From a virus, in IMG/VR virus record IMGVR_UViG_3300025015_000014, positions 32,001 through 96,000 of that record: DNA of 64,000 bases, one strand, 5' to 3'. A model generated the notes under the pieces. That model was not told where the DNA came from, ran no database searches, and worked only from the letters and a program-made list of their open reading frames with translations. Each line of letters opens with the position of its first letter. The first letter of the stretch is position 1. Shown here piece after piece: positions 1 through 64,000 of the stretch. The position numbers were made by a program, and so were the translations under genes.

Positions 1-748
1 GTTGAGCTTGCACATCCCCCTGTTGTGCTCTTTGAATGACCCCCTTGGTTTTGGCATCGGGAACCAGTTCGATGATTCGTTCGTCGGTGAAGGGGAAAGA
101 CTCCATCTTCACCTGTTCCGGAGGAAGTACCCGGAGGGCTGTCCAACCTGAGTAGTTCTTCTTGAGCCAGGCTACTGCAACATCGGAGGCATCCTCCTTC
201 TCAATCCAGGTTTCTTTGGCCTCTCCGTCGGTGTCTATCTCCCGCACGGGCCGATGGGTGATCTCTTGAGGCATGTCCGGTGAGGAATCCTCACAGAAAA
301 TGAAAACCTCTCCGAGCAGGAAGTAATCATGGACGATCTCCATGAGTCGGTGTAACAACCCGATTTTCTTGGCCCATTTTTCACAGAACCTCAGAGACTT
401 CTTGGCCAATTCTCGGTCTTTGGCCTCCGGCATCCCCAAACGGATCTTCGAGAGGGGCAGTTCGGTATGCAGATCAATGGCCTGACCGACGAAAGGGTCG
501 TGCTCATAGAAAAACCGGTAGTAGTTCCGTTGTTCGTCTATCGACTGGGGCAGTTCGAGAAAGTCAGTGGAGAGTTCAGGGGAGTAGTAGTTGCCGAAAG
601 CAGCGTTCCCGGCCATGCCCGTAGTAGGGAATGCCACACGGCGCATGGCTGCTGTGATGATCTTGTCAGGCTTACCCGTCTTGACCCCCTTACGAGGAGG
701 GATCTGGGCAACTACCCTGGCTTCATCCGGTGGGTTTGCACGAGCCAT
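1..748 (-). CDS. Probable phage portal protein, N-terminal part (runs off the window edge)
   Basis: Manual translation from ATG at 748 is open to the edge: MARANPPD...YYRFFYEHDPFVGQAIDLHTELPLSKIRL...IVHDYFLLGEVF. Portal-like N-terminal helices, located just downstream of the terminase. Confidence 0.65.
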   Translation of the reverse strand, partial: MARANPPDEARVVAQIPPRKGVKTGKPDKIITAAMRRVAFPTTGMAGNAAFGNYYSPELSTDFLELPQSIDEQRNYYRFFYEHDPFVGQAIDLHTELPLSKIRLGMPEAKDRELAKKSLRFCEKWAKKIGLLHRLMEIVHDYFLLGEVFIFCEDSSPDMPQEITHRPVREIDTDGEAKETWIEKEDASDVAVAWLKKNYSGWTALRVLPPEQVKMESFPFTDERIIELVPDAKTKGVIQRAQQGDVQAQ

Positions 749-757
749 GCTTTACCT

Positions 758-1066
758 CTAGGTTCCCTGAACACGAGATTCTGGGATTGGAGCAACCTTC
801 GTGTCCTCGGGTTGCAGATCCGGGTCGGTCATGTCCAGAGTGGGAACTACCCGGGGCATCTCTAACAACATCTGATGGGTTCTCCGAACAGTTGCCAAGA
901 CCCCTTGAAGTTTCCGGCTACGTGGATCCTGTCCTGGCTCTCTGGAGGCTTGCCGAAGCATCTTGGCCCCCACCTGTTGTGCAGAGCCGAGTTCGGCGAT
1001 AGCCCGGTCAAGATGCCGGAACAGCCCTTGATCCTCGGCGGGCATCATGCGGGTACGAAACCGCAC
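758..1066 (-). CDS. Hypothetical protein
   Basis: ORF tightly packed between neighbours on the coding strand. Confidence 0.55.
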   Translation of the reverse strand: MRFRTRMMPAEDQGLFRHLDRAIAELGSAQQVGAKMLRQASREPGQDPRSRKLQGVLATVRRTHQMLLEMPRVVPTLDMTDPDLQPEDTKVAPIPESRVQGT

Positions 1067-1067
1067 G

Positions 1068-1325
1068 TCAAGCCTCCCAGGTGTAGTGTTTGGTCAAGAG
1101 TCCTTTCTTGAAGGCCGCCTTGATGACTTCCTTCAACTTGGACATATCCGCCGGAGATCCATGAAACAGACGGACCCAGGAACCACCATACCGTAGAAAC
1201 ACATCGGAGATCAGGTTGAACTCCTCAGGGACGGCTTCTGTCTTACCCGCCAGAATCGAGGAATAGAGCTTCTTGATAAGCCGGTGGTCGGCTCGAAGGG
1301 GTTTCCTGGGATCTGGGGTAGCCAT
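1068..1325 (-). CDS. Hypothetical protein
   Basis: GGAGGTGAG RBS before ATG (MATPDPRKP...); packed operon. Confidence 0.6.
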   Translation of the reverse strand: MATPDPRKPLRADHRLIKKLYSSILAGKTEAVPEEFNLISDVFLRYGGSWVRLFHGSPADMSKLKEVIKAAFKKGLLTKHYTWEA

Positions 1326-1326
1326 C

Positions 1327-1713
1327 TCACCTCCACCAATAACAGGCCAAGCCATTGAAAAGCAAATGAATTGTGTTGTCAGCAATGATCAACAGCCACA
1401 CGGTCAACCAGGTAGGTCGGTCGTCGGGGAACCCTGTCTTGGAGCAGTTGGCCCAAGATTGATTTGAGCCAATCCAGTTCCGGAGCCAAACCAGGTAACG
1501 AGCCAACCCCCACCGGTCCATCAGAAAATGGGTGTCCAAGATGATCATCAGAGCGTGTGGCGATTGGGTAACAGCCAGGAAAGGCACGGTATAACAAGCA
1601 CAGTGAATCAGACACCATAGGCTACTGGTCCTCTTACGGAGGGCCATGGTGTCTGACTGAAGTAGGTAATCACCGACAAGATGGGCTACGATCTGGTCCC
1701 CGGTGATGATCAT
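1327..1713 (-). CDS. DUF3307-like membrane protein
   Basis: AHLVGDYLLQ...K, HCACY, THFLMD and DNTIH motifs, with hydrophobic segments. Confidence 0.75.
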   Translation of the reverse strand: MIITGDQIVAHLVGDYLLQSDTMALRKRTSSLWCLIHCACYTVPFLAVTQSPHALMIILDTHFLMDRWGLARYLVWLRNWIGSNQSWANCSKTGFPDDRPTWLTVWLLIIADNTIHLLFNGLACYWWR

Positions 1714-3560
1714 CGTCGCCCTCTGATGTGTCCATGCACAAGCCGGGAGGGCTGTCGGTCAGGGCTTGTTCCATACCCTCGACGATGCAGTAGGTTCCTG
1801 GTCAGAGGTGGGACGACTGTGCCAATTGCTCTGGTGGTTGCCCCGCGTCCTGTGGCTGCATATTTGGGTTGTCCCAGATGTTGACTGGCCAGCCAAACCA
1901 TTCGCACAAGAGCATCCGAACGGTCATCGTGTTTTCCGTCGATCTTTGGAGCAGACACGATGGTCACATACTTGGACTGATACTGTGCCTGAAGCTCTAG
2001 GAGTTCTGCAATGTAGCTACAATGCTTGCCCGGCTCATTTACGGGCAGGGGCCAATCATAGAGAACCAGTCGTCGGTCCCACATCATGTCCTTGAAGTTC
2101 TGGGAAATCTTGGAGTTGAGGGGCTTGGTCATGTGTTCGGACTTCAATGCCCGAAGTCCTCGTTTCTCCAATGCCTGCTCAAATGGGATACCGGCCCATT
2201 GGTCGAACAAGCCATGGGCCAGAAAGAACTTCTTGGAAAGGGACAGGATCCAGTCAGCGACCTCCTCGAAGTCCAGTCTCTCCAACCCGGCGTGCTTTCC
2301 CTCCCCGGCTTTGATCTGGTCCACCAGATCCAACACGACTCGTTGTTCCCCGTCGATATGCCCAATGGCCACAGCCGAGGCGTCATCTACCAGACCCACG
2401 TCAATCCCGATGAAATGAGGGGTTCTGGCTGCTCCTTGGGACACGGGGCGTCTCGAAGCCTCCACACAAGCGATGAGTTCCTGTTCATCAAGCCAGCCAC
2501 AGGTTGCGTCAAGGAACTGTGCCCCGAACTCGGTAAAGAACACCACCGGATCTTTGAGGTAGTTCTTCTCCAGTTCATGAGCCGGAATGGTAGGGTTGAC
2601 TTCCCAGGTTGGAGCCTGAATTGCCAGCATGTTGGCAGAAGCTGGACCCCCAGACATGGCCATCTGGAAGAGCTTGTAGAACATCCCCTGTCTACCCAAG
2701 GGGGACGAGATAGAGATGGTGCGGCCCTCAACATGCCCAATGGGGATTCGGTGATCCTTCGGATCCTTGGGGGAGAAAGTTGCTGTCGAAGGAGTGACTG
2801 CTTTGTAAACAGCCTCAGCCGAAGACTGCCCAGCATCCGTGAAGTGTGCAATCTCGTCCAAAATGACCACAAAGTTACCAGCACCACGGAGTCCTTTGGC
2901 AATACAAGACCGGAACGTGACTTTGAGGGTGGCCTTGGCCGTAGGATCGTCTGCATACCGACCATACCGGACGATGTCCGCCGGGGTCTGAAATCGGGCA
3001 TAGGTTTGGGTGTTGTTAGCCGTGTAGGGGAGAAAGAAACCACAATTTGAGAAATGTCCCGAGGACTCCTGATAGAGCAGCCCCGCCTGGTCTTTGTCTG
3101 TGGCGACCGAGATGATCTGGATGTTGTTCGTGTGTGGGAGTCCATAATACGCTTGCGGACTGCCCTTCAGAATCAGCTTATAGGTCTCATAAGCTGCGAT
3201 GGCTGCTGCCAAAAAGGTCTTCCCCGACCTTCTGCCAATACTGAGAATTAGCTCTGTTCGCTCTTGGCCGGGGATGACTTCTCGAATGTTGGAACGGCCC
3301 TCATCGAACAGATGCCGGAGATAACTGGCCTCCGTGTAGTCTTGGAAGACCTGTTGTCGCCAGTCGGAAATCTTGAAAGTCTCATGGTCGTCCAGGGCCA
3401 GACCATAGTGGGCCTTCAGGATGATCTTCTGGACGGGGAAAAGGCGGATGTCGAGACCCCACGGGGCCTCAATGAACTCAACAACATCCGCGATCCTGGT
3501 GGACCTGGACATAGCCCTGGTGGCTTGCCCTACCGACAGTGCAATGCCACCAAGACCCAT
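1710..3560 (-). CDS. terL: Terminase large subunit
   Basis: Walker A GRRSGKT, Walker B VVILDE, ISSP motif III, RNase H-like nuclease motifs IGIDVG and KHDDRSDA. Confidence 0.93.
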   Translation of the reverse strand: MGLGGIALSVGQATRAMSRSTRIADVVEFIEAPWGLDIRLFPVQKIILKAHYGLALDDHETFKISDWRQQVFQDYTEASYLRHLFDEGRSNIREVIPGQERTELILSIGRRSGKTFLAAAIAAYETYKLILKGSPQAYYGLPHTNNIQIISVATDKDQAGLLYQESSGHFSNCGFFLPYTANNTQTYARFQTPADIVRYGRYADDPTAKATLKVTFRSCIAKGLRGAGNFVVILDEIAHFTDAGQSSAEAVYKAVTPSTATFSPKDPKDHRIPIGHVEGRTISISSPLGRQGMFYKLFQMAMSGGPASANMLAIQAPTWEVNPTIPAHELEKNYLKDPVVFFTEFGAQFLDATCGWLDEQELIACVEASRRPVSQGAARTPHFIGIDVGLVDDASAVAIGHIDGEQRVVLDLVDQIKAGEGKHAGLERLDFEEVADWILSLSKKFFLAHGLFDQWAGIPFEQALEKRGLRALKSEHMTKPLNSKISQNFKDMMWDRRLVLYDWPLPVNEPGKHCSYIAELLELQAQYQSKYVTIVSAPKIDGKHDDRSDALVRMVWLASQHLGQPKYAATGRGATTRAIGTVVPPLTRNLLHRRGYGTSPDRQPSRLVHGHIRGRR

Positions 3561-3564
3561 AGAC

Positions 3565-4239
3565 TTAGCTCACATTCTTGAGCCGATTCTTGGCTTCGTT
3601 ATCCCAGTCATCATTGAACATCTGAGCAGCCTTGGCCATCACCGTCTCAATCATTTCTGCGGACATACCGCTGCCGTTCATGGCCTCTTGGATGGTTTCT
3701 AGTATGAACCGGAACACAGACTTGAAGCCTGGGGATTGAAGGTCCAAATCACGGGAGGCTATCTGTTCTTTTCGTCGGAGCCATGTATCACTCAAGGTTT
3801 TCAATGCCGAGATCCGTTTGACTGAGATGTTCGACGGGTCTTGCCCAGCCCGTTCTGCTTCTTCCCGCTCAAACTTCAGGCTGGCAGCTTCTTCCCCCAC
3901 GGCCAGAACGACCTGTTGAAGTAGGTCGGAGGACTCAGGATCTCTCCGAGCAACTTCAAGGATGGGATCCACCTGAATGGTCTCGGCCCTACGTTTCATG
4001 ATGGCAGCCACAATGGGCGTGGCCGGAGTCAACACCGGATCTTTTCGACGCCCCGGTGCGGACCTCATCACAATGGGAGTGCCATCCTTCTTGGTTTGGA
4101 TCTCATCTGAGTCCAGGATTTCTTCCCGAGTCCGATAGACCCCCTGTCCCTTTTCATCCTTGACCTTGATGCGGCTTGCCCAAACAGGAACCTTGGCCAG
4201 AAGGGCTGCCTGAATCGTGCTGCTTCTGAGTCGGCCCAC
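3565..4239 (-). CDS. Hypothetical helical protein, possible terminase small subunit
   Basis: Immediately upstream of terL and helical; function inferred from position only. Confidence 0.4.
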   Translation of the reverse strand: MGRLRSSTIQAALLAKVPVWASRIKVKDEKGQGVYRTREEILDSDEIQTKKDGTPIVMRSAPGRRKDPVLTPATPIVAAIMKRRAETIQVDPILEVARRDPESSDLLQQVVLAVGEEAASLKFEREEAERAGQDPSNISVKRISALKTLSDTWLRRKEQIASRDLDLQSPGFKSVFRFILETIQEAMNGSGMSAEMIETVMAKAAQMFNDDWDNEAKNRLKNVS

Positions 4240-4249
4240 AGCCGTCTCC

Positions 4250-4789
4250 TTATGGTGTGATCACTGGTGATCCCACCTGCGGAACCCCTGTGGTTAGAGT
4301 ACCACCAGTGGGCACCAAGGGAGTGAAATTCGTGACCAGAGCCGAGGTATGCCAGACCCTGAAGGGTACTTCAACCTGCGGGGAGTCATAGGTGATACTC
4401 ACCACGGCTAAAACAGCCACCGCCTGGAACCCCGGCAAACGAGAAATGGCCGCTGCTAGGGCCGTTGCTGTCTGATTGACCCCAACCCCAGGAGTGAAGT
4501 CGATGCTGCTGATCAAGGTATACTCACCCAGAATCACATGGGCCGGAAGTGTGAAATTGTTGTTGGCTACCGTGAGGCTACCTGTTTGACCCACAACCCC
4601 AGTAGCAGGAACCGTCATCAGGGCTTGCAACCCCCGCCGCCCCTCTCGACGAATACGCCCCATCCGAACCGAAGTACGAAGGGGAATGGGATGGGCAATC
4701 GGCCAGATGCTGGCTGGGTCCGACCCGTTGGCATAGACGCCCACAGGCATTGTGAACCCCCGGCCATGCTGATAGGTCTTACGCAACAT
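4250..4789 (-). CDS. Putative virion structural protein
   Basis: T/V/G/A-rich, beta-type composition, in the structural region. Confidence 0.5.
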   Translation of the reverse strand: MLRKTYQHGRGFTMPVGVYANGSDPASIWPIAHPIPLRTSVRMGRIRREGRRGLQALMTVPATGVVGQTGSLTVANNNFTLPAHVILGEYTLISSIDFTPGVGVNQTATALAAAISRLPGFQAVAVLAVVSITYDSPQVEVPFRVWHTSALVTNFTPLVPTGGTLTTGVPQVGSPVITP

Positions 4790-4928
4790 GCCTAAACCTC
4801 GCTGAGGGTACGGGCTGAAAACAATCGTAACCCAGTTGTCTCGGAACGTTGCCGTACTACAAGGTCCACAAAATTAGTTGACCTTTGTAGAATCCCAGCA
4901 CGAACCGCAAAAGGCCCGTAAGATTCCA

Positions 4929-5258
4929 TTAATCTTTCACCCGTTTACCTGGGCCGTCCCAAGTACCCTCGGTAACTTCAATGGCCCCATCCCAAAAACC
5001 GCCACGGATTTTGGCAGTCCCTGATATACGACAGTCGCCAGACACACGGGCACGGCCAGAAACCTCGGCATTGTCAAACACCTCGGCGTCGTCAGACACC
5101 CAGGCATCGTCAGACACCTTGGCTTTATCCCGCACACGGGGATTTTTAGGGGCGGCAGAATCTAGGGATTCTTCGGCGGCTTGACGAAGAAGAGGAATCA
5201 GATGCCGTCGAAGTTCAGGATGATCGTGAGCTAGTTTGAGAACTTGATTGCGTAACAT
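4929..5258 (-). CDS. Tagged protein with hexapeptide-repeat (left-handed beta-helix) domain
   Basis: N-terminal LRNQVLKLAHDHPELRRHLIPLLRQAA tag, then AKVSDD-AWVSDD-AEVFDN-AEVSGR-ARVSGD-CRISGT repeats. Confidence 0.7.
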   Translation of the reverse strand: MLRNQVLKLAHDHPELRRHLIPLLRQAAEESLDSAAPKNPRVRDKAKVSDDAWVSDDAEVFDNAEVSGRARVSGDCRISGTAKIRGGFWDGAIEVTEGTWDGPGKRVKD

Positions 5259-5275
5259 CAAAATCCCCCAGACGC

Positions 5276-5641
5276 TCATTTGCATCTCTGCACACAGTTT
5301 TGATAGTCATCCTGATTATGGTAGGCCGGGTTGTCCTGACAATCATGCACACAGTCTAAGTTCTTCTTGTCTGCGGCTTCTTGTTCGGGAGTCTTCGGAA
5401 CCTTGGGGGCTTTTTCCTCGCCCTTTGGTTTCTCTGGGGCTTTTTCCTCGCCTTTGGCCTTCTCAACCAAACTCTCCGGGGGCTTCTTCGAATCCGGGTG
5501 CTCTTTCTTGTATGCCTCCCAGAGTTTTTTCAGCCGGTCCTTGAAGCCCGCATCCTTGCGTAGCAACGGCACAAGATGACGCCGCAATTCCGGAACAGCA
5601 TGAGCCAACTTGATAACCCGACTACGTAGATCCGACATCAA
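5276..5641 (-). CDS. Tagged, charged small protein
   Basis: N-terminal LRSRVIKLAHAVPELRRHLVPLLRKDA tag; LWEAYKKEHPDSKKPPESL module shared with the 1762-aa protein; KGEEKAP repeat. Confidence 0.7.
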   Translation of the reverse strand: MMSDLRSRVIKLAHAVPELRRHLVPLLRKDAGFKDRLKKLWEAYKKEHPDSKKPPESLVEKAKGEEKAPEKPKGEEKAPKVPKTPEQEAADKKNLDCVHDCQDNPAYHNQDDYQNCVQRCK

Positions 5642-7827
5642 GACACCTCCATTCCGCCAAAAAGTACATCCCCAAGTTCCTCGTTAGAGGTACTCCCGGT
5701 TGTGATGTTATCGAGATCTGTGTTCCCCAGCTTGAACTCAGCGGGGTCAAACAAAGAAGCTGTCACTTCGGCATCCGACGCATTGGCCAAACGAATTGCC
5801 TCAGTCTGATAGACCTTTGGATCCTTGATGGGTGGGCTTGCGACCAGCCGCTTGTTGTATGCCTGACAGAACCCGTGGGCATTCTTCAGAGAACACGACT
5901 CACATCTATCCAGAGCCAACACGGTCTTGAGAGCATTCCCTCGATGCTTCAGGGCACCTTTATCACAACCGGTTATCCCGGCAGAAGAAACATAGGCTCC
6001 GGCATCCACATAGAGATGTCCGGACAAACCCTCATGTTGCCGACGGAGACTTGTCAGAATCTTGGCCCCGGCTGTCAACAGGGGCTTGGCAAATCGGGCC
6101 GCCAGGAGTTCATCGAAATCCCGACCCACAACCCCTTCGCTCATCTGTTGCCGTGCCCACCGGGCCATCCGTCGAAACTCTATAGCTGGGATTCCAGACC
6201 CCTGAGCCGCTGCCAGAAATCTCCGTTCCTCTGGGGGCAGATCAGTCACAGCCCGTCGAATCTGTGGGGCTGCCTCTTGAGTTGGCCCGACATACTCCGC
6301 AGTTTTGACTACTGGCAGAGCCACCTTTCGACGTTCTCGGGCTACTTGGACAGCAGCAACCGTGATTCGTTCGATCTCTGCCGCTGTCTTGCCAAGTTTC
6401 ACGATCCGTTGAGCTTCCGTTTTTGTGAGGCTTCCAGCCTTCACATGTCGGGCCAGAGCAACCATCGCCCGTTTCCGTTGGGCTGCCTCTACCTCTACCT
6501 GTTTCTCCTCGCCAGACTGGGGTTCCGGCTTCGGAGCTTCCTTGGCCCCTATTCCAACCCCGGCATAGACGGTGGTTGAATCGTGAGACGCAACTATTGC
6601 GGCAGCCTTCTTGGCCAGCAAAACTGGCTCGGCGATTGCAGCAGCTAGTTTTTGGGCTACGTCCCGTTGCAGACGACCCTCTTTGACCCAGCGGGCCATA
6701 ACCAACAGAACCTGCCGCCGTTTACCAGATACCGCCTTTTCCTCGGCCGTCTTGGGGGTCTCAACCGGAGCCTGTGGGGGCTGCTCCCGAGTGGCTTGTA
6801 CCTCGGGTTTCTCGACGGGTTGGAAGATGGAAGGGGGTAGCTTCTGAACCGGCTCAGACAGGAAGGCTGCCTTGAGCACGGCTTTTGGTTCCCCGGTAAA
6901 GACCTTGAAGCCCGCAGCCCGGAGGCGTCCTGTGTAGAAAGACAGGGCCTTCTTCCAAGGAACTTCCTGTACGGCTTCCATTGAGAGCTTGGGAGCAAGA
7001 GTGGGATCCTCTGTAATGACGTACCGAGCCGTTCGACAACCCCGTTTGACCTCTTGTACCCATTGCCCGTTCTTGAGTCCGGGGAACACGGAAGCCCGGA
7101 CAAATACCCGACCAGCAAGCCCGTGTTCGGCGACCAGACGTTTCCAGACCCCCTGGACCTTCCGGAAATCAGAACCCACGCTCTGTTTCAGTTCAGCCTC
7201 AATGCGTCGAAGGTCGTGTCCGAAATGGGATCGTCGCATCGCCCGATACACGGCGGCCTGAAGTTCCTCTGCCGTTCTTGCTCCTGGCAACCCAGACTTC
7301 GGCCCCCCTTCCTCTTCCAGGGTTTTCTCGTAGTCTGCAATCTCCTTGTCCTTGTTGGGCATCAAATGAATGCCGTCGGTCTGAGAACGACCCCAGGCTT
7401 TCTCCAGAGCTTGTTCTGTTGGTGATGGCGGCGGCAAAGCCACGTTCGGGTTATGAGGGAGTCGGTCTGGATCCTGTTCCTGAGTGGGATCTAACCAGGA
7501 TAGATCAATGACCCCAGCCTCTTTTGGAAGTGCCCCCTCATCTTCAGAAAGCATCTCGGCCAAGTCCGGGCCGATGTCATCCTCAGTCAGTTCGGCGAGA
7601 TCTAAGGGTTCTTCTGTTTCGGTCACAATGCCATCGGGAAGTCCGGACAACCCCTTGGTTTCGGGCAACCGGGCTGAATCCAACACCCCTTCGTTCATCG
7701 TCTGGTCGAACTGCCAACCATCAAGGCCGAAGTTCGAGCCATTCGTGAAGGTCACATCATCCTCGGGAAGAACAGATTCCCCGAGAAGGTTGGCAACCCA
7801 GTTGTCTCCTTGACGCTTGTTGGACAT
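5638..7827 (-). CDS. Large hypothetical protein (acidic N-terminus, Cys cluster near the C-terminus), probably head-associated
   Basis: About 730-aa ORF in the structural block; CESC...C motif near the C-terminus. Confidence 0.6.
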   Translation of the reverse strand: MSNKRQGDNWVANLLGESVLPEDDVTFTNGSNFGLDGWQFDQTMNEGVLDSARLPETKGLSGLPDGIVTETEEPLDLAELTEDDIGPDLAEMLSEDEGALPKEAGVIDLSWLDPTQEQDPDRLPHNPNVALPPPSPTEQALEKAWGRSQTDGIHLMPNKDKEIADYEKTLEEEGGPKSGLPGARTAEELQAAVYRAMRRSHFGHDLRRIEAELKQSVGSDFRKVQGVWKRLVAEHGLAGRVFVRASVFPGLKNGQWVQEVKRGCRTARYVITEDPTLAPKLSMEAVQEVPWKKALSFYTGRLRAAGFKVFTGEPKAVLKAAFLSEPVQKLPPSIFQPVEKPEVQATREQPPQAPVETPKTAEEKAVSGKRRQVLLVMARWVKEGRLQRDVAQKLAAAIAEPVLLAKKAAAIVASHDSTTVYAGVGIGAKEAPKPEPQSGEEKQVEVEAAQRKRAMVALARHVKAGSLTKTEAQRIVKLGKTAAEIERITVAAVQVARERRKVALPVVKTAEYVGPTQEAAPQIRRAVTDLPPEERRFLAAAQGSGIPAIEFRRMARWARQQMSEGVVGRDFDELLAARFAKPLLTAGAKILTSLRRQHEGLSGHLYVDAGAYVSSAGITGCDKGALKHRGNALKTVLALDRCESCSLKNAHGFCQAYNKRLVASPPIKDPKVYQTEAIRLANASDAEVTASLFDPAEFKLGNTDLDNITTGSTSNEELGDVLFGGMEVS

Positions 7828-8477
7828 TATCGGCTCCTTGCCTGATGGCGGGCCGCCACCCTCAACACCAACGGATCGGCACAACCCGTTGATGCCTGTT
7901 TCATCCGACTGGCCTTCTTACCCTGTTGTTCCTCATCCATCTCGGCTTCTTCGCCCTCGGCCCAATCCTCGGGATCTGCCTTGATTTCTTCCACGTCCTC
8001 CATGATCTCCTGAACCTGTTCCCGCTCCCTGGGCTGATCGGTCACATGTTCTGACGACCAATGGGGAGCATGGATCTCATCATAGAGGGTGTCGGACAAA
8101 GAGGAAAGAGCCTCCACCACGTTCATGAAAGCCCGTCGCATCTCGGCAATCTTCTGAATGTAGCCTCGGCCGCCCAAGTTCCCATCAGGACTAAGGGCTG
8201 CTGATTTCAACCGAGTAAAAGAATCATAGGCCGACAAAGCATGTCCCATGGACATCAAGGTAGAACGCAAGGTTCTGGCTAAGGGTTGGAGTTTCCGGGC
8301 ATCAAACTTGAAGTCCGGATCCATCTTCCGTTTCTCTGGCCCAGGAACACCCCAGCCCCAGTTCTTGTCATCGGATCCCCGGTCCTTGATGAAACGAACT
8401 TCGCCAGCCGTTTTCACTCGCTGGGATCGAACAGCCACTCGGGCTATCAAGCTGTCATTCCGGGTTTTGTGACTCAT
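7827..8477 (-). CDS. Hypothetical protein with two RVAxR tags
   Basis: SLIARVAVRSQRVKTA at the N-terminus, LVLRVAARHQAR at the C-terminus. Confidence 0.65.
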   Translation of the reverse strand: MSHKTRNDSLIARVAVRSQRVKTAGEVRFIKDRGSDDKNWGWGVPGPEKRKMDPDFKFDARKLQPLARTLRSTLMSMGHALSAYDSFTRLKSAALSPDGNLGGRGYIQKIAEMRRAFMNVVEALSSLSDTLYDEIHAPHWSSEHVTDQPREREQVQEIMEDVEEIKADPEDWAEGEEAEMDEEQQGKKASRMKQASTGCADPLVLRVAARHQARSR

Positions 8478-8520
8478 CTCTCCCACCCAAAGACCCCATT
8501 GTATAGGCCGATAACCAGAC

Positions 8521-9384
8521 TTACCCCCCTGCCAAGGTCTCAGCCTGGGGCACCCCAAAGTCTTTCTCCAGGTTCACCGAATCGAAATGGAACCGTCGTC
8601 CATCCCAGATCAAGTACCGATGGCCAATCAAGTACAGGAGTCGGGCTATAATGGCTGCCGGAAACAGGGTGAACGTCCCGAGATGCAGGGCATTCATCAA
8701 GGCTCCGATGGCTGAACTGGGAAGAGACCCCAACAAATCAACCAAAGCAATGTGTCCAGTCATGGCATCTGTCAGGCTCTTCACATCCCACTCGAACTCC
8801 ACGACGTTGAACCAAACCCAGATGTAGATAGCAGCCATCAACACCGTGGAGACCACCGGGAGATGTTCCCGAAGCCACTGGTCGAACTGATCCACCTTGG
8901 CTTTGGCATGAGTGCGTAACCAACGGTCAAAAGCCGGGTACTTCTTGACCAACTTGTCCAGAAGGTCATTCACACTGAAGACCTTGCCCTTCTCCAGGGT
9001 GTAGATCTTCAGAGGCCAGGTCTCAAAAGCCTTCTCCAACAGACCCCGAAGATACCTGTAGCCCTTCTGAGCCAACTCCTTGATCGCCTTGGGGATGTCC
9101 CAGAGAGACTCGATGCCTATGAGACTCTTGAACTTCTCCCATAGTTGCGGGGCTTTCTTGAAAAGGTCGGTCAGTTGCTTGAGCTTCTGGATCAGACCCG
9201 CCACATGGATTTGGCCTGAGTGTGTTGGGAGGTAGAATCCCTCAACGAAGGCTTCTACCACACGGGGGGTCAGATCGTGGAGGGTTGCCCCTCGGGTTCT
9301 GAAGGCTGGGGTCTCACAGGCTTGTCGAACAGCGAGCCTGATGAGATACCGATCAGCAACCCTTTGAGCCAGATCCTGCATCAA
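8521..9384 (-). CDS. Hypothetical protein with hydrophobic C-terminal segments and an RVAxR tag
   Basis: DLAQRVADRYLIRLA at the N-terminus; hydrophobic VLMAAIYIWVWF segment. Confidence 0.65.
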   Translation of the reverse strand: MMQDLAQRVADRYLIRLAVRQACETPAFRTRGATLHDLTPRVVEAFVEGFYLPTHSGQIHVAGLIQKLKQLTDLFKKAPQLWEKFKSLIGIESLWDIPKAIKELAQKGYRYLRGLLEKAFETWPLKIYTLEKGKVFSVNDLLDKLVKKYPAFDRWLRTHAKAKVDQFDQWLREHLPVVSTVLMAAIYIWVWFNVVEFEWDVKSLTDAMTGHIALVDLLGSLPSSAIGALMNALHLGTFTLFPAAIIARLLYLIGHRYLIWDGRRFHFDSVNLEKDFGVPQAETLAGG

Positions 9385-10055
9385 AAACCCCTCGTCTCCG
9401 CCTCTGTTCCCCTAGCCTCAGCCTGTGTCTCATCAGACATGGAAAAGCGTCGTCTCGCTGCTTCGCGGGCCGACTGGGACATTTTCTGCCGAGTGGCTTC
9501 CGAAACTGGCGGACGATGAAGGGCATATTCCCGCATCTTCTGTTTGGCTTCCTCTGTATGGGGCCTCCCCACAGGAGCAGGTCGTCCCGCAAAAGCCTTC
9601 TGCATTTTCTCTCTATGCCCTGGGGTAGCCCAAAGAGACCTGGCTTTCTGTGCAGCCTCCTGCCGAAGAGTCCCGTCTTGCCACCGACGGGTCTGAACCT
9701 CGTGTAGATTTAGTCGCTGTTCTGTCGTTCGGGTCTTGCCCTTTAAAGCTGCCGACAACCTCTGCCGATAAACCGGATCTTGAGCACGTTTCTGAGCTAC
9801 TTGGCACATCAAACCTCTTGATGTAGGGCTTCGCTTTTTACCTTTGCTCAAACGAGACATCAAAGCCTTGAACTCCGAAGAGATGGCCTCTTGGTATGTC
9901 TTATCTTCATGGCAATTTGCACAAATAAGCTGCCTGTTCTCGGCCTCATCTGACCCCCCTTGCCACTTTGGGACAACATGATCCCAGTGTAAAGAGGTCC
10001 GCCAACAACCACACTTGGTACAATTTCCACTCGGACGCTTGCGAGTCTTAGTCAT
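9381..10055 (-). CDS. HNH homing endonuclease with NUMOD3-like repeats
   Basis: CTKC...LHWDHVVPKWQGG...ENRQLICANCH; repeats HTEEAKQKM and VSEATRQKMS. Confidence 0.88.
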   Translation of the reverse strand: MTKTRKRPSGNCTKCGCWRTSLHWDHVVPKWQGGSDEAENRQLICANCHEDKTYQEAISSEFKALMSRLSKGKKRSPTSRGLMCQVAQKRAQDPVYRQRLSAALKGKTRTTEQRLNLHEVQTRRWQDGTLRQEAAQKARSLWATPGHREKMQKAFAGRPAPVGRPHTEEAKQKMREYALHRPPVSEATRQKMSQSAREAARRRFSMSDETQAEARGTEAETRGF

Positions 10056-10081
10056 GGCTTCAGTATAACAGATCAAGCCCA

Positions 10082-10744
10082 TCATACAATACCAAAAACC
10101 AACAGCCACGAAGGCGATCCATCATTGCCCCAACCATCTGGTTCAACCCGCTTTCCAGAAGGGGTTGTGGCCACTGCATCATCCGACATTTTCTCCAATC
10201 GGGCTAAACCTGGTGGCTTTGCCACTCCCCCGACCATCTCCCAAAGTCGGGTGATGGATACCTTCATGGGGTCAAACCGGTAGTTTCGTCCGGTCGTGGG
10301 CGACACCCATTCCAGAACCAAATGGGCCAGGGTTGCTCCATGGGGATCCCGTTCACCGAGATACTTGACCTCGGCACGGGTTCCTTTGGGGACTATGTCC
10401 CCGTTCTTGAGCTTCAGGTCTTTCTTGGTGGCGGTCATCCCGGCCTTCTTCTGACTGGCAAAAAAATGACTGGGAAGCCTGAGACCCAAAGAATTAGCCG
10501 CCTTGAAGATGTTGTTCCTCTGAAGGTCTGGTTGCCACCGACCTACGTTCTCGACGGATCCATGAAGCCGAGCGAGAGCCTCACGCTGGTTAGTTGTCAG
10601 GTCTAGGGCATCGGCAAGAGCCGACCAAACATCCCGGAGCAATTCGGCTGATTGTTCATCAGTTTTTGCCAGACTGTCATAGAGCCTCTCAAAGGCTTGA
10701 CGCCCAACCAGAGCCCCCAAAACATCATGTCCGGTCATGGGCAT
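10082..10744 (-). CDS. Hypothetical two-module protein
   Basis: Two segments joined at FFASQKKAG; C-terminal VEPDG...SPSWL phage-type motif. Confidence 0.6.
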   Translation of the reverse strand: MPMTGHDVLGALVGRQAFERLYDSLAKTDEQSAELLRDVWSALADALDLTTNQREALARLHGSVENVGRWQPDLQRNNIFKAANSLGLRLPSHFFASQKKAGMTATKKDLKLKNGDIVPKGTRAEVKYLGERDPHGATLAHLVLEWVSPTTGRNYRFDPMKVSITRLWEMVGGVAKPPGLARLEKMSDDAVATTPSGKRVEPDGWGNDGSPSWLLVFGIV

Positions 10745-10745
10745 A

Positions 10746-11303
10746 TTACACCTTCAAGGGTTTGCCATTTTCGGAAAACAGCCGTTCGATCACGTAGTTC
10801 TCGCCCTGTTTCTTGACTGCCCACAAGTCCTTGGTGGCCTTGTGAACCAGATCATCGCCATGCTTCGAGGAGGCAAAGAAAGAGGACAAGTCCCCTAAGT
10901 CACTGACTACCATTCGCATCGACCGAGCATGACGAGTAGCCGTAGAAGCCAGCCGAAGATGCTCTGCCATGATAGGTCTGAACTTGCCGTCATCCCAAAG
11001 GACAAAAGCTCGTTCGTCGAGAGCCGTGACATCCCCTGATCCAGAACGAACCGTGACAACGGTACCCTCGGAATTTGGTTCTGGGGCATCTGGGTAGGTT
11101 AGCAATGCCCCCAGATTGGCCACGAAACGAACCCGTGTACCCGCCGGTTGGGGGAGCGGGAGTGCCTTGGCGGCCCTGGCGGCATCCGTAAGGTCTCGCA
11201 GGGCTATCGTCTGTGACCCCTGGAGCTTTCGTTCCTGAAGGTGATGGTCAATGGCGGATTCAACCACGTAGGCTGTGCTCATGTCATCCCAGAAGCCGTC
11301 CAT
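10746..11303 (-). CDS. Hypothetical protein (SH3/KOW-like segment)
   Basis: AGGAGG RBS before MDGFWDD; AGTRVRF...EGTVV...VLWDDG pattern. Confidence 0.6.
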   Translation of the reverse strand: MDGFWDDMSTAYVVESAIDHHLQERKLQGSQTIALRDLTDAARAAKALPLPQPAGTRVRFVANLGALLTYPDAPEPNSEGTVVTVRSGSGDVTALDERAFVLWDDGKFRPIMAEHLRLASTATRHARSMRMVVSDLGDLSSFFASSKHGDDLVHKATKDLWAVKKQGENYVIERLFSENGKPLKV

Positions 11304-11305
11304 GT

Positions 11306-12025
11306 TTAGACCCCTCCTGGAATAGGAGCCTGTTTCCCCACCCGATCCCCAGGAGAGGCAACGTCCAACAAATAGGCATTCCCGTTCGGCGTCCGCCAAT
11401 AACCCCCAAAGAGACTACTGTCATCCCGCCATTTCATTTGCTGTCCACGGGCAAAAGTCTCGATCTGATCAAGGCTTCCCATAGCCACAATCGTACCTGT
11501 GGCCCCCGTCACGGACGCTTGCTCCACCAACTTGAGGTTCCTGTCACCGGCTGTTCTCCGCAACAGGGGCAAGAGGTGTTGTCTCAGTTCTGGGTGCTCA
11601 TGAGCCAACTTGATGATCTGTTCTCGCAAGCCACTCGCTTTGAGAATGCGGTGCTCTTGTAGATACTTCAAAAGCCGTTCTGGTTCCGCCTGGGTCTCAT
11701 CCAAAACGAAAGCAATCGGGTTCTTCATGATGTGCTCGGCTATCCGTCTAGCCTCTTGCTCCGAACGAACCTTCTTGGAATACCACTGATAGTAAGGGGC
11801 TGATCCCCCATGCCCGGGATACCTTGGTGCCATGCTCACATGGAACTCATCGGGCTTTGCTACAACACTTCCCCGATCAACCACAACACCCACGAACAGA
11901 GTCTTGTTATACCAAGCTGCGATCTGCCACTCCGGAAACGGTACTTTCACTTCTTCCCATTTCAAGAATGCTCTTGGAGGGCGAACCTTCCAAAGATGCA
12001 ACCGGGCCAACATCTCATTCCCCAT
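11306..12025 (-). CDS. Modular protein with an internal LAHxHPELR tag
   Basis: LKASGLREQIIKLAHEHPELRQHLLPLLRRTA lies between two unrelated modules. Confidence 0.65.
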   Translation of the reverse strand: MGNEMLARLHLWKVRPPRAFLKWEEVKVPFPEWQIAAWYNKTLFVGVVVDRGSVVAKPDEFHVSMAPRYPGHGGSAPYYQWYSKKVRSEQEARRIAEHIMKNPIAFVLDETQAEPERLLKYLQEHRILKASGLREQIIKLAHEHPELRQHLLPLLRRTAGDRNLKLVEQASVTGATGTIVAMGSLDQIETFARGQQMKWRDDSSLFGGYWRTPNGNAYLLDVASPGDRVGKQAPIPGGV

Positions 12026-13278
12026 TAGTTCACCCCTCCCCGGCACACAGTCCATCTCACGGACATCGTCTGTGCCGAATTGAAGTTGATCGTGAATCCA
12101 GCAGCCGTCCTGGCAGTGGTCCACGGTGGTTCGTCATTGGCCGGGTGAGCCCCAAGCTCCAAACCAACCCTGTAGTTTGTATCCGGCTGGGGCACAGCAA
12201 ACACAACCGCCTTAGTGGCCTCAGCCCCGAAAGCTACCTCCCCATACTGCACGGTTTCGCTCAAAGTGGCTGTTCCCCCTGGTGTGATCGTGCCCCTTGT
12301 TGACCCTGTCAAACGCAAGGCCAGGGAATCTGCGAGGGTGATGCTTCCCAGGGTCGAGCCCTGAATCACAATGGGTCGGTCTCCTGACAGGGTTGTCGTG
12401 GCTACCGTGCAGCCATTGAGCAAAACAGACCCGGTCCCGATCATCCCCAGAGTCACGGGGAACAGCAACGTGGAAACGGCACCCACGTCACAAGCGTCTA
12501 CCAGGTACAAGGGGGTGGCCCCATCGGACGGGAGGTCATTGGTGTTGTCATAGGTCAACTGAATACCGGGTACTCGGTTGATTGACCGAAGCATAACTCG
12601 GGAACAGTCTTCAGCACGGATCAGAGCCAGGGTCGAAGAAGCCATCTGGGAACCACCTTGAACCAGAATCCGATTGGCTGTGGTTGCCCATAGAGGATAG
12701 TTACCTCCCGCAGCCGAGGCTTCCAGGTCACAATCCAGGATCTGAATCCCTCGGAGACCAACATTGGAGGCAGCTCCACCCACGACCCGGACACAAGCAA
12801 AGGTGTCATGGATGTTCTGAATCGTGAGTCCCTGAAGAATCACTGAGGTCGGGGTTGTTCCCAGGGCCGTCTGAATGACGATGGTGTGGTATGCAGCCGG
12901 ACCATTCGGAACCGTCTCGACTGCCCGAATGACCGGGTTACCCCAACCCAGAAGCATGACCCCATCGCGCACGATGTTGAGTGTCTCGGTGTAGAGGCCC
13001 GGCCCGACAATGACCACGTAGGGGTTCTGCCAGGAGGCACTGGACGGGATGACATCAAGAGCAGCCTGAATGGTTGTGTATCTGGCCCCGGCTCCGGATC
13101 GGCCTACGAGAAGAAGGTTGCCAACCGCGATCCCGGCCAGTTGTCGTAAGGTGATGGCCCCCGTGATGAGGGCATCCAGAAACTCCAGGGATCCATCAGT
13201 AGCACGACGGATCAGTCGTAGCCCTGCGGCACCGGGTTCAATCTGAAGTTGGTCAATCTGGAATGGATCTTGGGCCAT
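12025..13278 (-). CDS. Virion protein with a pectin-lyase-like beta-helix (tailspike/fibre-like)
   Basis: YTTIQAALD...VIVGPGLYTETL start of beta-helix; C-terminal RTAAGFTINF module. Confidence 0.65.
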   Translation of the reverse strand: MAQDPFQIDQLQIEPGAAGLRLIRRATDGSLEFLDALITGAITLRQLAGIAVGNLLLVGRSGAGARYTTIQAALDVIPSSASWQNPYVVIVGPGLYTETLNIVRDGVMLLGWGNPVIRAVETVPNGPAAYHTIVIQTALGTTPTSVILQGLTIQNIHDTFACVRVVGGAASNVGLRGIQILDCDLEASAAGGNYPLWATTANRILVQGGSQMASSTLALIRAEDCSRVMLRSINRVPGIQLTYDNTNDLPSDGATPLYLVDACDVGAVSTLLFPVTLGMIGTGSVLLNGCTVATTTLSGDRPIVIQGSTLGSITLADSLALRLTGSTRGTITPGGTATLSETVQYGEVAFGAEATKAVVFAVPQPDTNYRVGLELGAHPANDEPPWTTARTAAGFTINFNSAQTMSVRWTVCRGGVN

Positions 13279-13283
13279 TCAGC

Positions 13284-13970
13284 CTACCCCACAAACACGT
13301 CGTAGCCGACGGTAACAGATTGCCCAGCCCCAAGCACCTGACCCAAAATAATCGTGAACCCGGTCTTGGCCTTACTGGTGGCTGTAGCCGTAAAGAACCC
13401 GTTGGGAGAGAACACCACCCGGTAAGCCGCCGTGGACAAGGCCGCCGTAAACACTACCGCCTTTGATCCCCCATCTGCATCCGTCAGGGTTACTGTCCCA
13501 CTGGTGGTGCTCACTTGCTGCGTGGCAACCAGAATCACGTAGGTCACGGTGATGGGGACGAGTACCGTACCATAGATTGCCGGGGCTTCGGCTGTGAACC
13601 CGGTTGCCGTCTTGCCCGTGGTTCGAAGGATCGTCCCATCGGGGGTTGTGTAGACCACTCGATAGTTGGCGTTGTTGAGAACCCCTGGAGCAATGACCAC
13701 TGCCATTGAGGCTACGCCCGCAAAGACAATGTTCCCACTAACCACCTGTGTTTCGTGAAGAAGCTGTGTGGTTGTGTACTTGGCCTCTGTGATGTCATCC
13801 ATTACGGAGGTCGGGACACTGGTGATTGAATCTGTAATGAGTCCCTTTGGTCCTCGGATGTTTCGTACCGACACCAAACCCTGGGCGTCTACCACCACAT
13901 CGAAGTAGTAGCTCTGCCCCCCGGATGCGGAGGTGTAGGTGATTACGGATTGAGTACGAGAAAGCGCCAT
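13284..13970 (-). CDS. Putative virion structural protein with repeated fibre-tip-like modules
   Basis: Two NYRVV...KTATGFT / AYRVV...KAKTGFT units resembling the C-terminus of 12025..13278. Confidence 0.55.
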   Translation of the reverse strand: MALSRTQSVITYTSASGGQSYYFDVVVDAQGLVSVRNIRGPKGLITDSITSVPTSVMDDITEAKYTTTQLLHETQVVSGNIVFAGVASMAVVIAPGVLNNANYRVVYTTPDGTILRTTGKTATGFTAEAPAIYGTVLVPITVTYVILVATQQVSTTSGTVTLTDADGGSKAVVFTAALSTAAYRVVFSPNGFFTATATSKAKTGFTIILGQVLGAGQSVTVGYDVFVG

Positions 13971-14698
13971 CACACCCCTCGTGGCCGATGACGAAGCAAG
14001 GGTACCAAAAGGCAACGGAATTCCGGATGCTCATGGGCCAGCTTGGCAATCTGGTCCCGCAATCCCCCTGCCGTCTTGATCCTGACATCTCCTTCTATGT
14101 AGTTCCGCATGTTGAGGGAGAAACGCACCCCAGGGTATCTATCAAGATTGAATTTGATGCTCGACCCAGTAACAGCCACGATCTGTCCTGCATCCCCCAC
14201 CCGTATGGGGTATGCCCGACCAAACATGAGGGGCTTCAGGAACTCCAGGGTCATCCCTTTCTTGGGCTGAACGAGATGGGTTTCCCCAGCCTCAAGCAAG
14301 GTGAAATACTTGGGGTTCCACTGTCGAATTTTAGCCCCGTGTTGTTCCTGCGTCAGGGTGCCCCCACCCGCCTTTTGGGCCAGAATCTTGTCCCACTCCG
14401 GGTGTTCATACATGGGGATGCTGTACTCTATGTCCTCTTCGTACCAGTACGCCCCACCCCAAAAATCCCCGAGTTTGACAGCGGCAGGGGTCAACATCTT
14501 CCGGGCCACTGAGGGAGATACCATCAAGCCGCCGTGCCCCGCTGTAGTGAACCAACGAACCCCTGGGATTATGTTGTAGACCCCTTGAGCCGGTCCCCAT
14601 GGCGTTTTGGGGGCTTTCGGATCCGGAAACGGGTAGTCCGACCAAGAACCGTCTTCGCCCGCCGTTCTGTACATCTTACCAAATCCCTGTTGTTTCAT
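13970..14698 (-). CDS. DUF7007-like domain protein with a C-terminal LAHxHPE tag
   Basis: TPWGPAQ...TAGHGGLMVS...WYEED motif; IKTAGGLRDQIAKLAHEHPEFRCLLVPLLR. Confidence 0.6.
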   Translation of the reverse strand: MKQQGFGKMYRTAGEDGSWSDYPFPDPKAPKTPWGPAQGVYNIIPGVRWFTTAGHGGLMVSPSVARKMLTPAAVKLGDFWGGAYWYEEDIEYSIPMYEHPEWDKILAQKAGGGTLTQEQHGAKIRQWNPKYFTLLEAGETHLVQPKKGMTLEFLKPLMFGRAYPIRVGDAGQIVAVTGSSIKFNLDRYPGVRFSLNMRNYIEGDVRIKTAGGLRDQIAKLAHEHPEFRCLLVPLLRHRPRGV

Positions 14699-14999
14699 AG
14701 TCCCGTTTCTCGAACCAACTCTGAAGTTTCATCAAGGCTTCCCGGTTCCGGGACCATATCTCAACCGCATCGAAGTCCTCTTTGATCCCCAAGTCACGGA
14801 TTGGGGTCAGCCCTTCCATTGCCACGCGACCATCTCGGAAGGACTTCAGTAGACTCGGGAGATTCTTGATCTCACAGGTTCCATACAGGACACGGAGACG
14901 GTACTCGGGAGAAGCCATTTGCATGATCCAACGACGGGCAACCCGATGGACCATGATGACGTGTTTCTCTTTCTCGGGTTCTGGCACGGGTGCCCCCAC
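14676..14999 (-). CDS. Hypothetical protein with an RVAxR tag
   Basis: MVHRVARRWIMQMA. Confidence 0.6.
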   Translation of the reverse strand: MGAPVPEPEKEKHVIMVHRVARRWIMQMASPEYRLRVLYGTCEIKNLPSLLKSFRDGRVAMEGLTPIRDLGIKEDFDAVEIWSRNREALMKLQSWFEKRDYETTGIW

Positions 15000-15035
15000 T
15001 CTCTACCGTGGGGCTTCCGATAGCCTCTTTACCGA

Positions 15036-15638
15036 CTAACAGATTCGGTAGACGACCCGATCTCCACAGGTGACCCGACGAACCTCACGCAGGATATTGA
15101 GATTGGCCGCAATGTGGTCGAAAAGCTCAACATACTTCTGGAACTTCCGGTAGACACGCATCCGTTCAACAGTTCGTTGGAACCGATGTCTGACCAGTCC
15201 CTGAGAGACCCCGAGTTGGGAGGCCACCTCACTTTGACAGGTCGTTTCCACCATGCGGAGCATGATCTGAACATCCAGGGGGTCAGACAAGAGACCGCCA
15301 AGATCCTTTGCAAGCGTTTCCGTGTCTATTTGGGGAAGGTGAAACAGGAATTTCAATCGGTCAGCGGCTCGTTGGAGGCGATAGCACACGGTTGGTTGGG
15401 AGACTCCGAAAAGATGGGCTATGTCCGTTTGCCTGAGTCGTCTGAAGAAATATAGGTCAATGAAATCGGCCTCTCTGGGTGGCAAACTCTCCATGACCAC
15501 ACGCACCTTGGTCAAGGCTTGGTTGTCTTCAGCAGTGGGATCTGTAAAAACAGACCCCAGGAAGCTAATGCCATCTTCCACTGCAAATTGATTCTCGATT
15601 TGACTAGGATCCATTGTGCGATAGCCAGACCAAGACAT
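15036..15638 (-). CDS. Protein with two tandem sigma-70 region-4-like HTH domains
   Basis: LPPREADFIDLYFF..RQTDIAHLFGVSQPTVCYRLQRA and DVQIMLRM..TCQSEVASQLGVSQGLVRHRFQR. Confidence 0.75.
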   Translation of the reverse strand: MSWSGYRTMDPSQIENQFAVEDGISFLGSVFTDPTAEDNQALTKVRVVMESLPPREADFIDLYFFRRLRQTDIAHLFGVSQPTVCYRLQRAADRLKFLFHLPQIDTETLAKDLGGLLSDPLDVQIMLRMVETTCQSEVASQLGVSQGLVRHRFQRTVERMRVYRKFQKYVELFDHIAANLNILREVRRVTCGDRVVYRIC

Positions 15639-15715
15639 GCGTAAGCCCCCCGTGCCCGTATGAAAGCCCGAAAAGCTCAAGCTCCAATATACTACCACGG
15701 GTCATTCAAGGGAGG

Positions 15716-16258
15716 TCAAGTATTTTTTGATGCCTCACTGACACAGTCTCGTGAAACCGATATCGTGGCTTTCAAGGATCGAAGCTCTATCTTGACCTGA
15801 ACCTGGCCATCTGCCAATCCAATGACCTCACCCTCCAAGCCTTGATAGTTCCCCTCCAAAACCGTGACCCGTTCTCCTATCTTCAGATCCGAGGTCACGG
15901 CTAGTTGTAGTTGTTTCCGCAGGTTCTGGATGGCCGAATCCGGGAGGGTTTGCAACGTCCGCAGGCATTCTTTGGTGCCTGCGGTGGACACGATTCTTTC
16001 GACATAGGACTTATGTTCCAGGGCAAAGTAGGTGGTTTCTGGCAACCCGGCCCCTACAAAAACATAGCCATCCATCAACCAAATGACGACCTGTTTTCCG
16101 TCACGTTCGTAGATGCGGGCCGGGATAAAGAGGGGGAATTCAGGACCGACCCCCAGGTCACATCGTATTGTGACCTCGAAGCTACCCTCTTCAACCTTGA
16201 GTTCCCCTTGATGCGTGATCTCAATGGCGACCCATGTTGGGGTGTCTCTGGGGTCCAA
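15716..16258 (-). CDS. nusG: NusG/RfaH-family transcription elongation factor
   Basis: NGN-like N-domain (WVAI...LMDGYVFV) and C-terminal KOW (GERVTVLEGNYQGLEGEV). Confidence 0.85.
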   Translation of the reverse strand: MDPRDTPTWVAIEITHQGELKVEEGSFEVTIRCDLGVGPEFPLFIPARIYERDGKQVVIWLMDGYVFVGAGLPETTYFALEHKSYVERIVSTAGTKECLRTLQTLPDSAIQNLRKQLQLAVTSDLKIGERVTVLEGNYQGLEGEVIGLADGQVQVKIELRSLKATISVSRDCVSEASKNT

Positions 16259-17681
16259 GTGTGTCGGCTCCTATCTCCAAATCCTGAAGCCACAGCCCAA
16301 GAAGCCGACCGAACTCGTTTGGTAGAAGAGTGCCGCCAGAAGAAACAGCCTTGGCCGCTAACTCATCCACGTTCCGAGTACACCGAGCATTCCGACAGAT
16401 GCCATCCACCGTGCGGCTCGGTAAGTCTTGTGGGTCTAAAGGAATTTGTCCCGTACCCACCCCACTTGGGATGTTACCACTGAGACTGACAGTTTGACCA
16501 GAAACAGGAGAGGATTCTGCAAGAGGCGTGACCGACTTTTCCGCCCCTGTTACAAGGATGGGGGTTACAGACGACCTTACAGGCTGCTGTTGCACGACCG
16601 TGATCTGGATTCCCTCCCCTGCCATCTGACCCCCGTAGTGCATGGCAGCAAGATCACAAAGCAACATGGCCTGGGTGGGTCGGCCTGGACGGGATCCCAA
16701 ACGGATTATGAAACCGAGCAGACCTTCCCGATATTGCTCATAGAGGGCTTTGAGCCGGACAGGCTCCAGATAGATGGGGGCTTTCAAGCCCAAGCCCACC
16801 CGATAGGCCCACATGCACAGGTCCATCATCTGGGTATAGATCATGGACGGAGAGGCTTGACTTGCCAAGCCCTCGACCAACTTGACCGCTGCCCCCAGAT
16901 CTTGTCCGATGAGTCCCAGTAGGTCCAGATAAAGACTTGCCTGGTCTAGTTTGAGATAGGCAGCCACGTTCGCCCGGTCGATTTTCCCAAGCAAACTGAT
17001 TCCCTCAATGGCCTTCAGGGCATCTCGGATATGCCCCTCTGTTACCTCGGCAATGAGGGGAAGCACTTCCGGGTCACAGGTGATACCTTCCTGGTCGCAT
17101 ACCCACGCAAGTCGTTGGGCCACCACGGGGGGTGGTACCGGGTCAATCATGAAAGCAGGAGCACATCTGGATAGGATGGTGTCCTTCATTCTGGCTGGCT
17201 CAGTCGTACAGAAGATGCAAACCAGTCGCTTGTTTCCCCCAGGGACGGTTTCCTCTAAGGGCTTGAGCATGGCATCCAAAGCATTGGCCGTGAGTTGGTG
17301 GGCCTCGTCGAACAAGTATATCCTCTGACGGCCAGAGAACGTCGAATACTGAAGCTCATCGGTCAAGGCCACCATGTACTCCTTGCCGGAGTTCGTGGCC
17401 GCATCAATCTCGATGAAATCTAGGGATTTTCCTGACAGGAAATCCCGACAAGACTCACACGTATCACAGGCATCCCCATCGGGGGATGGATTAGAGCACA
17501 GTAGACCCCGAGCCAGGATGCGACCGAGTGTGGTTTTTCCTGACCCCCAGGGACCAGCCAAGAGATAGGATTGGCGGAGTCCTGTGTGTGTTGCTATGTA
17601 TCGACGCAAGAGCTTGGTGATTCGCTCTTGGCCGAGTACATCGGCAAACCGGAGAGGCCGGTGTTTGGTATCCAAACCCAT
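16221..17681 (-). CDS. dnaX: DNA polymerase III gamma/tau-like clamp loader ATPase
   Basis: KHRPLRFADVLGQ, GPWGSGKTT, CDTCESC zinc module, EIDAAT, DEAHQL, TILSRC. Confidence 0.93.
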   Translation of the reverse strand: MGLDTKHRPLRFADVLGQERITKLLRRYIATHTGLRQSYLLAGPWGSGKTTLGRILARGLLCSNPSPDGDACDTCESCRDFLSGKSLDFIEIDAATNSGKEYMVALTDELQYSTFSGRQRIYLFDEAHQLTANALDAMLKPLEETVPGGNKRLVCIFCTTEPARMKDTILSRCAPAFMIDPVPPPVVAQRLAWVCDQEGITCDPEVLPLIAEVTEGHIRDALKAIEGISLLGKIDRANVAAYLKLDQASLYLDLLGLIGQDLGAAVKLVEGLASQASPSMIYTQMMDLCMWAYRVGLGLKAPIYLEPVRLKALYEQYREGLLGFIIRLGSRPGRPTQAMLLCDLAAMHYGGQMAGEGIQITVVQQQPVRSSVTPILVTGAEKSVTPLAESSPVSGQTVSLSGNIPSGVGTGQIPLDPQDLPSRTVDGICRNARCTRNVDELAAKAVSSGGTLLPNEFGRLLGLWLQDLEIGADTLGPQRHPNMGRH

Positions 17682-17707
17682 GCTTCACATCCCTGTCAGG
17701 CACAGGT

Positions 17708-18160
17708 TTACTTCCCGAACAATTCCTCGACCAGATTCGTTGACGGAGGTGCCCCGTCATACCGCCATGCCCCATGTCTTTCCAGTTCCTCCTTGAAAAA
17801 GGCCACGTCGGGCGGGCGAACGTATGTCTTGGTCTCTCCCGTTTGCTCATCCTCCGTGGCTCCACAAGCACACAGATGGTGGTCCAACAGGGCAGTCTGG
17901 TGCTTCGGGTCAAGCTCTTGCCAAACATCTGCTGCCAGAAGGATGATGAACTTCCAATGGGTTTCCGACAGCACCCCCAGAATGGCCGGGGCCTTCGAGG
18001 TTTTACCCGCGATGACCTTGCCGTCCACCTCGGAACCCTTTTCGCGGAACAGAACTGCGATTTCATCCACGACAGGTGCCAGAAGCGGGTGATACTTAGC
18101 CACCAAGTCCTTCATGGTCTTGATCACGTCGTCCCCTGCTTTCCAAACACTGCTAGCCAT
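17708..18160 (-). CDS. Putative phage metallopeptidase-like protein
   Basis: ALLDHHLCAC (degenerate HExxH-type)...PPDVAFF..ELERHGAW pattern. Confidence 0.6.
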   Translation of the reverse strand: MASSVWKAGDDVIKTMKDLVAKYHPLLAPVVDEIAVLFREKGSEVDGKVIAGKTSKAPAILGVLSETHWKFIILLAADVWQELDPKHQTALLDHHLCACGATEDEQTGETKTYVRPPDVAFFKEELERHGAWRYDGAPPSTNLVEELFGK

Positions 18161-18875
18161 CGAAACACACTCCTTCTGCAAAGGTTTTTCGGAGAGCTTC
18201 CACGCCCCCCCGGTCCCAAATCTCACCAGGATCCTTGCCCCCGCCATAGGGCACGTCCCGACACTTCAACCCTACCCGGCCCAACGACTGGAGTGCTCCC
18301 CAGCGTTTCTTTCCAGTTTCATCTACCCAACCGGTAATGCCCTTCCGGCCTGTCTCATCCCGGTCGTAAACCATATTCACCAAGCCCCGACAGAATCTTC
18401 GTAGGAATTCCACATGGGAGACGCTCAATCTTGCACGGACTGTCGCCAACACGGCATCTGTAGACGGGACGGCCCATTCCAAAGGGAACAAGTCGAACAA
18501 GCCCTCCACAATCCAGGCATCCCCACCCATCCACAGCTTCTCAACCGCGTTTTTGGTACCCAGGAAGAATGGATTCCAGGCGGCCTCATGTAAACGGTAA
18601 TCCGAAATGCGCTTCTCCCGAATCGAACGAGCCTCGAACCCGATGAGTTTACCCCGAGGGGATCTCACTGGACATACCAAGGCTCCGACCAGTGCCTCAC
18701 CTCTTGACCCATAGCGTTTCCGAAATTCCTCATCGGGCAAAGGCACATCTTGGGCCTGCCAAGTGACAATGCCTTCCCTTTGGATAGACTCGGGCTTCGC
18801 GCCCCTCCCCAGCAGATAGCTCTCGACCTCTGGGGTTAGACTACAGGTGGCCAGAGATTGCTCTAGCCAACTCAT
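18153..18875 (-). CDS. DnaG-type primase core (Toprim), no zinc finger visible
   Basis: YLLGRG, GKLIGFEAR, IVEGLFD, YDRDETG, KDPGE motifs. Confidence 0.85.
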   Translation of the reverse strand: MSWLEQSLATCSLTPEVESYLLGRGAKPESIQREGIVTWQAQDVPLPDEEFRKRYGSRGEALVGALVCPVRSPRGKLIGFEARSIREKRISDYRLHEAAWNPFFLGTKNAVEKLWMGGDAWIVEGLFDLFPLEWAVPSTDAVLATVRARLSVSHVEFLRRFCRGLVNMVYDRDETGRKGITGWVDETGKKRWGALQSLGRVGLKCRDVPYGGGKDPGEIWDRGGVEALRKTFAEGVCFDG

Positions 18876-19465
18876 TTCAAGGGGTCTCCGGCAAAGGCCA
18901 AACCCCGACTAGCATTGTGGACCGCCACCCAATGATGCCCCTTTGCCACATAACCCAAGGTGCCAAGGAACCCCCGGTCTTTCGAGACAACCACGGCTAG
19001 GTCTCCTGGTAGCCAAGAACAGAAACGGATGGAACACCCGAAGGTCTTGGGATTCAACCATTCAGGTCGCGTTTTCGGACTGTCGTGATGGGAATCATCC
19101 TTCAAGCGGGCAATCAGAAGCTCTGGCTCGGGGAGGTCATAGTATTTGGCTCGTTCCAGGGCGGCCTTAACCCCCTCCTGGGAGAACTCGAAGCCATTCT
19201 CCCATTGGTCAGCTTGTCCCCGCCGAGATATCTCCCGTACAACCCCCATGAAAACCTCTCCTGGAGAGGTCATGGGTCTCACGGCTGCCTTGAGGCTATT
19301 TTCAGGATGTGCTTCCTCAATCCAGAGCCACGGTTCTTTAGCCGCCGACACCAGATAAGGAGCCGTGTCAGGGGATATCCCCTCCAACTCGATCAGCAAA
19401 GGAGTCACCTCTTTGCGATCCATTGCCTTCGGGCGATGTCTCAAGACCTGTAATAGATGGCTCAC
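18872..19465 (-). CDS. Hypothetical protein
   Basis: ORF overlapping both neighbours by 4 nt. Confidence 0.6.
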   Translation of the reverse strand: MSHLLQVLRHRPKAMDRKEVTPLLIELEGISPDTAPYLVSAAKEPWLWIEEAHPENSLKAAVRPMTSPGEVFMGVVREISRRGQADQWENGFEFSQEGVKAALERAKYYDLPEPELLIARLKDDSHHDSPKTRPEWLNPKTFGCSIRFCSWLPGDLAVVVSKDRGFLGTLGYVAKGHHWVAVHNASRGLAFAGDPLK

Positions 19466-19902
19466 GATTCCACCCCCCCCGGTTCGACCTCGGTGATCCC
19501 CTCCCAGAGACCCCCACCATCTTCAGCCGTCCCCAGCACCCAAATCAAGGCAGCCACGTCTGGATACTCAGCGGCCAAGGGTCCCCGATCCGGAGCATGG
19601 ATCAGCCTATCCATCTTGACCTGAAATTCTTGTCTCAAGAGTTCCCGGCTTTTGATGGCCCCCCAAAAGGCACAGGCTTTGGCCTTCTCAACCCCGCCTA
19701 TCCGAATGTCACACACCTGGTCATAAGGCGACCCAGCGGCCGGACACTGGCATACTCGAACCTCGACATTGAGTTGTAGGGTCTTACTCGCATTGTGAGT
19801 ACAGGTCTGAGGACGTTGTCGAAGGGCATGACTCAAGAGATACTGGAGGTGACGAAAGATCACCTGCCGTAGTTTGTTTCGGATAACCGCCCATTCTTGC
19901 AT
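19462..19902 (-). CDS. Hypothetical Cys-containing protein
   Basis: Packed ORF with several Cys/His residues. Confidence 0.55.
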   Translation of the reverse strand: MQEWAVIRNKLRQVIFRHLQYLLSHALRQRPQTCTHNASKTLQLNVEVRVCQCPAAGSPYDQVCDIRIGGVEKAKACAFWGAIKSRELLRQEFQVKMDRLIHAPDRGPLAAEYPDVAALIWVLGTAEDGGGLWEGITEVEPGGVES

Positions 19903-20528
19903 TAACGAGTCCTCTCAAAACAGGCTGCCCCGTCCTTCCGGGAAATCCGATACACATGATCTGCTGCATCCACCAGGGCTTGGTTGTGGGTCACCAACAG
20001 GATATCCACCCCCAGTTGTTTACTGACCAGGGCAAGGAAAGCCCCGATGTTATGCACGTAGTTCCCGTCAAAAGCCGGGAGGGTTTCATCCATCAGCAAC
20101 ACTGGTCGGAGTCCCCGTTTCAACAGGATGAAGATCCGAAGCAGGACAGACTGAATCGTGGTTACAGCTCCACCGAAGGCATCGTTGCACCCGCCCTCAA
20201 TGGTGACACTCCCATGAACCTGATTCGTAACCAGGTCTACTGCAACCTTGCCTCGTTGCAACTCAACCTTGGCCAGCACAGACAGATTCTGATCCGGGAA
20301 TACGGCTTGGAGTCCCTCAGTGAGTAATCGCTGAACGGCTTGCACGCTCAGGTTTACTTCCCGGTCCACCAATGACTGAAGCAAGGTTTCGACCAAGGCA
20401 AGGAGTTCTCCCTCACCTTCTAGTTTCTGAATGTCAGCCCCTGCAACCCGTAACTGTTCCCGAACAGAGTCCCGCCGACCCAGTGCCCGATCCAGTTGAG
20501 ACCGCAGTCCTGTGGCAGTAGGGATCAC
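19902..20528 (-). CDS. SbcC/Rad50 ATPase, C-terminal half
   Basis: Coiled coil followed by signature-like AFGGA, Walker B LLMDE and H-loop LLVTHN...AD. Confidence 0.82.
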   Translation of the reverse strand: MIPTATGLRSQLDRALGRRDSVREQLRVAGADIQKLEGEGELLALVETLLQSLVDREVNLSVQAVQRLLTEGLQAVFPDQNLSVLAKVELQRGKVAVDLVTNQVHGSVTIEGGCNDAFGGAVTTIQSVLLRIFILLKRGLRPVLLMDETLPAFDGNYVHNIGAFLALVSKQLGVDILLVTHNQALVDAADHVYRISRKDGAACFERTR

Positions 20529-20537
20529 CTACCAACC

Positions 20538-21692
20538 TCACAGGTCACGCAACCAAACGATGATAACTAGATAGTCGTCCATCCCCCGCTTCTCATAGTA
20601 GCGGAGGTAGCCACCCTTGGCCCCCTGAGCCGACACCCTGACATTGACTCCGATCTGAACCGTGTCCCCCCGCATCACGTCCAGTGCCTTTTCCAGATGT
20701 GGGTACCCAACCGCAAAAGATGCCGGAAGGGGAGCCGCCTTAGGGGACACCGTTTCCTGACACGCGATCTTTCTCTCGGTCGGCTTGCCATCACTCTTGT
20801 TCTGCATAGAAAGCACAACCGGTCCTGTTGGATCCGGCCGTGAGAACACGAGTCGGATGTCTTCCTTAGAGGCTCCGGACCGCAGATAGGGAATGGCCCC
20901 CTTGAGTTCGGCCAGTGGCAGGTTCCAAACCCGTTCATCATCCCCCGGACGGGAGAAAAGTTTGAAGCTCTCCTCGAAACGGGTCATCCCGAACAATGCC
21001 CCATCTCCCCGTTGGAAAATGGCCTGACGAGGAGCCTCCAAGATCCGGATATCCCCTTCCCCTGCGGCTACCAGGAATGCCATGAGCGAAGGGGCATCCT
21101 TGATGTGTATCCGAACACCCACCTTGTCCAATCCGGTCATGTTCACGATGGAGGCTGCTGTGCGGTTCGTGGAAAGCATCGACCCATTGGACATCTCACA
21201 GACGCAGATTTTCCGATCCTGTGCGTCTTTGTCAGAGGCAAACTGTCTGGAGAAATCCACGGCATCCCGGAATCTACTTGCTGAGACAATCCCTGTCTCT
21301 TGAGCATCCTTCAAGGTCTTGTCCCAGTAGGGAAAGTTGTCGGGGTCGAGTGAGTCGAATCGCTGGATGCCGTGGGGGGAGGCACAAGCAATTCTGGATG
21401 AGTCCAGGGTGAAGACCAGTACGGCATCTGGTACCCCGTTCAGCCATAACTTGAGGACGCTACCCTCAATAGTGAAAGCCTCACCCTCAATCCCCTCTAC
21501 TTCAGCAATGAGAGGACAACCCGCGTAGATCCGTCCGGAGTTGGTCAGCACCTCTGCCCGTAGTGTCCCGGCAGCATCCGGCTGCAACCGGAAAAGGAAA
21601 TGGGAGGACAGATCACTCCCGGTGGTAGACATGGCATGAGCTACCACGCTCAATGACCTCTCCAGATCCTGTTTGGCGACACCGATCTTCAT
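20538..21692 (-). CDS. dnaN: DNA polymerase III beta sliding clamp
   Basis: About 385 aa, three-domain pattern; start MKIGVAKQDLERSL and LDPDNFP linker typical of DnaN. Confidence 0.7.
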   Translation of the reverse strand: MKIGVAKQDLERSLSVVAHAMSTTGSDLSSHFLFRLQPDAAGTLRAEVLTNSGRIYAGCPLIAEVEGIEGEAFTIEGSVLKLWLNGVPDAVLVFTLDSSRIACASPHGIQRFDSLDPDNFPYWDKTLKDAQETGIVSASRFRDAVDFSRQFASDKDAQDRKICVCEMSNGSMLSTNRTAASIVNMTGLDKVGVRIHIKDAPSLMAFLVAAGEGDIRILEAPRQAIFQRGDGALFGMTRFEESFKLFSRPGDDERVWNLPLAELKGAIPYLRSGASKEDIRLVFSRPDPTGPVVLSMQNKSDGKPTERKIACQETVSPKAAPLPASFAVGYPHLEKALDVMRGDTVQIGVNVRVSAQGAKGGYLRYYEKRGMDDYLVIIVWLRDL

Positions 21693-21694
21693 TC

Positions 21695-21964
21695 TCAACC
21701 CCTGTCTGTGGTGAAAGTGGCTACCTGTAGGGTAGCTGCCTGGATCCGTCCCTCAAGCCCTTGCACAGCCTCATCGAACCGTGCCTGGAGTTTCTGAATC
21801 GTAGCCTCCAACTCGGCGGGATCCACTTTGCGTTGGCGACACTCCGTTTCTACAGCCATCACCTCGGCCCGGGCCGCTTCCAGCTTACCCTTGCCTTGAG
21901 CAACACGGTCCCGCAAAAGATCTCGCTTCTGAAGGGCCTCTTGTAGTCGTTGGCGACGGTCCAT
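21695..21964 (-). CDS. Small coiled-coil protein
   Basis: Heptad-rich 89-aa ORF; GAATCGGGTAGA motif just upstream. Confidence 0.65.
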   Translation of the reverse strand: MDRRQRLQEALQKRDLLRDRVAQGKGKLEAARAEVMAVETECRQRKVDPAELEATIQKLQARFDEAVQGLEGRIQAATLQVATFTTDRG

Positions 21965-21983
21965 GATCCCTCTACCCGATTCG

Positions 21984-22958
21984 TCAGTCCAAGGAAATAG
22001 TTTCGATACCCACGGTCACGGGCATGTCATCCCGACGAGGCTTCCGCGTGTTGTGCGCCTTCTGCTCCACACGGGCCGGACACACAGAGTCGTAATCGCA
22101 AAAACGACAAGTCTTGGGGGTTGGGGTTGGGGTGAATCGTTCCTGGTCCATGTTCTTCAAGGTGTTCACAGCCCGTTCAGCCAAACCTTTCAGGTCAGCC
22201 ACAGTGAAAGGCACCCACACTACCCCTGTTTCGGTACCCCCGGTAAGTTGACCATCGACCCCTACCTCGGGATCCCCATAGGGGTAGCGGTAGTAACAGA
22301 ATCCTAGACGGTCTGGCAAGGCTCGTTCGTAGGCCAGATGAAAACAGAGGGCATACCACCGGAGTTGGTCGGGGTCAGTGTAGGTCATCAGCCCACCCTT
22401 CCCGTCCTTGTATCGCTTGCCATTCTTGCCGTCGATGATGGTCACTCCCTTGTTCGGATCCGCATCCCGCCGAATCAAAAGGTCTACCCGACCACCAATG
22501 GGGGTGTACTGATTGACATAGCCCAAAAGCTCAGCCTCAGCCTTGGCATACGGACCAAGAAGATGATGGGCCTTCATGGTTCGCAGGTACCCCCGAACCC
22601 CGTTGACAATGGTCTCTACCATCTCCGATTTGGGAGGGGCCAATCGCCAGTCAATATACTTCCGGGCCAGTTCGAGTTCCAACTTCTTATTGGCCTCGGC
22701 CAGAAGACGATCTATCAGGGGTTTGCCCCGAAGATGTCGCCATAGCTCATCGTTATAGAAACGCTCTATGGCCGCCTGGATTGCGATACCCATAATGGCA
22801 TGGTGTTCAGATTTCTGAAGGGGTTTGGGTTTCTTTTTCCCTGGGCCGCCACCCACGTCAATGGTACCCCAACCCCGCCCCCACAGGAACTTCTGCGGGC
22901 ATTCTTCAAAGGAAACCAGATTCGACCAATAGAGCGTGAAACGGCTTGGTGTGGACAT
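21984..22958 (-). CDS. PD-(D/E)XK nuclease (RecB/AddB/Cas4-like) with Cys cluster
   Basis: FEECPQKF, GRVDL...IIDGK, QLRWYA, CRFCDYDSVCP. Confidence 0.85.
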   Translation of the reverse strand: MSTPSRFTLYWSNLVSFEECPQKFLWGRGWGTIDVGGGPGKKKPKPLQKSEHHAIMGIAIQAAIERFYNDELWRHLRGKPLIDRLLAEANKKLELELARKYIDWRLAPPKSEMVETIVNGVRGYLRTMKAHHLLGPYAKAEAELLGYVNQYTPIGGRVDLLIRRDADPNKGVTIIDGKNGKRYKDGKGGLMTYTDPDQLRWYALCFHLAYERALPDRLGFCYYRYPYGDPEVGVDGQLTGGTETGVVWVPFTVADLKGLAERAVNTLKNMDQERFTPTPTPKTCRFCDYDSVCPARVEQKAHNTRKPRRDDMPVTVGIETISLD

Positions 22959-23013
22959 GGGGGAGCACCTCCAGAAGTGACCCCCTATCTTACCCGACAC
23001 AGAGACTTTTGAT

Positions 23014-23322
23014 CTACTTGGGCTGAAGAAGCAGGGCAACTTTTGCGGGTACTAGGGCCGGGGTCACCACCAACATACGGTCAAGCCACATGAGCGTGAC
23101 CTCGGCCCCCTTCTTCTGAATTTCCCACTTGCCATCCCAATCCCGGTCCACGGTGACAACTCGAAGGGTGGGGGTCTCTCCCCGTTTGTGTCCTCGCCAC
23201 TCTTCCCGGCTACAGAGCCGGGTAACCCGTCCGTACTTGAGCGTGGCAGATCGATCCCACAAGGAAGCATAGAGCACGATGTCCCCAGGCTTGATCGTCT
23301 GACCCGCGATGTCCTTGTACAT
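23014..23322 (-). CDS. Hypothetical SH3-like phage protein
   Basis: KDIAGQTIKPGDIVLY N-terminus, a common phage pattern. Confidence 0.6.
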   Translation of the reverse strand: MYKDIAGQTIKPGDIVLYASLWDRSATLKYGRVTRLCSREEWRGHKRGETPTLRVVTVDRDWDGKWEIQKKGAEVTLMWLDRMLVVTPALVPAKVALLLQPK

Positions 23323-23325
23323 GGG

Positions 23326-23736
23326 CTACTCCTTACGGTGTTGCCGCTTGGCCTTGTCACGAGCAGTCTTTCCGACTGCCCGCACAAACGAAGGTGCTCC
23401 CGCAATCTGACTCCGGGTCTGTTCACGACTTTGCTGCCGTTCAAGCCAGAGATCCCATGCCGACAACATCTCTGCCTCAATGTATTCCTGAGCCTTCACG
23501 ATCATTTGCCCAAGAAGGACAGCATAGTTGAAGGCAAGCTCCGGCTTGTTGAGTCCGGAAGCATGGGTCTTCAAATCAATGTAGGGGAGGATCCTGCCGT
23601 TGGGGTACCGCATCCCAACGAAAAGCGAGTAGCGAGCCGGAACGACCCGTGCCCTGCTCACCTCTACAATCAACCCGTTTTCCTCCAGAGTCAGCACTTT
23701 CTCCCAGGGAGACTTGGACACCTGATGTTCATCCAT
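23326..23736 (-). CDS. Hypothetical protein
   Basis: Packed ORF on the coding strand. Confidence 0.55.
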   Translation of the reverse strand: MDEHQVSKSPWEKVLTLEENGLIVEVSRARVVPARYSLFVGMRYPNGRILPYIDLKTHASGLNKPELAFNYAVLLGQMIVKAQEYIEAEMLSAWDLWLERQQSREQTRSQIAGAPSFVRAVGKTARDKAKRQHRKE

Positions 23737-24847
23737 CTAAACGCTCCATTCCTCTTGTGATTTCCTGACAGAGTGCATCCAGAGCCACCCGGTCAGGTGC
23801 CCTCGGGAGAGGACTCGACTTGGCCAGTTCCACTAGAGCAACATCTTCTGCCTTGGCCCAAGCAATCAGATCCTCATAGGGCGTGGACCCCTGAAGCAAC
23901 CCTCGCAATTCTTCAGCATCCGGACGACGGATGAGCACTTCTCCCCTGCTCAAGATCTCCCGACACATTCGCATGAGCCGGGTCAGATGCAGGGCGTGTT
24001 TCGCGTCATACCCGAACTTGGCTTCCATGGCTGCCCGAGCCGGATTCCGTTTAGCTTTCCACTCCTGGTACTGTGTCCAGTTCCGTTGAGCCGCATGATA
24101 GTGCCGCTCCCGGTCAAGCAGATCCAGGAAATTGTCCTCGTACCCCAGGAGCCGTCCTGCGGCCCTGTATTTCTCATCCGACCCCATCTTCCAATCCAGG
24201 AGTGTGGCTTCAAGCTGTTCCTGAAGGTAGATCTTCTCGGCATCATCCAGGGTACCGAAGTCGATTTCCCAGGAATCCACACGCTTCTGAACCGTTGCCT
24301 GGGCCGCCAAGAGTTGATCGGCTGGGATCACCGTCCGTTCAGGCAACCCGAACTCCCCTCGGGTCGGGGGTGCTGAAGGCGGGTTGAGGAGCCACCGCCG
24401 ATGGGTCTCAATCCGTTTGAGTTGGCTGATTGCATAGCCCCGGAACGTGTAGAGAGCCTTCCGGGATAGGAACAGTGTCCGAGCCTCAATGATCCTGGCT
24501 CCCTCAGGAGTGCAGATCAAACGATCCTCAGGCACGGTCCAGAGGATCTCAATCACGTTGGGATTACAGTCCGCGGCTAGCTTGAAGAACTTGTCGATCC
24601 CGAAAACCGTCCCATCAAGCCCATCCCTCTCGGCCATGCCCCGAAGCGGCTCCCGCAAGAAAGGAATGAACGGAGCCATCTGTGGTGCCTTCTCAGCCTG
24701 CTCGAACCGTTCCAGGAACCCCTCCCGATAACGTCGAGGGGCCACACAGACCCCTTTCACATCCACATCAGAGTCCGGTCGGTTGGTTCCGTAGGCATGG
24801 GAACCGGACACGGACAGGAGAATGGTTCTGGCTTGTAAGTCGAACAT
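23729..24847 (-). CDS. Predicted nucleotidyltransferase (Pol-beta superfamily, YcgL/RNA-repair-associated type)
   Basis: SGSHAYGTNRPDSDVDVKG, NPNVIEIL, GYDAKHALHLTRL. Confidence 0.88.
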   Translation of the reverse strand: MFDLQARTILLSVSGSHAYGTNRPDSDVDVKGVCVAPRRYREGFLERFEQAEKAPQMAPFIPFLREPLRGMAERDGLDGTVFGIDKFFKLAADCNPNVIEILWTVPEDRLICTPEGARIIEARTLFLSRKALYTFRGYAISQLKRIETHRRWLLNPPSAPPTRGEFGLPERTVIPADQLLAAQATVQKRVDSWEIDFGTLDDAEKIYLQEQLEATLLDWKMGSDEKYRAAGRLLGYEDNFLDLLDRERHYHAAQRNWTQYQEWKAKRNPARAAMEAKFGYDAKHALHLTRLMRMCREILSRGEVLIRRPDAEELRGLLQGSTPYEDLIAWAKAEDVALVELAKSSPLPRAPDRVALDALCQEITRGMERLDG

Positions 24848-25044
24848 GTCTGTACTACTCGATAGGGGTTCAATCTAAGCCGGAGGTTTGGGGAACCTAG
24901 GGGGTTCGGGTTTACGCAGCCCCCAAGCAAGGCTATGGGCAATACTGGTCAGACCCGTAACCGAAACAAGAAATCCTATGAAAGTCCCCCACGGATACTT
25001 ATCGGCCAGGGTGAGTATGAACTCGTAGAACGTCATGAGAAGCC

Positions 25045-25434
25045 TCAGTTCAATTGAGGATCTGTCTCCCGATCCTTCCGGTTGAAAACGCGATCCCACC
25101 CTTCCCGATAAGCGACTGTCGCAACCTGTGCTGGTCCGCTACGAGCCTCAAACTCCGCTTGAGAGATTGCGTGATCCGTGACCCCACTCTGGTTTTCGCC
25201 AACAGAGCCATGCTCCTCTACTACCCGTAATCCCTGACCCTCCTTAGTCAAAGACAACAGGAGTCCCCCATGGAGAGGCTGACCGTGTTCCACGGGGTAC
25301 AAGACCCCCGTCTGAATTTGGGCCGGTTCCGGTGCATCTGCCGGACCCCGCAACCGCACAATACCCTGACCCCCATCCGGTCGTGGGGGGGCGATTGGGA
25401 AGATGAGGTCACGGATAGGCTTCTCGTCACTCAT
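25045..25434 (-). CDS. Hypothetical protein
   Basis: MSDEKP start overlapping the stop of the upstream HNH gene. Confidence 0.5.
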   Translation of the reverse strand: MSDEKPIRDLIFPIAPPRPDGGQGIVRLRGPADAPEPAQIQTGVLYPVEHGQPLHGGLLLSLTKEGQGLRVVEEHGSVGENQSGVTDHAISQAEFEARSGPAQVATVAYREGWDRVFNRKDRETDPQLN

Positions 25435-25904
25435 GTTGTGAGCCACTTCAAGTCCAGCACCCAAGACATCTTAGATCGTCGTTGCCACACAGCAAAAGCT
25501 TCCTTCACATGATCTCTGGTCTGGGCCGAAGTCCAACGATTGACCCGGCACAAGTGAGTCATCATCCGGTGAACAGCATCCGGTCCACCGACCGTCATAG
25601 TGCGCCCAAAGTGTTTGACAGCATGACAATCCGGGCACAAAGCAATGGTTCGCACAAGCCGTTGGACCCCGGTCTGGTCGTTATAGTCCCAAACCTCGTG
25701 CGCCTCCACGGGCCATTCCGGTCCCTTGTCTCCACAAATCTCACAGACATATCCGGCCTGCCGATAGGTGCGTTTACGGATCTTGTCCCAAGCCTCTTTG
25801 GGTACCTGGGACCGAAGGTTGTCCCCCCATGATGTAGAGGGCACCAACTCGATTAGAAGCTGGACGTTGGTGACAGGGTCATCTAGGTCTACAATGTCAC
25901 TCAT
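25431..25904 (-). CDS. HNH endonuclease family protein
   Basis: WDKIRK..AGYVCEICG...EAHEVW...ALCPDCHAVKH. Confidence 0.82.
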   Translation of the reverse strand: MSDIVDLDDPVTNVQLLIELVPSTSWGDNLRSQVPKEAWDKIRKRTYRQAGYVCEICGDKGPEWPVEAHEVWDYNDQTGVQRLVRTIALCPDCHAVKHFGRTMTVGGPDAVHRMMTHLCRVNRWTSAQTRDHVKEAFAVWQRRSKMSWVLDLKWLTT

Positions 25905-26956
25905 CGGGAGTGAGCCCGTTCCAAATAGAGGACCGTTCGTTCCCGTACCTTTGCAGGTACGTCGAACATCCCCTGCACCACCTGGGGGAGTGGAATGTTC
26001 CCTGTCTTGATGAAACCTGTAGCCAGAGAGGACACGAAGGCTTCAATGGCTGTCGCCCTGGTTTCGGCCCGGTCGCGGCCTTCCAAGTCAAACACCTCCA
26101 GAGGAGGCCGAACCTGAAGGTTCACCCGACGGATATCCACCCGCTGTTTGTCGAACTTCAGCACACCGCAAGCCGGACTTCGGGTCAACTCCTCTTGGGC
26201 AATGGAACCCCTGGACAAAGCCCCGAGATTCACAAACCATTTCCGGCCAACCTGTCGGATGTCCTGGTCCTTATGCCAATGGGCCAGGAGCCATATATCG
26301 GGATCCAGATTGGCCAATTCAGAATAACTCAGGATGTCTTCGGACTCGAAGAGCTTGCCCCCCTCAGGACTTGCCGCACAATGCACTACCACGACCAACC
26401 AATCCTCATCCCCCTTGGTGATCGTTGAGAAACGGTTTCGGTCATAGGCCACTCCATGATAAGGCACCCCCACCACTCTGACCTTGAGTTTGTTGATGTG
26501 TCCCGAGGATCCATTGACCATCTGAGGGCCATCCATCCCCACGAAATCACCGGTCTCGAAAATGGCCTCATGAGACTCATACAGCCGGTTGAAGACCTGG
26601 GCCTCGAACAACACTCCGAGCGGGGCCTCTTTCAGAAACCGGATGTCCCCGTATTTCACGTCGTGGTTGCCCACCGTAGCGTACACCGGAGGACCATCCA
26701 AAGTAATCTGGGTCACAGCCTGGAGCATCGCATGACTGTTCTGGCCGGGGGATTTGCAGTGGAAGAAATCTCCACCGTCCAAGATGGCTATAGCCCCCTC
26801 CTGTTTGGCAATCTCATTCACCTGTTGAAGCTTCCCTAGAAGGGTTTGTTCCCAGTTATCCGTGCGTGATTGAGGCGGAGTATCCGCCATGTGAACATCA
26901 GTTCGCCAAACCAGGGTAATCAAGTGTTTCTCCGCAACCAATCTACAGTTCGCCAA
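25901..26956 (-). CDS. SbcD/Mre11-like metallophosphoesterase nuclease
   Basis: TDVH, GGDFFH, VGNHD, AHWH motifs. Confidence 0.9.
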   Translation of the reverse strand: MANCRLVAEKHLITLVWRTDVHMADTPPQSRTDNWEQTLLGKLQQVNEIAKQEGAIAILDGGDFFHCKSPGQNSHAMLQAVTQITLDGPPVYATVGNHDVKYGDIRFLKEAPLGVLFEAQVFNRLYESHEAIFETGDFVGMDGPQMVNGSSGHINKLKVRVVGVPYHGVAYDRNRFSTITKGDEDWLVVVVHCAASPEGGKLFESEDILSYSELANLDPDIWLLAHWHKDQDIRQVGRKWFVNLGALSRGSIAQEELTRSPACGVLKFDKQRVDIRRVNLQVRPPLEVFDLEGRDRAETRATAIEAFVSSLATGFIKTGNIPLPQVVQGMFDVPAKVRERTVLYLERAHSR

Positions 26957-27540
26957 ACCAGGGCTTCGTACTGCCCCCCATTGTACTTACTGATGTTGAT
27001 TTGCCCGTCAGATTTCTTGGTTGCAGCAAGAAAAGCTGCCGTCCAACCCAGAGCAAAATCAGGGTTCTTCAACTCGACACAGGTGGGGCGTCCAGGGTAG
27101 TCTGTCCGGACACCAGTGATTCCACAACTACGGGGCTTCCCTTTCCGATGATCCCCCTCCTTTGTTGGGATGAACCGAGACTCTTTCCAGGCTATGGTGA
27201 CCAACAGTAACGGGTCAAGCCCATGGGCTTCGGCATGTCTCAGGGCCATCTCGGCCAGGCTCTCAACTGTCAAGCCCCACTTCTGAAGCCTGTCCAGGTC
27301 ATCATGTTCTGTTCGGCCCAACACCCGCACAGCTTCCACCACCTGAGTTTGACGAGTCTGCCGAGCCAAATCCTCTAACCGGTCAGGGTCCGAATCTGCG
27401 GGTAGGGTGATGTGCATAGTCACACATGCAGGCAAGGAAGGGAGTTCAACCTTCCTAGATTCCCGTGCTGGAGCTTGATTCAGCAACCACCCGCTGAGAA
27501 GGAGACTGAGGCTCAACGGAACCAACCACAGTGGCTTCAT
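26920..27540 (-). CDS. Lytic transglycosylase (SLT-like) with an N-terminal signal/anchor
   Basis: LDPLLLVTIAWKESRF, SCGITGV, YNGG; hydrophobic N-terminus. Confidence 0.75.
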   Translation of the reverse strand: MKPLWLVPLSLSLLLSGWLLNQAPARESRKVELPSLPACVTMHITLPADSDPDRLEDLARQTRQTQVVEAVRVLGRTEHDDLDRLQKWGLTVESLAEMALRHAEAHGLDPLLLVTIAWKESRFIPTKEGDHRKGKPRSCGITGVRTDYPGRPTCVELKNPDFALGWTAAFLAATKKSDGQINISKYNGGQYEALVWRTVDWLRRNT

Positions 27541-27553
27541 GACCGCTCCCCAC

Positions 27554-29095
27554 TCATCCAAAAAGATCCTGGATCCCATCCCTCTGGTCCGCACCCTCGT
27601 CGTCTTTTGGAGCGGCCATGCCCACGAGGCGGGCCTTCGCTAAGGAGAGATACTTTTCCTGCACGTCCAACCCAATGTAGTTCCGACCGTTTTGCACCGC
27701 CACGACCCCTGTTGTCCCAGATCCGGAAAACGGATCTAGCACCGTACACGGAACAGGATCTCCCGCATCACACTCACAAGAAGGGGTCCACCGGGGAACT
27801 TGGCCCGGATGGTGGGAAACCGGACAATGCGCCCCGTGTCCAGATGGATGTCTTGGACTGCTACTGGGAGACCGGTCTACTACTCGAACCCAAGGTGCCC
27901 CACACTCAACGCAACAGCCTTTTGCTGATGTCCCGGCTAGTATCATGGGAAGAATCAAAGCTGGGGGGAAAGTCGCAAAATGAGCACCTGGATACGGACA
28001 GGTGTTGACGGCCCAAACCGTTCGCTTGTTCCGATGCCCATCCCCAGGGGGTCTGTTCCCACTGTAGGTGGGATTATATTCCCCTGTGGTCTCTGTGTGC
28101 TTCACGCCCCCAATAGGAGGCATGGCCTCCCACGCCCCCGTTACCGCGGGCTCCCGGATGGCAACCGTATCATAGTAGTATTGCCCTGCCTTGAAGCCAG
28201 ATCTCAATCCTTTGTGTGGGGGTTGCCCATGTGTACGGGTTGCTTTTCCCAACCCACGTACTGTACGAGGATGGTCGCCGCACACAGCCGGTTCTGTTAT
28301 CGCCTGAGCGTCATAGGAATACCGACCCGACTTGGCGAGAAGGAACACATACTCATGGGATTTGGTCGGTCGGTCTTCTACTGATTCAGGCATCGGGTTC
28401 TTCTTTTCCCAAATTATATCAGACCGAAGCACCCACCCGTCTTCCTGGAGAGCAAAAGCTACTCGCCAAGGAATACCTATTAGATCCTTGGGTTTGAGCC
28501 CCACTAAGGGAAATCTGATTGGCCTTTGGGCCTGGCCTTCTGTGTATTTCCCCTGAAGAGTGCTGCTGGACGTGAAGTTTCTAGGATCTTGCCCGTACTC
28601 TGTTGTGCTCCCCCCTCCAGCATAGGTATCACCCAGATTGAGCCACAATGTTCCATCATCTCTCAGAACCCTGGCCACCTCCCGGAAGATTTGGACCAGA
28701 TGTTCTACATACAGGTCCGGGGTGGGTTCCAACCCAAGCTCTCCTCGCCAAGCCCCGCACACCTGACAAAAGTTTCCCCCACCTCCTGCCCCAGCCCCTT
28801 GTCCAGAAACATCCAATGTCGGATGAAGGTTTCCTCCCGTACCCGACACCCCTCGATTCCCCCGACGACCATGGGGAAGATCTGCCCCCCAATCATGCTG
28901 ACATCCGGCAACGCCATCCCAAACAAGTGGTTGGGTTTGATATGCTCTCAAACCCCAATAGGGGGGTGATGTACAAACCATATGCACACTAGCATCAGGA
29001 AGACTTTTCAACCCCTCCAGCGCCCCCACGCCATACAGCAGATTTGCCTCAAAAACTCGATCCCCAAAAGGATATTCCACAACCTCAGAAATCAT
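27554..29095 (-). CDS. DNA N4-cytosine/N6-adenine methyltransferase (beta class)
   Basis: TSPPYW catalytic motif, HFATFP, VLDPFSGSGTTG SAM-binding motif. Confidence 0.92.
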   Translation of the reverse strand: MISEVVEYPFGDRVFEANLLYGVGALEGLKSLPDASVHMVCTSPPYWGLRAYQTQPLVWDGVAGCQHDWGADLPHGRRGNRGVSGTGGNLHPTLDVSGQGAGAGGGGNFCQVCGAWRGELGLEPTPDLYVEHLVQIFREVARVLRDDGTLWLNLGDTYAGGGSTTEYGQDPRNFTSSSTLQGKYTEGQAQRPIRFPLVGLKPKDLIGIPWRVAFALQEDGWVLRSDIIWEKKNPMPESVEDRPTKSHEYVFLLAKSGRYSYDAQAITEPAVCGDHPRTVRGLGKATRTHGQPPHKGLRSGFKAGQYYYDTVAIREPAVTGAWEAMPPIGGVKHTETTGEYNPTYSGNRPPGDGHRNKRTVWAVNTCPYPGAHFATFPPALILPMILAGTSAKGCCVECGAPWVRVVDRSPSSSPRHPSGHGAHCPVSHHPGQVPRWTPSCECDAGDPVPCTVLDPFSGSGTTGVVAVQNGRNYIGLDVQEKYLSLAKARLVGMAAPKDDEGADQRDGIQDLFG

Positions 29096-30186
29096 AGCAA
29101 AGCATCCTCGGCACAAGCCTTGTGCGTATCGGATCCACAAACAGGACAAAAACCCAATTCGGCCAGGTCTTTCGTCACCTGTTCTTCCGCCACTATCGTT
29201 TGCTTCTGGACCTCCTGGAGTTGGCTCTCCAAAGACTGTACCCCCTGTTGTGCCTTTGTCAGATGTTCCCGAAACCCATCCAGAATAGTCAGAGCCGCCA
29301 GGGCGCGTTCAGCGGCAGTCCCATCAGGATTCAGATCGGCCGCCTCGATACCAGACAACCGAGCCACCCGGTCAGTGGCCTGCATCTGTCGTTTCTGAAG
29401 ACCCGCCAGGGCCTCCAAATCGACGAGTATCTGTTCCGTTTCCAGGCTAGGTGGCACAACCACCTCCTCAGCACCACTCAAAGAAACTACACGCTGCTGG
29501 GCGACATCCCGCCTTATCTGGAGTTCTGACAAGCCCGCTATTGCCACCTCAAACCGTTGGGCAAGTATGATGACCCCCTCTATGGCTGCGGTTTCTTTCT
29601 CGACCTCATCCAACCCCTTGAGATCTTCGAGAGCCAACTGTGCCCGGTCTCTATCCTGAAGTCGAACCTTCAGTTCCCCATCGGCCTGTCGTTTATCCGA
29701 CTGGGCTAACCGTAAAGCCTCGTTGAGTTGCCCCACCCGGTCCACATCGGCAATGGCCTCTGCCATGACAGACCCCGGCAGGTCCAACATGAAAACCTGA
29801 CCCGTAAACTGAGGTGCAATCTGAGGCCAGATTTCCCGACCACCCGTGAGTTTCAAAGGACTGATCCGAAGAGCTTCCCGAACCTCGTCTGGTACCCCCT
29901 GACCAGGATGTAAAGGGGCACCCCCATTCACTGTGTAGGCAGGCTTGGTGGACCGACCTTTCTCCCAGGTAATCTTGGTATCGGGGAACTCGACAGTGAC
30001 CCGCATCTTGGAGGCCCCATCCCGAACGAATGCGGTTCCCTTGGTGTTCTGGGCAAGTCCGGTCAAGGCTCGATGCAGGGCGCTCTTCCCGCTGTTGTTC
30101 GGGCCATGAACAACAGTGAAACCTTCCACCTGAATCGTAGCAGACTTGATGGACTGGAAGTTCTCGACCTTGACCATGAAGGGCAT
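29092..30186 (-). CDS. SbcC/Rad50 ATPase, N-terminal half ending at the zinc hook
   Basis: VENFQSI, Walker A GPNNSGKS, coiled coil, terminal CPVC. Confidence 0.85.
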   Translation of the reverse strand: MPFMVKVENFQSIKSATIQVEGFTVVHGPNNSGKSALHRALTGLAQNTKGTAFVRDGASKMRVTVEFPDTKITWEKGRSTKPAYTVNGGAPLHPGQGVPDEVREALRISPLKLTGGREIWPQIAPQFTGQVFMLDLPGSVMAEAIADVDRVGQLNEALRLAQSDKRQADGELKVRLQDRDRAQLALEDLKGLDEVEKETAAIEGVIILAQRFEVAIAGLSELQIRRDVAQQRVVSLSGAEEVVVPPSLETEQILVDLEALAGLQKRQMQATDRVARLSGIEAADLNPDGTAAERALAALTILDGFREHLTKAQQGVQSLESQLQEVQKQTIVAEEQVTKDLAELGFCPVCGSDTHKACAEDALL

Positions 30187-30237
30187 GGGACTCTCCCTTT
30201 GGTTTACCCGGTAGAAACACTACCGGGAAGTCCCATC

Positions 30238-31515
30238 TTACCCCTCCGGAGTAGGCTCTGTCTCACTGGGGTTTGCAGCAACAACAGGTGTATCCAAACC
30301 TGACACAAAGGCTTCCACATCTGCCAAGTCAATCTCATCCTCATCCGAGGTGAGTTTAGTGTCTGAATCAGCCGCAGTCAAAAGTTTCCCACGTACTGCT
30401 GCTAGAAGCTCCTCTCTGGCCCCGGCGGCTGCCTTGATCAGATCCTTGAACGGTTGAGTCCCCTGTGCCCGAATGGAACTGCCATCCTGACGTTCCCAGG
30501 AGTACCAGGGACCGCCCTTCTTGACCACTCCATGCAGAGAACCAATTTCAATGAGACTCCGCAAATCGTCGATACCTTCTCCATAGGTGATGAAGAAATC
30601 GGCCTCTCGACCTTGAGAAGCCGAGATCCGGCACTTGTCCAAACGCAGCCTGATTTTGTTAGCCACCGCCGTGTCAATGGTCTTGTGAGTCAGGGCGTCG
30701 TACATCTTCCCTTTCTCCATGCCAATCTTGGTGAAACGAATCATCAAGTCTGAGTTGAACTTCCAGGACTCACCACCTTGCGGGAGTGAATCCGGCCCAT
30801 ACCCGGACTTGTTGATGACCTTACGAAGCTGACTGATCCCAATGATCGTGGTACCCGTGCGAGCACAAGTACCTTTCATCTCTGCCAGGATCTTGCTCCA
30901 GAGTTGGGCCTGGAGTCCGATCCGTCCTGTCTCCCCTTTCTCATCCAATGCCTGTTCCATGATGGCCTTTGGTACCCCGGCCCCGACGGAATCCAACACA
31001 ATCAGATCAACCCCGGCCTTGGCCATGACATATAGATCGGAAAGGCCCTGTTCTAGGGTCTTGGGCTGTACCAGATAAAACAGGTTGTCATCGGAAGGAA
31101 TCCCGAGAGCCTGGGCATAGGACGGGACGATGGCATACTCCCAGTCAATGTAAACCACCTGTCCCCCAGCAGCACATACTTGGGCGGAGGTCATTAAACA
31201 GAATGTGGTCTTGCCTGACCCCTCCGTGCCGTACACATTGATGAGTCGCCCCTTAGGCAATCCCGGACACGGACTGACCCCATATTTGTTGGGTCTGCCC
31301 CCGATGGCATAGTCAATCACGAACGACCCGGTTGGGATGTGGGGCAAGGATCGGAGAGCAGCATTCTCATCCAAAGTCACCCCACCGCCTGAATCTTCAG
31401 GGAACACCTTTTTCAGCATGGCCCGACCCATCTGAAGGGCATTCTTCTTGGGAGCTACCGGGGTAGTAGCTGTTGTTGGGGGGGTGCTGGCTTTCTTACC
31501 TCTGGGCATGTTCAC
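30238..31515 (-). CDS. recA: RecA/UvsX recombinase
   Basis: IPTGS..ID, GLPKGRLINVYGTEGSGKTT, IVLDSV, ISQLR, GGESWKF, GAWY-like GPWY. Confidence 0.93.
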   Translation of the reverse strand: MNMPRGKKASTPPTTATTPVAPKKNALQMGRAMLKKVFPEDSGGGVTLDENAALRSLPHIPTGSFVIDYAIGGRPNKYGVSPCPGLPKGRLINVYGTEGSGKTTFCLMTSAQVCAAGGQVVYIDWEYAIVPSYAQALGIPSDDNLFYLVQPKTLEQGLSDLYVMAKAGVDLIVLDSVGAGVPKAIMEQALDEKGETGRIGLQAQLWSKILAEMKGTCARTGTTIIGISQLRKVINKSGYGPDSLPQGGESWKFNSDLMIRFTKIGMEKGKMYDALTHKTIDTAVANKIRLRLDKCRISASQGREADFFITYGEGIDDLRSLIEIGSLHGVVKKGGPWYSWERQDGSSIRAQGTQPFKDLIKAAAGAREELLAAVRGKLLTAADSDTKLTSDEDEIDLADVEAFVSGLDTPVVAANPSETEPTPEG

Positions 31516-31544
31516 TCCTACCTTTTTCTGTAAACGGACCCGAA

Positions 31545-32129
31545 CTAGCCCAATGCACGAAGTTGATTACTTGGTGTGCCTTGTTGGGCTGCCACAGCAA
31601 GACACAACTCAACAAACCGGTCTTGGGGATAACTGTTCTTCATTTTGTTGATGTCCTTATGGACCCACTGTATGTTGCCCGCGACATAGCCCTGAGTCGA
31701 ATCAATCCTGTCAAGGGATGCCGTCATGTTGTTTCGTTGGGCCGCCGACTCCGCAAACTGGATGGGCAACCCGGACAGGGCACAGCACCCCCCTTGTTTG
31801 ACAAACAAGTCCCAGACTTCTTCGATGGTGACCCCTACTGAAAACCCTCGGACACGAGCACCCCGACTAATGATCGTCCAGTACCTCTTGCTCAATTGTC
31901 CCCGACCCGCCCAGTGGGGACTAGCCTCTCCGGATCGCTTTCGGTAGCAACCGCATGAGGTTACCATGACTCTTCGCAGGTTATCCGCTCCCACCACTTT
32001 CTCTATCCCACAGTCACACCTGCACAGATACTTGACATGTCTTGCCACTGGCTCTGAAACACGTTGCAGAACCAGGAGTTTCCCAAAACGCTGGCCAGCC
32101 AAATCTGGGGCTTTATACCAACGCTTCAT
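31545..32129 (-). CDS. HNH-type homing endonuclease
   Basis: DLAGQRFGKLLV, CRCDCG, SCGC, SLDRIDSTQGYVAGNIQWVHKDINKMK. Confidence 0.82.
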   Translation of the reverse strand: MKRWYKAPDLAGQRFGKLLVLQRVSEPVARHVKYLCRCDCGIEKVVGADNLRRVMVTSCGCYRKRSGEASPHWAGRGQLSKRYWTIISRGARVRGFSVGVTIEEVWDLFVKQGGCCALSGLPIQFAESAAQRNNMTASLDRIDSTQGYVAGNIQWVHKDINKMKNSYPQDRFVELCLAVAAQQGTPSNQLRALG

Positions 32130-32812
32130 GAAGCCCCCAGGGACCATCGAAAGAAACGCTCGTTCTCCCGATAAAGTATGCCCCTAGCCTCTACCTCCCG
32201 GAGCCTCCGCCCTCTTGTATATGTATGGATCTCCAAAAACTGCTTACTCTCTAATGGAGTGAGATCCGACTCGCTAATGGCCCCATCCTGAAGCAACCAG
32301 AAGCGTGCTGCCGTGCGGGCTATCCAATAAGCATCGGCTTCGTCATGTCGCCACGAAGTATCCCTCAAGACCCGACCGACAAAACTCTCGTGGGCCGTCG
32401 AGTCTTGAAGGTCAAAACAAGCCGCCTCAATCATGTCAGGCTTCATCATCTTCCATCCCCGGGGCCGTCCCAATACCTCTCGGGCTTGAGCCTTGCCCTG
32501 CCCCGGAGAAAAAAAGACCACATCGCATTTCTGAGTGCGTAAAGCCTCACAGGTATAGAGAAATAGGCCATAAAGTCCAGGGCTGTATGTGGCATTGAAC
32601 ACAGGATATTCTACCCCAACCCAATGGATTGTGTGCTCTTCTAAAAGAGCACACAATCTGGTTCGTAGATCCACATAACGGTCGATGAACAAGGTGCGAG
32701 AGGAAGTCTGAAACCTTCCCCTATGGGGACACTTTTTCCGTCCAACTTCGGCTGAGTCATGCACAGCCCAGCCAAAGTTGGACAAACTCGGGTCCAGCCC
32801 CAAGACGATCAT
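32126..32812 (-). CDS. ruvC: RuvC-like Holliday junction resolvase
   Basis: MIVLGLDPSLSNFGWAV, VGVE, HDEADAYWIA. Confidence 0.85.
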   Translation of the reverse strand: MIVLGLDPSLSNFGWAVHDSAEVGRKKCPHRGRFQTSSRTLFIDRYVDLRTRLCALLEEHTIHWVGVEYPVFNATYSPGLYGLFLYTCEALRTQKCDVVFFSPGQGKAQAREVLGRPRGWKMMKPDMIEAACFDLQDSTAHESFVGRVLRDTSWRHDEADAYWIARTAARFWLLQDGAISESDLTPLESKQFLEIHTYTRGRRLREVEARGILYRENERFFRWSLGAS

Positions 32813-32854
32813 CAAAGACCTCACTGGTCGAAGCCGAGGCATGGACTGGACATG

Positions 32855-33613
32855 CTAGCTGTCCAGCAGGTTCTCCATCACGTCGTCAACATCACCTGTC
32901 GATGCGTCGGGGGTTCCGGTCATAGGCTTTCCGGTCGCACCGCCGGTACCCGCATGAACGAGCTTGTCCCGAACTTCGGCTGCGGTCATAACCCGGCAAA
33001 CCTCACCGGACAGAGAGGGCAGCAAGACCCGTGCGTCATTGATGAGGCGGGTGGCCAAAGCCTTAGCTGCATCCTTTGACGAAGCCAAAAGGGCTACCAG
33101 AAGATTGTCCTGGCAAGGGCTGAACGTGACCTTCTGGAACTGCACGTCAGTGCAAGTTGCGGTTACGTCATGCTTGCCAAGGGGGAAATTCCGGTGGTTC
33201 TGACGAAGTGCCCTGTACTTGTCCCCGGCCACGATCAGAATCATGACCTCAGCCTTCTTCAGGGACTCCTTGAGAGGGTTGCCGTCCTTATCAGTCGGCC
33301 AGACCGCAACAATAGTTGCAGCCCGCTGCTGCGGGGGCTTCCCGGCCATCTGAATGATCTCCGGCTGAGAGCCGTCGGCCTTCAGGAACCCGACACCCTT
33401 GATGTAGACCGTGGGGGCCGAAACCATCTTGGGCGGCTTGGTGAAATCCAGGGTGGGCATATCCCCATCCCCCTCCAGACCGGGGAAATAGAGAAACGAG
33501 AACCGGTCGGTCTTCCCCTTCTCTCCCTGCCACCGCTTGCCCCGCTGGTCGAGGTGGCTGTCTTCGCCGCCGAGATCAAAGGTCGTGTACTCGTTCTGGT
33601 GCGTCACTGACAT
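32855..33613 (-). CDS. Putative single-stranded DNA-binding protein
   Basis: Lies in the recA/ruvC block; beta-rich core and acidic C-terminal tail DVDDVMENLLDS. Confidence 0.55.
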   Translation of the reverse strand: MSVTHQNEYTTFDLGGEDSHLDQRGKRWQGEKGKTDRFSFLYFPGLEGDGDMPTLDFTKPPKMVSAPTVYIKGVGFLKADGSQPEIIQMAGKPPQQRAATIVAVWPTDKDGNPLKESLKKAEVMILIVAGDKYRALRQNHRNFPLGKHDVTATCTDVQFQKVTFSPCQDNLLVALLASSKDAAKALATRLINDARVLLPSLSGEVCRVMTAAEVRDKLVHAGTGGATGKPMTGTPDASTGDVDDVMENLLDS

Positions 33614-33696
33614 TTCCTTTTCCTCCTGTTGTTGTCAACGAGACAGGGTCAATGCAGACGGGTCTCGTTCGTCCACAGTCTCTCTACCCGATTCAA

Positions 33697-34632
33697 TCAC
33701 TTCTTCTCGAACGTAGATAGGATGTCCTCCAAAACCCGATCATCCAGATCCGGATGGCCGCTCAGTGTTTCCGGCACAGTTGCCCCTGTCACACCGTCTT
33801 CCAAGAAAGAATCCAGATCTTGTGTGCTCACCCCAGATCCGGGCAGCATGACAGCCACTGAGTCTGTCACAGGGGGTAAGAGAGATGCGGGTTCTGGCTC
33901 GGGTTCTGGCTCGGCTGTTTTGGTACCCTCAACACTTTCGGCATCCTCCTCCGGGTCCAGGGGGTCTGTCCAGGTACCCGTTTGACGTGCCAGTTGAACC
34001 TCACCCTCGATTTGATCCAGGGTGTCCACCAGGGCTTTATCCTCTGGGGAGATGGGCTTGGCTTGAGCCAGATTGTTACCCCCTCCTGGTACCTGAGAAC
34101 CCCATCGGCTCCCCAGACCGATCTCCTCCACACAAAGCCGAACCTGATCCCTCAACCGTCCCTGGCCATCCCGAAGGTCGGCTCGTTTGGCTTTGACCAC
34201 GGTCAGAACCGAGTCTAGATCTTCGACTACGTTTTCCAAACGGGCTTCCTCTTGCACTTCCTTCCGGAGCTTGCCAGTGGCCACAGCCTCACGGTCAGAA
34301 ATACTACGCCCCGACCGAGTTTCGGGGTCGTTGGCATACAGATGCTTCTTGGCCAGATCCAGATCCGTCCGGGTCATCCGAAATGCCCGTCGAGCCATGT
34401 GCAACCGTCGTGAAACCTCCAGGAAGATCTGTTCACAACGGTCCAACATTCTCCGAGATTCAGCAATCTTCCCATTCAGTCTTTTGGGACCGAACCGAAC
34501 GGGGTCATCATCCAGAATGACTTGGAGTCCGGCCAACTCCTGATACAGATTCTCAGCTTCATCCACGGTAAAAGTCACCGTAGAGGTTGAGGGCAGAGCC
34601 GGGTCAGGGGGGTTTGTGACTTGGTCAGGCAT
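33697..34632 (-). CDS. Coiled-coil protein, possibly a UvsY-like recombination mediator
   Basis: Helical region with SISDREAVA and an acidic tail; neighbourhood inference. Confidence 0.4.
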   Translation of the reverse strand: MPDQVTNPPDPALPSTSTVTFTVDEAENLYQELAGLQVILDDDPVRFGPKRLNGKIAESRRMLDRCEQIFLEVSRRLHMARRAFRMTRTDLDLAKKHLYANDPETRSGRSISDREAVATGKLRKEVQEEARLENVVEDLDSVLTVVKAKRADLRDGQGRLRDQVRLCVEEIGLGSRWGSQVPGGGNNLAQAKPISPEDKALVDTLDQIEGEVQLARQTGTWTDPLDPEEDAESVEGTKTAEPEPEPEPASLLPPVTDSVAVMLPGSGVSTQDLDSFLEDGVTGATVPETLSGHPDLDDRVLEDILSTFEKK

Positions 34633-34634
34633 CG

Positions 34635-35099
34635 TTACTCCGCAGACCCCTCAGTGGTACCCGGACCGGAACCACCCTTGCAGGTACCTTCTCGCAAACA
34701 TGCGGCAGCAACCAGATGACTAAAATTGTGCCGGATGGCCTTCTGAGCTTGGTCCCGCTGTTCCGGGGAGATGTTGGATCCTGCCATAGCATGATCATGG
34801 GCCAGAAGGTCGGCTTCCAAAGCCAGAAGATGTGCCGCAATCCGGGCTTCGTCCAAAGAAAGCCCATTCTGGGCCAAATTCTCATCCCCATCCTGAGCCG
34901 AGTTCAGATCCGCAGCCCCACCAGCATCATCCTGGGTGGTGTTCCAGGCGGCAGCAAAAGCAGCCGACAGCCCGATGTAGTGATCCCCTGCTTTCCCCTT
35001 CACAGACCGCGTACACACGATCTTAGTCACCCGTAGCCCCCTCCGGAGCTTGGAAACCACCTCTTTGATCTTCTGCTTATCCTGATCGGTCATGTTCAT
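34635..35099 (-). CDS. Hypothetical protein
   Basis: Packed ORF with the GAATCGGGTAGA motif upstream. Confidence 0.6.
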   Translation of the reverse strand: MNMTDQDKQKIKEVVSKLRRGLRVTKIVCTRSVKGKAGDHYIGLSAAFAAAWNTTQDDAGGAADLNSAQDGDENLAQNGLSLDEARIAAHLLALEADLLAHDHAMAGSNISPEQRDQAQKAIRHNFSHLVAAACLREGTCKGGSGPGTTEGSAE

Positions 35100-38000
35100 G
35101 TCGTTCTCCCAGCCGTCCGGCGGACTGACTCTGGTTCATCTACCCGATTCGGGGGGGCTTTCAGGAACTTTTGCAACCGAGCAGGAAACAGGGTGTTCCG
35201 AAGATCCTCCTTGTCATTGGCCACCGCAGCAGCCAAAGCCTCAGCACTTCCCACCAGGATCACTTTCCGTTTGGCTCGGGTGATTGCAGTGTAGAGCAGA
35301 TTCCGTTGAAGCTGGTGCTTGAATCCAAGCACCAAAGGCATCACGATCACGTCGTACTCTAGCCCCTGGCTGTTATGATTCACAAAACCCCCGCCCACAA
35401 AGGCATGGTTATCGTCTTCCACATACAGGTCGAATACCTGAGCCTCCCCCTCTTCACATTTCGAGACAACATCAAAGATCAAACCCGAGGAGACTACCTC
35501 GGACAGACCAGGATGCACTGAACCGAGATCAAGCACATCAGAAGACAACACGTTCAGGTGACTGTCACGAAGAGGATTCACCCCACGGATCGCGGCAGAC
35601 AAAATCGGCCCAATGGTTCCTGCCTCCGGATAATTACGACCGCCACGCTTCCGCAGGGCATCTCTCAATTCCACCGCCCACTTCCGAGAACAAGGAAGTG
35701 CTAACACATTACTTTTGCTCCTGGTTAAACGGCACACCCGTTGCTGAAGTGCCTCCTGCTTGCGGGCCACCGAGAAACCAATCCTCTCCTGAAAAAGGAG
35801 GGCATCCCGACCCCCTGTAATCTGGATGCGATAAGCTGCCGCCCACCCTTTTTCGGGGACAGCCCCTCGAAGCAGGACCAGACTAGAAAGGATCCCAACC
35901 CCTAGCAACATTTGCTGTACTTCATAAGCCAGCTTCCGGCTAGTTGTGGTCAAATGAATCAGACGACTGACCCCCCCATCCGTGTCGAACAAGCCTCTTA
36001 AGAAAGCACACTGAATCTCCACAGGACTCCGCAAAATCACATGGGGGGTCTCCTTCTGCGGTGCCTTGTGGTAACTTAGCCCGCACCATGCCAAGAACTC
36101 TCGGATCGCCCGACTATGAACGTACACCGAAACACGACGCACGGTAGCGGGCAACTCAAACAAAGACTCCCACACGGAAGCCACCCTCACCTTGAAGTCT
36201 TGGTCCCTCTGCGCCACGTCTATCCGACCATCCACAAGGTCCGTCTGATTGCCGTCACCCACCAGTACCCCAAGCAGCCAAGCCATATCCTTGCAAACCA
36301 CATCCGGGATAACGCCCTTCCTATTACGCCCCCAGTTTGGCACAAAGCCCGTTGTCGAAAACAAGTCGGCATTATTCCCCAAGCCCCTCCTCAGAACAAC
36401 AGCATCCCCTAACACAACATCAGGAAGGAGCTTCCAAATATACTGGCCCTCTTGAGTCAGGATCAAAACGGGATGCCTATAGCTACCCTCCAGTGCAAAA
36501 CCCATCCGAGTTTCAATTCGGATAGTGGGTTCCACCCCGCCAACAAACACCTGCTTCGTATGTGTCCATCCGCACCTACCTGCCACCTGGTGTCTAGCCG
36601 GATATAGCATCCCGCCTGTACGCCCAGGGTCCCCCGTTGCAAGATCCCTAATTGGAATCAACCCCTGTCCCGTGTGAACCAGGGTGTCTCCTTTCACACA
36701 CTTATGAACAGTACAGGCATAGGCCAACCGGATAAGTCGGGGCACCTCCCGGAAGGGTACCTGAATGACTAACGGGGGGTCTCCGAAGATCTTTAATTCG
36801 ACCCGCTTATCCCGAACATTGATGCGGGACACCTTGCCCACATCCCCGTTGAAGACCCCATACTTGTAGTTGTTCCGGATGATCATGATCCGGTCATTCT
36901 CCCGAATCAGATCTTCCCCCAACCGGATCTCCCCAGCCCCACTACCAGGATTCAAGAGTGCTCGCAGCCGGGCATTGAGGTTTGTCACCCCCACGGTTCC
37001 GGCATGGCGAGGGGAAAGAACCTGGAAAGTGATCGGGGTTGAACCTTTGTGGCGACTCTCGTACAGCTTGGACACGAGTTCCAGAATCCTATCCAGAGCG
37101 GTTTCGTCGCGGGCCACCCGGATAAGACCGAAGTCTGACTTCAGATCGGTCTTGGGTATTTGTCCTCGATAGATGTCATGGGCAGCGAACACGATGTCCG
37201 AAGTGTCCTTCTGCCGGAAGATCTCAGTTAGGTTCACAACAGGGAACACCCCCGACCGAATCATGTCCCGCAAGACGTTGCCCGGCCCCACAGATGGGAG
37301 TTGGGCTGCATCTCCCACCAAGACCAACCGGCACTGAGGAGATGTGCTGTAGAGCAGACGATACAGAAGATGTTGGTCCACCATGGAGGCTTCATCTACC
37401 ACGACCACTTCGGCAGGATGCGGATGCTCAGCACTGTAGCCCCAGAATTCATCCCCCTCGAAATCCACCGTGAGTCCTTCGGGGTCACTGCCTACAATGC
37501 CTGTGTATGTTGAATCACGAGAATCTTCAGAGGATCCCTGAGCCGCTAATGCCCGATGAATGGTTGAAGCAACGGCCCCGGTACGGGCTGAAAGGTTCTT
37601 GGCTGCAATCCCCGTGGGGGCGCAGAGCAGGAACTTGACCCCGGCCTCCTGGAAAATACGAACGGCTGCCTGAAGGGACGTTGTTTTTCCGGTACCCGGT
37701 AAACCGGTCAGAACTGAGACTGGCTCCCCAAGAGCATTAGCAATCCCCTGTTTCTGATCATCTGAGAGACTCAAATGGGCACTGGCCCCCCATTCATCAA
37801 GAGCAGTCTCAATCACGGTCAACAGTTTGACCCTGGCCTTTTTGGCCACCTCGGCTGTTCTGGGTCCAACTGAAGCCAATCGCTCGATGTAGGGCTTGGC
37901 CGGGTTCTTCTTACTGTACCGGGCTTCCACCAGTCGTTGCATCAAAAGGTTGGCAGACTCTTGCTCTATTTTCAATGCCTTCGGGAGATAGATGGCCCGC

Positions 38001-38824
38001 ACACCGGGAACAGTTTCCCGGTCCACTACGAGTTTCCCAGCCTTGTGCAACTCGGCGAGGGCGGCCCCAGTGGCCAGAGCCGAAACATCCCCGAGTAGTT
38101 TCTGAAGCATCCCGTGAATCTCACCCGACTTGGCATAGAGATGCCCCGAGGCCAGAATCCCTTGCAAGATATCCTGCACAGCCCCTTGAATCCGCCCCTC
38201 ATGTTGGAGAGAGAGGCCAAGACGTACAGCCACAGCGTCAGCAGCCTGGAATGAGATTCCAGGTACAGCCACCAAAGCCCACGGATTCTGACTCAGGATG
38301 GTCTCGGCACGATCCCCGAAAATGCTCCAGATCAACCGGATCTTGGCAGGAGGCAACCCGAGATCCCCTAGAAAAACCACCGAGCGGAAATAGGTTTGAA
38401 TGACCTGCCACTTCTGATGCAGATAGCTGGCCGAGAAACCGTCCAAGACAGGAATCTGTGCCAGTTTGTCCGGGTCAGCCAAAGTAGCCAGGAAGTTCTC
38501 ATCTCCGGTGGCCGCCCGGATCCCATCTACCAGGAAAGACCCGACACCATGAGCAACCAGGAGATTGGCCACGGTTTCCGGACCCCACCCATCCTTGAAC
38601 ACAGGGGCTTTGCTGATCTGTATCTGCGAACCATACTTGAAATGAGTGGCCCAGTCCCCCTCGAAACCTAACCAGGAACCAATCTTCACGGGGTAGCCCG
38701 GAACATAACCCCGAATCGTTACAGGCTCTTCAAGAACCGAACCATCCAGACGAACCTTCAAGATGTAGAAAGACTCATCGGGGTTATCGAACACGACGTT
38801 GATGACATGGCCAGAGAAATACAC
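35096..38824 (-). CDS. recD2: RecD2-like SF1 helicase containing an intein
   Basis: N-terminal OB/HhH region, GLPGTGKTT, VVVDEASMVD, VGDAAQLPSVG, AYACTVHK/SQGLEY, LLYTAITRAK. Confidence 0.93.
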   Translation of the reverse strand: MYFSGHVINVVFDNPDESFYILKVRLDGSVLEEPVTIRGYVPGYPVKIGSWLGFEGDWATHFKYGSQIQISKAPVFKDGWGPETVANLLVAHGVGSFLVDGIRAATGDENFLATLADPDKLAQIPVLDGFSASYLHQKWQVIQTYFRSVVFLGDLGLPPAKIRLIWSIFGDRAETILSQNPWALVAVPGISFQAADAVAVRLGLSLQHEGRIQGAVQDILQGILASGHLYAKSGEIHGMLQKLLGDVSALATGAALAELHKAGKLVVDRETVPGVRAIYLPKALKIEQESANLLMQRLVEARYSKKNPAKPYIERLASVGPRTAEVAKKARVKLLTVIETALDEWGASAHLSLSDDQKQGIANALGEPVSVLTGLPGTGKTTSLQAAVRIFQEAGVKFLLCAPTGIAAKNLSARTGAVASTIHRALAAQGSSEDSRDSTYTGIVGSDPEGLTVDFEGDEFWGYSAEHPHPAEVVVVDEASMVDQHLLYRLLYSTSPQCRLVLVGDAAQLPSVGPGNVLRDMIRSGVFPVVNLTEIFRQKDTSDIVFAAHDIYRGQIPKTDLKSDFGLIRVARDETALDRILELVSKLYESRHKGSTPITFQVLSPRHAGTVGVTNLNARLRALLNPGSGAGEIRLGEDLIRENDRIMIIRNNYKYGVFNGDVGKVSRINVRDKRVELKIFGDPPLVIQVPFREVPRLIRLAYACTVHKCVKGDTLVHTGQGLIPIRDLATGDPGRTGGMLYPARHQVAGRCGWTHTKQVFVGGVEPTIRIETRMGFALEGSYRHPVLILTQEGQYIWKLLPDVVLGDAVVLRRGLGNNADLFSTTGFVPNWGRNRKGVIPDVVCKDMAWLLGVLVGDGNQTDLVDGRIDVAQRDQDFKVRVASVWESLFELPATVRRVSVYVHSRAIREFLAWCGLSYHKAPQKETPHVILRSPVEIQCAFLRGLFDTDGGVSRLIHLTTTSRKLAYEVQQMLLGVGILSSLVLLRGAVPEKGWAAAYRIQITGGRDALLFQERIGFSVARKQEALQQRVCRLTRSKSNVLALPCSRKWAVELRDALRKRGGRNYPEAGTIGPILSAAIRGVNPLRDSHLNVLSSDVLDLGSVHPGLSEVVSSGLIFDVVSKCEEGEAQVFDLYVEDDNHAFVGGGFVNHNSQGLEYDVIVMPLVLGFKHQLQRNLLYTAITRAKRKVILVGSAEALAAAVANDKEDLRNTLFPARLQKFLKAPPNRVDEPESVRRTAGRTT
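35372..36700 (-). mobile_element. Intein with LAGLIDADG homing endonuclease in RecD2 (443 aa)
   Basis: TVHK|CVKGDTLV...FVNHN|SQG; AWLLGVLVGDG and AFLRGLFDTDG blocks. Confidence 0.92.
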
Positions 38825-38825
38825 G

Positions 38826-39335
38826 TCAGTCCTCAGACTTCAGGAACCCTCGGAGGTTGGCAATGCAACGCTTCAGATCCTCTACCTGATCCCCCAACTC
38901 CAGAAGTCGAGAGAGATCAGGATCTGTAGAACCCCCCACGGGAGGTTCCATGTCTGAGACCAAAACCATTCGAGCCGCATGACCAATCAACGAGGTCATT
39001 GACAGGGTTTCAGTCTTTTCAGCCGCCTGAACCTGCCACCCCTCTGGTACCCGAGTCAAGACCCCAATCCCAGAGAAACAAAACAGGTAGGCTGGATTCA
39101 AATGGTGACCTGCGGGACAGTCAGCAGGTTGCCATCGGCAACAACCACCACCCCAACGGGTGTGCTCAATGGGGGTCGGCGGCTGATGGTGCGCTACCAG
39201 GCGAACCCGTTGCCCCTCAAAAGGAGCCAGCATCTCGACCAAGTTACTTGGGGAACCGGAAACCCCCTGAACACAAACCTGGCCACTGGCCTGATAAAAC
39301 AGACCCTCTAGTAAGATTGAACGAAAGGGGTCCAT
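38826..39335 (-). CDS. Hypothetical protein
   Basis: Packed ORF with WGGGCC...CPAGH. Confidence 0.6.
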   Translation of the reverse strand: MDPFRSILLEGLFYQASGQVCVQGVSGSPSNLVEMLAPFEGQRVRLVAHHQPPTPIEHTRWGGGCCRWQPADCPAGHHLNPAYLFCFSGIGVLTRVPEGWQVQAAEKTETLSMTSLIGHAARMVLVSDMEPPVGGSTDPDLSRLLELGDQVEDLKRCIANLRGFLKSED

Positions 39336-39356
39336 GTCTCTCCAACACCCTCTGTA

Positions 39357-42197
39357 CTACCCGATCAAGCACTTGTCTCCGCTACATAGGTTGTCATCAA
39401 CATCGTGGCTGGACTCGGTAAGAGCCATGGGCGTGATTCGTGCCATCATGTCCTTGTAGACAACTTCGTCAATCTGTAGATAGGGCGGGTAAAGGTACGA
39501 TTTTCCCTCCCCCTCCTTGGCAGGCAACATGGAGACCCCCTTGAGGCGGTCCTCAAAGGTCTCCAGGCAAGTTCGTAGATCTTGGGTCTCCTCAGGACGG
39601 AAGGTGACCGTAACGCTCACCTGATTATCGGCCCACCGTCTTTGCATATCCACGGCATTGACGAACTGCTCCCAAACCGTCACCTCCCCCTTGCCCTTGA
39701 TGTAGTGCTCCTCCTTGATGGGGAAACCCACCACGGACGTGTCCGGAGCATATGGATCCTCATAGACTGGATGCCCTGCCTTTCGAGCCAGGTCCACCAG
39801 GGCAGACGTGTTGGCCACCCGCACATGTCGAATGTAGTAGGGGGCATGAGGATAGTGAATACCGGGGGTGGCTCCCATCAACAGGGAAACGGTCCCAGAA
39901 GGTTTCACCGTGCTCATCTTGATTGACAAAGGAATCCCAAGCCAATCCGAGTAGACCCGGTCCAGCCGTTGAAGATACCCGTAGCCCTGATCACACCATT
40001 GGAAAAACTGTCGCCGACCGAGCTTGACCATGGCCTGAATAATCCCCGACATGGAACACCCGATCCGTCGGTTCCGGGTCATCACCGCATTGGCCCGCAT
40101 GTCATGAGTAGGCACCAGGGTCACAGTCTTGGCATAGAGATACGCCATCTTCAGGGTTCGCTCGAAATCCTCATAGCTATCGTGACGGGCAGGATAGGTT
40201 TCAGTAAGATTACAACTCTCATAGGACTCAAGTGACATTTCTCCGCAAGGGTTGGTACCCATCACTCGCCAATCCTTGTTGTCTCCCGGCCCCTGCATCC
40301 GAGAGAACTTGCGGGCATTCTCAATCCAGAACACCCCAGGCTCCCCATTGACAGACACAGCATCTACCAATGGCCGGTAATCCATCCCGGCATACCCAAA
40401 GATGCTGTTGTTACTAGCCCAGCGTCTGTCGGCCAAAGCCTTCTTGTCCTGCTTGAGCTTCAGAAACTCCTGGTCAGTAGACTCCCCGAACATGATTTCT
40501 GAAGACCTGCGGATTCCCCCGGCAACAATACACTTGCCGATATAGTTGAAAAGGTCCACAATCTGAGTGGATGTGATCTTCGCAGGCTCCCCCTCCCCGG
40601 TGAAACGAACGCTTGCTTTATCAATGGTCCCTTTCTCCTGGTCTGCCGCGACCTCGAAACGAACCTTCACCCCATCAGGCAACAGAACCCTGGTAATCCC
40701 GGCAACCATGTCTTGAAGCGGCCCTGGACCGGAAGCCGTGCCCCCAAAGGTCTTGAGAGGTATCCCACGACCCCGGACCTTGGAGTAGTCGATGATCGAA
40801 GGATAGGCCCCCTTCCCAACAAAGGAGTTGAGCACGATCCGTAACAGATCCACCCACCCTTCTCGGCTGTCTGCTACCACATGGGGTTCCGAAATAGTCT
40901 TGGGGGCCTGAACCTTGACCTTGCCTGCCCCCCTAGTGTCCCCCCCGACTCCGACTCCCAACATGCTCATGTCCATCAGGAAACAGAAGGGGGCCGCGAA
41001 ATCCTCAGCCAGACCTTCGGAGGACACATACGCGCAATTCTGAAGGCTGGCACTTCCCCGTTCATACACGAGATCCGTGCCCATCATCCAAAGCCCACGA
41101 CCCGGAGGAGTCCACTTGAACTCGAACAGTCTGGCAAACATCTCCTGGGCTGATTTTTGCGCCTTGGGTTCATTCCAGGGCAAACCCATCTGACGGCAAT
41201 GAATCTTCTGGATGTTGAAACAACCCTCAACGACCCGTTGACAGGTCTCCCACCAATCTTCGGAAAGACCGTCGGGCTTGAGCCTGCTGTACGTGTTATG
41301 ACTAGCAAAACCCCCAGTGAAATGGGTTCCCACACTGGTACTAAGTACAGCCACCCTGCGGAGACCTGCGGGTGAGACACGAACCACCCGCACATAATTC
41401 TTTGGCGCACACCGGAGAAGCCCCCCTCCATACTCTCTCAGGTGCTGACGAAAGCGTTCCAGAAGACGGGGAGGTTGAAGGATCCCCAACAAACGAAACA
41501 GGTTCTCCCGCCCCCATGTGCTCAGAGCATAGACCTGTTGCCGTCCCTCGATCTTCATCCTTTCTGATTTCCGGTACGGAAACCCACGAGAAAAGAGGAA
41601 CTTCTCCACCTGTCTCAACATCGGGTTGTCCACCTGGACGAAATTCACACCGTTTCGACGGTCCAGGCATCCTTCCCCATCATAAGCAGCCGATAAAAAA
41701 CCCCCTTCGTAGGTAGCATCCTTCTCCCAAACCGGACCAAAAGGGCGCAGTAAATGTACTGAGTTACCTCTGTCTGTCACCCCCAGATCCTCGGTTTGCC
41801 TCCAATGTAAACGGTTCTCAGTAGTCCCAAATCGCACGAGCCACGGATGATCGGGAGTGGCATAAAGCAGCGTACCGTCCTCCAACTCCACCACATAAGT
41901 CTCCGCTTCCTCTGTTTCATTATGTAGAACCTCCCCCCACCGGATACCCCGAAACATCTCTTCAGCCTCTTCATCAAACCCTACAATGCCCTGTCCTACC
42001 TGCAAGTCCCCGGCGGGCCTCCAAAGAAGATCATCACAAAGGATGGGGGTCTCCACCCCTACGCAACGCTTGAACGTGAACAGACCCAGCCCCGCGTAAC
42101 CCCAAGCCGGAGGCTGGTTTTGAAACGGCTCCAGAAAAGCCGCACTCAGCGAGAAAACGCGAACTTTACGATCATCGGAAACTTGACCGAAGATCAT
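39357..42197 (-). CDS. nrdJ: Class II (B12-dependent, RTPR-type) ribonucleotide reductase containing an intein
   Basis: R/TYSR, PPGRGLW, LQNCA, GTNPCGE, TVKPSGT, C-terminal CSGDKC. Confidence 0.92.
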   Translation of the reverse strand: MIFGQVSDDRKVRVFSLSAAFLEPFQNQPPAWGYAGLGLFTFKRCVGVETPILCDDLLWRPAGDLQVGQGIVGFDEEAEEMFRGIRWGEVLHNETEEAETYVVELEDGTLLYATPDHPWLVRFGTTENRLHWRQTEDLGVTDRGNSVHLLRPFGPVWEKDATYEGGFLSAAYDGEGCLDRRNGVNFVQVDNPMLRQVEKFLFSRGFPYRKSERMKIEGRQQVYALSTWGRENLFRLLGILQPPRLLERFRQHLREYGGGLLRCAPKNYVRVVRVSPAGLRRVAVLSTSVGTHFTGGFASHNTYSRLKPDGLSEDWWETCQRVVEGCFNIQKIHCRQMGLPWNEPKAQKSAQEMFARLFEFKWTPPGRGLWMMGTDLVYERGSASLQNCAYVSSEGLAEDFAAPFCFLMDMSMLGVGVGGDTRGAGKVKVQAPKTISEPHVVADSREGWVDLLRIVLNSFVGKGAYPSIIDYSKVRGRGIPLKTFGGTASGPGPLQDMVAGITRVLLPDGVKVRFEVAADQEKGTIDKASVRFTGEGEPAKITSTQIVDLFNYIGKCIVAGGIRRSSEIMFGESTDQEFLKLKQDKKALADRRWASNNSIFGYAGMDYRPLVDAVSVNGEPGVFWIENARKFSRMQGPGDNKDWRVMGTNPCGEMSLESYESCNLTETYPARHDSYEDFERTLKMAYLYAKTVTLVPTHDMRANAVMTRNRRIGCSMSGIIQAMVKLGRRQFFQWCDQGYGYLQRLDRVYSDWLGIPLSIKMSTVKPSGTVSLLMGATPGIHYPHAPYYIRHVRVANTSALVDLARKAGHPVYEDPYAPDTSVVGFPIKEEHYIKGKGEVTVWEQFVNAVDMQRRWADNQVSVTVTFRPEETQDLRTCLETFEDRLKGVSMLPAKEGEGKSYLYPPYLQIDEVVYKDMMARITPMALTESSHDVDDNLCSGDKCLIG
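41295..42065 (-). mobile_element. Intein in NrdJ (257 aa, one recognisable LAGLIDADG block, Thr at +1)
   Basis: TFKR|CVGVETPIL...TPDHPWL...GGFLSAAYDGEG...FASHN|TYSR. Confidence 0.9.
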
Positions 42198-42247
42198 GCT
42201 ACCCCTTCCGTTCTTGCCATCAGTTGGCTTCCCCTGAGTTCAGGCCA

Positions 42248-43237
42248 TCAACCAGCTATTGCCCTCGTACCAGCACACAACCCCAGCAACCTAGCCGACA
42301 GAACTGCCCAGGGGTCTAGTATTCCTGTGACGACATTCCGTTGGGCTTCCGCAAGAGCACGGAGTATCTGAACAAGCTCTGGCTTGCTCCACCGACCCAT
42401 TCGTTCAATGACCTCTTTCTTGTACCGGAAACCGTGAAACCCCATCTGTGCCGCAGCCTGTTCATGGGGCACACCTTTCTCTTGAAGATCCCGACCTACC
42501 AACCACCGTACCACCGGAGGCATAACCCAGCCTACTAGCTCCATCACCGGGACTTCCTTTCGGGTTTCACGAACCCGCCGCAACATCAACGCAAGTCGCT
42601 TTGTGTCCTTGGCAGACAAGGCATCCACAATCCGTATCATGCTGGTTTCGGCAAGGGGTGCTCGACCTTGAACGAGATGGTTCTCCGTGATGGTGGTCAC
42701 CTTGTCTATGTCTGCCAACATGGATAGCTTCTGAAGCTCAAAGGACAAAACCCCCAGGTCTGGCCCGGAGAGCACAACCAAGCTCTGGGCCAAGCCCGCA
42801 CTGAGAGTCTTGTTCTTTGCCTTGGCCTCGGCGATACAGAACTCGATGGCCTCCTTCTCAACGTCCCAGGGCTTGGGTTCAGGAAAGGTCCGATGCAGAG
42901 TCTTGCCTAGACTGGCTGCGAAGGTCCAGAAAGCCCCTTTCCCAGGGTCTCCCGAACAATGCAGAAGTAACGTGATACCAGCCCAGGGTGCTTTAGCCGT
43001 CTCCTTCAGGAAAGCTAGGGACAGATTCTCTGGTTTGCTGATTATCACCAAACGACTCGGGGCACTGCCTAACGGGTCAGGCATCAAGGCTTCTTCCAGT
43101 TCCCCCTTGTTGTCACCCGTGACCCATAAGACATCCCAACCAAGACGAACTTGGTTCTGAGTCACGGTCTGAATGAACCGGCGAACTCGAAAATCATCGG
43201 ACCCCGAGACGGCCATAACCGGGAACAACTTACTCAT
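42248..43237 (-). CDS. holA: DNA polymerase III delta subunit-like
   Basis: About 330 aa; SGSDDF, GPDLGVLSFELQKL, IVDAL pattern of HolA. Confidence 0.75.
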   Translation of the reverse strand: MSKLFPVMAVSGSDDFRVRRFIQTVTQNQVRLGWDVLWVTGDNKGELEEALMPDPLGSAPSRLVIISKPENLSLAFLKETAKAPWAGITLLLHCSGDPGKGAFWTFAASLGKTLHRTFPEPKPWDVEKEAIEFCIAEAKAKNKTLSAGLAQSLVVLSGPDLGVLSFELQKLSMLADIDKVTTITENHLVQGRAPLAETSMIRIVDALSAKDTKRLALMLRRVRETRKEVPVMELVGWVMPPVVRWLVGRDLQEKGVPHEQAAAQMGFHGFRYKKEVIERMGRWSKPELVQILRALAEAQRNVVTGILDPWAVLSARLLGLCAGTRAIAG

Positions 43238-43881
43238 CCGACCATCCCATCTAACAGAGCACTCACCAAGCCCACCCGAGTTGGCTGTTTCTGACGGGTC
43301 AAGACCCGTAGACTGTCCCACATCTTTCGTCTGGCCGGATGCTGAAGGTCAGAGGCCAAAGTTACGATTATGGCCTGAATCAAGGCATCCACCTTCTCTC
43401 CCTTGGTCTGTTTCTCGATCAGTCGAATCAAAACAGACAAGTCCCCTGTCAACACCCCCTCCAACAAGTCCCAGGCCAAGGAGGTCGTAGCCCCATCCTC
43501 CTCAACAGTGGCCGGAGCCGAACACCAATGTTCAAGACATCGAGAGCGAAGCACCCCCCAAACGTCTTCTAACTCATGTGCCCACAGAACCGGGAGAGTC
43601 ACCCCGGAAGGAAATTCCTCGATGGTCTTGAGTAACGCATCCACGGCATCCGGAGTGGCCCTGTCCATAGGACCGAGAACCACCACCCCGATCTTTTCCC
43701 CGACAGGCGGGCTGAACAGCAACTCCGTGGCTTCGCGGGCCTCGGCAACCTTCAGCCCATCATCCCCAAAGGGCGGAGCCACCAGGCGTCCGTTCACTTG
43801 CCGGACATGGGCCAGACAGGCTGTTCTAGCCCCCGGTCCATGAAACAAGACACAAGAGGCTGACATGACGACAGACATCAC
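43234..43881 (-). CDS. holB: DNA polymerase III delta-prime-like
   Basis: LFHGPG, LKVAEARE, DRATPDAVDALLKTIEE, LRSRC. Confidence 0.78.
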   Translation of the reverse strand: MMSVVMSASCVLFHGPGARTACLAHVRQVNGRLVAPPFGDDGLKVAEAREATELLFSPPVGEKIGVVVLGPMDRATPDAVDALLKTIEEFPSGVTLPVLWAHELEDVWGVLRSRCLEHWCSAPATVEEDGATTSLAWDLLEGVLTGDLSVLIRLIEKQTKGEKVDALIQAIIVTLASDLQHPARRKMWDSLRVLTRQKQPTRVGLVSALLDGMVG

Positions 43882-43901
43882 TCACTGCTACCCGATGGGA
43901 G

Positions 43902-44111
43902 CTACTGGGAAACGTGAAAGGATTTGCCGCAGGTCAGACACTTGTAGCGGATGAACCGACCCCCCTGAATTGGGGTGAAACTACCCCCCGGACCCGTCGC
44001 CTGACGAGAATGAACATTCACGATCTCGGCATGAGTGCCCCCACAGCCTGCGGTTGCCCGACAGGCGATCCAAACTTTGGTACCCTTCGACGGAGGAGTT
44101 GTATTGCCCAT
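43902..44111 (-). CDS. Small zinc-ribbon protein
   Basis: CRATAGC...YKCLTCG. Confidence 0.6.
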   Translation of the reverse strand: MGNTTPPSKGTKVWIACRATAGCGGTHAEIVNVHSRQATGPGGSFTPIQGGRFIRYKCLTCGKSFHVSQ

Positions 44112-44137
44112 TGGTGTACCCTTTCAAGTTGCCCGAA

Positions 44138-44713
44138 CTACTCTACCACCGGGTAGGTCAACTTCAGATGCCCCTCAGGCCAATTCAATTCAGGGTCCAC
44201 CACCGGGAAATCAGGATCCCCGCGAACCGGGAGCACCACCGGCTCACCCGGTACCGGAAGCGGAGATACCCCCTCCGTAGGTATTGTGCTTCCATCAGGA
44301 GCCATCCAGGTAGGTACATAGCCCTGTTTCTGACACTGCTCCCATAAGGCTATCCGAATCTGATCCAGCACATCGGCCACACCTCCCCGATCCTGTTCCC
44401 CAGCCAGCCAACCATTCCGAAAATCCAGGGCCTCAACCACCGAGGCATTCCGTAAACTGGGAGTCGTTTGGGTGATCGGTCCATATTGACCAGCTTGAAG
44501 AATCGGAACCACGACCTTCTGCCAGAAATGCCAGCGAACCTGGAAGGGAAACAAACAGGCATCCCCATCCTGAATAGGCGGCTTGATCAGACTCACCACG
44601 ACATCATGAGAAGGAGCCGCCGATGTGGATCCGGGAAAATCCACCATCGCTCTCCCCGTCAGGATGTTGAGACAACCAATAGCTAGTTGTTGAAGATCCG
44701 TCTCCCGACCCAT
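44138..44713 (-). CDS. Hypothetical protein (first gene of the replication block)
   Basis: GGGGAG RBS, 191-aa ORF. Confidence 0.6.
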   Translation of the reverse strand: MGRETDLQQLAIGCLNILTGRAMVDFPGSTSAAPSHDVVVSLIKPPIQDGDACLFPFQVRWHFWQKVVVPILQAGQYGPITQTTPSLRNASVVEALDFRNGWLAGEQDRGGVADVLDQIRIALWEQCQKQGYVPTWMAPDGSTIPTEGVSPLPVPGEPVVLPVRGDPDFPVVDPELNWPEGHLKLTYPVVE

Positions 44714-44839
44714 GATGACTCCCCCTTGAAGGCCCGTCCAAGCAGATCCTCCATCAAGATCCCGAGAATAACCCCCCCACCGAACCAGGAGCCACTAAAC
44801 TAGAAGCCCCGATAGTTACGTTTCGCGTAACTCTAAAGG

Positions 44840-44931
44840 CCCAAACACCAAACAATGACCCTGATAGTTTGGTTTCACGACATCCTAATGCCCCAAACTC
44901 GAAACAATGACCCCGATAGTTTGGTTCCACG
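44840..44931. repeat. Two 40-bp direct repeats (52-bp period) in an ORF-poor region
   Basis: CCCAAACACCAAACAATGACCCTGATAGTTTGGTTTCACG and CCCAAACTCGAAACAATGACCCCGATAGTTTGGTTCCACG; partial third copy CCCCGATAGTT near 44807. Confidence 0.85.
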
Positions 44932-45632
44932 GTAGTTTGGATTGTGTCAAGGATCTGGAGATAAACTTCGGAGGCCCCCCATCTAAAAAGCGGGGGTTCT
45001 CTCTCCTGAGTCCCGATCCCTAGTAAGGCCATCTACAGCCGTATAGGTACAGGAATCAGTTCAAGAGGAGCAAGAGAAAGCACGATCAGAATCATAACCA
45101 TAACCATTTAGACGGGAGACCTGCGGTCTCCCTTCCCTTGATCTCCTAATGGGGAGATGGACCAAAGGGAAGGAAGAGGAGGATGGTACTGCCATCCAGC
45201 CAACCAGAGATCCCAGTGGGCAGTCTTTACCAGGGATGATCCCCATCCCTGTAGAGTCCCACCTGGTCCTCGTCCCAGGATCTCCTGATGGGAAGATCCT
45301 GGGACAGGGGAGCACCGTAGAGTTGTCTTTTACAAGAACCCGAGGGGAGGGGATCTCCCGCTGGGTCAGGTGTCTCGATATTCCTATCGGGATATCGAGA
45401 CCAGGGATCCGGTTCTGAGGGCGCACACGTAACTCAACGGTTTCCCTCCCTGGTTTCCCAGGTGCCAGTCTCCAGGATTCCTTTGATCCATGGATCCTGT
45501 GCCCAATCGAGACGGCCAAATGGGTGCCTTGCATCCCCAAATAGCACACATTCTGATTGGCGGTACTGGCAAACGGATTGGTCATCCGGAACCTCGATCC
45601 CAGAGGGATCTACCCCCTCGATCAGAGGTTTG

Positions 45633-46742
45633 TCAAGAAAAAGATCGAGGGACTTGGGGAACATCCTCCAGGTATCTGGAAGCAACTCGGGAAATCAAGC
45701 TAGCACGGACCCTGGGGGCGAGCAGATCCTCAATGTTGGGCTTCTCCAGGAGCCAGGGAACACCCTCCTGTTGGTATCTGTTCTCTAGTTTCCGAAGAAG
45801 AGCCTTGTTGGCCCACAGATCTCCAAAGAAACGCTTCCAGGCGGGTCTCCAGAATAAGGCCGAATAGTTCCTCTGACCGTAGCCTTCAGTTGTTGGGGTG
45901 TCCCCGAGATTTCGGCCCACCTCGGATAGACTTGGGATTCGAACCTCTTCTTCCAGAGTGTCCAACCAGACATCCATGAATCGTTGTTCCTTGGAATTGG
46001 CCCAGGATTGGCGCATGAACTGACGGATCTCCTTGCCCAGGGGGTCAGTGAAATCACGGAACAGGATCTTGATAAGGAGGTCACCCGCATCCTGTGTGTC
46101 TGACCGTGACACATCGCGGGTATGTGTGCCCCGACCCTCTTCGGTTTCCTGTTCTATGGAGAGATCCTGTGCTTGATCACGAGCCTCAGTAAGAACCCGT
46201 CGCTTCAGGAGCTTCTGAAGTGGTCCTTTGGCCACCGTCGCAGGAGTCTCATCGCCATTCTGAATGCGAACAGCGAGGTATCGGCCAACCTCATAGGCCG
46301 GTCGCAGGATCCTTCGCGGGATCGTCGTGGCACTCGTGGATAGCCCCATGAGAGCCGTGTTTAGGATGTCATCGGGGGTAGAAGCTACCCCCGTAGTCTT
46401 GACTAACTGATTGAGAGCCGCTTTCAGACCTTGATACATGCCGGTGTTGCCAGGTTCCAACCAACCGGGGGCCAGGGTATCCCCCTGGAATTTGTCGATG
46501 ACATAGGGGAGGGCTTGTTTCCCCTTGCCCCACCAAGTATCCACAGGAACTCCGGCGGCTCCTTCAAGAATTTGAAGTCGGAAGAACAGGTCGTAGGCTG
46601 CATCCATGTAGGCAAGGAGCCATCGACTGGCTACACGATGGCTCCTTTTCTGTTGGGGAGTGGCCAAGTCCCGACTCAATAGTCGGCAGGCCAGCCGAAG
46701 CAACTGCGGGGATTGCATTACTCGGAGCCTTAGGTCGGTCAT
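45633..46742 (-). CDS. Hypothetical protein with RVASR tags at both ends and a possible C-terminal HTH
   Basis: SHRVASRWLLA and SLISRVASRYL; PSLSEVGRNLG HTH-like segment. Confidence 0.7.
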   Translation of the reverse strand: MTDLRLRVMQSPQLLRLACRLLSRDLATPQQKRSHRVASRWLLAYMDAAYDLFFRLQILEGAAGVPVDTWWGKGKQALPYVIDKFQGDTLAPGWLEPGNTGMYQGLKAALNQLVKTTGVASTPDDILNTALMGLSTSATTIPRRILRPAYEVGRYLAVRIQNGDETPATVAKGPLQKLLKRRVLTEARDQAQDLSIEQETEEGRGTHTRDVSRSDTQDAGDLLIKILFRDFTDPLGKEIRQFMRQSWANSKEQRFMDVWLDTLEEEVRIPSLSEVGRNLGDTPTTEGYGQRNYSALFWRPAWKRFFGDLWANKALLRKLENRYQQEGVPWLLEKPNIEDLLAPRVRASLISRVASRYLEDVPQVPRSFS

Positions 46743-46819
46743 TGTTCAAAGTCCTTCCGCTCTCCCCCCGGGGGGAGAGATTTACAGCTTGGTTTTTATA
46801 GCCTGTCTATCGACTCACG

Positions 46820-46855
46820 AAAGTTCTTGACACGATGGGCATGAGGGCTTAGACA
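46820..46855 (+). promoter_or_regulatory. Sigma70-type promoter
   Basis: AAAGTTC-TTGACA-17nt-TAGACA; the same 14-mer AAAGTTCTTGACAC occurs at 61258. Confidence 0.55.
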
Positions 46856-46988
46856 CGGGGAGACTGACGTGTTTGGTTTCACGTCAGTCAACGCTCACCC
46901 GACCCGCTTTCAGAAGCATTGTCCGGGTGGGCAAACAAGAACCGTGGCACCGCCCCCTTCGGGAGGCTCTGCCCAGGAGGATCCTCAA

Positions 46989-48056
46989 ATGGCACATCCG
47001 CCGTCCGCCGGTCATTTCATACCTGCTCTACTGCACCAACTCTATCAAGCCACCGGAGGTCAAGTCGGGGTCTTCGTGACCGATAAGCCTGTCTTACGAG
47101 CTACTGTTCTGGAAGCAGGGTTTGATATCAGCCGACTCAATCAATATGGCCAACCCTCTGAGGGCTGGCGTCTATGGGGTCGTACCCCGGATGGGGTTGC
47201 TAGACGGGCCTGGCGTGCCCTCCAACGACTGCAAAAGATACCTGTGCCCCAGGTGGTCAGGGGACCGAAATATGGCCTGTGGGGGCTTACAGAGGCCGGG
47301 GTAGAGGCTGCTAAAGCCCTACCTCGTGGGAGCAACCTGACAGCAACCTATCTGGGTCGCAGGATGCTAGACACTGGGGGTCCAACGGGCACTTTCTACA
47401 ACACCCTGGCATATGCCGTGATCAAGAAGCTCCCTCTCTCAGCAAACAGGGACCGAATCAACGACCATGTGCAAACCTTCTTGGCCAAGTTGATCACTCG
47501 GGATTCCTTGCGGGGCAAACTCCTTGCCGGTGAACGGATTCAGGACTCTCTCCTCGGCACCTATGCTGTTCGGTCAGCCTACTCCGACTGTCGGGATTGG
47601 GGAACGGAACCAATAGAACGTGAACTCTATGGCGCCCGCACGGAAACGGAACGCCACCGTGAACGTGAAAGGGACCAGGAAACGAAACCTGAAGAGCAGG
47701 AAAATCCACTCTGGGGCACGCCAGAGGTTAATCCCTTGGTGACCCATTTCTTGGATCAGGAGAATGGGTGGGATGTCGAAGACATGGCCGAATCGGCCAA
47801 GGCCAGACTTGTCGATGACAGGATTACCTGGGAAGCCATCTGGTCACAGGTTCGAGCAACCCTCAAGGCTCGCCATATCGGTCAAGCAGCCGAGATTCTC
47901 CGGCTACATGGACATGAAGACATGACCGTTGATGAGATTGGCTTGCAAATGGGCCTCCCGATTCATCGTGTGTCTGTCTTGCTTGCCCAGGCCCAGAAGA
48001 CCTTCGTTCGGACGATGGCCCAGAATGGATTGCCTATCCCGGAGAGATACATCTAG
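46989..48056 (+). CDS. Sigma-70/ECF-like factor with an N-terminal Mrr_N-like winged helix
   Basis: GGAGG RBS; FIPALL...GLWGLTEAG; region-2-like DHVQTFLAKL...AYSDCR; region-4-like EILRLH..DMTVDEIGLQMGLPIHRVSVLLAQA. Confidence 0.65.
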   Translation: MAHPPSAGHFIPALLHQLYQATGGQVGVFVTDKPVLRATVLEAGFDISRLNQYGQPSEGWRLWGRTPDGVARRAWRALQRLQKIPVPQVVRGPKYGLWGLTEAGVEAAKALPRGSNLTATYLGRRMLDTGGPTGTFYNTLAYAVIKKLPLSANRDRINDHVQTFLAKLITRDSLRGKLLAGERIQDSLLGTYAVRSAYSDCRDWGTEPIERELYGARTETERHRERERDQETKPEEQENPLWGTPEVNPLVTHFLDQENGWDVEDMAESAKARLVDDRITWEAIWSQVRATLKARHIGQAAEILRLHGHEDMTVDEIGLQMGLPIHRVSVLLAQAQKTFVRTMAQNGLPIPERYI

Positions 48057-48064
48057 CTCGTTGG

Positions 48065-51000
48065 TCACTCCCAAGAGATCCAATCGGATCCGGTCTCCGT
48101 CTGTGATGCAAGCCGCATCCCCGCGTCGGGATACACGTCTGCCAGCAAACGGGAGTAGTGACACTTGGCTTCTTTCCCGTGGGCCTTCAAGAAACCCGTG
48201 ATCTGTTCGTGATGATCAGCCCGCCGTCTGTGCAAATTAGAGGTGATGTACCCGGCTTCCGAATGCAAGTCATGGCAAGCAGTCATCCCGAGAGAGGCCA
48301 CCTTGACAGGGAAACCGTAGAGGCCATGAGTGCGGGCCATGGCTTCTTTCTCTGTGGCTGCCTTGGACTTCAATTCAGTTTTGGTCTGATCCCCCCCAGC
48401 AGTTATCACAACCTTGTGTCCAAGTTCGGCTCGAAGTTCAGCCAGACGGGCCATCTTACGAACAGCAGCCAGTTTCGGCCCCATCTCCTGGAAAGCGGCA
48501 ACCAGAATCTTGGCTGGAAGGCTTCCGGCCCTTTTGGCATGAGTGGAGATGAACTCAGCCGACCGTTCGTCCTTCAGATAAGCCTTTCGGGCGATCCTGG
48601 TAGCAGCCTTGGTCAACTTGCGGGCAGCAGCTTCACAGTCGCTCTGAATGTACTTGGTGAAACCGTAGAGACCCGAAGCGATCCCGGCAGTCTTGTCCTT
48701 GTCCGATCCCTCTTCTTTCTTCTTCTCACAATTGTCTCTCATCCCCCCCTCGGGGAGCTTCTCACAACCCGCTTGCTTGGTGTACCCCTTGGCAATCTCC
48801 CATGCCTCGGCCCCGGTGTTCCAGGAACGGACTTCGGGTTGCCCCGAAAAATCAATCAACTGAGAAGCCACGGTTTCGGGCACGTTGCTCAGTTGAACAA
48901 CGTCATATTCCGTCGAGTCCGCGAGTTTCTCCCAGTACCGGGCATTCCGTCCGGCTTCAGCATCCGTGGCCCCCAGTAAAGCCCCAGCCTTACTTACGGC
49001 AGCCCAGAGCGTGAGAGCCGAAGCTGTCTTGTGGGCACAGGCTGAGCAGTCTCCATCTCCGTCCGTGTCGGCACTTTTCCCGCAAGCACAGGTGGCTAGC
49101 CGAACGGTGCGGTAGTCCTCGTCATATACCGTGACATTCAATTTGCGCCGAAGGGTAGCGACCACCCTCTTGAAATCGTCCAGTTTCTCCCGTTTCACTT
49201 CGACAGTGAAATCCCAGCCTTCTTCAGTTCCCTGGAGGTTCACAAGATTGAACGCCCGAAGGGCCTGTTTCACTTCTCGTTCGGCTGGATCGCCGGGTTC
49301 TCCCAGTACCCCGAGGGTATAGGTTATCCACTCGGCGGCCTCTTTCTTGAACTTGTCCCCATGCTCCTCGTTCATGTCCTTCCAAGTGGCTGCGTCCTCT
49401 TCGTTCATGTTCTCAGTTGGATCAGCGGGTTTGCCTTCCTCGAAACGACTCTTTTTTTCGTCAACGCCTGCGAGCTTGAGTTCCTGTTGTTGTTTCTCAG
49501 GGAGAGCCTCGATAAACTCGGCTTCCCAGTTGGGGACAACCAAGTTCTGACCCGTAATGTCAATGACGTGGTTGGGACTGACCTTCTTTCCCACATTGTC
49601 CCGGACCCAATCCTTGAGGTCCAGCTTCGCCGATCCCCCTGAGAAACGAGCCTTGATCTTCGACCCGTGCTTCTTGGGGTCTCCGATGGTCACAATGAAG
49701 CCCCCGGCAGAATCCTTCGAGATGACCCACATCCAATCGGTCACCTGCTTCTTAGCGGGCTTGGCCGCCAACTTGGTCAGGTCGGCCAGAACCGTATCCT
49801 CAGCCGCGTGTTTGGCAACTTCCTTGATCAGGTCAATAGACGACACACCCATGAAGGTTCCATCCTCGTCATCGAACTGAACATAGATGAGTCCCCCACC
49901 TGGTCCAGGCAGAGAGGTTCGTTTTCCACCAGGAAATGCAATGGGGGTTACGGTACCAGAAGTGCCATTCGCAGGCAAGCCCCCCTTATAGAAGGCACGG
50001 GAAACCGGGTTGGCATGAATAGTCACTCGGGTTCCAGCAGAAACCGTGAGACTGACTTTGGCTTCCTTGGCCGCCCGCCGTTCCTGAGACTTGGCCTGGG
50101 ATAGGGGCTTGGGTTTGAAAGACAGATCCCGTTCTACGAGAGGGAGCCGTCCGCCCATTCCCTTGAGACTCTGAAGTTCCCGGAAACTGATGTACCCGAG
50201 TTCGCCCATTCCAGGATGCAGTTCAGCCCAACCGAACATTTCATCTTGGCCATCCAACTCCGTGATGAGCCACAGCCCTCCGGAGTAGGGCGAGAAGAAC
50301 TTGACCCAGGCTATCGGGTCTGAATCCTCGGCTGTGCTCCCAATGGCCGGGATCTTGGCCTTGAGTGCCGAGGGCATGAGTTTCTGTGGGGCGGCTGTCT
50401 TGTCCTCGTCTTTGGCTATCTGTTCCAGGGCCAAAATGACCCCATCCTCAGAGGCTTCCTTGGCTTCAGCCCCCTCCTCTTTCTTCTTCTCACAGTTGTC
50501 TCGCATCCCCCCCTCAGGGAGTTTCTCACACCCTGCTGTCTTGCCGCCCTCATCATCCATGATGGCCCCAAGCATCTTCATGAAATCGGCGGGAGCAACC
50601 CCCTTCATGCGTTCCTTGGTTTCAGGCTTGGCCTTGGACAAAAACCGTTGCATGAGAACCTGGGGACTGACCTTGGCACCGGATGAAGGCTTGTCCTTCT
50701 TGAATGCCCGAACCTCATCAGCATCGGCATCCTCAAGATCATGCTTGTCCATTACGTCCTTGACCTTGGGATGGTAGTTTTTCTTCCGTTTGGGCTGGTT
50801 CACTGGCCCCGTTCCCTCGACCTTGGCTTCCCACGCATCCCGATCAAGAGGTTTCTCTTTCTTCTTCTTTTTCTTCTCCACATAGTCTTGGTAGGTCGGG
50901 GCAGCTTCTTTGTCAGTGGCTGAACGAGGGAAATCCCCGGCGGTCTTGAACTTGTCTTCGTACTTATCCGTGTTGGCTTCCCATTCCTTGCACTCAGACT

Positions 51001-53353
51001 CATCCAGGTTATCAGGACAACCCTCAGCCATCTGCTCCAGCGTGGAGAGGATATCATCCTCAACGGCAACCTTCTCCGACTTGTGTGCCCTCTCCATCAA
51101 AGCAATGGCTTTTTCAACCACCTTACCCCCCTTGTTATCATAGAGCCGGTGACTTCTACCTGACTGCCCAGGAAAGTCCTGACCCTTGCCGCGGTCAAAG
51201 TCCATTTTCCCATCGGGGGTTTCGAGAACGAACTCACCAAACCCGAGATGCTTCAGTTCTGCTCCGGGATAGACATATTGAACCTGGTTGATGAACACCG
51301 TGTCCCCATACCAGTATTTCCCGTCGAAGTGGTGTGCTGCCGTCTTGAACTTGTCCTCGTATTTGTCCGTGTTGGCTTCCCATTCCTTGCACTCGGATTC
51401 ATCCAGGTTGTCTGGACAACCCTCAGCCATCTGCTCCAGCGTGGAGAGGACATCATCCTCGAAAGTAGTTGACGTGGCTGCACGACCTTGACCCCGTGTG
51501 GCTTCCTCGTGGTCTTCCTTGTACCGTTCTGCTTCGGATAAGGAATCACGACGTTTCTTTTCCTTGGGCTTACTATCCTGGCTCTTCTGTTGTTCCCTTT
51601 TGGCGTAGGTGTCCTCATCCTCTTTGGTGTGCTCTTCGAGTTGCTTCTTTGTTTTGGTGTGCTCTTTCTCGTGGTCCGCCTTACCTTTCTCAGCCCGGTC
51701 CTTGGGATCCACCTCCCAGGACCGAGTGCCTCCAAAGCCATCCGACTCTTCTTCGGTTCGTTTTTTACCTTTGGAAGGATCTTTTTCGATCTCTTTCAGG
51801 GTTTTGCCGTGTTCTTCGGCCCTGGTCTTGTGATGCTCAACCTTCTCCTCAAGCTCCTTCTTCCGTTTCCGGTACTGCTTTCGATGAGAGTCCAAAGCGT
51901 CCTCTTCCTCGGTTCGTTTGGGCTTGTCCTCTGCTTTGGATTCTTCTTTGGGCTTGTCCTCTGCTTTGGCTTTGTCGATCAAGGACTGTGGCGGCCTTTC
52001 CGATTTCGGGTGCTTCTTCTTGTAGGACTCCCATAAAGTTTTGAGAGAAGCCACAATCACGTTGGCTTCATCTTCATCGGATTCATCCAGGTTGTCTGGA
52101 CAACCCTCAGCCATCTGAGTCAAGACAGCCAGGGCTTCATCCTCAGCGGCAAACAAAGGCATGTGTGTCACCTGTTTCCCGTCCTTCTCAGCCAGGACAA
52201 CAGTGACTTCATGGGGCTTCTTGGCTTTGAACTGTTTGGCTGCAATCTGTTGAGCTTCGAGAGAGGTCTTGGCCGTTACTTCGATCTGTTTGCCCTTGTA
52301 GAAAGCAACATAGCCGTTCAGGCTCGCCGTCTTACCTTCCTCTTTCTTCTCTTCGCAGTTGTCCCGCATTGGCCCCTCGGGCAACTTCTCACATCCGGCG
52401 GCTTTGAACTGGTCCTTGTGCTCCTCGGTCTGCTTCTTCCACTCGGCACAATCCTCGTCACTCATGTTCTCACAAGGGTCGGCGGGCTTGCCCTCCTCGA
52501 ACCGACCCTGGATTTCATCTCCTGGAAGGGCTGATGTCATTTCGGTTGGGGGTGCTTCTTTGTTCAGCATCTGCCCGAGAGAGGCGACAACCGCCTCGGC
52601 TTCAGTCATGGAAGCCCCCTTGGTGTGAAACGTGGTGAATGGACCCTTCACAGTAAGGTTCACCGCAGGCCCGACACCTGTAGAAACCGTTTCTACTGTG
52701 CTCTTGAAAGTCGGCTGACGGCTTTCAATCACCCTGGCTGCCATTTCCCATCCTTGAACAACGTGTTGCAGATCTTCCGGATCTCGGCCAGGTGCAAGAT
52801 ACTGAAGTAGGATCTCATTCCCATAAGCATTCACCTTGTAGGGAGGAAGATTGGCCCAAGGAACATGGGATTTCTTGGCCAAAGAACCCAACAGACGGAG
52901 CACCTCTGCCCCGTCTGACGTGAAAAAAAGCGGGGCGGCCGTATGCGCCATCCCTTGAAGGTCTGCCAACACGGAGTCGATAGACCCCTTCTTTACAGTT
53001 TGCGGATCCCGGTGTGTAGACAATCTCTCAACCCTCCAACCCTTGGACTTGCCATATTTCTGAAGAGCCGCCAGCACGGACTTATCTGTTCCCTTGGGAA
53101 AGGCCAGATACACAATGGTTTCCCGAGTCATCCCAGCCTGTTCTTGGCCATGAGTCAAAGGGGCACTGTGCTTGTTCCCCAGGAAACGTATCGCCTGCTC
53201 ATCCTCGTGGGTTTGTCCGTCATCGTCCTTGAACGTGATGGGGAGATGCTCAATGTCATCCCAGGTGTCCTTATTGAAAGGGGTCTTGTTCCCCACGAAA
53301 GAGAAATAGCCTCGGTCCACCGTCATGGACCAACCTGCTGTCTTGCTACCCAT
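48065..53353 (-). CDS. 1762-aa modular repeat protein (probable internal head polyprotein) including a DUF2958-like domain
   Basis: Repeats GCEKLPEGxMRDNCE (3x), EGCPDNLDES (3x) and RFEEGKPADP (2x); DUF2958-like VKFFSPYS..WLITE...MFG...ELGYISFREL...VERDL. Confidence 0.85.
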   Translation of the reverse strand: MGSKTAGWSMTVDRGYFSFVGNKTPFNKDTWDDIEHLPITFKDDDGQTHEDEQAIRFLGNKHSAPLTHGQEQAGMTRETIVYLAFPKGTDKSVLAALQKYGKSKGWRVERLSTHRDPQTVKKGSIDSVLADLQGMAHTAAPLFFTSDGAEVLRLLGSLAKKSHVPWANLPPYKVNAYGNEILLQYLAPGRDPEDLQHVVQGWEMAARVIESRQPTFKSTVETVSTGVGPAVNLTVKGPFTTFHTKGASMTEAEAVVASLGQMLNKEAPPTEMTSALPGDEIQGRFEEGKPADPCENMSDEDCAEWKKQTEEHKDQFKAAGCEKLPEGPMRDNCEEKKEEGKTASLNGYVAFYKGKQIEVTAKTSLEAQQIAAKQFKAKKPHEVTVVLAEKDGKQVTHMPLFAAEDEALAVLTQMAEGCPDNLDESDEDEANVIVASLKTLWESYKKKHPKSERPPQSLIDKAKAEDKPKEESKAEDKPKRTEEEDALDSHRKQYRKRKKELEEKVEHHKTRAEEHGKTLKEIEKDPSKGKKRTEEESDGFGGTRSWEVDPKDRAEKGKADHEKEHTKTKKQLEEHTKEDEDTYAKREQQKSQDSKPKEKKRRDSLSEAERYKEDHEEATRGQGRAATSTTFEDDVLSTLEQMAEGCPDNLDESECKEWEANTDKYEDKFKTAAHHFDGKYWYGDTVFINQVQYVYPGAELKHLGFGEFVLETPDGKMDFDRGKGQDFPGQSGRSHRLYDNKGGKVVEKAIALMERAHKSEKVAVEDDILSTLEQMAEGCPDNLDESECKEWEANTDKYEDKFKTAGDFPRSATDKEAAPTYQDYVEKKKKKKEKPLDRDAWEAKVEGTGPVNQPKRKKNYHPKVKDVMDKHDLEDADADEVRAFKKDKPSSGAKVSPQVLMQRFLSKAKPETKERMKGVAPADFMKMLGAIMDDEGGKTAGCEKLPEGGMRDNCEKKKEEGAEAKEASEDGVILALEQIAKDEDKTAAPQKLMPSALKAKIPAIGSTAEDSDPIAWVKFFSPYSGGLWLITELDGQDEMFGWAELHPGMGELGYISFRELQSLKGMGGRLPLVERDLSFKPKPLSQAKSQERRAAKEAKVSLTVSAGTRVTIHANPVSRAFYKGGLPANGTSGTVTPIAFPGGKRTSLPGPGGGLIYVQFDDEDGTFMGVSSIDLIKEVAKHAAEDTVLADLTKLAAKPAKKQVTDWMWVISKDSAGGFIVTIGDPKKHGSKIKARFSGGSAKLDLKDWVRDNVGKKVSPNHVIDITGQNLVVPNWEAEFIEALPEKQQQELKLAGVDEKKSRFEEGKPADPTENMNEEDAATWKDMNEEHGDKFKKEAAEWITYTLGVLGEPGDPAEREVKQALRAFNLVNLQGTEEGWDFTVEVKREKLDDFKRVVATLRRKLNVTVYDEDYRTVRLATCACGKSADTDGDGDCSACAHKTASALTLWAAVSKAGALLGATDAEAGRNARYWEKLADSTEYDVVQLSNVPETVASQLIDFSGQPEVRSWNTGAEAWEIAKGYTKQAGCEKLPEGGMRDNCEKKKEEGSDKDKTAGIASGLYGFTKYIQSDCEAAARKLTKAATRIARKAYLKDERSAEFISTHAKRAGSLPAKILVAAFQEMGPKLAAVRKMARLAELRAELGHKVVITAGGDQTKTELKSKAATEKEAMARTHGLYGFPVKVASLGMTACHDLHSEAGYITSNLHRRRADHHEQITGFLKAHGKEAKCHYSRLLADVYPDAGMRLASQTETGSDWISWE

Positions 53354-54947
53354 TAGGCACCCCCAACAAAACCAGATACTGTGCGGCTACCCGCCGGGCC
53401 AAAGAGTCTGGAGAGGCTCCTGCATACTTGCCCTTCCCCACCTCATCAATCAAATCGTTGCGAGCAGCCCGTGCCCCCGCAAATTGGTCCGTGAGGTGCC
53501 CCGCCGGTTGCCCGTCCACAACTGCCCGCAAGTAAGCCCGATAGTGCAGATCCGATTGGGCAGTTCCCTTATTGCGGTCTAGGAGATTCTGGGCCACACC
53601 CTTCCAGTTCAAATCGGCGAGGTGTCTGAGAGCCACTCGTTGGGCAGTTCGCACGGCTTCGGGTTTGATTCCGTACTGCTTACACAGGAATAGATACTCC
53701 TTTGCGGCATCCGGCCAAAGATCCACAGCAAGTCCCCACTGGTTGAAATCCATCCGGTCGAGCAGTTTCTCAATCTGGCCTGCCCTAGCTTTCTGGCTCG
53801 GAGAACCATCATGGTGCATCAACCAAAAGGTGTAGGCCCCATAGAGTTTTCCGGCCTTGGGGTTCCTCTTGAAGTCCTCTGCGGAGGGGGGACGATGCCA
53901 ATCCGTCGTGGCCAACCGGGGATTGTCCGGTCGTTGGGGTTGCCCTTGTTCCTGAAGAAGTTTGTTCTGGAGTCGTTTCATCACGTCTGAACCACCGGCC
54001 AGGGGTTGATCATACCCGTGGTCTACTTCATGGGGATAGATAGGCTTTCCATTGGGATTGCCTGAGTAAGTCGCAACCTTCCTCACCAGGATATCCATAG
54101 CCCAATGACGACCGCCCCATGCCTGATCTTTTGTCTTTCCGGCCATGAACTGAATCTTAGCTCCCCGGTCTAGTTCTCGGGGTGTGGAAGAGGTCATGTA
54201 TTCTTCGCCGTCAATCTCGACCGTGTAGTAGCCCAAAGCAGGCGTCCCGATAGACCTAGGGACCCGTGTCACAGTCCCGACCTGTTTCGTTGTGTGTTCG
54301 GAAGCCACTACCTGTTTCCCTTCTGGGGTAATCTCTCGCATGACTGCCAGAGCGGTTCGACGAACCAGATAGTCCCCCCGATTCTCCGACCACTTCTTGT
54401 AGAACTCCTCTTTGGGAACCACCCGTACTGTTTGACTAGGGTCCGGGATGTTGGGATCTGCAACCCAAACAGTGTGTTCCTGGTCCACATCGAAAATGAC
54501 CGAAGCATGGGACCAAGGGCGTCCTTCCGGATTCCAAGCAATCATCACAGGAATACCCTGATCGGTCCATGTCTTGACTTGTTCCAGGGTGGCTGGGCAA
54601 ATGAGATGCACCCGCATCCCAAAGTGTTGAGCAGAGGCTATGGCATCTTCCCAGGAAGCCCCAGCCATGGGTCTCGCACCCATCACACGATTGACCTCGT
54701 CCTCCGTTGTCTGCAAGCCGTTGGCCTTTAGACACATGGTCATGGAAGTGCTCATGCAAGAAAATTGAGTCCGTTGCCGGATGGGTTCTACGTTGGCTCG
54801 TGCGGTCTTGGGCCGCTTAGACCAGGCTTCATTGACCATTCGGGGAACCCCCATCTGCTTGATCCGGGCTACCACCTCGGAGAGTCCAGCGACCTCCAGA
54901 GCTTGGAGCAAGGCACTGAGCACTTCGGGGGCATTGTAACGATTCAC
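53346..54947 (-). CDS. Modular protein with a C39-like cysteine peptidase domain
   Basis: RQRTQFSCMSTS...IPVM...HASVI...VADP; two RVAxR tags at the C-terminus. Confidence 0.8.
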   Translation of the reverse strand: MNRYNAPEVLSALLQALEVAGLSEVVARIKQMGVPRMVNEAWSKRPKTARANVEPIRQRTQFSCMSTSMTMCLKANGLQTTEDEVNRVMGARPMAGASWEDAIASAQHFGMRVHLICPATLEQVKTWTDQGIPVMIAWNPEGRPWSHASVIFDVDQEHTVWVADPNIPDPSQTVRVVPKEEFYKKWSENRGDYLVRRTALAVMREITPEGKQVVASEHTTKQVGTVTRVPRSIGTPALGYYTVEIDGEEYMTSSTPRELDRGAKIQFMAGKTKDQAWGGRHWAMDILVRKVATYSGNPNGKPIYPHEVDHGYDQPLAGGSDVMKRLQNKLLQEQGQPQRPDNPRLATTDWHRPPSAEDFKRNPKAGKLYGAYTFWLMHHDGSPSQKARAGQIEKLLDRMDFNQWGLAVDLWPDAAKEYLFLCKQYGIKPEAVRTAQRVALRHLADLNWKGVAQNLLDRNKGTAQSDLHYRAYLRAVVDGQPAGHLTDQFAGARAARNDLIDEVGKGKYAGASPDSLARRVAAQYLVLLGVPNG

Positions 54948-56942
54948 CTAGTCCCACCATAGCCGGAGTTCCCCGTTGGCTACGATATCAGCCTCATCTG
55001 CCATCAGCTTACGGCTTGCTTTCTGGATGAAGGCCAACACTTCTGGCGGCCCCTCCAAGTAGACCACCACACTATGTTCTCGTCCCGGCTGGAACTTGAC
55101 CTGGTTGATGCCGGGAACCTTGGTCAGAAGATTGCCGATCCTCTTGACACTGAACTCGTTATAACCAGGTGCCGCAGCCGTCATGGCTGCTATCCATTGG
55201 GGTAACATCATCCAGACTGGAGACCGATAGACCAATCTCCGGATTTCCATGGCCTCATAATCCGGGCGAGATCGTCCTGGGTTGGCATCAGCATAGGCGT
55301 CAATCAAGTCCTGGAGAGGACTGGCCGTTCTCAGTTTGGATGTCCATCTAGCGGCGACTCGTTGGGCCAGGGTCTTCATTGCATTCTCCTTGTTGGCTGC
55401 CCTACTCCAAGAACCGAGATCCTCATAGGCGTCCGGAAACTCCCGGAGGGCCTCTTTCTTGACTGCTTCGGCCTTGGCTTTGAGTCCTGCGACTCGCAGC
55501 AAGGTCACGATGAAGGCGGCAATGTCTGGAACGATGTTCCATTGGAATTCGCTGGTCACATCTGTGACCAAGCCCTCGGGTATGGGGGTGGCCGGGTCCG
55601 CATATAACGCACTGAGACTATGCCAGTTGGCATCATCAGCAATCAAGTAGCCAAATGTCTCAGCCGCAATTGGAGTCCCCCCGATTAGCCGGAAAGCCTT
55701 CTCGGCTGCGCCCTTGATTTTGGGGGTGATCGAATCCTCAAACATCTGACTCTTGTTCTTCAGTTTGCCTGCCGGAACAGGTGGCCCCGCCTGAGCGATC
55801 TCTTGAGCAAGAGCCTTGTCAAAGAGGGTCTCTACTCTGGCCGCCAGATTGGGCATCCGACCCCGACGTAAAAGAGCAAGAGAGATAGCCGCTGCCCGAA
55901 CTTTCCCTTCTGGGGTGATCCCAACCCGATGTGCCACCGAATAAGCCAACTTCTGGCCCCACATTGGCTCCAGGGATGGTCCCCCGTGTTCAAACATGTT
56001 CCAAAGAGCCTGAGCCAGAGATGTGTCACGGAACTCTTGAAACAGGTTGTATATGAAGCCGGTGATGTAGGGCTTGGGATCCTTGTCTATGGACATGGCC
56101 GCAGGGGATTGAGCCTGGGTTTTGAAAGCTCGAAGCAAAGCATCTACCGTCTTCTCCCAACCTGATAAGTAGCCGGGATCAATGGTGGCCTGCTTGATTC
56201 GAGAAGCCGACATGGACATCTGCTTGTTTGTCTCCCAATCTTCGAACCGGATGGCGGGATGCCCCTTGATCGTACCCCGAGTAGCCCAGGTGAAATCCTT
56301 GGTGTTCTTGCGGGGATCCAAGGTGGGATACTTCGCCTTGGCAGCAGCCAGGTTCTCGAAAACCTCACTGTGTTGCCCTTTAGTCACCACTTGAACAGGC
56401 ATCTGTTCATCCCAGCCCTTCCACTCGGCTTTCTTCTGTACGTCTGGACCCTTGTCATTCAGAATGAGCTTGCTCAAGGCATCCTCGTCATAGCCGGGGG
56501 TTGTCAACAACCCCCGGAGGGCCTCGGCGACCTCTTGGGACTGGACGAATATGTTGGGCTTTCGTTCGCGGGCATCTGTCCCAGAAACGGTGAACCCTGA
56601 CTTGCCTCTGTAAATGCCTTTTCTGACCTGTATCCGCCCTGCGGCCCTTCGGCTCCGCCAACCTGGGTCTACCACGTCGGCCAGGGAAGCACAGAAAGCT
56701 CCCGTGTCATCCACCTTGCCTTCCATCTGTTTGATACACTTCGTGACCTTGTGTTTGGCATCCCCTGTGAGTGACCCCCAGAACTTCTTGACCGAATCCT
56801 GAGTCCAACCTTTCGGCAGCGTTTTCCATTTGGCAGCTTCCCGAAGCACCCCATTCAAGGCTGCTCGTAGGGTCGGGGTTTCACTGGCCAGTCGGAGAAA
56901 CGTCCGATCCATAGGGGCTCGGGGAACAAAGGGGGTGGTCAT
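54948..56942 (-). CDS. 664-aa modular protein with tags
   Basis: FLRLASETPTLRAAL...REAA, TLAQRVAARWTSKLRTA; modules end at RRAA, KKA, IKQA, SRAA. Confidence 0.75.
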   Translation of the reverse strand: MTTPFVPRAPMDRTFLRLASETPTLRAALNGVLREAAKWKTLPKGWTQDSVKKFWGSLTGDAKHKVTKCIKQMEGKVDDTGAFCASLADVVDPGWRSRRAAGRIQVRKGIYRGKSGFTVSGTDARERKPNIFVQSQEVAEALRGLLTTPGYDEDALSKLILNDKGPDVQKKAEWKGWDEQMPVQVVTKGQHSEVFENLAAAKAKYPTLDPRKNTKDFTWATRGTIKGHPAIRFEDWETNKQMSMSASRIKQATIDPGYLSGWEKTVDALLRAFKTQAQSPAAMSIDKDPKPYITGFIYNLFQEFRDTSLAQALWNMFEHGGPSLEPMWGQKLAYSVAHRVGITPEGKVRAAAISLALLRRGRMPNLAARVETLFDKALAQEIAQAGPPVPAGKLKNKSQMFEDSITPKIKGAAEKAFRLIGGTPIAAETFGYLIADDANWHSLSALYADPATPIPEGLVTDVTSEFQWNIVPDIAAFIVTLLRVAGLKAKAEAVKKEALREFPDAYEDLGSWSRAANKENAMKTLAQRVAARWTSKLRTASPLQDLIDAYADANPGRSRPDYEAMEIRRLVYRSPVWMMLPQWIAAMTAAAPGYNEFSVKRIGNLLTKVPGINQVKFQPGREHSVVVYLEGPPEVLAFIQKASRKLMADEADIVANGELRLWWD

Positions 56943-57063
56943 TTGAGGATCTCCAAAATCCGGAAGCTGGCCGGATCTCTCTATCGGGGGGATAAGATAG
57001 ACTCATTACCGGCTGGTTTGAACGGTAGGATCAGAGGGGTCAGAGAGACCCGGTGGACGGACG

Positions 57064-57354
57064 ATGCACTATCAGGTTTTTGTGAACCATCTGGCGAGAC
57101 TCTCAGGCCACCATGAGGATACAGTAGCCTCAATTCTGTTTCATCTCTCGGATGCCCTGCTGATCCTTCAGAATGGAGATTCACTCAGAACTCGGTTGGG
57201 GGTTTTCCGTGCCGTAGTCCACAAGGGGAAACGGGTGGTTCCCCCCAGAGGTGGAGACCCTATGCAAACATCACCCACGTTGCTTGTGAAACTACGATCC
57301 GGGAAACGGCTGCGGCGACCAGTTCAGGAGAGGAAATCTGAATCCCCCGCATGA
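57064..57354 (+). CDS. HU/IHF-like DNA-binding protein
   Basis: Two N-terminal helices, then LGVFRAV..KGKRVVPPRGGDPM...VKLRSGKRLR arm pattern. Confidence 0.7.
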   Translation: MHYQVFVNHLARLSGHHEDTVASILFHLSDALLILQNGDSLRTRLGVFRAVVHKGKRVVPPRGGDPMQTSPTLLVKLRSGKRLRRPVQERKSESPA

Positions 57355-57575
57355 GCATTGGGTGGATAGGCCCCTACATCTAACCCCAAGTCCACGCCAT
57401 CTACCAACCCCTTGCCATAACCGGCCTGAAGGCCCATGTGGTAGCCAAGCCGGAGGGCTTCATTTGGGGATCGTGGGACATTGACTTCTGGGGCAGGCAG
57501 GCCACGAAGCGCACGGAAACGATACCAAAGCCTTTGGCGACTGTGTTCGAGGAGACTATGAAGGGTTTCAAGCAT
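57324..57575 (-). CDS. Hypothetical protein
   Basis: GYHMGLQAGYGKGLVDG GxxxG repeat. Confidence 0.5.
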   Translation of the reverse strand: MLETLHSLLEHSRQRLWYRFRALRGLPAPEVNVPRSPNEALRLGYHMGLQAGYGKGLVDGVDLGLDVGAYPPNAHAGDSDFLS

Positions 57576-57613
57576 CCCATCCTAAGATACCCGATTCGAG
57601 ACCAGAAGCAAGA

Positions 57614-58045
57614 CTAGCTTGGTTTCCCAACCATAACCAGAATCTCTCGGGCCACGTCAAGCCCAATTTTTCCGGTCGTGTCGAGCATGACTTGACGAGA
57701 ACATTGAGCAAGCTCAAGCTCAATTTGGGCACGGGTTGTGGCATCCCCTTGTTGGTACCCCTGTAGATAGGTCGGATCATGGGTTAGCTTGGCCATGATT
57801 CCGGCATAGACTTCTCGCCGGAGGGCTTCTACCAAAAGAGCATGGGCAATATGCCGAACACCACCCCCGGCAAGCTGTCCTGCTAGTTGGGCATCTTCGG
57901 GTGTTTGGAAGTCATGGGTAGACCAAACCTTGCCCCCCTGGTTGACTAGGACGCCAACCAGGAGCTTGAAAAGTCGATACCCGTCATGTTCCCCTGTTTC
58001 CTTGAAGAGCAGGTTCAGAGGGTCACTTGCCACGGATTGCCTCAC
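57614..58045 (-). CDS. Hypothetical protein
   Basis: ORF on the coding strand; exact start uncertain. Confidence 0.5.
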   Translation of the reverse strand: MRQSVASDPLNLLFKETGEHDGYRLFKLLVGVLVNQGGKVWSTHDFQTPEDAQLAGQLAGGGVRHIAHALLVEALRREVYAGIMAKLTHDPTYLQGYQQGDATTRAQIELELAQCSRQVMLDTTGKIGLDVAREILVMVGKPS

Positions 58046-58385
58046 AAGCAGAACACCAATGCGAAGTCTTGTCCTGAATACCCCAGGCAGTCAAGGGGAT
58101 TTGAACATCCCAACCCAGGTTTGGGTTGCCACACAGAGCCTGAGTACCTGCGGGTAGCCCCCCCAAGTTGGGTTCCTCTTCGGGCGCAAGTTCCCGTAGG
58201 TGGTAATGCCAAGTGGATGTCCGGGTCTCGGCAATCACCAGTCGCTTGCTTTCTCGAACCATGCGGGCCGCCTTTGCTTTGAGTTCCTTGCCCCCCCAGA
58301 TGCAGAGTTGACCTGCCCCGTAGAAAGGCAGGAACACCAGGAGTCCAACCAAGAGAGCCGACATGGAGATGTAAAACACCGTCAT
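58023..58385 (-). CDS. Membrane-anchored zinc-finger-like hypothetical protein
   Basis: N-terminal TM segment; WHYH...ALCG...CSAC. Confidence 0.55.
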   Translation of the reverse strand: MTVFYISMSALLVGLLVFLPFYGAGQLCIWGGKELKAKAARMVRESKRLVIAETRTSTWHYHLRELAPEEEPNLGGLPAGTQALCGNPNLGWDVQIPLTAWGIQDKTSHWCSACEAIRGK

Positions 58386-58408
58386 GCTTCTACTACGGGT
58401 CTCCCGAC

Positions 58409-59995
58409 CTACCTAAGCCGTTGAACCACCGCAGTCTCAGCCGTCAGCAGAAGGGTAGCCGTGGATACGGCTGTCTCGATGACCACCTGAACTACTTGGA
58501 GGGGGTCAGGCAATATCGGGGTCTCTCCCATGTCCCGGACATGGCCACCTTCAGAAGTTGCCTCCCATCCAATCCAGCCTTGTGTTTGGGAGAGCTTGCC
58601 GAGGATCTCTACGCCCCCTCCGGCATTGACAATCAATCGGGTTGTGGGAATCTTGAGAGCTTTGGCCAGAATCAGCCACCCAGCCCGTTCTTCGGGTTCC
58701 TTTATGGAGGGATAACAGGTTTCCAGATGAAGCCCGGCTCGCAAATAAGCAATCCCACCACCAGGTAGGATGCCACTACGAAGGGCGGCCTGAACAGACC
58801 CCAGGGCATCCTCAACCCTGGCCCGTCGTTCCTTCATGGCTACTTCAGAGATCCCCCCAACTCGTAGGATAGCCAACCCACCTGAGAGCTTGGCCTTCCG
58901 TTCTCGCAATCGGTCCTTGTCATAGTCCGATGTGGCTCTTTCCTCTTCGGCTCGGAGTTGGATCAGACGTTCCTGAACCGTCTCCTGGGCCTCATCATAG
59001 GCTTCAAGCACCGTGGTTCTGGTCTTGATGGTGATCTTGCGGGCTGTGCCAAACCAAGTCTGGTCCCAAACCCGATGGTTCATTCCTGCCCGAGGATCCA
59101 CAAAGGTTGCCCCAGTCAAAGCGGCAACATCTTTCAGAAGCTCGATCCGAATGGGTCCAACACCCGACACCGGAACAGCAGAACACTTGACGACCCCTTT
59201 GGAGTTATTGACGATCATTGTGGTCAAGGCTTCACCAACGAAGGCTTCGGCAAACACCACCAGTTCGTTGCGAGGCCATTGGCTGGCTGTTTCCAGAAGG
59301 TCTTGGACATCCCCCACGGTGACCAGGGAGATTCCCAGTACAGCCACGATAGCCCCATCAATGAGGCGTTCGTTTTGATTGCCCAACAGTTCAGTAGACG
59401 CCATTCCCCCATCAAGTTCCATTCCTTCCTTGAGGTCCAACCAAGTCTCGACTGATTGACTGTCCTCAATGGCAACGGTCCCATCCTTGCCTACAGCCAT
59501 ACAGGCTTCAGCTAGATTCTCGGCGATCTCTGCATCCCCGTTACTAGCAAGCAGGGCCACTTGTTTCAACACATCCTTCTCTTGGATTGGCCGATGGAGC
59601 TTTTCCAAACAGTCTCGGGCCTCTACTGCGGCGGCTCTCACCCCCCGGATGATCCCATTGGGACTCATTCCTGCCGTGATCAGTTTGTGTCCTTCTTGGA
59701 GCAACCCGTCAGCTAACAAGGCGACAGTCGTGGTGCCATCACCTACCTGGGCATTTACTCGGAGACAGGCTTCCTTGAGAATCTGTGCCCCCAGATTCTG
59801 TGTGCGTCCCGAGAGTTCAATCTCTCGGGCAACCGTCACCCCATCCTTAGTGGCTAGCAACCCAGATAACCGATCCAGCATACAAGTGCGGCCATGCGGC
59901 CCATAGGTCACACCAACAACCCGAGCCAGTTGATGAGTCCCTTTCAAGAGTTGTTCGCGGGCTATTGCGCCCGTGAGAATCGTCTTTGCGCCCAT
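58409..59995 (-). CDS. groEL: GroEL-like chaperonin (phage-encoded, divergent)
   Basis: TYGPHGR, TKDGVTVAREI, VGDGTTT, DYDKDRLRERKAKLSGG, VEDAL, GILPGGG. Confidence 0.95.
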   Translation of the reverse strand: MGAKTILTGAIAREQLLKGTHQLARVVGVTYGPHGRTCMLDRLSGLLATKDGVTVAREIELSGRTQNLGAQILKEACLRVNAQVGDGTTTVALLADGLLQEGHKLITAGMSPNGIIRGVRAAAVEARDCLEKLHRPIQEKDVLKQVALLASNGDAEIAENLAEACMAVGKDGTVAIEDSQSVETWLDLKEGMELDGGMASTELLGNQNERLIDGAIVAVLGISLVTVGDVQDLLETASQWPRNELVVFAEAFVGEALTTMIVNNSKGVVKCSAVPVSGVGPIRIELLKDVAALTGATFVDPRAGMNHRVWDQTWFGTARKITIKTRTTVLEAYDEAQETVQERLIQLRAEEERATSDYDKDRLRERKAKLSGGLAILRVGGISEVAMKERRARVEDALGSVQAALRSGILPGGGIAYLRAGLHLETCYPSIKEPEERAGWLILAKALKIPTTRLIVNAGGGVEILGKLSQTQGWIGWEATSEGGHVRDMGETPILPDPLQVVQVVIETAVSTATLLLTAETAVVQRLR

Positions 59996-60182
59996 TGAAT
60001 CACGCCTCCTCCCCCACTCTACCCGAGGAGTTGAAATGATGGGTTGCTCTCTCTTGGTGTCCAAAACGATGACGGAACCAACCGTCAAATAATCTTATCG
60101 TGGGCAGCCCCAACCGATATTTTGATCATGACGAACACCCCAACGGTCCCATCAAAGACCAGAACTGAGGATGATCAGGGGG

Positions 60183-60788
60183 TTATCTCGCCAAATGACC
60201 AATCCAGCGGGAGGCAATCCGGTGTATTAAACGTGATCTATGGGGCGATCTTACGGTGTTATTACGACCCAATACGCTATTTTGGGAACACAAGGGGGTC
60301 TGCGAAGTGGCCCGAACCAGATGGGGGACACACAACAAACCCAACCCAGTCACGAAAGCCTCATACACAGCAAGGCGTTTCGGGTCATCCTCCCATATAG
60401 CGACTGTTGTGATGCTGGGGAACTTAGCGAGTGCTTTACGCAACACGGATGTCTTGAAAGCGGTTGTGCTACCGCCAGGGTTCAGCCGAACCAGATCAAA
60501 GTCAAGACCCTTTTGCCCTAGTAATTCCGGGACTCTCCAACGAAAGGCACTATGGTCAGGCCGACCCGTACACAACACAGCCAACACTTGTTTGTGCGCT
60601 ATGCTACGTTTGGCTTCCGCTACTGTGGTCCCTACCCACCAAGATGCTTCGGGGGTGTCCGGAACACATGGCTGGCCTAAGGATTGTTCCTCAACCCACC
60701 AGTCTTCGCCCACTCCAGGAGGCGGCTCTGGACTCCGAAACAAAGTGCCGTCGAAGTCATATAAATGGAGTTCAAGTGGTTGATACAT
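60183..60788 (-). CDS. HAD-family phosphatase (Swiss Army Knife RNA-repair-like HAD) with a C-terminal RIASRW tag
   Basis: LHLYDFDGTLFRSP, WW, LCTGR, TTAFK, IWED; LIHRIASRWI. Confidence 0.8.
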   Translation of the reverse strand: MYQPLELHLYDFDGTLFRSPEPPPGVGEDWWVEEQSLGQPCVPDTPEASWWVGTTVAEAKRSIAHKQVLAVLCTGRPDHSAFRWRVPELLGQKGLDFDLVRLNPGGSTTAFKTSVLRKALAKFPSITTVAIWEDDPKRLAVYEAFVTGLGLLCVPHLVRATSQTPLCSQNSVLGRNNTVRSPHRSRLIHRIASRWIGHLAR

Positions 60789-61257
60789 CGGACACCAGGG
60801 ACTCAAGAGCAAGACCGAAGTGGGGCATCCGGAGAACGAAAGCACGGATACGTTTCAAGAGAAACTCGTTTTCCGGGTGCCGACAACAACCACCTTGTAA
60901 CATCCGCTGATAGCGACGGAGTTCCGGATTGGCCTCGATAACCGTCAATAATTGTGGATACAGGGTTCGGGCCATCGGGTACCTACTTGGCCTCACTACT
61001 CTGCCGGAGTAAGGGTATCAGGTGAGGTCGCATTTCGGGTCGGGTACGGGCGATTTCGAGCAAGGCTTTTCGAAGCATGGAAACCTCCTAGAAAACGGAA
61101 CGGATAGGCTGTCTACCGAAACACGGCTTAGCCGAATCGGGTTTCGGGTAGCATAGGTGCCCGCCCACTTACCGGCCGGTGGGGATTCAAGGGGGTCTGG
61201 CACAAGTCGGACTCCCATCGGAAGCCGAATCCACAAAGGATTCGGTTAGACCGGAAC

Positions 61258-61292
61258 AAAGTTCTTGACACCCGATTCCACGGGGGTAAGAT
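61258..61292 (+). promoter_or_regulatory. Sigma70-type promoter of the tRNA array
   Basis: TTGACA (61265-70), 16-nt spacer, TAAGAT (61287-92). Confidence 0.75.
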
Positions 61293-61300
61293 AGGGAGCG

Positions 61301-61402
61301 ATGGGAACCTTGAACCAGTTATCCTCACGAAACACGCTACGGCAGAGTTGGTTGCTTACCACCTCCCTGTCGTATCGCTTTACGGCGGGGGCAACCGGGT
61401 AG
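61301..61402 (+). CDS. Putative 33-aa leader peptide MGTLNQLSSRNTLRQSWLLTTSLSYRFTAGATG
   Basis: ATG 8 nt after the -10 box; stop 25 nt before a strong terminator; codons match the downstream tRNAs. Below the ORF track cutoff. Confidence 0.7.
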   Translation: MGTLNQLSSRNTLRQSWLLTTSLSYRFTAGATG

Positions 61403-61426
61403 AGGCTCAAGACAGAGCAAATAGAC

Positions 61427-61470
61427 CCGAAGCCCCTCCCGGAAACGAACCGAGAGGGGCTTCGGTGTTT
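61427..61470 (+). terminator. Intrinsic terminator (attenuator)
   Basis: Perfect 12-bp stem CCGAAGCCCCTC / GAGGGGCTTCGG followed by TGTTT. Confidence 0.75.
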
Positions 61471-61569
61471 ATGGGGGTTCGGTGGGTTGATGACTTACCG
61501 ACCCCAGGTTCCGTGAAAAGTAGTCGATCACGATTTGGGTGGGGACGGTCACCAACCGACCCCACCTGT

Positions 61570-61650
61570 GCCGGGATGGCGTAATGGCAGCCGCGCATGG
61601 TTCAGGACCATGTGTTGAAAGACGTAGGGGTTCAAGTCCCCTTCCCGGTA
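61570..61650 (+). tRNA. tRNA-Leu(CAG)
   Basis: Cloverleaf; CATGG-TT CAG GA-CCATG; variable arm; GTTCAAGTCC. Confidence 0.92.
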
Positions 61651-61714
61651 CTCAGGTACGGCAAACCGCAGTGACAATGCCATAAAGTCACAACCCTTTG
61701 GTCCGTACCTCTTT

Positions 61715-61804
61715 GGGCAAGCGGCGGAGTTGGAGGTGCCGCAGCGGACTGTAAATCCGTTCCCTTTTGGGTTAACACTGGGGGTTCGAATCCCTCCTTG
61801 CCCA
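61715..61804 (+). tRNA. tRNA-Tyr(GTA)
   Basis: GCGGA-CT GTA AA-TCCGT; long variable arm; GTTCGAATCC. Confidence 0.92.
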
Positions 61805-61815
61805 CTGTTCCTGAT

Positions 61816-61890
61816 ACGCCCGTAGCTCAACGGATTCAGAGCAATGGCCTACGAAGCCAGAGGTTCCCGGTTCGAATCCGGGCGGGCGTA
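61816..61890 (+). tRNA. tRNA-Arg(ACG)
   Basis: TGGC-CT ACG AA-GCCA; GTTCGAATCC. Confidence 0.93.
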
Positions 61891-61895
61891 CTAAA

Positions 61896-61980
61896 GGAGA
61901 GATGGCCGAGCGGTCGAAGGCGGCGGTCTTGAAAATCGCTGGGTTTAAAAGCCCCGGGGGTTCGAATCCCTCTCTCTCCG
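61896..61980 (+). tRNA. tRNA-Ser(TGA)
   Basis: GCGGT-CT TGA AA-ATCGC; long variable arm. Confidence 0.93.
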
Positions 61981-62115
61981 CAAAGAGCCAGAAAGAAAAA
62001 CCGGGAACCAGATGGGGAGGGCGACACGAACCGTCAAGGGGCTGGCTGGTTCCCGGTGTGCCCCATATCACCTATGGCGTACTACGTTTGGGTCTGTGAC
62101 AGGTACAGAAAGATC

Positions 62116-62144
62116 TTGTGCGGAAAGCGGCTGGGGTGTACACT
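62116..62144 (+). promoter_or_regulatory. Internal promoter for a leaderless endonuclease mRNA
   Basis: TTGTGC-17nt-TACACT, with ATG 6 nt downstream at 62151. Confidence 0.5.
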
Positions 62145-62150
62145 CTGACC

Positions 62151-62585
62151 ATGAGGCTTGAACACCACACCAAAACCAAAGGAGATAAGGGGCTGGGCTT
62201 CGTAATTGCTGCTTTCTTGGGAGCAGGTTTCCAAGTTGCTCTTCCACTCAGCGAACATTTGCCCTTTGATCTAATTGCCATTTCCGGGAAAGCCCTCAAG
62301 AAGGTATCGGTAAAGTATAGATCCGCAGTAAAGGGTTCTGTAGAAATTGCTCTTCGGGGAGTTTGGAGCAATCAACAAGGAACACATACGACTTTTCTGC
62401 AACGCGGCGATGTGGATGCGCATGCTTTGTACTGTCCAGATACAAAATTATGCTACTTCGTTCGGGATGCTGAAATCACTTCCAGGCGGGGTTTCAAATT
62501 GCGCCTAGAAGAACCCAAAACCCCACACCCCCAATCTCGTCCTGCTCACCTGTACACGGATCCAACGCGCCTTTTCATTTCTTAG
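62151..62585 (+). CDS. Free-standing PD-(D/E)XK homing endonuclease (I-Ssp6803I / PDDEXK_5-like)
   Basis: HTKTKGDKG..V...L..GFQVALP.SE..PFDLI...KVSVKY...VD...YCP. Confidence 0.8.
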   Translation: MRLEHHTKTKGDKGLGFVIAAFLGAGFQVALPLSEHLPFDLIAISGKALKKVSVKYRSAVKGSVEIALRGVWSNQQGTHTTFLQRGDVDAHALYCPDTKLCYFVRDAEITSRRGFKLRLEEPKTPHPQSRPAHLYTDPTRLFIS

Positions 62586-62671
62586 GAGGGGTCGCCTAGT
62601 CCGGCTGTGGGCACCTGATTGCTAATCAGGCAGACAGAAATGTCTCGTGGGTTCGAATCCCACTCCCTCCG
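62585..62671 (+). tRNA. tRNA-Ser(GCT)
   Basis: CCTGA-TT GCT AA-TCAGG; long variable arm. Confidence 0.92.
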
Positions 62672-62699
62672 CTCTTTTTGCAGGACAGGAGAAAATAAT

Positions 62700-62788
62700 G
62701 CGAGCATGGCGTAACTTTGGTAGCCGCGCAAGGTCGAGAGCCTTGTCCCCAAAAAACGGGGGTGGGGGTTCGAGTCCCCCTGCTCGCA
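62700..62788 (+). tRNA. tRNA-Leu(GAG) with a non-canonical anticodon loop
   Basis: CAAGG-TC GAG AG-CCTTG (C33); acceptor stem GCGAGCA/TGCTCGC. Confidence 0.8.
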
Positions 62789-62892
62789 CTACGGGTAACC
62801 GGGTTCGAATCCCGGCTTGGTTGATGGGGGTGACGGGTCAATCAAGGTCATGGTGACCCCAGAGGTTCGATTCCTCTACTTGGCAACCGTAG
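62789..62892 (+). ncRNA. Y-RNA-like permuted tRNA mimic with two T-arms
   Basis: Closing stem CTACGG/CCGTAG; T-arm CCGGG-TTCGAAT-CCCGG; 9-bp loop-closed stem; GTCA-TGG-TGAC; second T-arm AGAGG-TTCGATT-CCTCT. Confidence 0.55.
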
Positions 62893-62973
62893 TCAAGTCA
62901 AATGGGTAGGAATAGGCTCTCGCTAGAGAGGGCCGCCCGACTGGTGGGAATCCAGTCAACAAGAACCCCCAAT

Positions 62974-63046
62974 GGCTCGTTAGCTCTGATGGTCAGAGCG
63001 TTCCGTTGAAGCCGGAAAGAATCCTGTTCGATCCAGGAACGAGCCA
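62974..63046 (+). tRNA. tRNA-Phe(GAA)
   Basis: TTCCG-TT GAA GC-CGGAA; acceptor stem GGCTCGT/ACGAGCC. Confidence 0.88.
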
Positions 63047-63056
63047 CCCTTTCCTT

Positions 63057-63146
63057 GGAAGAACGCCGGACATTGGTGGGCCGGGCCTGTCTCGAAAGCA
63101 GGTTCCCGTAATACACGGGATGCGAGTTCGATTCTCGCTTCTTCCG
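63057..63146 (+). tRNA. tRNA-Ser(CGA)
   Basis: CCTGT-CT CGA AA-GCAGG; long variable arm. Confidence 0.88.
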
Positions 63147-63198
63147 CTTGGGGACTGGGACATGCAATTCAATCCTCTTTTCCTGCCAGCCCCATTTT

Positions 63199-63291
63199 GG
63201 AGGATAGCCGGATATCGGTTCGCCGGGCACGCCTGGAAAGCGTGTGGGTTCCGTAATAGGGATCCTGCGGGTTCAATTCCCGTGTCCTCCG
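63199..63291 (+). tRNA. tRNA-Ser(GGA)
   Basis: CACGC-CT GGA AA-GCGTG; long variable arm. Confidence 0.9.
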
Positions 63292-63372
63292 CCGAAACAA
63301 CTTAGGCTTAGTTCCCCCACCTCTTGTGTAGTAAGATAGAACCCGCCCAGATGAGGCGGAAAGGGGGATCTA

Positions 63373-63939
63373 GTGCGAATGATAAGGCTGCTCCTTTTGG
63401 TTTCCGCTCTGTGCTGCACAACCGCGAAACAGACGAACGTGAAAGCAGAGCCCGTGAAGGAACATGAACCCTCCAAAGCGCTCGTTGCTCTGTTTGACCA
63501 TTGGGCAGATTTGCAAAGATTTCCCCCCGAAACAAGGCTATATCTACGGTTTCGCTTTCCACATTCTGACGGGGAAATACGCGAATTTCAGGACTTTGTT
63601 GCCGCTTTCGATTGTGCAGATTGTTCAGACGAAGAGATGGAACAAACAACAGTACAATTCGATAAAGCACAAGAGCGGTTTAAAACGGGTCAGTCTTTTA
63701 CCCGCAACTTTCCTCAAATCGTAGCCTTCTTGCAGCGAAAGGAACCAAGCCGAATGGCATCCCTCTTTGGTCTAGCAGATGCTTTGGCTAAGGAAGCTTC
63801 TTTCTACCGCTATGCTCTGTGTGTTTCCAAGACAGATGAGTCGTGGCAAGAACGTCTCGGTTGGTCAGCCAGTAAGTCGGACAACATTACTCCCCTTGTG
63901 GGTTCCTGTAATGAAATACTTACAAGGTCTAGCGACTAA
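63373..63939 (+). CDS. Putative secreted/lipoprotein-like hypothetical protein
   Basis: Signal-like MIRLLLLVSALCC; visibly more AT-rich than the flanks. Confidence 0.55.
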   Translation: MRMIRLLLLVSALCCTTAKQTNVKAEPVKEHEPSKALVALFDHWADLQRFPPETRLYLRFRFPHSDGEIREFQDFVAAFDCADCSDEEMEQTTVQFDKAQERFKTGQSFTRNFPQIVAFLQRKEPSRMASLFGLADALAKEASFYRYALCVSKTDESWQERLGWSASKSDNITPLVGSCNEILTRSSD

Positions 63940-63963
63940 ATCTAGTGTGCGTCTTTCTGCGCT

Positions 63964-64000
63964 GGGAGTGAAGGCTTGAGGGTAAGCCGCCGGCCTCCAA
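63964..64000 (+). tRNA. Partial tRNA-Trp(CCA), truncated by the window end
   Basis: GGGAGTG, D-arm GGCT...AGCC, then CCGGC-CT CCA A; the 3' half is not visible. Confidence 0.55.

Follow-up and report, generated by a model that had tools for sequence, protein, structure and literature searches.

Little is known about how phages control the timing and the amount of the tRNAs they encode. Phage tRNAs have been described as replacements for tRNAs that are cut by host defences (PMC12409363). The other usual account is that they serve codon-usage compensation. The virus record IMGVR_UViG_3300025015_000014 is a fragment of a huge phage, and the stretch of it analyzed here (positions 32,001 to 96,000, hereafter the window, 64,000 nucleotides long) carries a promoter, a short open reading frame and a terminator hairpin immediately before a tRNA array. 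This raises the question of whether these parts form a switch that controls the tRNA genes and, if so, what the switch responds to. It is likely, with a probability of roughly 0.75, that the element is a ribosome-mediated (leader-peptide) transcription attenuator of phage tRNA genes. This reading is computational and has no expression data behind it.

The tRNA arrays

The record has 49 called tRNAs, which are organized in two isotype-sorted arrays, the second being truncated by the contig end. A 50th tRNA, located at the end of the window, is additional to those called and was detected by Rfam only. ARAGORN is incomplete as a tRNA caller, and this tRNA-Trp (CCA) is among its misses; its 3' end falls at the window-equivalent position 64036. 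The features of the locus are collected in Table 1. Past the window, and up to genome position 99554, array 1 continues with Phe, Leu-TAA, Leu-TAG, Arg-TCG, Leu-CAA, Thr-CGT, Thr-GGT, and Arg-CCG.

An initial annotation of the locus, made from sequence alone, had listed nine tRNAs with their anticodons and a partial Trp tRNA at the end of the window, and both statements held, the latter with the anticodon assigned by reading the sequence. It had also predicted that Thr, Asn, Gln, and Leu-CAA/TAA/TAG tRNAs would be found beyond position 64000. This was correct for Thr-CGT, Thr-GGT, and the three Leu tRNAs, which belong to the same-strand array, and failed in array 1 for Asn and Gln, both of which are in the other array.

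Table 1. Positions of the features of the leader region and of array 1, numbered from the first letter of the window.
Feature	Position	Strand	Details and evidence
Promoter	61255..61292	+	A-rich upstream stretch; -35 TTGACA 61265-61270; 16-nt spacer; -10 TAAGAT 61287-61292
Leader ORF, MGTLNQLSSRNTLRQSWLLTTSLSYRFTAGATG and stop	61301..61402	+	33 codons; sensing zone roughly codons 2-24
Segment 1, CCCTGTCGTA	61365..61374	+	Possible anti-antiterminator strand; pairs with 61381-61390
Segment 2, ACGGCGGGGGCAACCGGGTA	61382..61401	+	Antiterminator 5' strand; spans the final 7 codons plus the greater part of the stop codon
Terminator hairpin	61421..61472	+	Core 61427-61438 with 61454-61465; outer A/U extension; then TGTTTAT
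Segment 3	61424-61442	+	Terminator 5' arm
Hairpin before the first tRNA	61537..61567	+	Ends 2 nt before the first tRNA; possibly a processing element
tRNA array 1, first nine genes	61570..63293	+	Leu-CAG, Tyr-GTA, Arg-ACG, Ser-TGA, Ser-GCT, Leu-GAG, Phe-GAA, Ser-CGA, Ser-GGA; tRNA calls and Rfam
Endonuclease gene	62118-62585		Interrupts the first nine tRNA genes of array 1
tRNA-Trp (CCA), 5' part	63964..64000	+	Rfam tRNA, 52.9 bits over 63964-64036

Promoter and leader reading frame

The promoter matches the consensus at 10 of 12 positions and is the sole sigma-70-like match in 60500-64000. Given that shuffled sequences contain 1.4 such matches on average, the promoter call alone is not beyond chance. 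Among the 13 related leaders described below, all have a -35 element of the form TTGAC(A/T) and a -10 element of the form (T/C)AnnnT, 16-17 nt apart. A close relative is represented in four public DNA runs by reads over 61158-61566, with 43 differing letters. Up to position 61283, its promoter has seven differences in the spacer (61272-61283) and none in the -35 hexamer. No RNA run was found among the public sequencing runs that contain this stretch.

The ATG of the leader ORF is placed 8 nt past the -10 hexamer, which makes the mRNA nearly leaderless, a situation found in two of the leaders (the window and L186). In several leaders a GGAG-type Shine-Dalgarno stretch is seen by eye before the start. 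Homologous ORFs are present in the 12 other distinct leaders, and all 13 retain an in-frame start, either ATG or GTG, although their length varies from 28 to 42 codons. A Pfam search with 10 of the 13 leader peptides, at E values up to 10, returned no leader-family match and one weak, irrelevant zinc-finger match.

Codon content of the leader

Using assumed wobble rules for codon-anticodon cognacy, 23 of the 32 leader codons are cognate to array 1, whereas a fraction of only 0.33 is expected from the background (P about 5e-6). Every one of the 17 array-1 anticodons has a cognate codon in the leader, while simulated leaders cover 9.1 on average (P 1.5e-5 to 4.5e-5). Seven of these anticodons (Leu-TAA, Leu-TAG, Leu-CAA, Arg-TCG, Arg-CCG, Thr-CGT, and Thr-GGT) are encoded only past the window and, therefore, belong to tRNAs that were not visible when the initial annotation was made. 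Within the record itself, out of 855 ORFs with 25-45 codons, the leader ORF alone covers all 17 anticodons, with the runner-up reaching 15. Six consecutive codons, TCC CTG TCG TAT CGC TTT, are each decoded by a different tRNA of the array. The nine non-cognate codons include two for Asn, two for Gln, and the Gly/Ala codons in segment 2. Codons for Ile are absent from the leader of the window.

When the peptide is kept fixed and synonymous codons are redrawn, full coverage is obtained with P values of 0.02-0.16 per leader 1. These values are no more than suggestive, and indicate that the strong codon signal sits at the amino-acid level. Codons for Ser, Leu, Arg, and Thr are common in any case.

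Conservation among related phages

Relatives were gathered through the neighboring HAD gene, which required an alignment of homologues, a locus search with the single protein having given none. With this approach, the equivalent array was recovered at 4 viral and 14 metagenome loci, and the module of promoter, ORF, and terminator is present at every one of them. Together with the window, 12 other related sequences make up the 13 distinct leaders, and in 13/13 the first gene behind the terminator is a tRNA-Leu, 38-168 nt downstream. A covariance model of the 3' part of the leader was matched in 14 of 16 tRNA-bearing metagenome loci and, at full length, in none of 64 tRNA-less loci. Since the 13 leaders are mutually related, their P values are not independent.

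The closest relative by HAD protein is P0001 (89% identical, Logan). The HAD-gene protein search gave three records, all uncultured, and a DNA search of cultured phages gave tRNA-Ser matches only, so that no cultured model was found. In other huge-phage clades with the HAD gene (L119 and L132), no such leader was found before the arrays. The arrangement differs at one locus, L246, where the hairpin contains the stop codon. The terminator stem pattern was also tried as a search handle and rejected: the likeness detected by BLAST in the 70 viral contigs retrieved was confined to the hairpin, which means that these contigs carry chance terminators. A leader-specific pattern retrieved 10 stretches, of which three were true, all on contigs already known through the HAD gene.

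The leader peptides have a median pairwise identity of 0.34, and it is their composition that is kept instead. In the zone before segment 2, 252 of 331 residues (76%) are L, S, T, Y, F, or W, against a background of 0.286; in the tail this is the case for 15 of 92. Coverage of the anticodons is complete in seven of eight loci with complete-looking arrays (G001 17/17, G004 18/18, G002 14/14, L187 16/16, L233 15/15, and L212 16/16, with G003 at 14/15). It is also full in four arrays that are cut short or possibly so (L200 14/14, L221 9/9, L186 6/6, and L176 3/3), and reaches 8/10 in L211, for which 10 tRNAs are called.

The second arrays of two relatives, G001 and G002, have their own promoter, ORF, and terminator upstream. 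This leader 2 shares the layout of leader 1 and differs in composition, being rich in A, G, V, P, R, N, D, H, and K. It covers 27/29 (G001) and 18/20 (G002) of the array-2 anticodons, and array-2 codons are depleted in leader 1. For the partial second array of G004, no leader was found within the contig. Across eight arrays, the codon is present in 68 of the 80 cases with the tRNA and in 32 of the 56 without it (Fisher P 3e-4). The match between leader and array is perfect across the eight arrays for Glu-CTC/GAG and Thr-TGT/ACA. In G002, where Ser-TGA is found in array 2, TCA codons are present in leader 2 and absent from leader 1.

Terminator and alternative pairings

The terminator hairpin at 61427-61465 has a 12-bp stem with three inner pairs, a folding energy of -36 kcal/mol and a z-score of -5.9. 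The U-tract of the window, TGTTTAT, is weak, and long U-runs are found in six relatives. In the alignment of 13 terminator sequences, compensatory changes are seen in 10 of 15 pairs, a number equaled in 0 of 500 shuffles.

When all of the transcript upstream is considered, the terminator 5' arm forms its best duplex with segment 2 (-26.6 kcal/mol; 7/500 and 2/300 shuffles as good). In 15/15 leaders (13/13 for leader 1 and 2/2 for leader 2), this antiterminator partner overlaps the final codons: it is confined to the terminal 33 nt of the ORF, and its 3' end precedes the last nucleotide of the stop codon by 1-15 nt. The pairings of each segment 2 with its own 5' arm outdo permuted pairings (P 1.7e-4). 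In a fixed register, 76.9% of the 2:3 cells pair, compared with 45-57% when the register is slid, and seven cells are compensatory (8/500 shuffles). When the ribosome is represented as a mask in the folding, the 5' arm is sequestered (P 0.6-0.8) in most of the 13 leaders as long as the mask is at early codons, and is freed (P 0.2-0.4) once it has moved onto the last 8-10 codons. The Tyr, Arg, and Phe codons 25-27 adjoin segment 2, and their proximity means that a stall there would free segment 2 only partly.

The minimum-free-energy fold of 61293-61480 (-81.1 kcal/mol, z-score -3.9) contains both the 1:2 helix and the terminator. In the window, the best duplex of segment 1 with segment 2 has -25.1 kcal/mol (12/300 shuffles as good). 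The position of the 1:2 helix is not conserved, and in just 6 of the 13 leaders do no more than 16/300 shuffles match it. Kinetic folds without a ribosome are already antiterminated (0.65 in the window), unlike trp, and for this reason the switch may be simpler than that of trp. An ACC-ACC motif is also present that can pair with GGTGG. A scan of 58000-64000 with Rfam, at E values up to 1, detected no T-box or other cis-regulatory family and had no match within 61100-61569. Its 16 matches are those of the tRNA type (tRNA and tRNA-Sec) at the nine tRNA genes and seven that score far below the cut-offs of their families.

Between the terminator and the first tRNA, 12 relatives have a conserved TTGACA-containing motif, CTTTGACAA, which is degenerate in the window and has no -10 behind it. 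It is possible that this motif is a bypass promoter, in spite of both observations. The sequence CTTTGACAAsTGAAtAG was considered as a general phage promoter and rejected, as it is confined to array heads and is no more frequent in the window than expected by chance. It is possible that the protein genes within the array have promoters of their own. In three relatives (L074, L073, and L212), a hairpin of different sequence occupies the place of the one that precedes the first tRNA in the window.

What the analysis shows is which parts the element has, how they are conserved, how the leader codons match the tRNAs, and which alternative pairings can form. Apart from the conservation, these points had been claimed in the initial annotation. 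The promoter, the nearly leaderless 33-codon ORF, and the perfect 12-bp terminator held at their places, the last with a weak U-tract behind the stem. The same is true for the run of six codons, checked against the called anticodons, and for the codon match, which is far above shuffled or codon-usage controls. The 2:3 antiterminator held computationally, as the top partner of the 5' arm, and the 1:2 helix in part, given that it is present in the minimum-free-energy fold of the window and its position is not kept among relatives. Two checks that had been proposed, namely that related phages keep promoter, leader ORF, and terminator, and that the leader codons co-vary with the tRNA content, gave positive results, the first in 13 distinct leaders that all precede a tRNA-Leu, the second including second leaders written in their own amino acids.

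Proposed mechanism

The translation of the leader, the stalling of the ribosome, the read-through, and the cause of a tRNA shortage are all inferred. Transcription would start at the conserved sigma-70-type promoter, and a ribosome would then translate the 33-codon leader. With prompt decoding, the ribosome would reach the last codons or the stop and cover segment 2, the terminator would form, and transcription would end before the first tRNA gene. With an early stall for want of an aminoacyl-tRNA, segment 2 would remain free to pair with the emerging 5' arm of the terminator, and the antiterminator so formed would allow the RNA polymerase to read into the array. Given that the leader has at least one codon per isoacceptor of the array, it would act as an OR-gate: the lack of any one isoacceptor would turn on the whole block, and a restored supply would turn it off. 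Candidate causes of the shortage are the demand set by codon usage, host shut-off, and host anticodon nucleases.

The attenuator interpretation of the initial annotation is supported overall, with translation and read-through still inferred. Its proposal that cleavage of host tRNAs is the trigger is pure inference.

A bolder reading can also be made, in which the tRNA genes of an entire clade of huge phages are organized as operons under translational feedback. A 'roster' leader with about one cognate codon per isoacceptor, coupled to a terminator/antiterminator, would precede each isotype-sorted array. Sensing of whether the infected cell can still decode would proceed codon by codon, and only the block whose tRNAs are in short supply would be induced. 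This would be the first leader-peptide attenuation of tRNA genes and a sensor of tRNA-targeting defence, triggered for example by tRNA shut-off or by anticodon nucleases of the host. We incline towards this reading by a narrow margin.

Alternative explanations

The explanation that survives best against specific codon sensing, although unlikely, is that the leader senses translation in general, so that any slowing of the ribosome (through a low number of ribosomes, antibiotics, or host shut-off) would open the array, with the roster of codons being of secondary importance. It is favored by the antiterminator that forms in kinetic folds without a ribosome, by the weak 1:2 helix, and by the induction of the Anabaena trn array by general translational stress (PMC8421152, PMC10272220). 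Nonetheless, it leaves unexplained why the leader of each array is written in its own amino acids, why all the anticodons are covered, and why codons follow the gain and loss of tRNAs.

It is very unlikely that the ORF and its terminator form a separate gene for a micro-protein, and that the array is started downstream, for example at the CTTTGACAA motif. The occurrence of this TTGACA-containing motif before the first tRNA in 12 relatives and the very stable terminator hairpin speak for it. Against it, composition is conserved and the peptide sequence poorly so, the 3' end of the ORF is complementary to the terminator 5' arm in 15/15 leaders, and no Pfam family was found for the peptides. The motif, moreover, lacks a -10, has a degenerate form in the window, and does not recur as a phage promoter.

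There is even less to recommend a structured RNA, acting as a processing, stability, or protein-binding site, with the reading frame and the codon match as by-products of G+C-rich pairing. The pairing segments are indeed strongly conserved in DNA, and the ACC-ACC motif is able to pair with GGTGG. However, an in-frame ATG/GTG start in 13/13 leaders across 28-42 codons, the Shine-Dalgarno-like GGAG stretches seen by eye in several leaders, and the location of the enriched residues outside the conserved pairing segment are not accounted for. The same applies to leader 2, with another composition and the same layout, and no Rfam family was found at the leader.

A chance coincidence of ORF, hairpin, and codon match, for which it can be said that Ser, Leu, Arg, and Thr codons are common and that one promoter-like match is at shuffle level, is all but ruled out by the simulated P of about 1e-5, by the 1/855 ORFs of the phage's own genome, and by the presence of the module in 13 distinct sequences.

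Relation to known systems and significance

Leader-peptide attenuators of enterobacteria can be multivalent, as in thr (Thr and Ile) and ilvGMEDA (Ile, Leu, and Val), and are also known for trp, his, leu, and pheA. Read as an attenuator, the phage element resembles these amino-acid operons in its promoter-proximal short ORF with regulatory codons, in the intrinsic terminator before the regulated genes, in the antiterminator that competes for the terminator 5' arm as set by the position of the ribosome, and in the location of the stop codon, where a ribosome completing the leader blocks the antiterminator. It differs in preceding tRNA genes rather than biosynthetic enzymes, and in sampling 6-8 amino acids and about 14-18 isoacceptors, most of them once or a few times each, without single-codon runs. 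Furthermore, its 1:2 helix is weak or variable, its output (tRNA) would feed directly back on the quantity that is sensed, and Pfam revealed no known leader peptide family to which its sequence is related.

The pheST attenuator is a leader with Phe codons that controls phenylalanyl-tRNA synthetase. It is alike in being leader-peptide attenuation of a component of the translation apparatus and not of amino-acid synthesis, and unlike in that it senses one amino acid, controls a synthetase, and belongs to a host. T-box riboswitches also sense tRNA status and choose between terminator and antiterminator before translation-related genes; nonetheless, they bind uncharged tRNA directly, independently of translation, and have a conserved fold. 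The trn operon of Anabaena sp. PCC 7120, with 26 tRNA genes, is silent until translational stress and is repressed by the RHH protein TrcR (PMC8421152, PMC10272220). It, too, is an array of accessory tRNA genes that stays off unless an impairment of translation induces it, although a protein repressor acts there at the promoter.

No published account of leader-peptide control of tRNA genes was found in the literature searched. The terms 'attenuat', 'leader peptide', and 'terminator' have 0 occurrences in the text of PMC8421152, as do 'attenuat', 'leader', and 'terminator' in the main text of Al-Shayeb 2020 (PMC7162821), supplements excluded.

For an uncultured phage the comparative signal is unusually clean, with 13 leaders, two array types, and codon-to-tRNA covariation. 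An attenuator of this kind would broaden a textbook mechanism to include regulated genes of a new class, would offer natural multi-input codon sensors for synthetic biology, and would make tRNA limitation during infection testable by a simple reporter. For the phage, an attenuator that senses the decoding of the codons of its own tRNAs would give a direct homeostatic loop. Attenuation also suggests why these phages sort their tRNAs by isotype into separate arrays.

Leader module and its surroundings

The initial annotation had read, ahead of a tRNA array, a promoter, a small ORF, a terminator hairpin (helix 3:4) and a helix (1:2) within the ORF. All four are in place, and helix 1:2 and the terminator both form in the minimum-free-energy fold. 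Shuffled sequences yield 1.4 promoter-like sites per 3.5 kb, so the promoter is unremarkable by itself. No Rfam family was found in 61100-61569. The genes to the left, a HAD_SAK_1 phosphatase and a chaperonin, are on the - strand, and therefore the leader occupies a divergent intergenic region and the hairpin is not the end of an upstream + strand gene. The U-tract after the terminator is poor in the window, and runs of 5-7 U are present in six relatives.

Coordinates of the features (window positions unless stated otherwise)
Feature	Position	Strand	Basis or remark
Promoter TTGACA-16-TAAGAT	61265-61292	+	sole promoter-like site in 3.5 kb
Leader ORF, 33 codons	61301-61402	+	ORF listing
Hairpin	61427-61465	+	fold -36 kcal/mol, z -5.9
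Degenerate post-terminator motif	61511-61530		
Stable hairpin before first tRNA	61537-61567		
PD-(D/E)XK endonuclease gene	62118-62585	+	PF11645, E 9.5e-24; within tRNA array
tRNA-like debris	62789-62972		between Leu-GAG and Phe-GAA; two T-arm-like stretches, no tRNA call
tRNA across window's end	63964-64036		Rfam tRNA model, 52.9 bits; missed by ARAGORN
HAD_SAK_1 phosphatase	60183-60788	-	PF10307, E 8.7e-18
Two small ORFs, 31 aa and 74 aa	60772-61078	-	between HAD gene and leader promoter
AGGAGG site of 31-aa ORF	61085-61090	-	strong
Motif ATAGG..T.TACCGA	about 61103-61120		upstream of the small ORFs; recurs in relatives
Array 1, 17 tRNA genes	genome 93570-99554	+	ARAGORN; first nine inside window
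Array 2, 32 tRNA genes	genome 108897-132172	-	ARAGORN
tmRNA	genome 125192-125567	-	inside array 2, outside window; tag ANDNIEGERMARAA
Conserved post-terminator motif (example)	L074:7365-7381	-	relative's locus
Promoter and 42-codon ORF of a different phage	L246:17350-17560	-	before a mixed tRNA array

A consensus scan called the leader hairpin terminator-like on the - strand only, with G-T pairs closing the inner mismatch and the tail GTCTATTTGC; no - strand genes run into it from the right. HAD_SAK_1 is a family of RNA-repair gene neighbourhoods, and its gene is conserved in this clade as the divergent neighbour of array 1; alignment favours the ATG at 60788 over the GTG at 60845 as its true start. 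The ATAGG..T.TACCGA stretch is possibly a divergent promoter region.

Two tRNA arrays and the codons of the leader

The window (bases 32001-96000) belongs to a virus record of 132,786 bases, and its CheckV completeness of 25% makes the record a fragment of a huge phage. ARAGORN calls for the whole record are 49 tRNA genes and one tmRNA. The additional tRNA at the window's end has the anticodon CCA, read from the sequence. Array 1, headed by the leader, carries only Leu (five anticodons), Ser (four), Arg (three), Thr (two), Tyr, Phe and Trp isotypes, and nearly all the remaining isotypes are in array 2.

This sorting of tRNA genes by isotype into two convergent arrays is seen in the present record (G000) and in the whole records of four relatives (G001, G002, G003 and G004). 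Array 1 holds all the tRNAs with a long variable arm (Leu, Ser, Tyr) together with Phe, Trp and most Thr, and array 2 holds the rest; the partition is kept in the five genomes, with a few tRNAs (Ser-TGA, Thr-TGT, Glu-CTC, Arg) switching arrays. The tmRNA observation covers genome 125192-125567 of the present record and L166:4383-4752; in G004 the tmRNA is inside array 1. Besides the PD-(D/E)XK gene, an ORF between the leader-2 terminator and array 2 of G001 reads as an HNH-type endonuclease, and another putative endonuclease ORF precedes tRNA-Ala at the end of the window's record. Judged from sequence alone, these genes may be homing endonucleases riding in the arrays.

Cognate codons were called with standard wobble rules against the phage's own codon usage in 82 long ORFs. 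Of 32 leader codons, 23 are cognate to array 1 (expected fraction 0.33, P about 5e-6). Each of the 17 distinct anticodons is matched by at least one leader codon, where simulation gave 9.1 on average (two runs, P 1.5e-5 and 4.5e-5), and 7 of these 17 are encoded solely outside the window. The whole record, read in six frames, has 855 ORFs of 25-45 codons; only the leader reaches full coverage, the next best covering 15. The codon match proposed by the initial annotation thus held against controls. Its prediction that Thr and Leu-CAA/TAA/TAG tRNAs lie beyond the window also held, since they are in the same array. The Asn and Gln tRNAs that it predicted from the remaining codons failed for array 1: they are in the other array, which leaves two AAC and two CAG codons non-cognate to array 1.

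Distribution of the module

Single-protein and DNA-pattern searches for relatives returned nothing or chance matches, and the relatives came from searching with aligned homologues of the adjacent HAD protein. This gave 80 viral loci, 14 with tRNAs, of which four (L073, L074, L075, L126) share this divergent Leu/Ser/Tyr/Phe/Trp/Thr array, and 80 metagenome loci, 16 with tRNAs, of which 14 have an array of this type. In all 4 + 14 loci an A-rich stretch and TTGAC(A/T) with a -10 (T/C)AnnnT at 16-17 nt stand just before the first tRNA, followed by a 28-42-codon ORF and, 13-32 nt past its stop, a strong hairpin. Duplicate removal left 13 distinct leaders, and in 13/13 the next gene, 38-168 nt past the hairpin, is tRNA-Leu. 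A covariance model of the ORF 3' end and terminator matched at full length 14/16 tRNA-bearing metagenome loci and 0/64 of those without tRNAs. Other huge-phage clades with the HAD gene have no leader module at their tRNA arrays, so the module is clade-specific and not general to tRNA arrays. No cultured relative was found.

In the different phage of locus L246, the stop codon of the 42-codon ORF lies within the terminator hairpin; read from sequence alone, this layout could be an alternative coupling of translation to termination.

What the leaders conserve

The leader peptides share 23-88% identity (median 34%; 24-36% for the window against the others). From codon 2 to the last codon before the antiterminator, L/S/T/Y/F/W make up 252/331 codons (76%), compared with 28.6% in phage long ORFs, and R and E bring the count to 291/331; in the last 6-10 codons L/S/T/Y/F/W are only 15/92. 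Coverage of anticodons in seemingly complete arrays is 17/17 (G001), 18/18 (G004), 14/14 (G002), 16/16 (L187), 15/15 (L233), 16/16 (L212) and 14/15 (G003, Ile-TAT uncovered). Arrays cut short, or possibly so, give 14/14 (L200), 9/9 (L221), 6/6 (L186) and 3/3 (L176), and the L211 leader covers 8/10. Simulated P values for coverage are 5e-6 to 0.04 per leader. With amino acids fixed and synonymous codons redrawn, full coverage has P of only 0.02-0.16 per leader, indicating that the main codon signal is at the amino-acid level; tuning to isoacceptors is merely suggested.

Whole-record comparison covered the four relatives, including G001, a complete genome of 435,804 bases that has terminal repeats, and G002, of 381 kb. 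In these two, array 2 has its own module, in which a TTGACA-16-TGnTAnnnT promoter is followed by an ORF (50 or 48 codons) and a terminator. Its isotypes are Asn, Asp, Pro, Lys, Val, Arg, Gly, Ile, Met, Ala, Gln, Cys, His and Glu, and the leader-2 peptides are enriched for A, G, V, P, R, N, D, H and K, with L/S/T/Y/F/W at only 8/49 and 8/47. Leader 2 covers 27/29 and 18/20 of its own array's anticodons (P 0.012 and 0.03); of these 20-29, only 9-13 have a cognate codon in leader 1.

Covariation was counted over eight seemingly complete arrays, using only anticodons that some of them have and others lack. With the tRNA present, the leader contains the primary codon in 68/80 cases, and with it absent in 32/56 (Fisher P 3e-4), as the proposed covariation of leader codons with tRNA content would have it. 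The pairs Glu-CTC/GAG and Thr-TGT/ACA are concordant in 8/8 arrays; in the window both tRNAs are missing from array 1 and both codons from the leader. In G002, Ser-TGA is in array 2, and TCA codons occur in leader 2 and not in leader 1. These counts depend on ARAGORN calls, and ARAGORN overlooks some tRNAs.

Terminator versus antiterminator

Over the whole upstream transcript, the terminator 5' arm finds its best duplex partner within the last 33 nt of the ORF in 13/13 leader-1 and 2/2 leader-2 sequences. The 3' end of the partner falls 1-15 nt short of the stop codon's end, with energies of -12 to -30 kcal/mol across the 15 leaders; these are matched by no more than 15/300 shuffles in 13/15, L073 and L075 being weak. 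The ORF end pairs better with its own terminator arm than with those of other leaders (12 sequences, L200 being left out as a duplicate of L074; P 1.7e-4 by permutation). Compensatory changes occur in 10/15 terminator pairs in a model-based alignment (0/500 shuffles). For the antiterminator (2:3) in fixed register, 76.9% of cells pair, versus 72.5% when shuffled (3/500) and 45-57% when slid, with 7 compensatory cells (8/500 shuffles).

Nascent RNA up to the terminator loop was folded with the ribosome footprint masked codon by codon. For the majority of the 13 leaders, the terminator 5' arm is predicted to be sequestered with the ribosome at early codons (P 0.6-0.8) and released with it on the last 8-10 codons or the stop (0.2-0.4). 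These modelled folds follow attenuation logic, in which a completed leader would give termination and an early stall read-through. Two features depart from the trp model: the ribosome-free fold is likewise antiterminated (0.65 in the window), and the 1:2 helix, strong in the window (-25.1 kcal/mol, 12/300 shuffles), has no conserved position in relatives and is no better than shuffles in half of them.

After the terminator, a motif CTTTGA(C/A)AA(G/C)TGAA(T/C)AG is conserved in 12 relatives and both leader-2 regions. It includes TTGACA with no -10 after it and occurs nowhere else in the loci or the window. In the window, L074, L073 and L212, the first tRNA is preceded, at a distance of 2-5 nt from its 5' end, by a stable hairpin of variable sequence, which may be a processing signal.

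Discussion

It is clear that the leader element is real and conserved, far beyond chance. Conservation of the module in related phages, which the initial annotation had proposed to check, held in 13 distinct leaders with promoter, ORF and hairpin. Its stall-dependent switching is supported computationally by the ribosome-masked folds in most of them, and support for its trp-like 1:2 helix is mixed. Cleavage of host tRNAs, which it had offered as the trigger, is not singled out from host shut-off or plain demand.

No description of leader-peptide attenuation of tRNA genes was found in the full-text literature searched, and the main text of a huge-phage survey (PMC7162821, supplements excluded) does not contain 'attenuat', 'leader' or 'terminator'. 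The nearest published system found is the trn array of Anabaena, which is switched on under translational stress (PMC8421152) and has a protein repressor, TrcR (PMC10272220), a mechanism that differs from leader attenuation.

The anatomy fits a ribosome-mediated attenuator regulating the tRNAs that read its own codons, a reading that we consider likely (probability about 0.75) in the absence of expression data. A ribosome finishing the leader would allow the terminator to form and keep the tRNA array off, and an early stall would lead to read-through into the tRNAs.
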